A DNA stretch of 63,273 nt, the filler included, from Octopus bimaculoides (lineage: Eukaryota), in the NCBI RefSeq assembly GCF_001194135.2. It is 4 parts of 4 records of this genome, joined end to end, with 100 filler letters (N's around TTAATTAATTAA, not from the genome) between each part and the next. Parts side by side here need not be neighbours in the genome. Positions count along the whole stretch, not along the records: positions 1 to 26,788 come from NC_068997.1; 3 more parts are not named here. One strand, given 5' to 3'. Shown here in pieces: positions 1 to 63,273 of this stretch; position 1 is the stretch's first letter; the number at the start of each line of letters is the position of its first letter. The notes below the pieces were generated by a model. That model had not been told where the DNA came from. It saw only the letters and a list, made by a program, of their open reading frames with translations, and did no database searches. A program made the translations under genes and the position numbers.

Positions 1-345
1 ATTTTGCATTTCATTCTTTTGGGGTCTATAAAAGGTGTACCAGTTGAGCACTGGGGTCAGTGTAATTGACTAAACTCTCCTTCAAAATTTCAGACCTTGT
101 TCCTATAGTAGAAAGGATTATTATTATTATTATTTTAGCAGAACTGTTAGAGTGTCAGGAAACTACTCTGTGGTATTTGCAGTACACTTCTCTTATTCTG
201 GTTTCAGAACCTGTTGAGGTCAACTTTGCCTTTCATCCCTTCAGAGTTGATAAAATAAAGTACCAGTCAAATTGTGGGCATGATAGTATCAGCTAATCCC
301 CTTACCTCAAAATTTCTGGCTTTGTGCCTAAATCAAAAAACAATT
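1..345 (+). mobile_element. Decayed fragments of tRNA-derived SINE family A (head ggcggcgagctggcagaatc, core ctttgcctttcatcctttcggggtcgataaa)
   Basis: Core motif ttgcctttcatccct..gttgataaaataaagtaccag at about 225-265, with (ATT)n tails; the same motif recurs many times in the window. Confidence 0.7.
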
Positions 346-361
346 ATTATTATTATCATTA

Positions 362-630
362 TGTGAGGACGCTTGGCCTTGTGGTTAACGTGTTGCACTC
401 AATATCATTAGATTGTGATTTCAACTCCTAGAGCAGGTGGTTCATTGTGTTCTTGAGCAAAACACTTAATCTCACATTGTTCTGTGATCACTTCAACACC
501 TGATGTGTAGTACACCATGCACCTGTTCACACACCTAATGTGATCTCTATAAACAAATCATTTGTGCAAGTTGTTTGGCAAATGCTGAACACTCTTATGT
601 CGTTTTCGATGGCAGAGTCTGTCATTATTA
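362..630 (+). mobile_element. Decayed tRNA-derived SINE
   Basis: tRNA-like head (tggccttgtggttaac ... gatttcaactcc), then gtgttcttgagcaaaacacttaat, ending in (ATT)n. Confidence 0.5.
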
Positions 631-631
631 T

Positions 632-1085
632 TATTGAGTGAGAGAGCAATGCATGCCATTGGGGTACAAATATATGAAACCCAGTATACCCATCATTACT
701 ACCCGTCTGATAAGGATACACCAGCCATATGCATCACAGTCGTGCACGACATGGTGATCTCATATCAAAATAAACAGCCCCTGACCTTGCAGGTGGATTT
801 CTGTTAGAATTTTCTTCAAGTTGAGTAGCCAATCCCATTCAAAAGATCCCTAAATAAGGGTTGTTTAAGGATGTTGAACAAAACAACAATGTTTCCAGAG
901 GTGAACCATTCAAACCTCAAAGAATCCCTCTCAGCACATGGCTATGATGCTCCCCCACTGCTCCTGCTCGTGATCAGGGATGCACATATTGTCAGCCACT
1001 AAGGGACATGCTCAACTGGTTATGGTCAAGCAAATCTGTGGTATTGAGCAGAATATTTGTTGTAGCCCATCTTTTATACCAATAT
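632..1085 (+). mobile_element. Dispersed repeat, probably a retroelement 3' end
   Basis: Homologous segments on the minus strand at about 55200-55330 and 61372-61680 (ctacccgtctgataag; gagcagaatatttg..gtagccc); followed by an (ATT)n tail. Confidence 0.65.
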
Positions 1086-1114
1086 TATTATTATTATTAT
1101 CATCATGATCATCA

Positions 1115-1525
1115 TCATCTTAGGTGGAGGATTGCTGAAATTTCTGCTCTTCACATGCTTGACTTAAATCCTTCCATGGTTAACTTTGCTTTTTGTTCTT
1201 TCGGGGTTGATAAAATAAAATACCTGTCAAGTACTAGGGTCAATATAATCAATTGACCCCTTCCTCGTAAAATTGCTGGTCTGGTGTCATCTTCAGAAAG
1301 AATTATTATTGTTATTATCAAGTGATGGAACTGGCAAAATTTTTAGTATGCTAGACAAAATGCTTAGCAGCATCTTGTCTGTTAAAATTCCACCAAGGTC
1401 AACTTTGCCTTTCATCCTTTTGGAATCAATAAAATAAGTACCAGTCAAGTACTAGAGTTGATGTAATTGACTTTTCTCTCCCCTCAAAAACTGCTGGCCC
1501 TATGCCAAAATTTGAACTCATTGTT
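1115..1525 (+). mobile_element. Two head-to-tail SINE family A copies
   Basis: Repeated aactttgc(c/t)ttt..cctt..ggg..gataaaataa..tacc core separated by (ATT)n. Confidence 0.7.
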
Positions 1526-1731
1526 ATTATTGTTATTAAATAATTATTAGCAACAGAAGCAATGTTAATCCCAAGAGGCAATCTTTATATCCAACTTAAT
1601 GTGGATGTTTTGTTAGAATGCCAAATACTGTGGTATTCACCTTGAGAGGACTTCTTAAATGGATGCATGGTGCATAAAAGCACATGTATTTATATTGCTG
1701 GCAGACAAAAATCATCTGCTATGAGTGCAGG

Positions 1732-1778
1732 AGCTGCCAGTTCATATGATTTTGGTATACATTTCTTCAGTGACAGCT
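1732..1778 (-). ncRNA. Type I hammerhead-like motif, unit 1 (core mutated)
   Basis: Minus strand: AGCUGUCA-CUGAAGA-aauguauacc-AAAA-UCAUAUGA-AC-UGGCAGCU. 8-bp helix I (7 WC + 1 GU) and palindromic helix III; G12>A and U16.1>A; helix II degraded. Confidence 0.55.
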
Positions 1779-2070
1779 GTCCATTAGCTGCATACCAACT
1801 AAATCTCACTGCAAATGATGTATAAAATTCCAGTGACTTTTGAGGCATTGATGTTGCAAATACACAGCAGGCTTATTAAAAAGTAATTATTAGTAATAGA
1901 AGCCATATTGATACCAAAAAGCAAGCTTTATGTCCATCTTAATGGGGATCTTTTGTTAGAATGCCACATATTGCTGTATTCACCTTGAGAAGACTTCTCA
2001 TATGGATGCGTAGTCCATAAAAGGGTAGATATTTATATCATTGGCAGATGAGAATCATTTATGGCACTGA

Positions 2071-2120
2071 AATTGCCAGATTACATGATTTCGATATACT
2101 GCATCTCCTCAGTGATAGCC
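2071..2120 (-). ncRNA. Type I hammerhead-like motif, unit 2 (core intact)
   Basis: Minus strand: GGCUAUCA-CUGAGGA-GAUG cagua UAUC-GAAA-UCAUGUAA-UC-UGGCAAUU. Full CUGANGA/GAAA/UH core, G10.1-C11.1 pair, 4-bp helix II, AUC triplet; helices I and III partly mismatched. Confidence 0.65.
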
Positions 2121-2770
2121 ACCAATTAGCTGTGTACCAGCCAAATCTTGCTGTCAATGATAAATAGAACTCCAGTGACTTCTGAGGCACTGATGTCACA
2201 AATAGCCAATAGGCTTATTAAAAATAATTATTTGCAACAGAAACAGTATTAATACCATGAGGCAGTCACATGATGTGGCTGTTCTGGTGCCCATAGCAAA
2301 ATACCCAGCCCGTGGTCACAACTGGCATACTTTTGATCACAAATCTGTCCAATCAAGATTAAACTGGAGCTAAATAACAAAAATACCAACCCAAACCAAA
2401 CCTGCCACACCCAAATATTTTCTTGCCAATTTCAATTTACTGAACATTAGACATTTTAATCTGTCTGAACATCAGTGGTGGTGGAGGTGGAGGATCTATG
2501 GTTGTCATGGTGACTGCACCCCTACTTCTTCCTCACTAAACCATACTCCCCCTATCATATATATGTATTTGATTATTATTTCTAGCTTTTATCTTTCTCT
2601 ACACCAACAATTTTAATTATTGGTGAGAACTAAAAAAATGTAATCTTCAAATTCTCATACTTCTCTTTAAATTTAATTAGTGAGCATTCCTATATATGCT
2701 AAGTAATATATACATTTTATGTGTATTTGTGGTGTGCATGTATGTGTTTTTTTTCTTTCTCTCTCTCACT

Positions 2771-2822
<52 letters not shown>

Positions 2823-3667
2823 TTCACTTTACAACCATGTGGCTTTAAATTTGGCCTCAATATGCCACACCTGAGGTAAATGTGTGTGTGTGAATATTCA
2901 CCATTTGAATGTCACCACTTGAGGAAAACAGTGATGTTGCTGATATTCTTTGTTGACATTGCAACCAGTTGCTCAGCACTTTTGAAAACCTGTGGAATTA
3001 AAAATATCTCTTACTTGAAAAACATGTAAAGATTGGTGACAGGAAGATTGTTAGAAAATTACTATTTTTAGATCTCACAATGAGAGATATTCAGCAACAG
3101 TACTTTGGAGTAAAGATTGTTTGCCATCATAACATGGCAAAGATGAATTAAGATGTTGTCGTTGTCAACGTTAGATGCAGTAAGAGATGATAGTAGCAAT
3201 ATTGGCAGTGAGAAAAATCATAGTGTTGTAATGTGGAGACAGCAAGCAAATGACTTCCTGGTGCAAATGCAAGCTAGACTCCCAAAATGGAGAAAAACTG
3301 GTCTATTTAAGGAAATTGCTGGGTTCCTTTGCGATCGGTAGAAACTCCAAGCAATTTAAAATATGACCTGGACTGTGATTACTAGCATGAATGTCAAACT
3401 TCAAAAAGTAGTTGACCAATGGTTTTAATAAATTTATACAAAAAAGTAAGCATTATACTGTCCAGCATAAATAAAAAACAACTTCATTATATTTTTCTGT
3501 AAAAACCTATTCTGACATTGAATGAGTCAACTTCCTGTATGTCATTTTTCAATAAAATGAATTTCTAAACAAAATTCTGGGAACGATCTACTCACGTAAT
3601 TTACACCCCACCTAAAGTTTATTTTTGTTTTTGCAAAAAAAGTGCATAAATTACATGGGTTTTTATG

Positions 3668-3712
<45 letters not shown>

Positions 3713-3791
3713 GTGTGGCTGTGTCGTAAGAAGCTTACTTCCCAACCACATGGTTCCGGGTTCGGTCTCACTTTGTGACATCTTGAGCAAG

Positions 3792-3822
<31 letters not shown>

Positions 3823-3839
3823 TTTATATATAGATATAT

Positions 3840-4240
3840 AAGATCAAAACAAAAAATGGAACAAGAATGTAGCAGACAACAAGAAAACATTTGGGCAGTA
3901 GGTGATACAAAAAAGGACAGGGAAAAACAGACGGGTCATTCGGAACTTTCACTCTTCAGTCAAGAAGCAGATCGTCTTTGCAGTTTTGGCTGGTTAATCT
4001 AAGTGCTAAGGGCACTAGATTCTTTGGAAGAAAGCAAGCAAATGTATACGAAAACAAGGACGAAAAGAAAAATAAATGGAGAAATGGTACACAATTACAA
4101 ATACAAACAACTGGACATTAACATTAACTAGGGACGAATTAAATTAAGCTGGCGTGTGTGGAAGTGAAGCCTTATGGCAGGAACATAGATAAAAGTCATG
4201 GGAAGAAATATGAGAGATGCTACATGGATGGTAGTCGAAC
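3840..4240 (-). mobile_element. Unclassified retroelement terminus (possibly Penelope-like)
   Basis: Minus strand aaccagcc.aaa.tgc.aaga..atctg...ccgaatgacccgtc is homologous to 28790-28850 on +; family assignment is from memory only. Confidence 0.35.
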
Positions 4241-5024
4241 CAAGAAAAAAAAATATATATATATATATACACACACATACATACATACACGCATAGTAAT
4301 TTTGTAGTTGAGTGAGGTGAGTTTTGTTTACGCACTTGAAAGGTCAGTAAATCGAAATGCAAGATTAAAACTGGTGCTGCCTAATTTGAGCTATCTGTAA
4401 AGATAAGATAACACATTGATCTCTTAAAGTACAAAACTGCTATTTTTTCTTTTTCTTTTTTGTTTCTTTTATTTACTTTTTGATATTTTTTTGGTTAAAA
4501 TTATAGATTTTCAACAGTTTTTAAATAGAATACTTGTTGGTTACTTGTGTTGCTGGAATGAAGGTGTAATATATAGTGTGTGTGTGTGTCTATATGTTCT
4601 GTGAGTGTGAAATAGGAAGAAGCAGATATATGTGTCTTGCATTTGTGTATGTTTGTCTTCAGCTGTGGACTGGCTGCTGTTATCCTCCTCATCTTAATCT
4701 TCACTGATGTCTTCATCACCATTTACTGCTGTTGATGTTGTTCAACCTCAAGTGAACTCTGAACAAACAAACCTATCAAAGACATTCCATATACGAGGGG
4801 CTTCTTTTCAGTTTCTGTCTATCAAATCCACTCACAAAACTTTGGTCAGCCTGAGCCTATAATTATGTGGTTGGGCAACAAATTTCCTATGTAGCCATCC
4901 TATATATTTTGAGATAGTCTATCTAGGACTACTTTGCCTAATGTTTCTTAAGGATTTTGAAGGTGATATGGTGTCATTCGACTGGTTATTTAACCCCTGA
5001 GATGAGCTTTAAGGAGATCTATCT

Positions 5025-5247
5025 TTTATCTTTTACTTTTTTCAGTCACTAGACTGCTGCCATGCTGAGGCACCACCTTGAAGAAACTTTAGTTGAATGA
5101 ATTAGCCCCAATACCATTTTTTTATCCAAGCGTGGTATTTATTCCATTGGTCTTTTTGGTTGAACCACTAAGTTACAGGGATGTAAACACACCAACACTA
5201 GTTTTCAAGTGGTGCTGAGGAGAAATACAAACACACACACTATATAC

Positions 5248-5314
<67 letters not shown>

Positions 5315-5470
5315 GGGCTTTCAGTTTCCGTCTTCCAAATCTGCTTATATGGCTTTGGTTGGTCAGAGCCTAGGAGAAGTTACTTGGCCAAGTTGTCATG
5401 CAGTGGGACTGAACCTGGAACTATATGTAGTTGGGAAGCAAGCTTCTTATCACACAGCCATGCCTGTGCC
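5025..5470 (-). mobile_element. tRNA-derived SINE family B with internal (TA)n
   Basis: Head at about 5310-5470 and tail at 5025-5230 match family B copies at 9900-10330 and 46445-46850. Confidence 0.75.
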
Positions 5471-6634
5471 TACACTTATGATGAGTAAAAATAGAGAAAA
5501 AAAGAAATGTTCCAGCTTTGATCTTCCCATTTATTTTCAGACAGTCTGTCTAGGACTGCATTATCTAATGTTTGCCAGGTTTTTTAAGATGGTAAGATGT
5601 GGTTTAAGGAGTGTTTGGCTACTATTTCTGGCAGGTTAAATGACCATGTACATGCTTTTACAGTTGTAATGTGTTGAAGGAATTTTTGAAGAGTTTTTTT
5701 TTTTACCATATCTGCCTCAAATGATGCCAGCCACTAACTAAAACTAAAATATTCTCAGAATATTGTCCTTTGGGAAGCAGCATCTACATTCCTGACCTCG
5801 TAAATTCTTTATTTTTGATTCCATATGAACCAAAACTCATTAGTCTTATGGCTATGTGCATGTGTGTCTGTATGTGTAGAGATGTGTGTGTGTGTGTGCA
5901 TGTAGATATGTTTCTATATGTATAAGTGTGTGAGAAGACATGTGTGTCTGTATGTAAATATATGTGGCTGCATGTGTAGATATATGTACCTGTATATAGA
6001 TGTGCAACTCTGTGTAAATGTGTTTATAGATGCTAATGTGTGTGTGTGTGAATGATTTCTTTATTATGCATGTGTATATATATGTTTGTAGTTGTGTGTG
6101 CATTATGTAGTATGTGTTTTATACAAGTCTGTATGTATGTATGTATGTGTATGTATTCAATTGTAGATGTATGTATGAGTGTGTGTGTAAATATATATGA
6201 TTTTGCATATATGCATAGCTAGGTACTTGAATTTATGTATGAATATATGTATGTAAATATATGTTTGTGTGCATACATATATGTATATATACTTATATGT
6301 ATCTATGTTATGTGTATGTATACATAGCATGTATGTATGTATGTGTGTGTGCAGCGTATATATATATATATATATATANNNNNNNNNNNNNNNNNNNNNN
6401 NNNNNNNNNNNNNNNNNNNNNNNNNNNNNNNNNNNNNNNNNNNNNNNNNNNNNNNNNNNNNNNNNNNNNNNNNNNNNNNNNNNNNNNNNNNNNNNNNNNN
6501 NNNNNNNNNNNNNNNNNNNNNNNNNNNNNNNNNNNNNNNNNNNNNNNNNNNNNNNNNNNNNNNNNNNNNNNNNNNNNNNNNNNNNNNNNNNNNNNNNNNN
6601 NNNNNNNNNNNACACACACATGATGGGCTTATTT

Positions 6635-6985
6635 CTGTTTCCACGTAAAATACACCATTTCGAGCGTGGTTGTTGCCAGTAAGACATTCGAGCGAGATTG
6701 TTGCCAGTGCCGATGGACTGGCTCCTATGCAAGTGGCACGTAAAATACACCATTTTGAGCATGGCCGTTGCCAGTACTGCCTGACTGGCCTTTGTGCCAG
6801 TGGCATATAAAAGCACCCGCTACACCCTCGGAGTTGTTAGCGTTAGGAAGGGCATCCAGCTGTAGAAATTCTGAAAAATCAGATTGGAGCCTGGTGTAGC
6901 CACCTGGTCCACCAGTCCTCAGGCAAATTGTCCAACCCATGCTAGCATGGAAAGTGGACGTTAAACGAGGATGATGATGATGATC
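6635..6985 (+). mobile_element. RTE-LINE-like / SINE 3' tail ending in (GAT)n
   Basis: gttaggaagggcatccagc ... ccaacccatg.tagcatggaaag.ggacgttaaacga(tga)n; further copies at 9430-9540 and 15305-15625. Confidence 0.65.
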
Positions 6986-7493
6986 TATCAAATCACTTCA
7001 CAAGGTTGTGGTCAGCTTTGGGCTATAGTAGAAATCTGCCCTGGGTGCCACACAGTAGGGATGAACCCAAAACCACATGGTAGTGAAACAAGTCGCTTAA
7101 CTACACAGCTACAAACAGACACATGCATGCATGTGTGCGCGCACACACGCGCACACACACGGTTATATGATTGCCTGGCATATGACTGGTACCTGGTTCA
7201 AAACAATTGACAATAAAAGCGGGTGGAGCCATGGGATAAGCAAATGGAAAAGGAAAGAATTTTGAATGGAGTCACTTGTATGTAGGAATGAAGCAGCAGT
7301 TCAGCATTGTAACCAGAGGCTGAATAAACCTCATCTCTATCACACAAACATTATATCTGTTGGTGTGAATAGTTATGGGAAGAATTTTCTTTCAGTGAAA
7401 TTCCATTGTATGACGGAAGCCCTGCAGCAGACACCTATAAATAACTATAGAAATAGTTCCGTAAAAAGTGGGGGGAAAATAGTGAAAACACTG

Positions 7494-7525
<32 letters not shown>

Positions 7526-7837
7526 GACTCTCTCTCCCTCTGTTTGACTCTCTCTCTCTCTTGCCGTCTTTTTCTCTATTCTTATTCTTCCACTTCTTTT
7601 TCTCTATTCTTATTCTTCCACTTCTTTTTCTTTCTCTGTCTCCTATCACTCTTCTGCTCTCTCCATTTCTCTTTGTTTCTCAACTCACTTTTCCGCTTTT
7701 TCTTTCTCTGTTTCTCCTATCCCATTCCCCTTCCCTCTTTCTCATTTTCTCTTCATCTCTTCCCTCTCTCTCTGCCTCCCTCCTCTTTCTCTCTATACTC
7801 CTCTTCTACTTTTTCTTTCTCTCAATTTCTTTTCTCT

Positions 7838-7875
<38 letters not shown>

Positions 7876-8853
7876 NNNNNNNNNNNNNNNNNNNNNNNNN
7901 NNNNNNNNNNNNNNNNNNNNNNNNNNNNNNNNNNNNNNNNNNNNNNNNNNNNNNNNNNNNNNNNNNNNNNNNNNNNNNNNNNNNNNNNNNNNNNNNNNNN
8001 NNNNNNNNNNNNNNNNNNNNNNNNNNNNNNNNNNNNNNNNNNNNNNNNNNNNNNNNNNNNNNNNNNNNNNNNNNNNNNNNNNNNNNNNNNNNNNNNNNNN
8101 NNNNNNNNNNNNNNNNNNNNNNNNNNNNNNNNNNNNNNNNNNNNNNNNNNNNNNNNNNNNNNNNNNNNNNNNNNNNNNNNNNNNNNNNNNNNNNNNNNNN
8201 NNNNNNNNNNNNNNNNNNNNNNNNNNNNNNNNNNNNNNATTTCGAGAACAGCTTTCTCCCTCTCTTTCTCTCTCTCCCTCTCTCCCTCTCCCCGCCTCTC
8301 TCTCTCTCCCTATCTTTCTCTCTCTCTCTCATTTCTTAGTGACACCTTCAACAATGGAAACAAATCTCTTCAATCAGTCAGTTGTTATTCATGTTACTAC
8401 TGTTGTTGTTCTTGTTATTGAGGTTGCTGCTGATCAAAGCCATTTAGCCATGATCATCCCAGCTTATATGTAAACAATGTTATCCAGTCCTATTATGTCA
8501 GTTGTGTGTTCTCTTCTCTAAGACATTCAGGTGTGGTTTGAGAGGAATTTGGCTGTTTTTTCTAGTACACCATGTGACCCTGTATAAGGTCTGTCTGTTA
8601 CTCTTCATAAGTCCCCAGGTCATTCCTGATCCATGCCCTATGCTTAAAGACATTCCAACTACGACTATCCTGTCTTTTTCCTGTCTGCAGGGAAACCAGG
8701 ACTGTATTCTCCAATGTAGGCTTTTCTAAAACAGAGGGAGATTTCTTTACTATTTCTAGCTGGTTAAATGACCAAATAGTAACTCTTTCATTGGTCCATT
8801 TCTGCTAATAGTTTTTGTGTTGTTGCCTTTTGTTCTTTTTTCTCTCTACCTGT

Positions 8854-8959
<106 letters not shown>

Positions 8960-9899
8960 CTCTACCATAATTCTCCTCCTCCCTACCTCTACCATCTCTG
9001 TCTTCTTCCTCGCCACTTCTTCACTCTTAATCTTCTACCACCTCCCTCTCTCTACCTCTGCCTATCACTCTATCCCCCTCTAATTTTGCACATACTCCAC
9101 TGTTTCTCTCTCTTTCTCTGTACCTCTCTAATCTCCCCCCCCTTTTTTTAACACTACCCATTTATCTCTATCAACCTTTTTCTGTGTGTCTTTGTGTCTG
9201 TATTTGTTCCCCACCATTGCTTGACAACTGCTGTTAGTGTGTTTATGTCCCTGTAACTTAGCAGTTCAGCAAAAGATACCAATAGAATAAGTACCAGGTT
9301 TAAAGAGAGAAAAAAAAAGTACCGGGGTCGATTCATTCAACTAAAATTCTTCAAGGTGGTACCCCAGTTTGGCCGCAGTCTAATGGCTGAAATGAGCAAA
9401 AGATAAAATATACGAATATACTCATATATCAATTAGATTGGAGCCTGTTGTAGCCATCCGGTTGCACCAGTCCTCAGTCAAATCGTCCAACCCATACTAG
9501 CATGGAAAGCGGACGTTAAACGATGATGATGATGATGATCCCTAGGGCCAACCTCAAGCATGATGCTCTTGCCAGTAAGAGTTTCTTCAAAGATATCCAT
9601 GTTTTGCAACCATCATAATATAGTGCAATAATAAATTCCACAAATGGTTCCATACAGTTACTCTCAAGGCATTGTTTGTCTGAGACTGTAGTAAGAGACA
9701 CCAATTGGCATTACCCAAGATCACATGTAGTGAAAAGTACCTCACTACATCTAATTATAATGCACCCTCAGTGGTTCACCAAGCTTTTTTTTTCTCACCA
9801 TGGACTGTTGCATTGTGAGACAATTTTTCCAAAGATTGTGGGATCACATGCATAAAACAAGACACCGTAAGGTGCACAATATATAGCTTAATTATTACA

Positions 9900-10330
9900 T
9901 AGAAGCATGGCTGTATGGTAACAAGTTTGATTCACAACAACATGGTTCTGGGCTCAATCCCACTGCATGGCACCTTGGACAAATGTCTTCTATTATAACT
10001 GTGGGCCAACTGAAGCCTTGTGATTGGATTTGATAGATGGAAACTGAAATCCTTGTGTGTATGTGTATGTGTATAAATATATATATGTAAAACTCTGTGT
10101 GTGTGTGTGTGTGTGTGTTTCTGTGTCTGCATTTGTCTCCCACCACCACTTGACAACTGATGTTGGTGTGTTTACATTCCCATAACTTTGTGGTTTGGCA
10201 AAAGAGACCAATAGAATAAATACCCATCTTAAAAAAAGAATAAGTATCTGAGTCGATTATTCAACTAAAAGTTCAAGGTGGTGCTCCAGCATGGCTGCAA
10301 TTAAATGACTGAAACAAGTAAAAGATAAGA
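9900..10330 (+). mobile_element. Full-length SINE family B, CpG-decayed
   Basis: tRNA-like head, central (TG)n, tail aaggtggtgctccagcatggc..aatgactgaaacaagtaaaag. Confidence 0.8.
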
Positions 10331-10721
10331 GAGAATGTAAAAATACCCTGCAGGCTGTGATAGTCAATAAGATTTTAAAACTTATTCTTCCTGTGCCGCT
10401 TGATACCAAATAATCCATGGCTTGGTGGTTGGGAAACCCCTGCTGCAGAGTATATAAATATGAGTATAGTTGGTGAATTGGCTCAGTGAATTGGATGATG
10501 GAATGTCTCACACTGGCCTCTCACATGTCCCCTACAATGTCATTCTAAAACTAAACAATCACGTCATTGAAATTTTGAAACTATGAGATAATGTATGATT
10601 AATTCAAAACTATGTGAATCAATAAGAGTAATCTGAGTGTTAAAGGGTTAATCAAACAATTGATCAGTTAACTGGTGAAATGATTAACCAAATGGCTAAT
10701 AAAAATAAAGAAGTGAAATTG

Positions 10722-10755
<34 letters not shown>

Positions 10756-11568
10756 CTTTTATTATTGACATTATGATCCTCTCATGATACAACAAAATCT
10801 GTTTTGACACATGAGTTCACCTCAGGAATCTTGCAAACCAAACACAAAACTCAAAAACTTAGCAATCATCCAATTTAATACCACATCCTGGCACCTTCAG
10901 TACCTTTAGTGGAGTCTACCCAGTTGTAAGCATTCAGACTACATTTGTGGTATGAGGTTACCTCAAGGTAATGATGGCAACCATGTTAGTAGTGGTTATG
11001 TTGATGGTAGTGAAGACAATGATAGGGCAGAGATGATGATGATGGGTTGATGACAACTATGGTGATGATGAAAATTGATAATAAAGATTATGCTCCAACA
11101 GTTCTTTGAAACGGTAGTGCTAAATTTTTAAAAAATCAACAAAGCGAAAACAATCCAATGTCCCATCCAACAACTGGACATTGGCCATATCAATCTTAGC
11201 AAGTTTGTTGGGGAGCTGTGAGGAGGTCAGTCAAGAAGACATAGCCTTATTCCACTTTAAAAGAATATATGTATATAAAAAAAAAAGATGTTGAAGAAAT
11301 ATATAAAATATTTTTTATCCTGTTCACTTGCTCACCCCCAACTTTGTCTATTTTGGTTTTTCATTTTTGAGAGGCAAAGAAAAGCAAATGTTCAAAAAAA
11401 GGCAACAAATATATATTCCTTGCTCCTTACATTCAGTTTTCTGTTATAACAGGGAAAATATCTGAAGGGTTCATGACCCCTATTTCAGAAACTCCATGAA
11501 GAAGCCTAAATTTTATTTTGTATTCTTTGTATTTTTTTTTCCTTATTTCTCTTTCTCTCTCAAATCAG

Positions 11569-11598
11569 GAAAGCAGGAGAGAAAACAAAACGAAAGAG
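11569..11598 (+). other. Candidate 30-nt internal exon
   Basis: Long polypyrimidine tract + tcAG | gaaagcaggagagaaaacaaaacgaaagag | GTaagg; purine-rich and open in all three frames. Confidence 0.4.
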
Positions 11599-12734
11599 GT
11601 AAGGTAGTTGTTGTGAGTGTATACATATACTATATATACACATGTATAGATATATACACACATATATATAATATATATATTATACATATCATATTAGATA
11701 TATATTATATATTTATATTATATAATATATATATGAGATAATATATACTATATAATATATATTATATATACTATGCTGTATATCTCTTCAGCTTGTTCAT
11801 GATCTGTGCATCATGGGAAGCCTTATTACAGTGAAAATATTATTATTGTATTCAATAAACTCTGTGAAAGCCTCTTATTCACCTGATTATTCTCAAGCAA
11901 TGAAACTCTTCTCTTTTTTTTTTTTTTTTTNNNNNNNNNNTTTTTTTTTTTTTGTTTTGGTGAAAAAATGTAATCAAAGTTGACATTAACTGTGCTGCAC
12001 TTTCATGGAATTACCAATCTCCCTTTATTATTTATTATTATTATTATTATTAGTATTTTATTTACTGCTGTTGTTGTTATTATTATTATTATGTTAAGGT
12101 GGTGGAGCTGGCAGAAACGTTAGCACACTAGACAAAATGCTTAGTGGCATTTTGTCCCTCTTTCTGTTCTGGGTTCAAATTCCATTGGGATCAACGATTG
12201 CTTTTCATCCTTCCAGGGTTGATAGAATAATTATCAGTTAAGCACTATTATTATTATTATTATTATTATTAAAAAAATCATTATTATTATTATCGGTTGT
12301 GAATTGGCAGAAGTGTTAGATCATCAGACAAAATGTTTTGTGGTATTTAGTTATGGCTCATTACATCCTAAGTTCAAATCTTGTCATGGTCAATGAAATA
12401 AAGTGCCAATCAACTCCTGGGGGTTGATTATATGAATTATTATTATTATTGTGGTTTGCTGTGATGCTCTTATGGTTACTGTATTGAAATTATTATTATT
12501 ATTATTATTATTTTCCCAATATTAGCGAAAACAAAGTCTGGAAGACGCACAATGTAAAAGTGTACCCTTAATGCAGATCTGAAGAAGTGCCACTCTAATG
12601 TCTAAAACTGTGAATACTATGCAAATTTTCACCTTGAACTTTCACATAAACTGACATTGAAAGCAGAATAGTACGGAAACAATTGTAACTGATCATTAAA
12701 GATGTGTTAAAGATTTTTCTTCTTCCTATTGGGG

Positions 12735-12778
<44 letters not shown>

Positions 12779-13254
12779 CAAGAAATTTAACATAGAAAGT
12801 AAGTAAAATGCAGACGACACACACATGGAAACATTTATTTCCTCAGTTGTTGACTGAAGGTCAAGGCAATTTCAACATAACATATTTAAGTCTGTCTATC
12901 TAACAAAAAGAATGAGCTTGTATGGCTAAGACAACCAAAACATGCTTATATGTTGTACAAATGTTTTAATACTATTGAATTTTTTCAAATGTATACTTTT
13001 GGGAAAAGCAAAAATATTTCAACATTTTTTCAACTGTCAGGCATTCAATGATATATAATAAATTTTTATTCATCTTTCTCTTTCTTCCATTGAATCAGTT
13101 TTGTGTCTTTAGTTCTCTTAGATGAAATTCATACATACATATATATATAGAGATTGATTATTGATTCATTCATTGGTTGGTTGAATGAACAGAATGGAAA
13201 ACAATAATTCCAAAGCACTCAATAGTAAAAGTAGAATAAATAAATAGTAATCAT

Positions 13255-13455
13255 TTCTACTCAAGGCACTAGGCCCAACATTTCGGGAGAGGGGCCCAGT
13301 CGATTAGATCGACCTCAGTATTAAACTCGTATTTAATTTATCAACTCTGAAAAGATGAAAAGCAAAGCCGACCTTGGAAGAATTTGAACTCAGAACGTAA
13401 AGACAGATGAAATACTGCTAAACATTTCACCTGGCGCGCTAATGTTTCTGCCACC
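13255..13455 (-). mobile_element. SINE family A copy
   Basis: Reverse complement of the family A head and core (aatttgaactcagaacgtaaagacag; gatgaaaagcaaagccgacc). Confidence 0.75.
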
Positions 13456-14217
13456 TTAATAAATAAATAATAATAATAAATGATAATAACAAGATAATGT
13501 CATCTAACATAGATAAAAAACAACACATTTTGAAAGATAGTATAGTTAATGACATAACCCCAGTACTTGATTTGAACTTTATTTTATGGAACCTTGAAAG
13601 AAAAACAGCGTCAACATCAGTCTACACCGAAAGACATTTTTTTTTTTGTGCTGTATTGACTTTGCTAGTTCTCTGCAAAATAAAAGCATACAGCTGAAGG
13701 CACATGCTCACACACAGAGAAAGCTCATTGCTGAAATCTAACATTTTCTCTCTTGTATTTAGGAATCACTCCAGCATGGCCAAAACCATGGTGCAGTGGA
13801 ACCAGATAAAAAGTTATTAAAGTCATCTTTAGAGAGTTTATTTATAACACTTATATCTGCACAGTTTTGATAAGTTTGATTTATGATTGGCATCAGGTGT
13901 CTTATTCCTCAGTATGTCCATGACATAGTACTGTACAAGACAGTGTTAACTAAGAGAATCATTTAATGAATTATTAAAACTTGTGCTGTATGGTTCCATA
14001 ATGACACCATAGTTAAAGAATTATTTATCTGAATTAGAATTCTGAAGTAAAGAGAAGTGATGCTCTCATTCACTGGCCACAGAATTGGTGGATAGCTTCA
14101 AATGTGTAATATATACATACACATACATACATACATACATACATACATATGCACATACACATATATGTTCATGTCAAACGATGAGAATGAGTGCTCAACA
14201 CGGCAATAATGGATAAA

Positions 14218-14311
14218 ATTTCTTTATTTGTGTATTAAGGCTACCATTGGTTTCATGTTAAGATATTTTAACATGAAACCAATGGTAGCCTTTATACACA
14301 AATAAAGAAAT
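14218..14311. repeat. Near-perfect palindrome: 44-bp arms, 6-nt loop, one mismatch
   Basis: atttctttatttgtgtattaaggctaccattggtttcatgttaa-gatatt-ttaacatgaaaccaatggtagcctttatacacaaataaagaaat. Confidence 0.95.
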
Positions 14312-16299
14312 ATATATATATATATATAAACACGCACACACACACATAAATACAGGTTTATCAAATACTATACAACATAAATCATTTATGGAAACTATCT
14401 CTGCCTCTAAAAAATGTATCATAATTACCAAATGGCAATTGAAACCAGCTCCACTTTAAAAGGGGAGATAATCTCAAGTTTCAAAAATTCTCCAAAGTTA
14501 ACATACCATTAAGGAAAAGGTTAGGTTTATCGCCTGGAAATAAGAGGGCAGTTGTAGACATGTGTTTCTGGCTCAATAGCCATCGTCAGTATGGTAATTT
14601 GCCCAGCCTTATCTCCAATAGCCATTGTGACCATCCTAAATCCATTTACACCAATAGACAATAATAACTAACATTTTAGGTATTTGTACATTGAAGCAGA
14701 AGTAATAGCAATCTTTCAAAATTAATCTTCTTCTAAAAGAATTTCAGTCAAGTTTGTATATATCCCATAAGGTAGTAGGCGTGCTACTACCCATATTTAT
14801 ACACACATACTAAGAAGCTATTCTAATATGCTTCTGATATTTTAAATTAGGACTCACAATGAAACTTAACACTCCTACCCAGTCAGCTAATATCCTCCTA
14901 ATCTTATAGATATGACAAATACCTGTTTTACCTTTTAGTCATGAACAGCTAAAGGTGACTCAGAATAAGCTGTCAACTTTTAATATTATATAGACATAAA
15001 AAGCAAAATGCAGAGCAGTGTTTCAGCTTTATGTTCTGAGTTCAAATCCCTCTGAAGTCAACTTCGCTTTTCATCCTTTCAGGGTAACTTAAAATATATA
15101 TCAGTTGAGCACTAGGATCAATGTAACTGATTAGCCTGTCCCCTAAAAAGTGTCAAACCTTACCTTATGCCTATAGTAGAAAGACTATATATCATGAAGC
15201 AGAAGGCAACTATACTCCTGTTGGTACCATGATGAAATAATGTAAGGAAGGGTAGCTAGCCATACATACATACATACATATTATTTATACACACACACAC
15301 ACATGGCTGATGCTAGTGCTGGTGGCATGTAAAAAGCACCATTCAAATGTGACCGATGCCAGTGCCACCTGACTGACACCCATGCTGGTGGTACATGAGG
15401 GTGGTTGATGCCAATCCTGCTGGACTGTCTCCCATGCCAGTAGCATGTAAAAAGCACCTGCTACACTCTCAGAGTAGTTGGCATTAGGCAGGGCATCCAG
15501 CTACAGAAACCTTGCCAAATCAGATTGGAGCCTGGTGCAGCCTCTTGGCTTGTCAGTCCTCAGTCAAAGTGTCCAACCCATGCCAGCATGGAAAGTGGAC
15601 ATTAAATGACAACGATATTGATGATTATATATAAGCAAAGCAGACTGAAATTTGAAAGAAGTAAGAAAAAAAACTAAAGATCTAAATACATTAGCATTTT
15701 GTTTCATAGTTATCTTAGCATATAATGAAATTAAATCCTTTAAATTTTTCTTTATTTTCATTATTTTTTTCCTTTTTATTTTCCTTGATTGGTGGGTTAG
15801 GGTAAAAAAAAAAATGAAAAAGGTGAGATTGGTTCTTCACTTACTATGTTGACCATTATTCTTCCAGTTGACCCATATTTGATGTTTTTGTTATTGTTAC
15901 CATCTGTGTTTCTTTGCAGACAGTTCACATCACCAATAACCCTTCTCGCAATATCTGATGTTGTTGTCAGCATGTCAAACAGATTAATACTAGTAGTTTC
16001 ACCATTTTAGAAGAAAAACTGTTTTTAATGAATTTACAATTCACTTGCATGAACTTTCCTTTACTACACCGCTCTCTTTTCCCCCCTCTTTCTTTCCCCC
16101 CTCTCTCTTTCCCCTCTCTCTCTCTAGTTAAAACTTCCTTTTGACATCAAGTCTCTCTCTTTTTCCTTGGCCCCTCTTTTTCTCTCTTTATATTTCTTTC
16201 ATTCTATCTTTCTCTCTACCCTATGGCAATTTCTTTCCCTTTCACTCTCACTAAACCATTATTTTCCACTTTTCTCTATCTCATATACTGTCCCTCATT

Positions 16300-16368
<69 letters not shown>

Positions 16369-17879
16369 ATTCTCACTGCTGTTCTAACATTATCCAATCG
16401 TATTCATTGTACCATGTATATTTTAAAACTGGCATTTGGTCTTGTTATTGATGTGGACCTGATCTTTTTCCCCTTATGGTTGTGGTGTGTAGTGGTAGCA
16501 CAAGTTTAATCCCTTTTATACCAATCTGTCCAACACCAACTCTGGTTCTATGATACAAACTTTCTGTTTTAAAGTAATCTAAAAGACCTTCCATCAAAAT
16601 TTCATGTTAATTTATGTTCCAAACATTGACTTAATAAAATGTTATTTTATTAAACACCTCATTATTTTCAAAGTGAATTGAAACAGAGGCAGTGTATTTC
16701 AACAGAAATATGGTAATAGAAGGGTTAACATGCTACCATCCACTCCTGGGTGGGATGTGCTCAGAGGTAGGATGGTTGACCTAACACATTGTTCTGTTTA
16801 AAAACTACCATATCATTCTTTGGGTGTCATTAGTGTGGTGGTAGTCCAAACATGCCACCCAGTTAAATACACACCACCACCACTATCACCCACTTCTTGG
16901 TATTTTAAGCAGAGTTCCCTTTATAGCAAGCCTGACTCTATCCCCACCATGTTCTCTCCCAGCCCATATATTTCCTGAAGACATTGATCTTCAGCTGTTC
17001 AGATTGACCATTTATGGCATCAGTCTCATCAGTCTTGGACAATAACCTACAAATATGGTCAGTGTCGTCTCTCTTCCTTTAATTAACTAATATAGTATGT
17101 TGGTATGTGGCTTTGTGATTAGGATGTTTGACTTTTGTCCATGTATATGGATCATGTCCAATTCATGGAATGGGCAGCTTGTTGAGTCCTTGACAAAAGT
17201 ACTTCTTTCATCATTGTTCCAGTCTACTCAATTGGAAATGTGTACTAGCCAAGTGTTGGTTGCTGCTTTCCCTCCCACCAGTTGCCACATTTTCAATGTT
17301 TTGCTAGGTCAAAAGTGGTGAAGTGGAGGTGACAGTGTTCCTAGTTTGCTTGTGACTACACAGACACTTAAAACAATTAGCGAAAGCATGGTATGTGTTA
17401 TTAAGCCATATTCGCTTGCCAGTGATGGCTACAGAGTAGTGTACTACATATACATGTGTATAAATAATGTGTGTACATATATATATAATATATAGATAAA
17501 TGATTAAATGATTTATCCAGTAATCACGGGTGAGTTTATGTAATTGCTCTGTGCAAAAATACACTATATAACTGTGTTTTATCTTTTCTTCATCAGGACG
17601 CTAATTACTAATTATTTTAATTTAACATGTCCCCATTGTTCCTTGTTTCATCCTTAATTATAAAATCTGATGTGGATTCTCCAAGCTGGTAGAACAAATT
17701 ATTATTATTTGATTTATATAATTGAATTTTTGTGTTTGATTTATTGCGAAAATAGTTTAAATTTTCCAGACTAATAAACCTTCTCAATCAGGTCTCTGTT
17801 TTCTGTCGGTTCATTCTGTGGCCATCTTCAAGGATACTATTCTCATGTATGTGTGTGTGTGTGTGTTGGTAGATATAAA

Positions 17880-17911
17880 ATGCTTGCAAGCAAAATGAGG
17901 ACAATTATAAG
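17880..17911 (+). CDS. First coding exon of the GT92 gene (cytoplasmic tail MLASKMRTII-R)
   Basis: ATG at 17880 and strong AG|GTAAGG donor at 17911/17912. Phase 2 matches the acceptor at 20271/20272, giving MLASKMRTIIRRGTTAFVVSWILIYIIIQ, a typical type II membrane N-terminus. Confidence 0.65.
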
Positions 17912-18149
17912 GTAAGGAGGTAAGCAGTGAATATATGAATATATAACATGAGGTGCAAAAATGTGTTGAAAAATAAGACAAAATTAACAATCATGAATTT
18001 ATGTTGTTATTTGATATTCCTTTGTTCATCTATATTATTCATAGTCAAGCCACTCTAAGTTATTTCTGTTAGCTTATTTTCATTTAAATTATATATATAT
18101 AATTTTTCTAATATAAGTGCATATACATAGATACACACACACACGCACG

Positions 18150-18192
<43 letters not shown>

Positions 18193-18359
18193 AAGTGTGT
18201 AGGAGAATTTTTGTGTATCTTTATTTTTATATAAAGTTATATAAACACATTTTTATAATGTCCACATTTTTGTATATTCATTGATCCAAAATAATATGTA
18301 AATATTTTTACTAATATCAGTGCTTGAAATTAAATACTAGAAATATTTATAAAGACAGT

Positions 18360-19000
18360 CCACAAACTTCACCTCTCCAAAATACAGAGGTTAAATTTTC
18401 TAAATAGTAATCAAATAACATCAAGAACAATTAACCTTTTGTGAGAAAACTGCTGACCAACTAATCTTTCCACCTACCTACATCCTTTTGTGAACTTTAA
18501 AGTACAAGTTAAGCAAATTTCTATCCTAACAACACCATGATCTAATGTTGACATTCTTAAATAGACACACCTAATCAGTCTTACATGCCTGTCTGAACTC
18601 TGAATAATAGCTCCACCTCCTCAAAACAAACAGGTTAAACCTCTTAAAAACACCAACAATAAAAGAAATCTGCTGACCAACTAACTTTTCTACCTACTTA
18701 CATTCTTTTGTAAACCCTTAAAAACTCCATGACTTAAAACCTGATGCGCATAAATAAAACACATTAAAAAGTTTTATATGCCAAACTGAACTCTGAATTA
18801 TAACCCTCACATTCTCAAAACAATTCTCCCATTGGTATTCAAATAAAAACAACTAAACCTAGTTACATATCTGATGATCAACTAACTGTTACATCTACCT
18901 ATGTTCCTTTGTGAACTACACCTTAAGATGACGCACCTAGACATACTTGATTATAAAGTTATACATGCATGAGTGAATTCTGAACAATAACATAACTCTA
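18360..19000. repeat. Diverged tandem repeat, ~200-220-bp unit, about 3 copies
   Basis: ctg(c/a)tga(c/t)caactaa at 18450, 18670 and 18871; recurring acctac..aca.tc.tttgt.aac and ctgaa.tctgaa.aat blocks. Confidence 0.75.
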
Positions 19001-19349
19001 AATTTAATCCATAAAAATCTCCCATATCTTTCCCTCATATCCTATCTTACAATTTAATAATCATTCAGCAGAGCTCCATATACTCCACAAATTTTAAACT
19101 TAACAGAGATTATATAAAATGAAGATGAACTCAAATGTACTCAGTCCACTGAAAGTAAACCAGTTCAAAACTTTGAAGTCACTGTCAACACTTCTTGTTA
19201 AATATGTACTCTACAAAAAGTATTGAGTAATCCTTCAGTTTACTGTAGAATTGTTTTTATTATAACTCAACATAAAAACAAGCATTCATATACATGTATG
19301 CATGCATGCACGCACACAAACACACACACACACACACACACACACATGA

Positions 19350-19755
19350 GGTTAAAATGTAGTAACATAGTTTTTTATAGAACAGCCATGATATAGTGGC
19401 AAAAAAGTGTTACCGTCTAGTATTGTTACTACTTAGTCCTTGTTTAGAGATTTTAGAACTAGCTACATTGCTTATTACGAGACTAGCGGCTTTCTGCCGC
19501 TTCTCTGTTTGAGTAGGGATGATTGAGTGCCATCTCTAGCAGGCAGGTGTCTAGTACCAATGAAGGGTAAAGACCCAGAAACCATGGTCTACTGGTCTTG
19601 CCAAGCTGGAGGGGAGTGATTCACTCCCTTACTTACAATACATCAAACACAGGTTGTGTGTTGTTAAGCAGCCGGAAAAGATGTTTTCCTGGGGTTAAAA
19701 TGTAGTAACATAGTTCTTTATAGAACAGTCATGTTATAGTGGTAAAAAAATGTTA

Positions 19756-19759
<4 letters not shown>
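19350..19759 (+). mobile_element. Retrozyme-like ~343-bp unit (about 1.2 copies) in the GT92 intron
   Basis: 67-bp direct repeats (19350-19416 and 19693-19759) flank a structured insert containing hairpin agcggc-tttct-gccgct (19485-19501), a hammerhead fold and palindrome gggagtga-t-tcactccc (19612-19628). Confidence 0.55.
19551..19595 (+). ncRNA. Decayed Type I hammerhead-like motif
   Basis: CUAGUA-CCAAUGA-A-GGGU aaag ACCC-A-GAAA-CCAUGG-UC-UACUGG. 6-bp helix I, 4-bp helix II, palindromic ACCAUGGU helix III, GUC triplet; core changes U4C and G5A, and A.A at 10.1/11.1. Confidence 0.55.
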
Positions 19760-19792
<33 letters not shown>

Positions 19793-19889
19793 ATTTTAAT
19801 CAGCAGAAGTTATACTATAACTTCTACCGATTAAAATATAAAAATATATATATATACTCATGTTTTGAGTTTTATTTTTCTGTTTGTAT

Positions 19890-19963
<74 letters not shown>

Positions 19964-20271
19964 GGAACCACACACACACACTCACTCACATATAAACATA
20001 TACACATACATACACATTTATAGGACTTGTGTGTGTGTGTGTGTGTGCACGTGTTAAAACTCTGTCTTTAAAATAGAGCATCTGAATTATAATGTAGAGA
20101 TATGTTTATATATATAGGAATGTGACAGAGAAGGATGACTTGGAGAATGATTTAATGATGATATTGGAAAGAGAAATATGAAAGAGGAGATTAAAAGTTC
20201 AAAAATTTTTAATTACTTGAAACATTTTATTTCTTTGAATTCTTTATTTTTCCTCTTTTTTTCTTTTTTAG

Positions 20272-21538
20272 GCGTGGAACAACAGCTTTTGTAGTTTCTT
20301 GGATCCTCATCTATATTATAATTCAGACTTGTAAACTGTTATCCTCAACTGATTATTTGGTGTGCCTGGCGAAGCTAAATCGAACGTTAATCCGCCCTCA
20401 TAATGTCCACAGTTGGCAGTCTATCCACGACCGACGGAGAGATGTACTGTTGTATTCGGCTCACTACCGGCCCCTGGGAGACAGTCGTGCTGTTCACATC
20501 CTGGCTGTTGGCACAGGAATTCCTCAGGAACTTATTTGTCTTCTTTGGTATGCTGACTCTTTCTTTCCAGATGTGATAAAAGCAACCACTTTGAACCATG
20601 ATGTTGATGAAGTAAAGAAAGGGCGAATAGTTGAGCAGTTTTTCTTCACTTGTGCATGTAACTCAACCCAACCACCAATTTATGTGTCCTTGACGGGTCC
20701 ACGATGTTCAGTGCCGACAACTTTCCTTCAGGTACAGGTGCCACAAAAAGAGGAACCTGTGAAAGAGTTTGGTATCTGCATGTCGAGTACGAATGTCAAT
20801 GTCCATCCATATCACATCATAGAATGGATGGAAGCTCATCAGATGTTTGGCATCGACGAGATAACACTGTATTATCACACTTTTTCCAGCAACATGTCAC
20901 GGGTGTTAAACCAGTATCAGAAAGATGGCTTTGTTAGGCTTAATTATGTGTCAGTTCCCAGACGATATGGATTCTGGTCAGACTTTAAAATCATATCTTC
21001 TTTATCGCTCAATGACTGTATGTGGAAAAATATGTATCGATATCACTACATTTTCATTCTGTTAAACTTTGATGAGATTGTCATACCACGTATACACAAC
21101 AACTATAGCGCGTTACTCGACTATGTCGATCGAACTGAAGGGCTTGTGGTGCCAGCCACATCATACCTTTTCCAAAATACTGTTTTCAATCTTTGCGCTG
21201 CTGATACAAAAGATCCTGCATTTTCAAACTTTCTCCGCTACTTGAAGCGAGATCCTCCTAGTGAAGAAATGCGAGATTTCCGTTCTCTCGTCAATCCCAG
21301 ATACTGTCTTTCATTGTTTACGCATTATTGTCATTCATTTGTCTCGGTGGAAGCAATGCCATGGACAGTGAAAGTCCATCAGCACGTTGCTCTCACGCAT
21401 CACTATCATAATGTCAACAAAAAAAAAGTCAACTGTGATAACATGAAGAAGAATTTGGCTGTGGACAGAACGGTGGATCGCTTCCGCAAACCTCTTAGTA
21501 AACGGTGTGAAAATCGAATAATGCAGCACAAGCTTTAA
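20272..21538 (+). CDS. Glycosyltransferase family 92 (DUF23; galt-1-like beta-1,4-galactosyltransferase), main coding exon
   Basis: Strong pyrimidine tract + AG at 20270-20271; frame open from the acceptor through a TM segment to TAA 21536-21538. Family motifs LYSAHY, FGICM, IIEWMEAHQMFGIDEITLY, LNDCMWKNMYRY, xFDEIVIP, RSLVNP, THHY. Confidence 0.93.
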
Positions 21539-22439
21539 TAACTAATTGATCTTCCCACCTCATAAATGCCATCAGATAACAGATCAAAACAAATGATCAA
21601 CACTTAGTTCTGTAAGCAAATTAGAGGGTGGTCAGTTGGCAGAGATGGTAGAGTGTTGGACAAATGTTATTGCAACATTTAAGTTTCCTTTCCCTACGTT
21701 CTCAGCTCAAATATTGATGAAGGTCAACTTTGCCTTTTGTCTCTTCACTGGGGTTTAGGGATTGATAAAATAAATACCCAATATAAATTATGTTTGGGTC
21801 AGCACAGTCAAATATACTACCCAACTGTTGTTCAACATAAAACATTGGCCCTTGTGCTTAAATAAGAACTGCATTAAGAGGTTGTGTCATGAACTCTGGT
21901 GTCTGTCTGTCTGTCTTTCTGTCAGCAAGGTTTTGTCTTCACTTTATCCCATTGATAGAAATAACCAGGAAGTTTGAACCAAATATTTATACTGCAGTTA
22001 TAAATATCAAGATTGGTCACTGAAGGAGCTTCTAGGTGATCATTTGGCTCACTAGAAGAAATAAACTCAGACTACAACAATGCCCAAATAGTCTTAAGAA
22101 TTGCTATGATCTAGTGACACGTTATTTAAAGTAGTCCTAGATATTCAGTTTTGTGAGGCTGGGATACTCTTTTATCAGAGAAACATCTCTGCTTAATCAG
22201 GGCTAACAACAACAATGGGAGAGAGAGAGAGAGAGACAGCAAAACTGAGACATCATATGACGCAATTTTGGCAGAAATAAATACAGTCATAAAAAAAAAT
22301 ATTGACATTTTGTTTATTCTGAATTATCAGAATTTTATATTCCAAGGAAAAGATTTTCATTTATCTTTTTCTGATCATTATTACTGCTTCCATCATCACC
22401 ATCATCATCATCATCATCATCACCGTCATGGTGGCAGAG

Positions 22440-23229
22440 AGTATTGTGATCTTAATTATGTTCTGTGCCACCAAGGTCAACTTTGCTCCTCCTTTCATCC
22501 TTCCGGTGTCAAAAAAAAAAAAAAAAGTACCTGTGAAAGGGTATGAATTAATCATCTATCTCCCACCCCCTCACCCTTAACAGTTGATGACTTTACCCCA
22601 ATGTTTGAAATCATTAATATTATCAATAAGTGTATCATAACCAATGGAGTAATTCTGAGGTGTAGTTATTGCTAATTGTAGATAAGGTATTCAGTTATGG
22701 ATGTTGACATTTTGTGTTCGAATCCAACTGAGGTCAACTTTGCCTTTAATCATTCCAGGGTTGATAAAATAAAGTAGTTAGACACTGGGATCAATATCAT
22801 CAACTGGTCACTTCCCACCCAAATTCGTGGCCTTGTGCCTCTGTCAGAAATTATTGAGTAAGGTGGCAAGTTGGCAAAATCAGTAACATGCTGGGCAAAA
22901 TGCTTAGCGGCTTTTTGTCTCCCTTTACATTTTGAGTCCAAATTCCACCAAGGTTGACTTTGCCTTTCTTTTTTTCAGGGTCAATAAAATAGGTACCAGT
23001 TGAACACTGGGGTTAATGTAATCAACTGGACCCTACTGCCAAAATTACTGGCTTTTTGCCAAAATTTGAAACCGTCGTCTCTACATTCCGAGTTCAAATT
23101 CCGCCGAGGTCAACTTTGCCTTTCGTCCTTTCAGGGCTGATAAGCTAAGTACAATTGAAACACTGGTATCGATGTAATCGACTATCCCTTTCCCCTCAAA
23201 TTTCAGGCCTTGTGCCTATAGTAGAAAAG

Positions 23230-23276
<47 letters not shown>

Positions 23277-24560
23277 GGCGGCGAGCTAGCAGAATCGTTA
23301 GCACACTGGGCAAAATGCTTAGTGGCATTTCGTCTGTCCTTATGTTCTGAGTTCAAATTCCACCAAGGTCGATTTTGTCCTTCGTTCTTTCAAGGTCAAT
23401 AAAATGAGCTCCAGTTGAATATTGGAGTCGATGTAATCGACTCCCCCAACGCCTCAGAATTCAGGCGTTATATCTATAGCAGAAAGGATTATTATTAAGA
23501 TGGTAAGCTGGGAGAATCGTTAGGGTGTTGGAAAAGGTGGTTTTGTGGTATTTCATGCAGCTCTTTAAGTCCTGAATTCAAATTCCACTGAAGTCAGCTT
23601 TGCCTTTCATTCTTTTGGGATTGGTAAATAAGTACCTGTCAAGTATTAGAGTTGATATAATCAAATAGTTCACTCCCCTAAAATTGCTAGCCTTGGGTCA
23701 AAGTTTTAAAGGATTATTATTAGAGCGGTCAATTGGCAGATTGTTAGTGTTGGAAAAAATTGCTCTGTAATATTTATTGCAGCTCTTTGATTTTGAGTTC
23801 ATATCTAACAAAGGTTGATTTTTGCATTCCATCCCTCTTGTGTCAATACAATAAATTACCAGCCATGTAGTAGAGTCGATGTAATTGCTGGCCTTCTGCC
23901 TAAATTAGAAACTATTGTTATAGGTGACAAGCTGACTGAATTATTAAGATATCAGAAAAAATGCCTTGCAATATTTGTTCTGGCTCTGTATATTCTGAGT
24001 TCAAATCCCTATTGAGTTGATAAAACTTAGTACCAGTAAAATAATGGAGTCAATATAATCAACTAAATTTCTTGCTTGAAAATCACTAGCCTTTCATCCC
24101 TTTGTAATTGATGAAATAAGTACCAGTTACACGCTGAGGTTGATGTAACCGATTCGTCCCTCTCCCAAATTTCAGGCCTTCGTCCTATAGTAGAAAGGAT
24201 AGTTATTATCATTATTAAGGTGACAAGCTGGCAAAATTGTTAGTACATCAGACAAAATGCTTAGTGGCATTTCTTCTGATTCTGTATGTCCAGAGTTCAA
24301 ATTCTGCTGAGGTCGACTTTGCTTTTCATCCCTTTGGGGTCCATAAAATAAGTACCAGTTGATCACTGGGGTTGATGTAATCGACTAACACCATCCCTTT
24401 AAAATTATGGCCTTGTGCCTAAATTTGAAACTGCTGAGGTCAACTTTGCCTTTCATCCTTTCGGGGTCAATAAATTAAGTACCAGTGAAATACTGGGGTC
24501 GATGTAATTGGCTAGTCCCCTCCTCCCAAATTTCAGGCCTTGTGCCTTTAGTAGAAATGA
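22440..24560 (+). mobile_element. Head-to-tail array of about 10 SINE family A copies or fragments
   Basis: Core ggtc.actttgcctttc.tccttt.gggg repeats every ~150-250 bp in the same orientation, joined by (ATT)n; best-preserved copies at 23080-23490. Confidence 0.85.
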
Positions 24561-24561
24561 G

Positions 24562-24592
<31 letters not shown>

Positions 24593-25850
24593 GTGCATTT
24601 GCTATAGAGATTTGAAAGTAAGCTTCTGGCAATTCAAATCTGCATTTGAGATTTGATCCTTGCTTGAGTAATCTCTTTTAGCTTATACCCTCCCTTGAGC
24701 CAATGCGGTGGGGGTGGAAAGGGTTGAGTGGCAGGCAGATTCAATGTCTGAAGGTATTTAGTTACATCTCTGTACATTTTGAAGTCAAGTCTTGCCCAGA
24801 TTGATATTCACCTTCCATCTTCACAAAGCTGATAAACTGAAGCACCCAGTTCCAAACTGAAGGGTTGATTTCAATGACTATCCACTTGATTTTGTAACTG
24901 TGTACCATTTTTCAGAAAATATCCTATTCATCATCATCATCACCGTCATCATCATCACCATCATCATCATCATTTAAAGGAAGGTAATCATTATAGCTGA
25001 ACTATCAGATTTTAATCTTCTCCGGTGCCCAATTTTATTGATAAGGGGGTCAGGTTGAATTAATGACAATATATTATACACTCGTTGGCTCAGCGCAAAG
25101 AGCTGTGAATAGATACCATGAAGAAATACTAATCATGTGTTTTACAAGGCCAGGAGTAATGCATAATTTTATTAATTAATTGTTTTGTTAGCTTGCAGGT
25201 TTGGATTCAACTTCTTCCTTGAATTGAGAGAAGGTCAATGGTATGAATACTCCTTAGTTGTCTGCCATTGTTCTGATTAGGGGCTTGATGGGTATGCACC
25301 ATCAGGTGGCCTAATGTAGCTAAAGAAGGATTGCATTATAAAACCACTGTAAATACATAGACATGCTTTCCTGTTTACATAAACACACATACACATGCAT
25401 ACATATCGTTTACACGTGCGCGCACACACACACACACACACACATCAATACAACATATACATGCACACATTTATTCATTTATTATGTCCAGTTTTCAAAT
25501 ATAGCTGTTTAAATACTGCATTACTTCTGGGATATGGGTGTGTGTGTGTTTGTGTGTTTTATACAAACAAATTTTTGTCCCATAAGTTTGCCAGATTTTT
25601 CAATATAAAATTTGTTTAAATGCTGCCTTACTTATGAGAGACCATACACACATGTAGACACATTAACACACACATATACATACATACATACATACATATA
25701 TATATATATATATGTATGCACACACATACATACACACACACACACACTACATATATAGATTTTATGTATACATACATTATACATGTACGTGTGTTTATAT
25801 ATGTGTGCATGCACACATTTTTCATATCTTAATAAAACAAAGAATTTCAG

Positions 25851-26087
25851 AATGCTGCTGTTGATGATGCCACTGTGTACATCTGGTGTTCTCTGCCAGA
25901 ACATGGAACTGTTGCAAAAATGGCTGCTGCATCTCACTACAACATCAAACCATCTTACTGCTGCTCTCAATGGGACAACGGTGCCACCAATATATGGATA
26001 CCCCGAAGACTCCTTCCTGCTGCTTATCAAAAAATCATGTCCTTTGAAGGAACTTTCTCTCTGTCTCTTTCTTCTGTCAATTTCTGA
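25851..26087 (+). other. Unassigned coding-like block (possible terminal exon or relic)
   Basis: tttcAG followed by an open frame NAAVDDATVYIWCSLPEHGTVAK...WDNGATNIWIPRRLL...VNF* with RNY-like codon pattern; family not recognised. Confidence 0.3.
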
Positions 26088-26733
26088 TAGATGGAAATTA
26101 AGCTACTTAACGGAGCGTTTTAGTTTCAAATCTTTGCTGAGGACTGATGAAGAAAAAAAGAAACGGAAAAAATACAACTCCAAAATGTAAAAAAAAAAAA
26201 AAAAAAAGATACAGACCAAAAACATTCTTTCAATTTCCCAAGTGCTCACTAATTAATAAATTTAAGAAAAAGGAACATAATTAACAATAATAAATGTAAT
26301 ATATTCAACTAATAAAGAAAATGTATAAAAAAATTTTAAAAATAAGAAAAATTTCCTCTTCTCCTCCCCACTCCTTATGAAGAAAAGGAAATTTTTAACA
26401 AAATTTGTTATGGTTGTAATCATTCATCACAAATATAAGGACAAAAACCGCATGCACTTGTATACACACATGTAATATAAAATATTTAGATACATATAAC
26501 ATATATATATAATTTAATAAATACAGGATTTAAATGTGAACCACTATGTTTCATGCTCCAATATTACAGTGTTTGAATAAGCTTGTATAACATGCTGTAT
26601 ACAATTGTATAATTTTTCATGTTTATTTTGAGCCTGAAAGATTGCAGGATAGTACGTGGCACACTATATAGGCTCATCCAATTACTGTTCTATTCAAGCA
26701 TGAAACTTATGGTAGCTATAGTGTGTGTTTGTA

Positions 26734-26788
<55 letters not shown>

Positions 26789-26888
26789 NNNNNNNNNNNN
26801 NNNNNNNNNNNNNNNNNNNNNNNNNNNNNNNNTTAATTAATTAANNNNNNNNNNNNNNNNNNNNNNNNNNNNNNNNNNNNNNNNNNNN
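26789..26888. other. Artificial scaffold join: N44-TTAATTAATTAA-N44
   Basis: Exact 100-nt structure with a six-frame stop linker; identical at 50915-51014 and 61904-62003. Confidence 0.95.
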
Positions 26889-26970
26889 TATATATATATA
26901 TTTATACACACGTACATACATATTTAAATATACATATATCTATTAACTGCAGACATCAATACATCATGAA

Positions 26971-27006
<36 letters not shown>

Positions 27007-27350
27007 CATGCCAATATGTGAATAGATAGACAGACAAATACCTACTACATACATGCACTCACTTCCATATATACCCATATACATTTACACATAATTTCTT
27101 TTTATTTTTAAATAATAAAAATTCGCAATAAAGCAACATGAAAAATAAAAAATGGCGACATATTTCGAAATATCATTTTAAAACTTTTACTGAAAAGTTT
27201 CGTGCGCGTTTCTTTAATGTTCGCCCTTAAATTGTATTTCACTTGTTACTGTTGTTGCTTTTCTTTGTGTTGTAATTTTCACTATACAGGATGCAGCTGT
27301 GGATATGGTTATTAAAGTATATATATATTATATATATACACACACACACA

Positions 27351-27394
<44 letters not shown>

Positions 27395-27765
27395 CATATA
27401 TATTTCTATACATATATATATATATATACATATATATGCATATATACGTGTGTATATGTATATATACGTATATATGCATATATATGTACATATATATAAA
27501 TATACATACATACATATTTGTTCTACGTTTGCCTTATTGTTTTATCGCATTTAACTCCGTCGTATGTAGTTTTATAGTTTCATCAAAATTTGTAATATCC
27601 GTTTTTATTCTGCTGTTATTCTTATCGTTATTATTATTATTATTATTGTTATGAGTATTATTCGATGATATATTTTTTCCATATTTTAGCACAATTCAAG
27701 TATTGCATTTATGCACACTCACACACACACTGATACGCACACACAGATACACAGGCATACACACG

Positions 27766-27804
<39 letters not shown>

Positions 27805-27814
27805 NNNNNNNNNN

Positions 27815-27851
<37 letters not shown>

Positions 27852-27950
27852 GCACACATACACAGACATGTGTATATATCTATACACACATATATACATA
27901 CACACACATATATATATACATGCACACATACACAGACATGTGTATATATC

Positions 27951-28014
<64 letters not shown>

Positions 28015-28385
28015 AAAACACGCTCAAACATACATATATATGCTTTTCTAAACATTTACACACGTATTCACAAACAGATAAAAATATTTGCGCCCATAAA
28101 AGCGTATATATTTGTTTATATATGTATGTATATATGTCTATATAGTAATGCATTATATACATTGCCGTGTATGAATATCTACGGCAGAAAGTCGTTCTAT
28201 TTTTTGTGACTGTGAAAATGGTTATATAAACGTATGTCTATATAAATACGTTTGCATAAAACACGTATGTATATAAATTTGCATATAAATACAAATATGT
28301 AAACGTATATGTAGATCATGTTACAGTTATACATACGTATATGATACGCATATAAAATCTATGTGCATAAATGGACCTTTCTGTA

Positions 28386-28429
<44 letters not shown>

Positions 28430-29767
28430 TACATGGGTACAGGATGTCATCAACGGTGCAAACGCCATTCACACGAGAGGTATATACAAGACATGGGCAG
28501 TAATATATATATTTATTTACTTGTTTCGGTCATTGGACTTCAGCCATGCTGGAGCATCGCCTTAAAGGGTGTTAATCGAAGAAATCGACCCCAGGACGTA
28601 TTCTTTGTAAGCCTAGTACTTATTTTATCGGTTCTTTTGACGAACCGCTATTGTTACGGGGACAAACATACCGCCATCGGTTGACAAGCGATGATGGGGT
28701 GGAGACAAACACAAACACACAAATAGACATATATGTGTGTGTGGAGGGTGCTGGCCAGATAGGAGCAATCTCGAGTATAACCAGCCGAAATTGCTAAGAT
28801 AATCTGGAACTCATCTGACGCAAGAAAACGCCGAATGACCCGTCCTTTTTTTTCTTGTCCCATATTTGTATTCCTTTATATATNNNNNNNNNNNNNNNNN
28901 NNNNNNNNNNNNNNNNNNNNNNNNNNNNNNNNNNNNNNNNNNNNNNNNNNNNNNNNNNNNNNNNNNNNNNNNNNNNNNNNNNNNNNNNNNNNNNNNNNNN
29001 NNNNNNNNNNNNNNNNNNNNNNNNNNNNNNNNNNNNNNNNNNNNNNNNNNNNNNNNNNNNNNNNNNNNNNNNNNNNNNNNNNNNNNNNNNNNNNNNNNNN
29101 NNNNNNNNNNNNNNNNNNNNNNNNNNNNNNNNNNNNNNNNNNNNNNNNNNNNNNNNNNNNNNNNNNNNNNNNNNNNNNNNNNNNNNNNNNNNNNNNNNNN
29201 NNNNNNNNNNNNNNNNNNNNNNNNNNNNNNNNNNNNNNNNNNNNNNNNNNNNNNNNNNNNNNNNNNNNNNNNNNNNNNNNNNNNNNNNNNNNNNNNNNNN
29301 NNNNNNNNNNNNNNNNNNNNNNNNNNNNNNNNNNNNNNNNNNNNNNNNNNNNNNNNNNNNNNNNNNNNNNNNNNNNNNNNNNNNNNNNNNNNNNNNNNNN
29401 NNNNNNNNNNNNNNNNNNNNNNNNNNNNNNNNNNNNNNNNNNNATATATATATGTACGATGGGCTTCCTTCTTTTTCCGCCTACCAAATAATATGCTCAA
29501 AGGCTTTGGTCCGCCAGGAGCTATAGGCGGAGACAGTCGCCCAATGTGACACAGTGTGATTGAACCTAAATCCGTGTGGTTGGGAAGCGAGCTTCTTACC
29601 ACGGAGCCACTCTTGTGCCTACAAATTTATAAAATTGGGAAGAAGGCAACGGATTGGCGGACGCCATGAATTTATTATAATATTATTATAGTATTGCATA
29701 CAAATTATGTAATATTATATTAAATATCAAATGATTCATAGTAAATATAAATTAGTAAAATAAATTA

Positions 29768-30096
29768 GTTTCGATTCCCAGACCGGGCGTTGTGAGTTTT
29801 TATTGAGCGAAAACCCCTAAAGTTCCATGAGGCTCCGGCAGGGGATGGTGGCGAACCCTGCTGTACTCTTTCAACCACAACTTTCTCTCACTCTTACTTC
29901 CTGTTTCTGTTGTGCCTGTAATTCAAAGGGTCAGCCTTGTCACACTGTGTCACGCTGAGTATCCCCGAGAACTACGTTGAAGGTACACGTGTCTGTGGAG
30001 TGCTCAGCCACTTGCACGTTAATTTCACGAGCAGGCTGTTCCGATGATCGGATCACCAGGAACCCTCGACGTCGTAAGCGACGGAGTGCCAACAAC
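29768..30096 (+). mobile_element. 5'-truncated SINE family D copy ending in (AAC)n
   Basis: Near-identical to the sequenced parts of 32274-32743; CpGs retained. Confidence 0.85.
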
Positions 30097-30767
30097 ATTT
30101 ATACATAAATTAGGGCGCTGAGGGTAAGTTGTGGCCATGAGGGGGAAGGGGGGCTTTGAGAACCTCTGTTGTAGACATTTACAATTCGAAACTGCTTTTC
30201 TCTTACCTCGCTGATTAATTTACCCCCGCTGTGTTTTCTTTTCCCCCTTATACAGGGTTTGCTTCAATATTCGCTATTTATATTCCTTGTGTTGCTTAAA
30301 TATTATTGTTTTCGTATGTAAAATGAATATTGTTTTGTTTTTTTTTTTTTCTTTCGATGTTTACTTCTTCATAGATATACTGAAGAAAGATAATATTTAT
30401 GTATTTGCATACACAAACACATACAATTATACACTCACACACACACACACACAAACAAACACATATTTAAATATTTATATAAATATTTTGCTGTGTTTAA
30501 TTTTTGTCATTACACGCTTCTTCCTAATGATTTGCGTATGTTTATATATTTATTTGTAAGTATAAACATATATATGTGTATATATATATTTGTGTGTGTA
30601 TATGTATATATGCACACAAGCATACATATATGTATACATATGTGTGTGTTTGTGTATACACACACACAAACACTCATCTAATGTTTGCTTGTGTGAATAT
30701 GTATATATATATATATATATATATGTTTATATATGTATATATATATACATACATACATACACATGTG

Positions 30768-30805
<38 letters not shown>

Positions 30806-31314
30806 CACAAATACACGCATACACACACAAACTTCCGGATTTAATTTTTATTAGATTCTTGTTTATATTTCATGTTTCATTACATTTATCGTTTTGGATA
30901 TTTTTTTCTATTCATATCTTATTTTTATGTAAAAAAAAAATAACATTAAAGACACAAAATATAATCTATACAGTAAACATATCATCGATTTTATTATTAT
31001 TTAGTTTGGTTTTGTTTGGTTCTTCTCCAATTTTCTTCATGTATCTCTCGTATATTATTTGCCTTCCTTTAACTATTCTCTTACACTGCCTTACTTTCAC
31101 TCATTCTCTTATTCGTTTGTTCTCCTATGCTCTTATTCTCTCACTCTCTCTCTCTCTCTCTCCTTTCTTATCTCATTCTATATATTCTATCAAGTATATC
31201 CTAATAGTGTATTCGTTTGGAATATAGGAATGATGTGTATGTATACACTCACACAAACACACTTTCTCACTCACACACACACACACACACACATTCAATG
31301 GAGTATAGGTTCCC

Positions 31315-31530
31315 CACCTGGACGGGAGGCCGGTCAGTCGCAGGTGAGCTGCTAGAGGAAAGAGTGAGAGAAAGTTGTGGCGAACGTGTCAGCAGAAATT
31401 CGCCATTACCTTCTGCCGTGGCCGCCGCGTGGAGCTTAAGTGCTTCGCTCATAAAATAAACACACTGCCCGGTTTGAGATTCGAACCCGCGATCCCTCGA
31501 CAGCGAGTCTGTTGTTCTAACCACTAGGTA
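31315..31530 (-). mobile_element. tRNA-derived SINE related to family D
   Basis: Minus strand ctagtggttagaac...gggttcgaatctc (A/B boxes), then cacaactttctctcactctt shared with family D. Confidence 0.7.
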
Positions 31531-31629
31531 CATATATATTCATTATTTACTTGTTACAGTGATTTGACAGCAGCCAAGCTGGAGCACCGCCTTCAAGAGA
31601 ATTAGACAGAACAACGTGGAGCCTAGGAC

Positions 31630-31990
31630 TTAGAAAGGATTGCAGGAACAAGGCCTGGAATTTTGGGTGAGCGGGGTAGTCGATTACATGGACTCCAGTA
31701 TTCAACTGCTACTCATTTGATCGACATCGAAAGGATGAAAGCAAAATCGACCTTGGTGGAATTTGAACTTAAACGTAAAGACATACTAAATGCTGCTAAG
31801 CATTTTGCCAGTGCCCTAACAATTCAGCAAGCCCCTCGCCTTCAATAATAATGATAATAATAACCCTTTCTACTAAAGGCACAAGTCCAGGAATTTGGTG
31901 GGAGGGGATTAGTCGATTACATCGACCCCAGTGTTTCACTGGTACTTAATTTATTGATTCCGAAACGATGAAAGGCAAAGTCGACCGCTG
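31630..31990 (-). mobile_element. Two SINE family A copies
   Basis: Reverse-complement cores (tcgacatcgaaaggatgaaagcaaaatcgacc; cgaaacgatgaaaggcaaagtcgacc). Confidence 0.8.
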
Positions 31991-32273
31991 GTCTTGTGCC
32001 AAAACTTAAAACCTATACGAAAGCCATTCTGTTTGTTATAATTCTATTTTCCGCTTATTTTTCCAATGGAATGAATCCGATCGAGATTTGAAACCGTTTC
32101 CTGTCGGTTAACAATGTTTTACGCATCAGATGACGCAACATGTTTTCTTTTACAATTTAATCTAGTAACCGAGTGATTTCATATGATCAGAGATCGATCG
32201 AGTGTAACGTTCGAATGGTCGGCACGCTGAGCAAAATGCTTAGCGACGTTTCGTCAGTCTTTACGTTCTGGGT

Positions 32274-32743
32274 GGAGGCGCAATGGCCCAGTGGTTAGGG
32301 CAGCGGACTCGCGGTCATAGGATCGCGGTTTCGTTTCCCAGACCGGGTGTTGTGAGTGTTTATTGAGCGAAAACACTTNNNNNNNNNNNNNNNNNNNNNN
32401 NNNNNNNNNNNNNNNNNNNNNNNNNNNNNNNNNNNNNNNNNNNNNNNNNNNNNNNNNNNNNNNNNNNNNNNNNNNNNNNNNNNNNNNNNNNNNNNNNNNN
32501 NNNNNNNNNNNNNNNNNNNNNNNNNNNNNNNNNNNNNNNNNNNNNNNNNNNNNTAATTCAAAGGGTCAGCCTTGTCACACTCTGTGTCACGCTGAATATC
32601 CCCGAGAACTACGTTAAGGGTACACGCGTCTGTGGAGTGCTCAGCCACTTGCACATTAATTTCAAGAGCAGGCTGTTCCGTTGATCGGATCAACCGGAAC
32701 CCTCGACGTCGTAAGCGACGGAGTGCCAACAACAACAACAACA
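32274..32743 (+). mobile_element. Full-length SINE family D nested inside a family A SINE, with target-site duplication
   Basis: Starts ggaggcgcaatggcccagtggttag and ends (AAC)n; flanked by acgttctgggt (32263-32273) and acgttctgagt (32744-32754); family A resumes after it. Contains an N gap. Confidence 0.9.
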
Positions 32744-33270
32744 ACGTTCTGAGTTCAAATCCGCCGAGACTGACTTTGTCTTTCACCCTACTCAGGTCGA
32801 TAAAATAGACGTGTTTTTACAATGAAACAACTTTAGCCGAGATTAGAAAATGTGTTGCGATCGCCATTTTCCTGGCGGTTTACAGTGATTTTACGTTCTG
32901 CTGCACGCACCATATGACGTGACATATTTTCTTGTACAATTTAATCTGACGACCGAGTGACCTGATGTGAGCAGAGATCGGTCAAGTTTAACGTTAATAC
33001 AAGGCCATCAGCCGTTGCAAAAAGATACGAAGTAAACAGCAGTGAACCACTTGTGCCACCGTTCAAAATCATCAACTACAAAAAGATATTCTTTATCGTC
33101 TCGCCGTGAACTCAGTCGGATTAAAGTGGCTAAATCACTATTCGTTCTTATCTCTATATACATATATACATAGAAACTATATATATGTATATATCTGTGT
33201 GTCTGTGTGTGTGTAGTATGAAGATCAATGCCTTTGATGTTCAAGAGCCACACGCAAACACTTACAAACA

Positions 33271-33308
<38 letters not shown>

Positions 33309-33394
33309 CATACATATATATACACATATATATATATATATACATACATAAATATATACATGCATACATATGTATAAACACATATATATATACG

Positions 33395-33428
<34 letters not shown>

Positions 33429-33524
33429 GAGTGGGAAGAAGGAAAGAGAGAGAGAGAAAACCAGAAACAGAGACAGATAGATAGCTAGGTAGATAGATAG
33501 ATAGATAGATAGATAGATACACAC

Positions 33525-33565
<41 letters not shown>

Positions 33566-34232
33566 ACTATATGTGTGCGTATGTGTGAGAGAGAGAGAGT
33601 GTGTGTGCGTGTTTGGGCCTGTCTCTTCGTATTTGGGGGGACGTGGGAGTTTACCTAAGCTGGTGTTATTACGTTTGTATATGTTTATGACATTATTTGG
33701 GGGTAAAACTTAAGCTTCCTTCCAAGAAATCACTGAATAATGTCAGAAATGTGATTAATTGAAGTTTCCAATGTGAAAAATGACAACTATTTTAACTCTT
33801 TCTACTTTAGTGAAGTACTACTTTTGATAGTACTACTTTTGATAGCTCTCTCTCTCACACACACTGTGTGTGTGTGAGAGAGAGAGTCTGTGTGTGTGTG
33901 TGTGTGTGAGTGTGTGTGTGTATGCCTATATTTGTGTGGGATAGTGTATACACACATGCAGACAAAAAGTTAATATTTTTCTAAGCTGACACTGCATAAG
34001 ACTCTACTTGTTTACGTTACACACACTTGCGCGCATGCACATGCATACACACACATGTGTGTGTGTGTGTGTGTAAATTCATATACATATATATATATAT
34101 TCATATACGTATATGTGTGTGTGTACGTGTGTGTGTACACTAGTGTCTTATACTTATATACTTACATATATAGATAGGTAAATAAATACATACATACACA
34201 CTTGTATAGAGTGCGAGAAAGAACAAGACATG

Positions 34233-34321
<89 letters not shown>

Positions 34322-35333
34322 CTGTATATGCGTGTGTACAAGTGTGTTTGTGCGTGCTTGCGTTTCTATACACGGAGTGCGCTCAAGCTGAATTTACCAT
34401 TCTAGGGTTGACAATTTATTCGAAGTTGAGTTGAGGAATTTACATCATGCTCATTTAATGCGGTTTTTTAAAAATATTTTATTCTTCTATATAATACAAG
34501 ATTCTTTTACTTTCTCGTCAAAGACAGTCGTGTATAGTATAACGGTATTTCATCTTCTTTTGGAACCAACGACACAGTATAACTTCAGAATATACATTAA
34601 GCTAAATTGAACATTCTACGATGTTTCTTATTAAAAAGGTACTTGATTGCAATCTTAAAAAAGATATATTTGATTCTTTTCCTTCTTTATAAAACGGTAA
34701 ATTTTCAGTAATTGAGAAAAGTGAGAAAGGGAAAACTGTTATCTGCAAGTTAAATTCTTCCATGACAATCCTACCTTGCAAAATCCCTATGTGTAGTTAG
34801 ATTTAATGCTTATCTACGGACAAAATTCACAAGACTGACTGTATTGCTATATTCTTTCCGGATGCAGATAAGAATTATATTTTTCAGATCTTTTGGCATG
34901 GTCCAGCGTTGGGTTTTTTTAAATACTTCGAAGCGAACCTGAAAGATCGCTTCGAAATACACGATGTTTTATATAAACCTACCAACTGAACGTATTTCAA
35001 AGCATGAACTGTTACCAGTTCTTTTAAAATAGTGTATATTAAATGATATTGATCTCTCCCTGGATGGAGTATTTTTTGTTGATCCTACGTGTAATGTAAA
35101 TTCAAATTATAAATATATACGTGTGTGTGTGTGTTTGTGTGTATATACATACATGACGGGCTTTCAGTATCTGCCTAAAAAACTCACTTTGATGCCTAAA
35201 ACCACAAATATTACGTAGTTTTTCTTTTAGAATTTTCGTGTAAACTGGCGTTGCAAATGGAGAATGTACGGAAACTTATAATTAAAGATGTGTTAAAGAA
35301 TTTTCCTTGTCTTCTTTTCATTGGTATATATTC

Positions 35334-35382
<49 letters not shown>

Positions 35383-36635
35383 TATATACCTATAAGATAA
35401 TGAAGGGTGAGAACTTAGCCTATATTTTCCGAAGGTGGCGAGATAAACATTTGTCAACGACCGTTTTGGCAGAAATAACGTTGGTATGAATAACCAAATA
35501 TATATATACAGGAAGTTAGCATAGTACGAGAGAGGTAACCTGTTAACAAGCAAGGCAGGTAATCTCGTACTTTCTGTTAAAAGGAGGAGTGGGGAAGACA
35601 GTGGAGCTTGGCGTGGATAGAACCAAAACAAGAGACGGAGCTGCATACGGGTCGGACCGATCACCACCTACCTTGAAACAATTGAAACTGGACGTAATCT
35701 CAATCTATCAACATTTACTTCCCTGTTTGAACACTTTGTTGCTGCGATCAGAAGTTTACCTCTTTTTCTTACATTATAATTTGTCTGATCGTAACAATAT
35801 ATATATATATTAATACCGATTTTGATTTGATACTGATATACAACATATTGTTAGTAATAGGAAAACTAAAAGTTTCATACTATGAGACTAATACTCTGCT
35901 ATTTCCTCGTAATTTTGGTTATAGTTATTGCTTCACCAATCGTCAGTTTTATTCGGTAAATTAACACTACGAAGACTAAGGCTATGGTGGAAACCAGCTA
36001 ATTTGGAAAATAAACCATTATAACATATTAAATTGTCCCTTTCGCATGGAAGAATCGGTAAATTGTATTATATAATGTGATTTGTATCTCTTGGATCATT
36101 AGCTGTTAAACCTATTTCATTCTTTCTTTTAAGGGTGAGAATATAATGTCTGTATATTAACATCAAAATATTAAAGCAACTTCATAAATCGATATTGTAT
36201 TGTTCTCAAGTTGCATGCTAAGAAGGAGCTAATAGCAAAAATATATGAGGAAGGGCCGACCAATTCCTTTTGGGCGAAACTGGTAGCCTGAAAACTCTGT
36301 AGAAATATATCGTATATATACATACAGACAGTTATGTATATACGTGTGTTAGGGAGGGGGGGCTAGCTTTTTTTAATACCTATGTGTCTCTCTGTCTATC
36401 TCTGTCTATCTCCTTCACATTCAATGTATTCTATAGATTTTCTGCTATTTCGTACAAATCTATGTATGCAAATCTATGTATGTAAATATATTTGTTTATG
36501 TCTGTCTGTCTGTATGTATGTATGTATGTATGTAGGGAGGGAGGTAGGTAGGTAGGTAGGTATACGTAAATATTTTTATGTATGTGTGTATATTTTTAAA
36601 TCTATGTATGTAAATATATATATAAATATATAAAC

Positions 36636-36694
<59 letters not shown>

Positions 36695-37315
36695 CATTTA
36701 GGTGTATATATGTAAGTATAATTATGTATGTTAGAAACACTAGATCTTTATTTTCTGCTTTTATTGTCGCTAGAAGAAATTGATTGAGAAAAACTTTGTC
36801 TGGAAAACTCTTTTTCTTGCAAATTACAGTCTNNNNNNNNNNNNNNNNNNNNNNNNNNNNNNNNNNNNNNNNNNNNNNNNNNNNNNNNNNNNNNNNNNNN
36901 NNNNNNNNNNNNNNNNNNNNNNNNNNNNNNNNNNNNNNNNNNNNNNNNNNNNNNNNNNNNNNNNNNNNNNNNNNNNNNNNNNNNNNNNNNNNNNNNNNNN
37001 NNNNNNNNNNNNNNNNNNNNNNNNNNNNNNNNNNNNNNNNNNNNNNNNNNNNNNNNNNNNNNNNNNNNNNNNNNNNNNNNNNNNNNNNNNNNNNNNNNNN
37101 NNNNNNNNNNNNNNNNNNNNNNNNNNNNNNNNNNNNNNNNNNNNNNNNNNNGTGTGTGTGTGTGACTGTGTGGTAAGAAGCTTGCTTCCCAACCACATGG
37201 TTCCGAGTTCAGTCCCACTGCGTAACACCTTGGGCAAGTGTCTTCAACTATAGCCTCGGGGCGACCAAAGCCTTGTGAGTTGATTTGGTAGATGAAAGCT
37301 GAAAGAAACTCGTCG

Positions 37316-37346
<31 letters not shown>

Positions 37347-37399
37347 ATTATGTATGTATCTGTATATCTTAAATTTGTTTACAGGAAACGTTTTGGATA

Positions 37400-37800
37400 T
37401 GAAACATTGCTTTTAATGATCTTATGCGTTCGCAGAATTTCCTTCAGTTTTGGGTCTTTATGGAGTGTTGGGAGATTTTGAACAATGATGTAAAATATCT
37501 CGTTGTTTCTGGGGTTGTATGTGGATGCATAAGCTAGTATTTTCAGAGTATGTGTGTTATTGTGTTCGGCTGTTCGAATGATGGCTTAGCCGGGCGAAAC
37601 TTCGAAGTCACTATCAATACTATTTGAGACTGATGAGCGTTTTAGTTCAGGCACTGCCGATAATGTCATGCAATGGATTAACAAACATCAATATTTGAGC
37701 GCATTCTCATTGAATTCAACATCTATTGCCATCTTTGTACCGTAATCTTTATCGTTAAAGCATTCTCCTTTAAAGAATCTAGTGATGCGAGGGCCGGTGA
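37400..37800 (-). mobile_element. Degenerate Penelope-like retroelement ORF fragment
   Basis: Minus-frame peptides CFNDKDYGTKMA (cf. FNxxxYxQxxGxxMGxKMAP, with a deletion) and STYNPRNNEIFYIIVQNLPTL, interrupted by stops; assignment from memory. Confidence 0.4.
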
Positions 37801-38202
37801 AGGCAGGAGCTATTCTGCTGAGCACCGTGGTACAATCTCCTTGTTTGACAAAATTGCATCGAAGTAAACCCTTAATGATAGTGGGAGAATGCCCATTTTG
37901 CTGCTGACAAAACACCATACCTTCAAATTACTCCTAAATACTGTGCCTGAAAAATTGTCTGAGAAAGTTGAAGTAAACGGGGTCAGTAACAGGACCACCA
38001 AAAAGTAATTGTCCATTTAATATTTTTGAGGATCCGTTGCACCATACTATAGCTCTTGGTGTATCAATATGATGTTCCTCTGTAATATGCGATATCTTAG
38101 GTCCTCAGTAGATATAACTGTGATGGTTAATTGAACCGTTTCACTTCAACAAAGCCTCATCACTTCCCAACTATGCTGGTATGTGTGTATCTTCTCGCAA
38201 AT

Positions 38203-38242
<40 letters not shown>

Positions 38243-38635
38243 ACAGTGGTAGATAGACGGACAGAGACACACAACATCACATAAAAATACAAAAAAAATC
38301 TGGATGATATTTGAAGATAAAAGTTAGTATTATTAAAAAATCAATGCTCATTTGAAGTGATATTAACAATGTTATTTTACAATAAACAGAAAACTGGTCT
38401 CAAATGATGGTATTGTTTTACTGTGTGGCAAATTTGCATCTAAATGACAATAGCGATTATAGTTAGAATAATGTGATTTGAAGTAAATAACTGTATTTTC
38501 GTGGTCGATAAATATAATTCACAGTTATCTTTGTGTTATACAATTTTTGAAGCAAATAAAATCATATTTATTTCGTTATTGATATTTATATATATATATA
38601 TATATATATATACAGACATAAAAACGGACATATAT

Positions 38636-38678
<43 letters not shown>

Positions 38679-38703
38679 CATAAAAACGGACATATAAACA
38701 CAC

Positions 38704-38768
<65 letters not shown>

Positions 38769-40126
38769 CATATACATACATACATACATACATATATATG
38801 TACATACATTGAAACACAGGCATATACACACACATATGTATATAATATATACACACATGTATGTACGTGTGTGTATGTATATATATATATTCCTGTTTTG
38901 CTGTTTCTTTTGTCTCTTTCTTTTCTGTCCTTGTCCTTCTTTCTCTCTTTCTTTCTCTCCTTATTTCCTTTTTCTTTTCCTCCTTCCTCTAACCAAGCCT
39001 CCGGAAGTTTGCCATACACATACACCCACGCATATTCTTTTATTCTCTGACTTGTTCAGTAATTTGACTGCGACCATGCTGGAGTACCGCCTTGAAGATC
39101 TTATACTTGTTATGCCTAGTACTTGTTCTATCTTTTTCTTTTGCCGAACGACTAATTTACAGGGGCATAAACACAAGCATCGGTTGTCAAGCGACTTTGA
39201 GGATGACAAACGCAGACACAATGACACACACTCATAAATATATATATATATTCCTGTTTTGCTGTTTCTTTTGTCTCTTTNNNNNNNNNNNNNNNNNNNN
39301 NNNNNNNNNNNNNNNNNNNNNNNNNNNNNNNNNNNNNNNNNNNNNNNNNNNNNNNNNNNNNNNNNNNNNNNNNNNNNNNNNNNNNNNNNNNNNNNNNNNN
39401 NNNNNNNNNNNNNNNNNNNNNNNNNNNNNNNNNNNNNNNNNNNNNNNNNNNNNNNNNNNNNNNNNNNNNNNNNNNNNNNNNNNNNNNNNNNNNNNNNNNN
39501 NNNNNNNNNNNNNNNNNNNNNNNNNNNNNNNNNNNNNNNNNNNNNNNNNNNNNNNNNNNNNNNNNNNNNNNNNNNNNNNNNNNNNNNNNNNNNNNNNNNN
39601 NNNNNNNNNNNNNNNNNNNNNNNNNNNNNNNNNNNNNNNNNNNNNNNNNNNNNNNNNNNNNNNNNNNNNNNNNNNNNNNNNNNNNNNNNNNNNNNNNNNN
39701 NNNNNNNNNNNNNNNNNNNNNNNNNNNNNNNNNNNNNNNNNNNNNNNNNNNNNNNNNNNNNNNNNNNNNNNNNNNNNNNNNNNNNNNNNNNNNNNNNNNN
39801 NNNNNNNNNNNNNNNNNNNNNNNNNNNNNNNNNNNNNNNNNNNNNNNNNNNNNNNNNNNNNNNNNNNNNNNNNNNNNNNNNNNNNNNNNNNNNNNNNNNN
39901 NNNNNNNNNNNNNNNNNNNNNNNNNNNNNNNNNNNNNNNNNNNNNNNNNNNNNNNNNNNNNNNNNNNNNNNNNNNNNNNNNNNNNNNNNNNNNNNNNNNN
40001 NNNNNNNNNNNNNNNNNNNNNNNNNNNNNNNNNNNNNNNNNNNNNNNNNNNNNNNNNNNNNNNNNNNNNNNNNNNNNNNNNNNNNNNNNNNNNNNNNNNN
40101 NNNNNNNNNNNNNNNCACACGCACAC

Positions 40127-40166
<40 letters not shown>

Positions 40167-55389: not shown

Positions 55390-56870
55390 AAGTATTGAAA
55401 AAAGTCAGGTAAATCCAAACCGTCCTATGGTTGCAGAGAACTGCATTTTATGAAAGATTTCCCCTTTAAAGCTAAAGAGTTTTAATTGCAGTAAAATCGG
55501 GCACAGATTATCAATATGCTGGTTGAAGAAAAATGTCAAAAATGAGAAACCGAAGAAAGTCTTCTCAACAAAATTATATTATACCATAGAAAACCGAAAA
55601 TGCCATTAGATACTGGTTCAAGCGTATCGATAATTAATACGTCAATATGGATTAAGATAGGAAGGCCGGTATACAAAAAATACTAAGATATTTCCCGGTG
55701 TATGGGGGGAACGAGTTCAGTTCTCGGGTGAAATTTCCCCATAAATAAAACTTAAAGAAATGACTCGGAAAAGTAAAATAATTGTATCTAAAAATACAAT
55801 GAATCTGTTCAGTACAGATTTAATGGAAGAATTCGACCTGTGGGATCCTCCATTGAATACATTATGTAATAAGGTGAACATGTCACAGTCCGTAACAGTT
55901 AATGCTTCGGAAAAATTGAAATTAGAATTAAAGAAGATATACCCCGATGTCTTCTCGGAAGGAACACGGAACAAGTACAAAAATCACAGTAAAATGTGAG
56001 TGGAAAGAAAATATTGTTCCGGTGTTCAAACCGAAAAGAAATGTGCCTTTTGTGGCGCGAAGTCAAGTTGAGAAGGTACTAAAAAGATTGGAAAACATGG
56101 GTGTAATTGAAAAAGTAGACTACTCAGAATAGGTGGCTGCTACTGTATATATGAATAAAGAAAAACAACAAAATAAGAGTGTACTGGGCCAAACCAGAGT
56201 ACTGGACCAAATTGAAGTACTGGACCGAATTGAAGTACTGGACCGAATTGAAGTACTGGNNNNNNNNNNNNNNNNNNNNNNNNNNNNNNNNNNNNNNNNN
56301 NNNNNNNNNNNNNNNNNNNNNNNNNNNNNNNNNNNNNNNNNNNNNNNNNNNNNNNNNNNNNNNNNNNNNNNNNNNNNNNNNNNNNNNNNNNNNNNNNNNN
56401 NNNNNNNNNNNNNGCAGACTTCACCACAGATCTTAATGACTGTTTAAAAAATTGCACCTCGAAGTTTTCAAATCTAGAAGAAATTTTTGTTAAATTCAAT
56501 GATGGAAATTTTTTTGTGAGCTGGATTTGTCAGAGGGCTACGTCCATATATTGGTGGATGAGCAATTAATACGCATAAAGGTCTGTACCGTTTCAATAAA
56601 ACTGACATTTGGGGTTAAGGTCGCACTAGCAATATATCAACATGTGATGGACACCATGCTAACAAACTGTGAGTTTGAGGTCCCATACTTGGATGAAAAG
56701 TGAATCGAGGGGCCAGCATTTTGAACATATTAAAAATGTCTTGGAAAGAATAAGCGGCTATGGATTTGAAGGAAGTGAAAAGAAATACGATTTTTTAAAC
56801 AAAAACAAAGTAGTTGGGACAGGTGATCGATGAAAACGGACGAAAACCGGAATCTTCTAGGTTCGACCCG
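55390..56870 (+). mobile_element. Degenerate Ty3/Gypsy gag-pol fragment
   Basis: Knuckle remnant SFNCSKIGH, protease MPLDTGSSVSII, RT PVFKPKRNVPF..RLENMGVIEKVDYSE, ADF..LNDCLK, LDLSEGY, THKGLYRF. Confidence 0.85.
56180..56259 (+). repeat. 18-bp minisatellite (gtactggaccgaattgaa)n inside the Gypsy RT
   Basis: At least 4 units running into an N gap, interrupting the RVC-ADF motif. Confidence 0.9.
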
Positions 56871-56879
56871 ATAAATTCA

Positions 56880-59150
56880 AAGTTTCCAAATGTTCGGATA
56901 TCACACAGTTGTGTTTGGAACAGTTTCTCTGTCTTGCTCACATCTTGGCCAAGTTGGTGTGGATTAAATAACAAGCCTGTAAAGTTATCCTAAAGTTGTA
57001 AGACTCCTCAGCTAAATTGCCATGCCAGGGACGTCTGGAAATTATCATAACCTTGAGCTTTCGCAGCAATGCCTTGAGGGACAATACATACAGAAGTGGA
57101 GAGAGAGGACATCCTTGCCGTACTGAGTCGAGTGTTCAATGCAGAAAAGTTCCAGAAACAAACCGTTCACCCGAACGATCGAATCAATGTTGCTATATAA
57201 ATTGGTGATCCACCCACGGATGGGCAAACCAAACTCGGCTGCCGCAAAGACTAGATACTGATGGTCAACCCTATGAAACGCTTTATATTGGTCAAAATGG
57301 GTCATAGCTCTACCCTTCCAGGAATTCTACTTACCCTCTCTAAGGTATAGCGTATAAGGTAAAGACTGTCGTGAATTGACCGACGAGGCTTGTGCCTCCC
57401 AAATAAGTCCACCCAACCTTGGTCAAAATCTTCAGCAGAGTGATGGGCCTCAAATTATCAATTACATCCCCATTGTTTTCGTCCTTTCTTAGCAGCGTCA
57501 TAATACCCCGGCTCAAAGACGTGGGTATACACGTGTTCCGCTTCCAGTTGATATAGACGCATGCAACTAGGTGCCCAAACAAGTCTGGCATAGTGTAATA
57601 CCGTCCGTATCAGCCTTTTACAGCTGGGATCGGCCTTTCGCAATATTCCGCTTCCCGCTCTGAGAGACACAGCAAATCGACGAGTCCGTGAGGTCCTCCC
57701 TACGCTCCGTACCACCGCCCCACTGCCCTTCCCGAAAATCTCTGTGAAATATTCGTGAAACTCTTTGCACATCTTGGGTTTGTTTGATGAGTGCTCATGT
57801 TGGTCCTTCAACATATTATTGTTGCATTATTGCCACATTGGGTGCCTAACACATGGGCCCATCTGGCAACGTTGATTCTCTCTTGTCCCATTGCACGCAA
57901 CATACCCCTGACAATGCATCCTTCGTAATTAGCATTGAGATGTTAGTCGTGCGCCAACCTTACAGCTAAAATTCTGGATGCAGAGCCTGACCTCATTGCC
58001 TCTTCTAGCGCCTTAACATAAGCCCATTCTATTCTATTCTATTCTATTATATTCTATTACTAACTAGATCCTTACTAAATCAAATGGATTCAAATTCAAT
58101 GGCTCTTTTGAGGGCATACCACAATTTGTTGTAAATAATGGTACCAGTCAATGCCCTCATTATTAACTGCCTAACCCGGTTCCTGTAGGCTTCATAGGTC
58201 AAAAGCGACCTGTTTAACTTCCAGTAACCTGGTCCCTGTCTACATATACTAAGTCAAATCTGTATATTACAAATCTATGACCACTGTAATTGACAATGTG
58301 ATGTTGTAGAGAAGTATCTAAGTTCGTATCTTTAATTCTAACAATACTCCTCTGTAGATAAGATCTGGAAGACCCATTGTTATTCGCACATGTCGACAAT
58401 GGAATGTCCAATTGATCCAGTGTGAATCGGTTTGCCAGCTGAAAATGACGAAGAAGATTTCCTCCTATCCGGGTTGGAGCCACACTTCCCTGCTCCGCAA
58501 GAAATGTAGACCACGATCAACTTGAAAGGTTTACCCTTGCTCTGCGCCACATCAAGGACGACTAAACTGCTCTCCAATTCTTATCTCTAAATCCAAATTT
58601 TTCCTAAGTAAAACTGAAGCCCCCTCCTTAACCTCCAGGCTGGAATGGAGAAATAAATTTTTCGTAGCAATTTAGCAGGAGTGAAAAAGCATGCAGTCCA
58701 CTCTGTCTGGTTTCAGTAGTAAATACTAAATCTATTGGTGGAGAGCATCCGGCACTTACGTGGCCCTTTTGGCCACACTTACAGATGCGCAGCTTTAGCC
58801 CCTCCACCATGACCCTTAATTTGGTGTCTTCACCAATTAAAATTGAGACAGGAATTTTCCAGGTCGACAGGGTCTGCCAGGGTCTGCTTGTATTACTATT
58901 TCTAATTCCTTCTCTGCCAGTTTTGCAGGTGAAAATTGTTTGCTTGAAGGATGGTGATCTTGTTTTCTAATCCGAATATTATAGCTGCAATGGGCCATGA
59001 AATATCAACTTCTGGTGGTACTTCTCCTACCTTTATCTTGGAAGTACGTCCTCCAAGGTATATTGCAGGAGAACCAGCTCGGCTGATGTGAATGTGGTTG
59101 TTCTGTTGCCTGGCTTTCTTTTCAGTCTTTGAATGTTACCTCCAACGTAA
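56880..59150 (-). mobile_element. Degenerate L1/Tx1-type LINE
   Basis: Minus strand ORF1 knuckle CKCGQKGHVSAGC, endonuclease-like FKLIVVY, RT SRGIMTLLRK..NLRPITLL and DQYKAFHRVDH. Confidence 0.8.
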
Positions 59151-59315
59151 CGAACTGTTTCAGTTTACTCTTCTTTATCTTTTCCATATTTCTCCCTATC
59201 TACTCGTCTTTAATTTTCTTCGTTTTCTCATCCTCCTCTTTTATTATAGTTTTTTTTAACTTTCTATATCAGCGTCCTCCACCTCATCATGATCACAAGG
59301 ATTAGCTGCAGTCTC

Positions 59316-59357
<42 letters not shown>

Positions 59358-59704
59358 TGTCGTTGTAGTTAACATCATCATCATCGTGATGAGCATCATC
59401 GTCATCTTCACCATCCTTATCATCCCTATCACTCATAAACCAGAGCTGCATTGCGAGCAGACCGAAACAAATTCACCACCACTAAATCCGTCACCACCAA
59501 TGCCATCATCATAATCATAATTGCTGCCATCATCACTTAACATTATTACATCCCTCATCATTATTTACATCACATTTTTAACTCATCATTTTCATTGTCA
59601 TATTCACTTAATTCTTTCATTTATATTTATATTCCTTCTATTTCTGCATCTAAATTGTTGGACGTAATATTTGAAAATTATGACAAATCTCTTCTGTTTT
59701 TCAG

Positions 59705-59776
59705 AGATCTAAAGAATAATAAAATCATCAGAATTGAAAATGGGTGGTTTGTAAATCTTCCAGCCTTAATAAATTT
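59705..59776 (+). CDS. 72-nt phase-2/2 leucine-rich-repeat exon (LGR/RXFP/GRL101-type receptor or similar LRR protein)
   Basis: tcttctgtttttcAG | exactly 72 nt | GTAAGT; encodes (L)DLKNNKIIRIENGWFVNLPALIN(L), matching LxLxxNxIxxIxxxxFxxLxxLxxL. Confidence 0.85.
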
Positions 59777-59849
59777 GTAAGTTGGATCCGTTTTGCTGAT
59801 ACTATATCCTTGACTATATATTTCCACATAGTTGATATCTTTATTAGAA

Positions 59850-61150
59850 ATCTTTAAGAAACATTTTATATTGTATGAAACATTTTATATCGTATGAAAC
59901 ATTTTATATTATACAACCTTGAGCAATATCGAGAGAGGTATTAAGGTTAGGCACAAGAGGAGCGGTGATAGACGGTCGCCTTGGTAAATGCCACAAGAAA
60001 TTCTTACATCTTTTGCCTTGCGAGATTCATTGTCACTATTCAAAGTAAGTGTGGTTCTCCATGAACTCATACTTACAGACAAGAAGTTTCGCAGTGTAGG
60101 CGCTATGTTATAAATTTGCGGACATTACTTAATCCAGCTAAGTGGTAGACTATCAAAAGCGTTTTTATAGTCTAACCAGGCTATCGACAAATTTATGTGT
60201 TTTTATTGACACTTTTCTTGGTTATGTAGAGGGTTTGGGCAAAATAATGGAAACACCTTTAAATTAATTTTGATATGGTGCTACACCCGATGTATAGTTT
60301 TTTTGTGGAAACTAGGTTCTGCAGTAATTTTGGGAGCTGTACTTTTGTGATCCTTTCTAAAAATCCGAGTAAGAGTCCGACAATCTATCAATTTGATTCG
60401 TTTGAAAGTCCGATTGATCTATCATTTTAATGAAATTGCCTTTTTATGATGATATCTAAAAAGAGACATAAATTTTAGCAAAACATATTAAACAACACTA
60501 ATAATAAAGGAAAAAGACATAAAACATATGCAAGCGTTTGACAGTTTTATTGACATCTGAAAATTATGATCTTATGACGCTCGTTTTTTACATTATTTTG
60601 TCCAACTCCTGTATATGGGAATGTAACACCTTTCACTAACCAATAGGGAACGATACTAGGTTGTTGCAAAACATTGTAGTAAAATGTTATTAGCAGTGCA
60701 TCATTCTCTGGGAAGACATTCAAACAGAACTTAAGAATATTATTATTTTCCTGGAGACTTCAATTTGCTTGATTTCCTGAGAGCTGATCTTACATCGTCT
60801 CCCATTATACTCTCCCACCTTGGCTTTTCTACGGAATCTAAGTCAGTAGATATTCTATCAATTCAAAAGACATTTTTATTGTATGGTTTCTCATTCCCAA
60901 TTTTTATTCCAAAATTCCGGCACTTCTATGAAAGAGACTTTACTGTATCTGGTATTTTCCCTATCCCCTGCAAAACATTTTTGGGTTATTTTTTAACATT
61001 TTGTCCTGAAAGAATCTCACGCTCTTTTCGTACCATGCTACGCGGGCACCCTTAGCACACACTTTTTGCTTAATAATCTCTATGGTGTTAACGATGTCAA
61101 GTATGGTTTTTATATTCTACTTTTCCATTAATTTTCGATAGTAAGACTTA
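59850..61150 (-). mobile_element. Degenerate R4/Dong-type LINE, 5' part of the RT region
   Basis: Minus strand DVRSALRKSS..KSPG, LSIAWLDYKNAFDSL, GIYQGDRLSPLL. Confidence 0.8.
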
Positions 61151-61736
61151 AGAACATATTATTTCACATTGACCAATTTTCATTATTTTTCTTTTGTTTA
61201 TTTAATGATGGGGGTGGATGACCATCTGTTGGAATATAACGGTTGGAATATAACGATTGTAGGGTATTTCCACTCCTGTGTTTCGGGAGGTCTTGTACAA
61301 ATACAAAGCAAATATCAACCATATAATGATAATAATGACAATGATGATGATGATGATGATGATGATATGAATAAATGCCTGATGCAGTACCAGGCAATGG
61401 CTCTCATGGCTTTTGATCTTAACTGATTGGTAGTGTAAACATGAACATTGTTTTGTCTTGATATAAAAGTTGGGCTATAGCAAATATTCTGCTCAATATC
61501 ACATACATGCTTGTCAGATGTTTCACCTCAACCAGTTGGGCAACATCAGTAAGGTCATGCGCTGTTCCACATGTCGCACACGTATGGTTGTGATGCATAT
61601 ACGAGGTGTACAAATATCAAACTTGTAGTCATGATGTGTATATTGGGGTTCATATACTTGTACCCCAATGCTAGTTTGAAGGCATGAGCTAATCTTTCAC
61701 TTCATAACAACAACAACAACAACAATGACGATAATG

Positions 61737-61808
<72 letters not shown>

Positions 61809-62839
61809 GGACTGCAAAAATACCTTCTCCAGAAGCAAGGGAAACTAATACAAATAGCCACAAAACACGAGCAAAACAAAAAACTGTTTTCAGTATTTAA
61901 GGANNNNNNNNNNNNNNNNNNNNNNNNNNNNNNNNNNNNNNNNNNNNTTAATTAATTAANNNNNNNNNNNNNNNNNNNNNNNNNNNNNNNNNNNNNNNNN
62001 NNNAGTAGTGGATCAACCAACTACACAGAGGATTCCAAGGTGGCAAACACAATGTATGTATGTGTGTTTGTCCCCCCACCATCGATTGACAACCGATGCT
62101 GGTGTGCTTACGTCCCTGTAACTCAGCGGTTCAGCAAAAAGAGACCGATAGAATATATACTAGGCTTAGAAGGAATAAGTCCTGGGGTCGATTTGCTCGA
62201 CTAAAGGCAGTGCTCCAGCATGGCTGCAGTCAGATGACTGAAACAAGTAAAAGAATATATATGTATGTATATGTATGTATAAACAAATAATAAATGAGTA
62301 TATGCATATATACGTACAGGTATGTGCATACCTACGTTTACCTGTATATATAGGTGCATATCTGGGTATAGGACGTTGCAAACAAAACGTAGACAAGAAA
62401 ATAATAATAACCAGAGTACAGAAAACACACAAGCCACATAGAGAATATTTTCCTTCATCAGCTACCCCCGTTTTAACACCGGCGTTTCGAAGAGTTGGGC
62501 AGGACGCATCGTTAAAACGGCTCTTCCCATGGACCGCAAATTAAATTTGTATGCAAAATTAAATCTGTGCCATGGAGGAATGTAGTGGCGGACAAAAAAC
62601 AAAACAGGAAAACAAACGGAAAAGGCTATGCGGCCAAACGTGAAAAATTATGTGTATATGAACGCTGTGAGGCACGAACTTGAAAGTGGGGACGAAGTAA
62701 GTTCGCGTGTTTGCTCGGCGATAGCCAAGGAAGAAAAGGATTAGTGACCGGAAGCATGTGACCATGCAGGGGTAAGGGAGAGAGAGAGAGTGGTAGAGGG
62801 AGAAACAAAGGGTGGAAGTAGAAGAATAGGTGAGCAACG

Positions 62840-62990
62840 AGAGAAAGAGGAATATAGTAGTAACAGAAGGAAGTACGAGGGGGGAAAGAGAGAGATATAG
62901 TAGTAACAGAAGGAAGAACGAGAGGGGTGAAGAGAGATACGTAGTAGTAACAGAGGAAGAATGAGCAGGGGAAAAGTGATAGAGAAAGAG
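62840..62990 (+). repeat. ~43-bp purine-rich minisatellite, about 3 copies
   Basis: Core tagtagtaacaga(a)ggaag at about 62855, 62898 and 62942. Confidence 0.8.
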
Positions 62991-63273
62991 ATAGAGTTGC
63001 GTCAGAAAATATAAAGTTGAAATAACTACTTACAACAGTGATGACGCCATGCATGTATATATATATGTAATTAACTCGAACAAAATAAATTGGTTAATAG
63101 ATACCAGGGTAGCAAAGATCACAAAATGACTGTGGTGTAACTCCTGTTTATGAGGTAGAAACTCCTTGTTATTTTGGGTACTTGAGCATATATAAATTTA
63201 GTAAATGGACTAAAGAGCATATGTTAACTGAATACTTTTATTTCCAACATATATTTCGAAGATTACAAATTAT

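What the first reader, a model, noticed from the sequence alone, without database searches (positions are those of the whole stretch)
1541..2268. Retrozyme-like tandem repeat: ~342-bp units, each with a Type I hammerhead, one with an intact core
Seen: a diverged ~342-bp tandem repeat with a hammerhead fold at the same offset in both full units (minus strand). Unit 2 (2071-2120) has the full CUGAGGA/GAAA/UC core and a G-C-closed helix II. Unit 1 (1732-1778) has an 8-bp helix I and palindromic UCAUAUGA but two core mutations. The two copies decayed at different positions, so together they reconstruct a canonical ancestor with a 10-nt palindromic helix III (AUCAUAUGAU). Established: non-LTR retrozymes and ribozyme satellites in other animals are tandem units of a few hundred nt with minimal Type I hammerheads; palindromic helix III permits dimeric folding, and the monomers form circular RNAs. 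Inference: this is a relic or low-activity member of an octopus retrozyme family. I know of no description of this family but cannot check the literature.
Basis: partly seen in the sequence, partly recalled or inferred. Interest (0 to 1): 0.85.

Follow-up and report, generated by a model that had tools for sequence, protein, structure and literature searches.

The report
Dead hammerhead-like tandem repeat in octopus
An old two-copy 342-bp tandem repeat in an intron of an Octopus bimaculoides gene carries one sequence that fits the minimal hammerhead-ribozyme pattern; it may be the decayed remnant of a retrozyme-type mobile repeat, but it is evolving neutrally, is not recognised by curated ribozyme models, and no other copies could be found.

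Summary
The tandem repeat is real: 342-343 bp period, 2.1 copies (about 1530-2267), with units 77.5% identical. The window is Octopus bimaculoides. The array lies in an intron of a GT92 glycosyltransferase gene, and the hammerhead-like motif is antisense to that gene. O. vulgaris has both units, so the duplication predates the species split.

Unit 2 (2071-2120, minus strand) has an exact CUGAGGA/GAAA/UC core in type I order. Rfam gives no hammerhead hit, even at E<=10 on 81 nt. A covariance model built only from validated coral, mussel and axolotl retrozyme hammerheads scores unit 2 at 14 bits, third-best in the 64-kb locus. Chance yields this level about 0.03 times per 26 kb.

In favour: parsimony using O. 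vulgaris gives an ancestral unit 2 with better helices I and III, and the layout matches validated retrozyme hammerheads. Against: the hammerhead segment is the least conserved part of the unit, O. vulgaris has lost G8, there is no covariation, and no other family copy was found.

Verdict: plausibly (about 0.5) a dead relic of a retrozyme or Penelope-derived repeat, otherwise a chance motif. It is not an active element.

The parts
1541..1882 (.). Tandem repeat unit 1 (342 bp). Homology to the end of a unit may extend left to about 1530, into the (ATT/GTT)n tail of a SINE.
   Evidence: present in O. vulgaris at 93.3% identity
1883..2224 (.). Tandem repeat unit 2 (342 bp), 77.5% identical to unit 1.
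   Evidence: O. vulgaris ortholog is 92.2% identical and has a 17-bp insertion
2225..2267 (.). Partial third unit (first ~43-46 bp of the unit). 42 bp of it are absent in O. vulgaris.
2071..2120 (-). Hammerhead-like motif of unit 2, type I order. Helix I 5' strand 2120-2113; CUGAGGA 2112-2106; helix II hairpin 2105-2093; GAAA 2092-2089; helix III 2089-2080; C17 at 2079 (predicted cleavage between 2079 and 2078); helix I 3' strand 2078-2071.
   Evidence: Exact core; helices of 3 (6 of 8), 4 and 2 pairs. Custom covariance model 14.0 bits. No Rfam hit.
1732..1778 (-). Degenerate homologous copy in unit 1. CUGAAGA is intact, with G12>A, U16.1>A, a broken helix II, a loop 2 three nt shorter, and an 8-bp helix I that is derived in O. 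bimaculoides.
   Evidence: (8.1 bits)
1520..1538 (+). (ATTGTTATT)n microsatellite tail of the upstream SINE-like element. The array begins directly at it.

Best explanation
The array is an ancient, now inert, 2.1-copy tandem repeat of a 342-bp unit. It lies in an intron of the O. bimaculoides GT92 gene, antisense to it. It most likely descends from a hammerhead-bearing repeat of the animal non-LTR retrozyme or Penelope-pLTR kind. The inferred original mechanism, taken from the known family and not shown here, runs in five steps. (1) A multimeric minus-strand transcript formed a type I hammerhead in each unit. (2) The palindromic helix III let two ribozymes pair as a dimer. (3) Cleavage after C17 released about 342-nt monomers. 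(4) A host ligase circularised the monomers. (5) A Penelope-like reverse transcriptase copied the circles into tandem cDNA that integrated, here at an (ATT)n microsatellite. What is shown: the array existed before the O. bimaculoides/O. vulgaris split. Unit 1 had already lost G12, U16.1 and helix II by then. Unit 2 still had an intact core with helices of 5+2, 4 and 3 pairs at the split. Since then each species has damaged it, with two helix pairs lost in O. bimaculoides and G8>A plus U1.1>A in O. vulgaris. All of this happened at the neutral rate. Today the locus cannot release a monomer, because only one cleavage site is intact.
For: Exact CUGAGGA/GAAA/UC core with three helices in type I order. 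It is the only such site in 26.8 kb and in the 64-kb locus, with a chance rate of 0.01-0.08 per 26 kb. The layout matches the validated coral, mussel and axolotl retrozyme hammerheads printed in PMC7229834. Shared features are UCA/UGG at the base of helix I with the same U.G pair, a 13-nt helix II hairpin, and a palindromic helix III between GAAA and UC. A model built only from those sequences ranks the two reader sites first and second within the array (14.0 bits with E about 1e-3 on 801 bp, and 8.1 bits). The unit length of 342 bp falls within the 150-450 bp of animal retrozymes, and mussel units are 350-390 bp. Both O. bimaculoides-specific substitutions in the motif (columns 5 and 39 of A5) turn ancestral G-C pairs into A.C. 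The parsimony ancestor of unit 2 is therefore a clearly better hammerhead, at a level expected by chance 5e-4 times per 26 kb and 1.4e-5 times per array. My estimate is that this favours a real ancestor about 20-fold. Octopus genomes carry Penelope-like elements, with an expansion at JC distance about 0.2 (PMC13282606). The unit 1-unit 2 JC distance of 0.27 is 3.5 times the between-species distance, which puts the array in a comparable age range. The lack of a hammerhead-shaped minimum-energy fold or of a strong fold z-score does not count against this, because validated retrozymes behave the same way.
Against: No Rfam hammerhead family reports either site, even at E<=10 on 81 nt. Only 1 of 4 unit copies across two species has a complete core. 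The hammerhead segment is the least conserved part of the unit between units and between species. There is no covariation: 0 double changes, and 410 of 500 shuffles pair equally well. No other copy of the unit was found in 131 kb of octopus DNA, in a six-frame protein search, or in two metagenome scans, so the hallmark of a mobile family is missing. Unrelated single-copy sites in the same loci score as high or higher with the custom model (19.4 and 15.7 bits in L002; 19.5, 18.2 and 15.1 in L001). No target-site duplication was found. The ancestral inference rests on two substitutions.
Confidence: 0.5

Rival explanations
1. Ordinary old segmental tandem duplication of intronic DNA, for example by unequal exchange between 46-bp direct repeats, which gives R-S-R-S-R = 2.13 copies. 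One copy happens to match the short hammerhead consensus. No ribozyme was ever there.
For: The present-day match is weak: 3 contiguous helix I pairs, an A-U/G.U-rich helix II, and a mismatched helix III. About 0.03 such sites are expected per 26 kb, or roughly 3,000 per genome. Curated Rfam models see nothing. The custom model gives equal or better scores at unrelated sites. The array is a single locus with no family. There is no conservation of the motif, no covariation and no target-site duplication. The array evolves at the same rate as the surrounding intron. The 'same offset' point and part of the 'canonical ancestor' (the 8-bp helix I) are artefacts of homology and of picking the best state from each copy.
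Against: The ancestor of unit 2 inferred with O. vulgaris is a markedly better hammerhead than either living copy. Chance gives that level about 1.4e-5 times per array. The detailed layout coincides with validated retrozyme hammerheads, and the unit length falls in the retrozyme range. All four unit 1/unit 2 differences at constrained positions have the hammerhead state in unit 2.
Confidence: 0.42
2. A still-active, low-activity hammerhead or retrozyme. The O. bimaculoides unit 2 motif self-cleaves, possibly as a dimer, and the locus yields a circular RNA.
For: The unit 2 core is intact, with a G10.1-C11.1 closing pair. The motif's minimum free energy of -5.8 kcal/mol just passes the -5 kcal/mol cut-off that the 2026 preprint uses for 'active' hammerheads.
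Against: A unit-length monomer needs two cleavage sites, and the neighbouring site lacks G12, U16.1 and helix II in both species. The O. vulgaris ortholog has lost the essential G8. The motif evolves faster than its flanks. Helix I has two mismatches and two G.U pairs among its 8 positions. The motif is antisense within an intron. The locus fails the preprint's rule of at least two consecutive complete hammerheads.
Confidence: 0.05

Closest known systems
Animal non-LTR retrozymes (Cervera and de la Pena 2020, PMC7229834), especially the Mytilus galloprovincialis 350-390-bp family
   Same: Tandem units of a few hundred bp (342 here) with low GC. A type I hammerhead layout with ...GUCA CUGANGA, a 4-bp helix II with a 5-nt loop (13 nt), GAAA, a palindromic helix III, then C|UGGC. 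The host is also a mollusc.
   Different: Only one unit has a complete core and only 2.1 copies are present. No dispersed family, no expression data and no target-site duplication were found. Helix II is A-U/G.U-rich rather than G-C-rich. There is no sequence similarity outside the motif. The array evolves neutrally and is degraded in both species.
Minimal type I hammerheads in pseudo-LTRs of Penelope-like elements (Cervera and de la Pena 2014; Arkhipova 2021, PMC8557442; Li et al. 2026 preprint)
   Same: A short or palindromic helix III implies dimeric action. The motif sits in direct repeats of a few hundred bp. The array starts at a microsatellite, a reported PLE target preference. Penelope-like elements are present in Octopus.
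   Different: No reverse transcriptase or GIY-YIG ORF lies nearby. The only RT fragments in the fetched loci are LINE-type. No octopus pLTR sequence was available for comparison.
Rfam Hammerhead_1 (RF00163) and related hammerhead families
   Same: Same core consensus and helix order.
   Different: Neither site reaches even E<=10 against any Rfam family on an 81-nt or 1-kb query, far below gathering score.

Membership tests
Hammerhead ribozyme, type I | Conserved catalytic core CUGANGA ... GAAA ... UH | tested here: inconclusive
   Met exactly in O. bimaculoides unit 2 only. Not met in unit 1 of either species (A12, A16.1) or in O. vulgaris unit 2 (G8>A).
Hammerhead ribozyme, type I | Three helices around the core, with helix I open and helices II and III closed | tested here: inconclusive
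   Unit 2 has helix I with 3 contiguous pairs (6 of 8, with two A.C-type mismatches), helix II with 4 bp including a G.U, and helix III with 2 bp plus a C.A mismatch. The inferred ancestor has 5+2, 4 and 3 pairs. No covariation.
Hammerhead ribozyme, type I | Match to the curated covariance model at gathering score (Rfam RF00163/RF00008 clan) | tested here: not met
   No hit at gathering score, nor at E<=10 on 1 kb or on 81 nt.
Hammerhead ribozyme, type I | Self-cleavage after H17 | not testable with these tools
   Needs in vitro transcription.
Animal non-LTR retrozyme | Head-to-tail tandem units of about 150-450 bp | tested here: met
   342-343 bp period and 2.13 copies. The size range is from PMC7229834.
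Animal non-LTR retrozyme | A complete type I hammerhead in consecutive units (at least 2 for an 'active' element, Li et al. 2026) | tested here: not met
   One complete motif only.
Animal non-LTR retrozyme | Multi-copy family dispersed in the genome | tested here: inconclusive
   No other copy in the window or in 2 x 65 kb of O. bimaculoides and O. vulgaris. None in the six-frame protein search or in metagenome scans. Whole octopus genomes could not be searched.
Animal non-LTR retrozyme | Low GC content (<50%) | tested here: met
   36-37% GC, about the same as the whole piece, so this is uninformative.
Animal non-LTR retrozyme | Highly self-paired unit RNA | tested here: inconclusive
   Circular-fold z-scores are -0.1 and +0.2 for living units and -1.2 and +0.9 for inferred ancestors. 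Validated controls give only -1.0 (mussel), -1.7 (axolotl) and -3.0 (coral).
Animal non-LTR retrozyme | Expression as unit-length linear and circular RNA | not testable with these tools
   No transcriptome access.
Animal non-LTR retrozyme | Target-site duplication (optional in the family) | tested here: not met
   No direct repeat of 7 nt or more across the array borders.
Animal non-LTR retrozyme | Co-occurrence with Penelope-like elements in the host genome | tested here: met
   Literature only. O. vulgaris has 31 recently active PLE families and an older PLE expansion (PMC13282606). None lies in the fetched loci.

The most novel reading that the evidence does not exclude
Octopus genomes harbour, or harboured until tens of millions of years ago, an undescribed family of about 340-nt type I hammerhead retrozymes mobilised by Penelope-like elements. 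This intronic array is one decayed insertion of that family. Intact members elsewhere may still produce circular RNAs in cephalopod tissues.
Probability: 0.25. Interest if true: 0.5.

Novelty: new member of a known kind. Interest (0 to 1): 0.3.

Why it matters
If the relic reading is right, it would be the first pointer to hammerhead or retrozyme-type repeats in cephalopods. The papers I could search describe such repeats in corals, mussels, salamanders and other groups, but none in cephalopods. It would also tie them to the Penelope-like elements that expanded in Octopus. Such a family could be a source of abundant circular RNAs in an animal known for unusual RNA biology. The locus itself, however, is dead and evolving neutrally. 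Its only value is as a lead for a genome-wide search. If that search finds nothing, this is an ordinary intronic duplication with a chance motif.

Tried and rejected
(1) Protein-coding or transposase origin of the unit. From memory I noticed resemblances to a mariner C-terminus ('KVIISN...') and to an Hsmar1-like terminal repeat ('AAAAGTAATT'). The two fall on the same bases, so they exclude each other. There is no inverted repeat. Six-frame translations hit nothing in Pfam, the PDB or the 5.8-billion-protein collection. Rejected.

(2) Thermodynamic tests. The hammerhead fold is not the minimum-energy fold, and the z-scores are not significant. I first read this as negative evidence. Validated coral, mussel and axolotl sequences behave the same way, so I dropped the criterion.

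It is very rare under column shuffling (1 in 40,000 at 8/4/3 pairs). O. vulgaris shows, however, that the 8-bp helix I is derived, so that number overstates the case. I replaced it with the parsimony ancestor of unit 2.

(4) Concerted evolution between units. There are 51 unit-grouping sites against 1 species-grouping site. Rejected.

(5) Finding more copies. Two metagenome pattern scans found nothing. A LINE reverse-transcriptase query, meant to fetch many octopus loci for sampling, returned only one Octopus protein, so I abandoned it.

(6) Enrichment of hammerhead-like sites in octopus DNA. The custom model gives 3 hits of at least 14 bits per 64 kb against about 0.1 expected. Exact and near-exact descriptors show no excess beyond the array itself, and Rfam reports none of the sites. 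The model's calibration is rough, so I left this unresolved.

Full report
WHAT IS THERE. Positions about 1530/1541-2267 hold a direct tandem repeat with a 342-343-bp period. There are two full units (1541-1882 and 1883-2224) and the first 43-46 bp of a third. The full units differ at 76 of 338 aligned sites plus 8 gap columns, giving 77.5% identity with transitions to transversions at 57:19. TRF did not report the array, because it lies below TRF's identity range. No other copy exists in the 26.8-kb piece.

THE TWO MOTIFS. On the minus strand, unit 2 reads GGCUAUCA CUGAGGA GAUGCAGUAUAUC GAAA UCAUGUAAU C UGGCAAUU (2120 to 2071). Unit 1 reads AGCUGUCA CUGAAGA AAUGUAUACC AAAA UCAUAUGAA C UGGCAGCU (1778 to 1732). 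Unit 2 has the full core and a G-C-closed helix II. Unit 1 has an 8-bp helix I and two core changes. Its helix I has three contiguous pairs followed by two A.C-type mismatches, and its helix III has a C.A mismatch.

IS IT MORE THAN CHANCE? A descriptor requiring the exact core and three helices finds unit 2 as the only site in the piece, and later as the only site in the 64-kb locus. Dinucleotide shuffles give 0.08 such sites per 26 kb at helices of at least 3/3/1 pairs, and 0.011 at 3/4/2. A Markov simulation conditioned on the observed 24 CUGANGA heptamers gives 0.027 per 26 kb and 7e-4 per 684-bp array at 3/4/2. The motif is thus unusual for one window, but a 2.8-Gb genome should contain thousands by chance. 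That both units show it 'at the same offset' follows from their homology.

CURATED AND CUSTOM MODELS. Rfam 15 reports no hammerhead, and nothing else credible. This holds at gathering score on the whole piece, at E<=10 on 1 kb and at E<=10 on 81 nt around unit 2. I then built a covariance model (R1) only from the three validated retrozyme hammerheads that aligned cleanly. These are coral Amil224, mussel Mg353 and axolotl Ax353, all from the supplement of PMC7229834. Unit 2 scores 14.0 bits (E about 1e-3 on 801 bp) and unit 1 scores 8.1 bits. Over the full 64-kb O. bimaculoides locus, unit 2 ranks third with E = 0.1, behind unrelated sites of 19.4 and 15.7 bits. In O. vulgaris the orthologous unit 2 scores only 8.8 bits. 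Rfam does not report the higher-scoring sites either. The three-sequence model is therefore not very specific, and its calibration is rough.

IDENTITY AND ORTHOLOG. The 393-aa ORF at 20357-21538 is the last exon of a GT92 (PF01697) protein. That protein is found with identical sequence in O. vulgaris and O. bimaculoides. The window is 100% identical to O. bimaculoides CM046617.1 (L002). The array lies inside the roughly 45-kb gene range, that is, in an intron. The hammerhead-like strand is antisense to the gene.

AGE OF THE ARRAY. O. vulgaris (L001) has both units at the orthologous place, at 93.3% and 92.2% identity. It has a 17-bp insertion in unit 2 and a 42-bp deletion in the partial third unit. 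The duplication therefore predates the species split. The JC distance is 0.267 between units and 0.07-0.08 between species. There are 51 sites that group by unit and 1 that groups by species, so there has been no gene conversion.

NO CONSTRAINT ON THE MOTIF. Between species the hammerhead segments are 83% (unit 1) and 90% (unit 2) identical. The rest of the units is 91-96% identical. Between units the hammerhead segment is the least conserved part (58-73% vs 85%). For comparison, the GT92 exon has 12 differences in 1182 nt and no amino-acid change. The motif has not been under constraint since the split.

ANCESTRAL STATES. In the four-sequence alignment (A5), O. vulgaris unit 2 reads GGCUGUCA CUGAGAA GAUGCAGUAUGUC GAAA UCAUGUGAU C AGGCAAUU. 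I used unit 1 as the outgroup. The two O. bimaculoides-specific changes (columns 5 and 39) each converted a G-C pair into A.C, one in helix I and one in helix III. The two O. vulgaris-specific changes destroyed G8 and the 1.1-2.1 pair. The ancestor of unit 2 at the split therefore had an intact core. Its helix I had 5 contiguous pairs, then a C.A mismatch, then 2 further pairs. Its helix II had 4 pairs. Its helix III had 3 pairs within AUCAUGUGAU, which is fully self-complementary as a dimer if G.U pairs are allowed. Chance gives this level 5e-4 times per 26 kb and 1.4e-5 times per array. Given two substitutions, the probability that reverting both restores pairs is about 0.008 if the motif is a chance match, and about 0.15 if it is a decaying real hammerhead. 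This is my own estimate, and it gives roughly 20-fold support for a real ancestor.

LIMITS OF THE ANCESTRAL ARGUMENT. The very small probability of the best-of-two mosaic (1 in 40,000 column shuffles) therefore overstates the case. The pair counts show no double (compensatory) change relative to the commonest pair. Shuffled partners pair equally well in 410 of 500 trials.

COMPARISON WITH KNOWN ELEMENTS. Animal non-LTR retrozymes are 150-450-bp tandem repeats, each unit with a type I hammerhead. They have low GC and are expressed as circular RNAs. Mussel units are 350-390 bp. A 2026 preprint derives them from Penelope pseudo-LTRs and defines active ones as having at least two consecutive complete hammerheads. 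The validated hammerheads share a detailed layout with the octopus motif. The mussel sequence is GAGCGUCA CUGAUGA GUCUUUUGUAGAC GAAA CGCGCGU C UGGCGUAU. The octopus ancestor is GGCUGUCA CUGAGGA GAUGCAGUAUAUC GAAA UCAUGUGAU C UGGCAAUU. Validated hammerheads also fail to fold into the hammerhead shape as their minimum-energy structure. Whole validated retrozymes have modest circular-fold z-scores of -1.0, -1.7 and -3.0, against -0.1 to -1.2 here. My early negative folding results therefore carry no weight. O. vulgaris has Penelope-like elements with an old expansion and recently active families. I found no paper describing hammerheads or retrozymes in cephalopods.

WHAT IS MISSING. There is no evidence of a family. 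No further copy appears in 131 kb of octopus DNA, in a six-frame protein search or in two metagenome scans. I could not search whole octopus genomes. An attempt to sample more loci through LINE proteins yielded only one Octopus protein. There is no target-site duplication. The six-frame translations have no Pfam or PDB relatives.

WEIGHING. Four points favour a real but dead hammerhead repeat: the exact core, the retrozyme-like layout and unit size, the improved ancestor, and the presence of Penelope-like elements in the host. Four points favour a chance motif: the silence of the curated models, one intact copy out of four, equal or better custom-model scores at unrelated sites, and the absence of any family. 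I put the relic reading at about 0.5, an ordinary duplication with a chance motif at about 0.4, and present-day activity at no more than 0.05. One intact site cannot release a unit-length RNA, and O. vulgaris has lost G8.

MECHANISM. What follows is inferred from the known family, not shown here. A multimeric minus-strand transcript formed a hammerhead in each unit. Palindromic helix III allowed the ribozymes to act as dimers. Cleavage after C17 released about 342-nt monomers. A host ligase circularised them. A Penelope-like reverse transcriptase copied the circles into tandem cDNA, which inserted at the (ATT)n tail of a SINE. The array has decayed neutrally for at least the time since the O. 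bimaculoides/O. vulgaris split.

Noticed in passing
window 14556-14590 (-); ortholog L001 48480-48514: A second hammerhead-like site: CCAUA CUGACGA UGGCUAUUGAGCCA GAAA CACAUGU C UACAAC. It has an intact core, a 5-bp helix II and a 3-bp helix III, but helix I has only 2 bp. It scores 19.4 bits with the custom model, above the array candidate, and 15.1 bits in O. vulgaris. It is single-copy in the fetched loci, and Rfam reports nothing.
   Followed up: partly
window 19549-19597 (+) (= L002 52439-52487): A third hammerhead-shaped site: GUCUAGUA CCAAUGA AGGGUAAAGACCCA GAAA CCAUGGU C UACUGGUC. It has good helices I, II and III and a palindromic helix III, but the CUGA box reads CCAA. It scores 15.7 bits. 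It could be another decayed relic or chance.
   Followed up: no
L001 37045-37671 (O. vulgaris, about 1 kb downstream of the array); O. bimaculoides has the single-copy version at window ~3006-3139: An O. vulgaris-specific rearrangement. Direct (37045-37168 = 37399-37521) and inverted (37101-37252 = reverse complement of 37520-37671) duplications of host sequence flank a ~146-bp insert. The insert carries UCUGUG CUGAUGA ...GAAA UCAUGAU A CACAGA (19.5 bits), with a 6-bp helix I, a palindromic helix III resembling the array's, and a poor helix II.
   Followed up: partly
L001 18382-18444 (-) and 18573-18627 (+): An inverted pair of similar sequences beginning UCACUGAUGAG.UU.GUUAAU, about 190 bp apart. 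They are hammerhead-like by the custom model (12.1 and 18.2 bits), but position 17 is G in the better copy. They may be the terminal repeats of a small element.
   Followed up: no
window 1166-1320, 1385-1538, 24304-24547: SINE-like repeats (GGTCAACTTTGCCTTTCATCC...GTCGATAAAATAAGTACCAG...) with (ATT)n tails, here as adjacent pairs 219 bp and 127 bp apart. Dozens of related copies occur in both 65-kb loci. The tandem array starts exactly at the tail of the second one.
   Followed up: partly
window 20357-21538 (+): The last exon of a GT92 glycosyltransferase-domain gene (PF01697; 482-aa protein). Across the 393 aa of this exon there is no amino-acid change between O. bimaculoides and O. vulgaris, with 12 differences in 1182 nt. 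The intronic array differs by 7-8%.
   Followed up: yes
L002 10871-11622 and L001 11759-12115 (outside the window, same intron): A frameshifted LINE-type reverse transcriptase fragment (RVT_1 plus a PHD-like finger in its relatives). Its closest database relatives include sequences labelled as bacterial (Herbaspirillum MAG, E. coli) at 74-75% identity. These look like animal DNA contamination in those records.
   Followed up: no
window 6379-6611 and 7876-8238: Runs of N (assembly gaps, 606 N in total) flanked by microsatellites. ORFs listed across them are artefacts.
   Followed up: no
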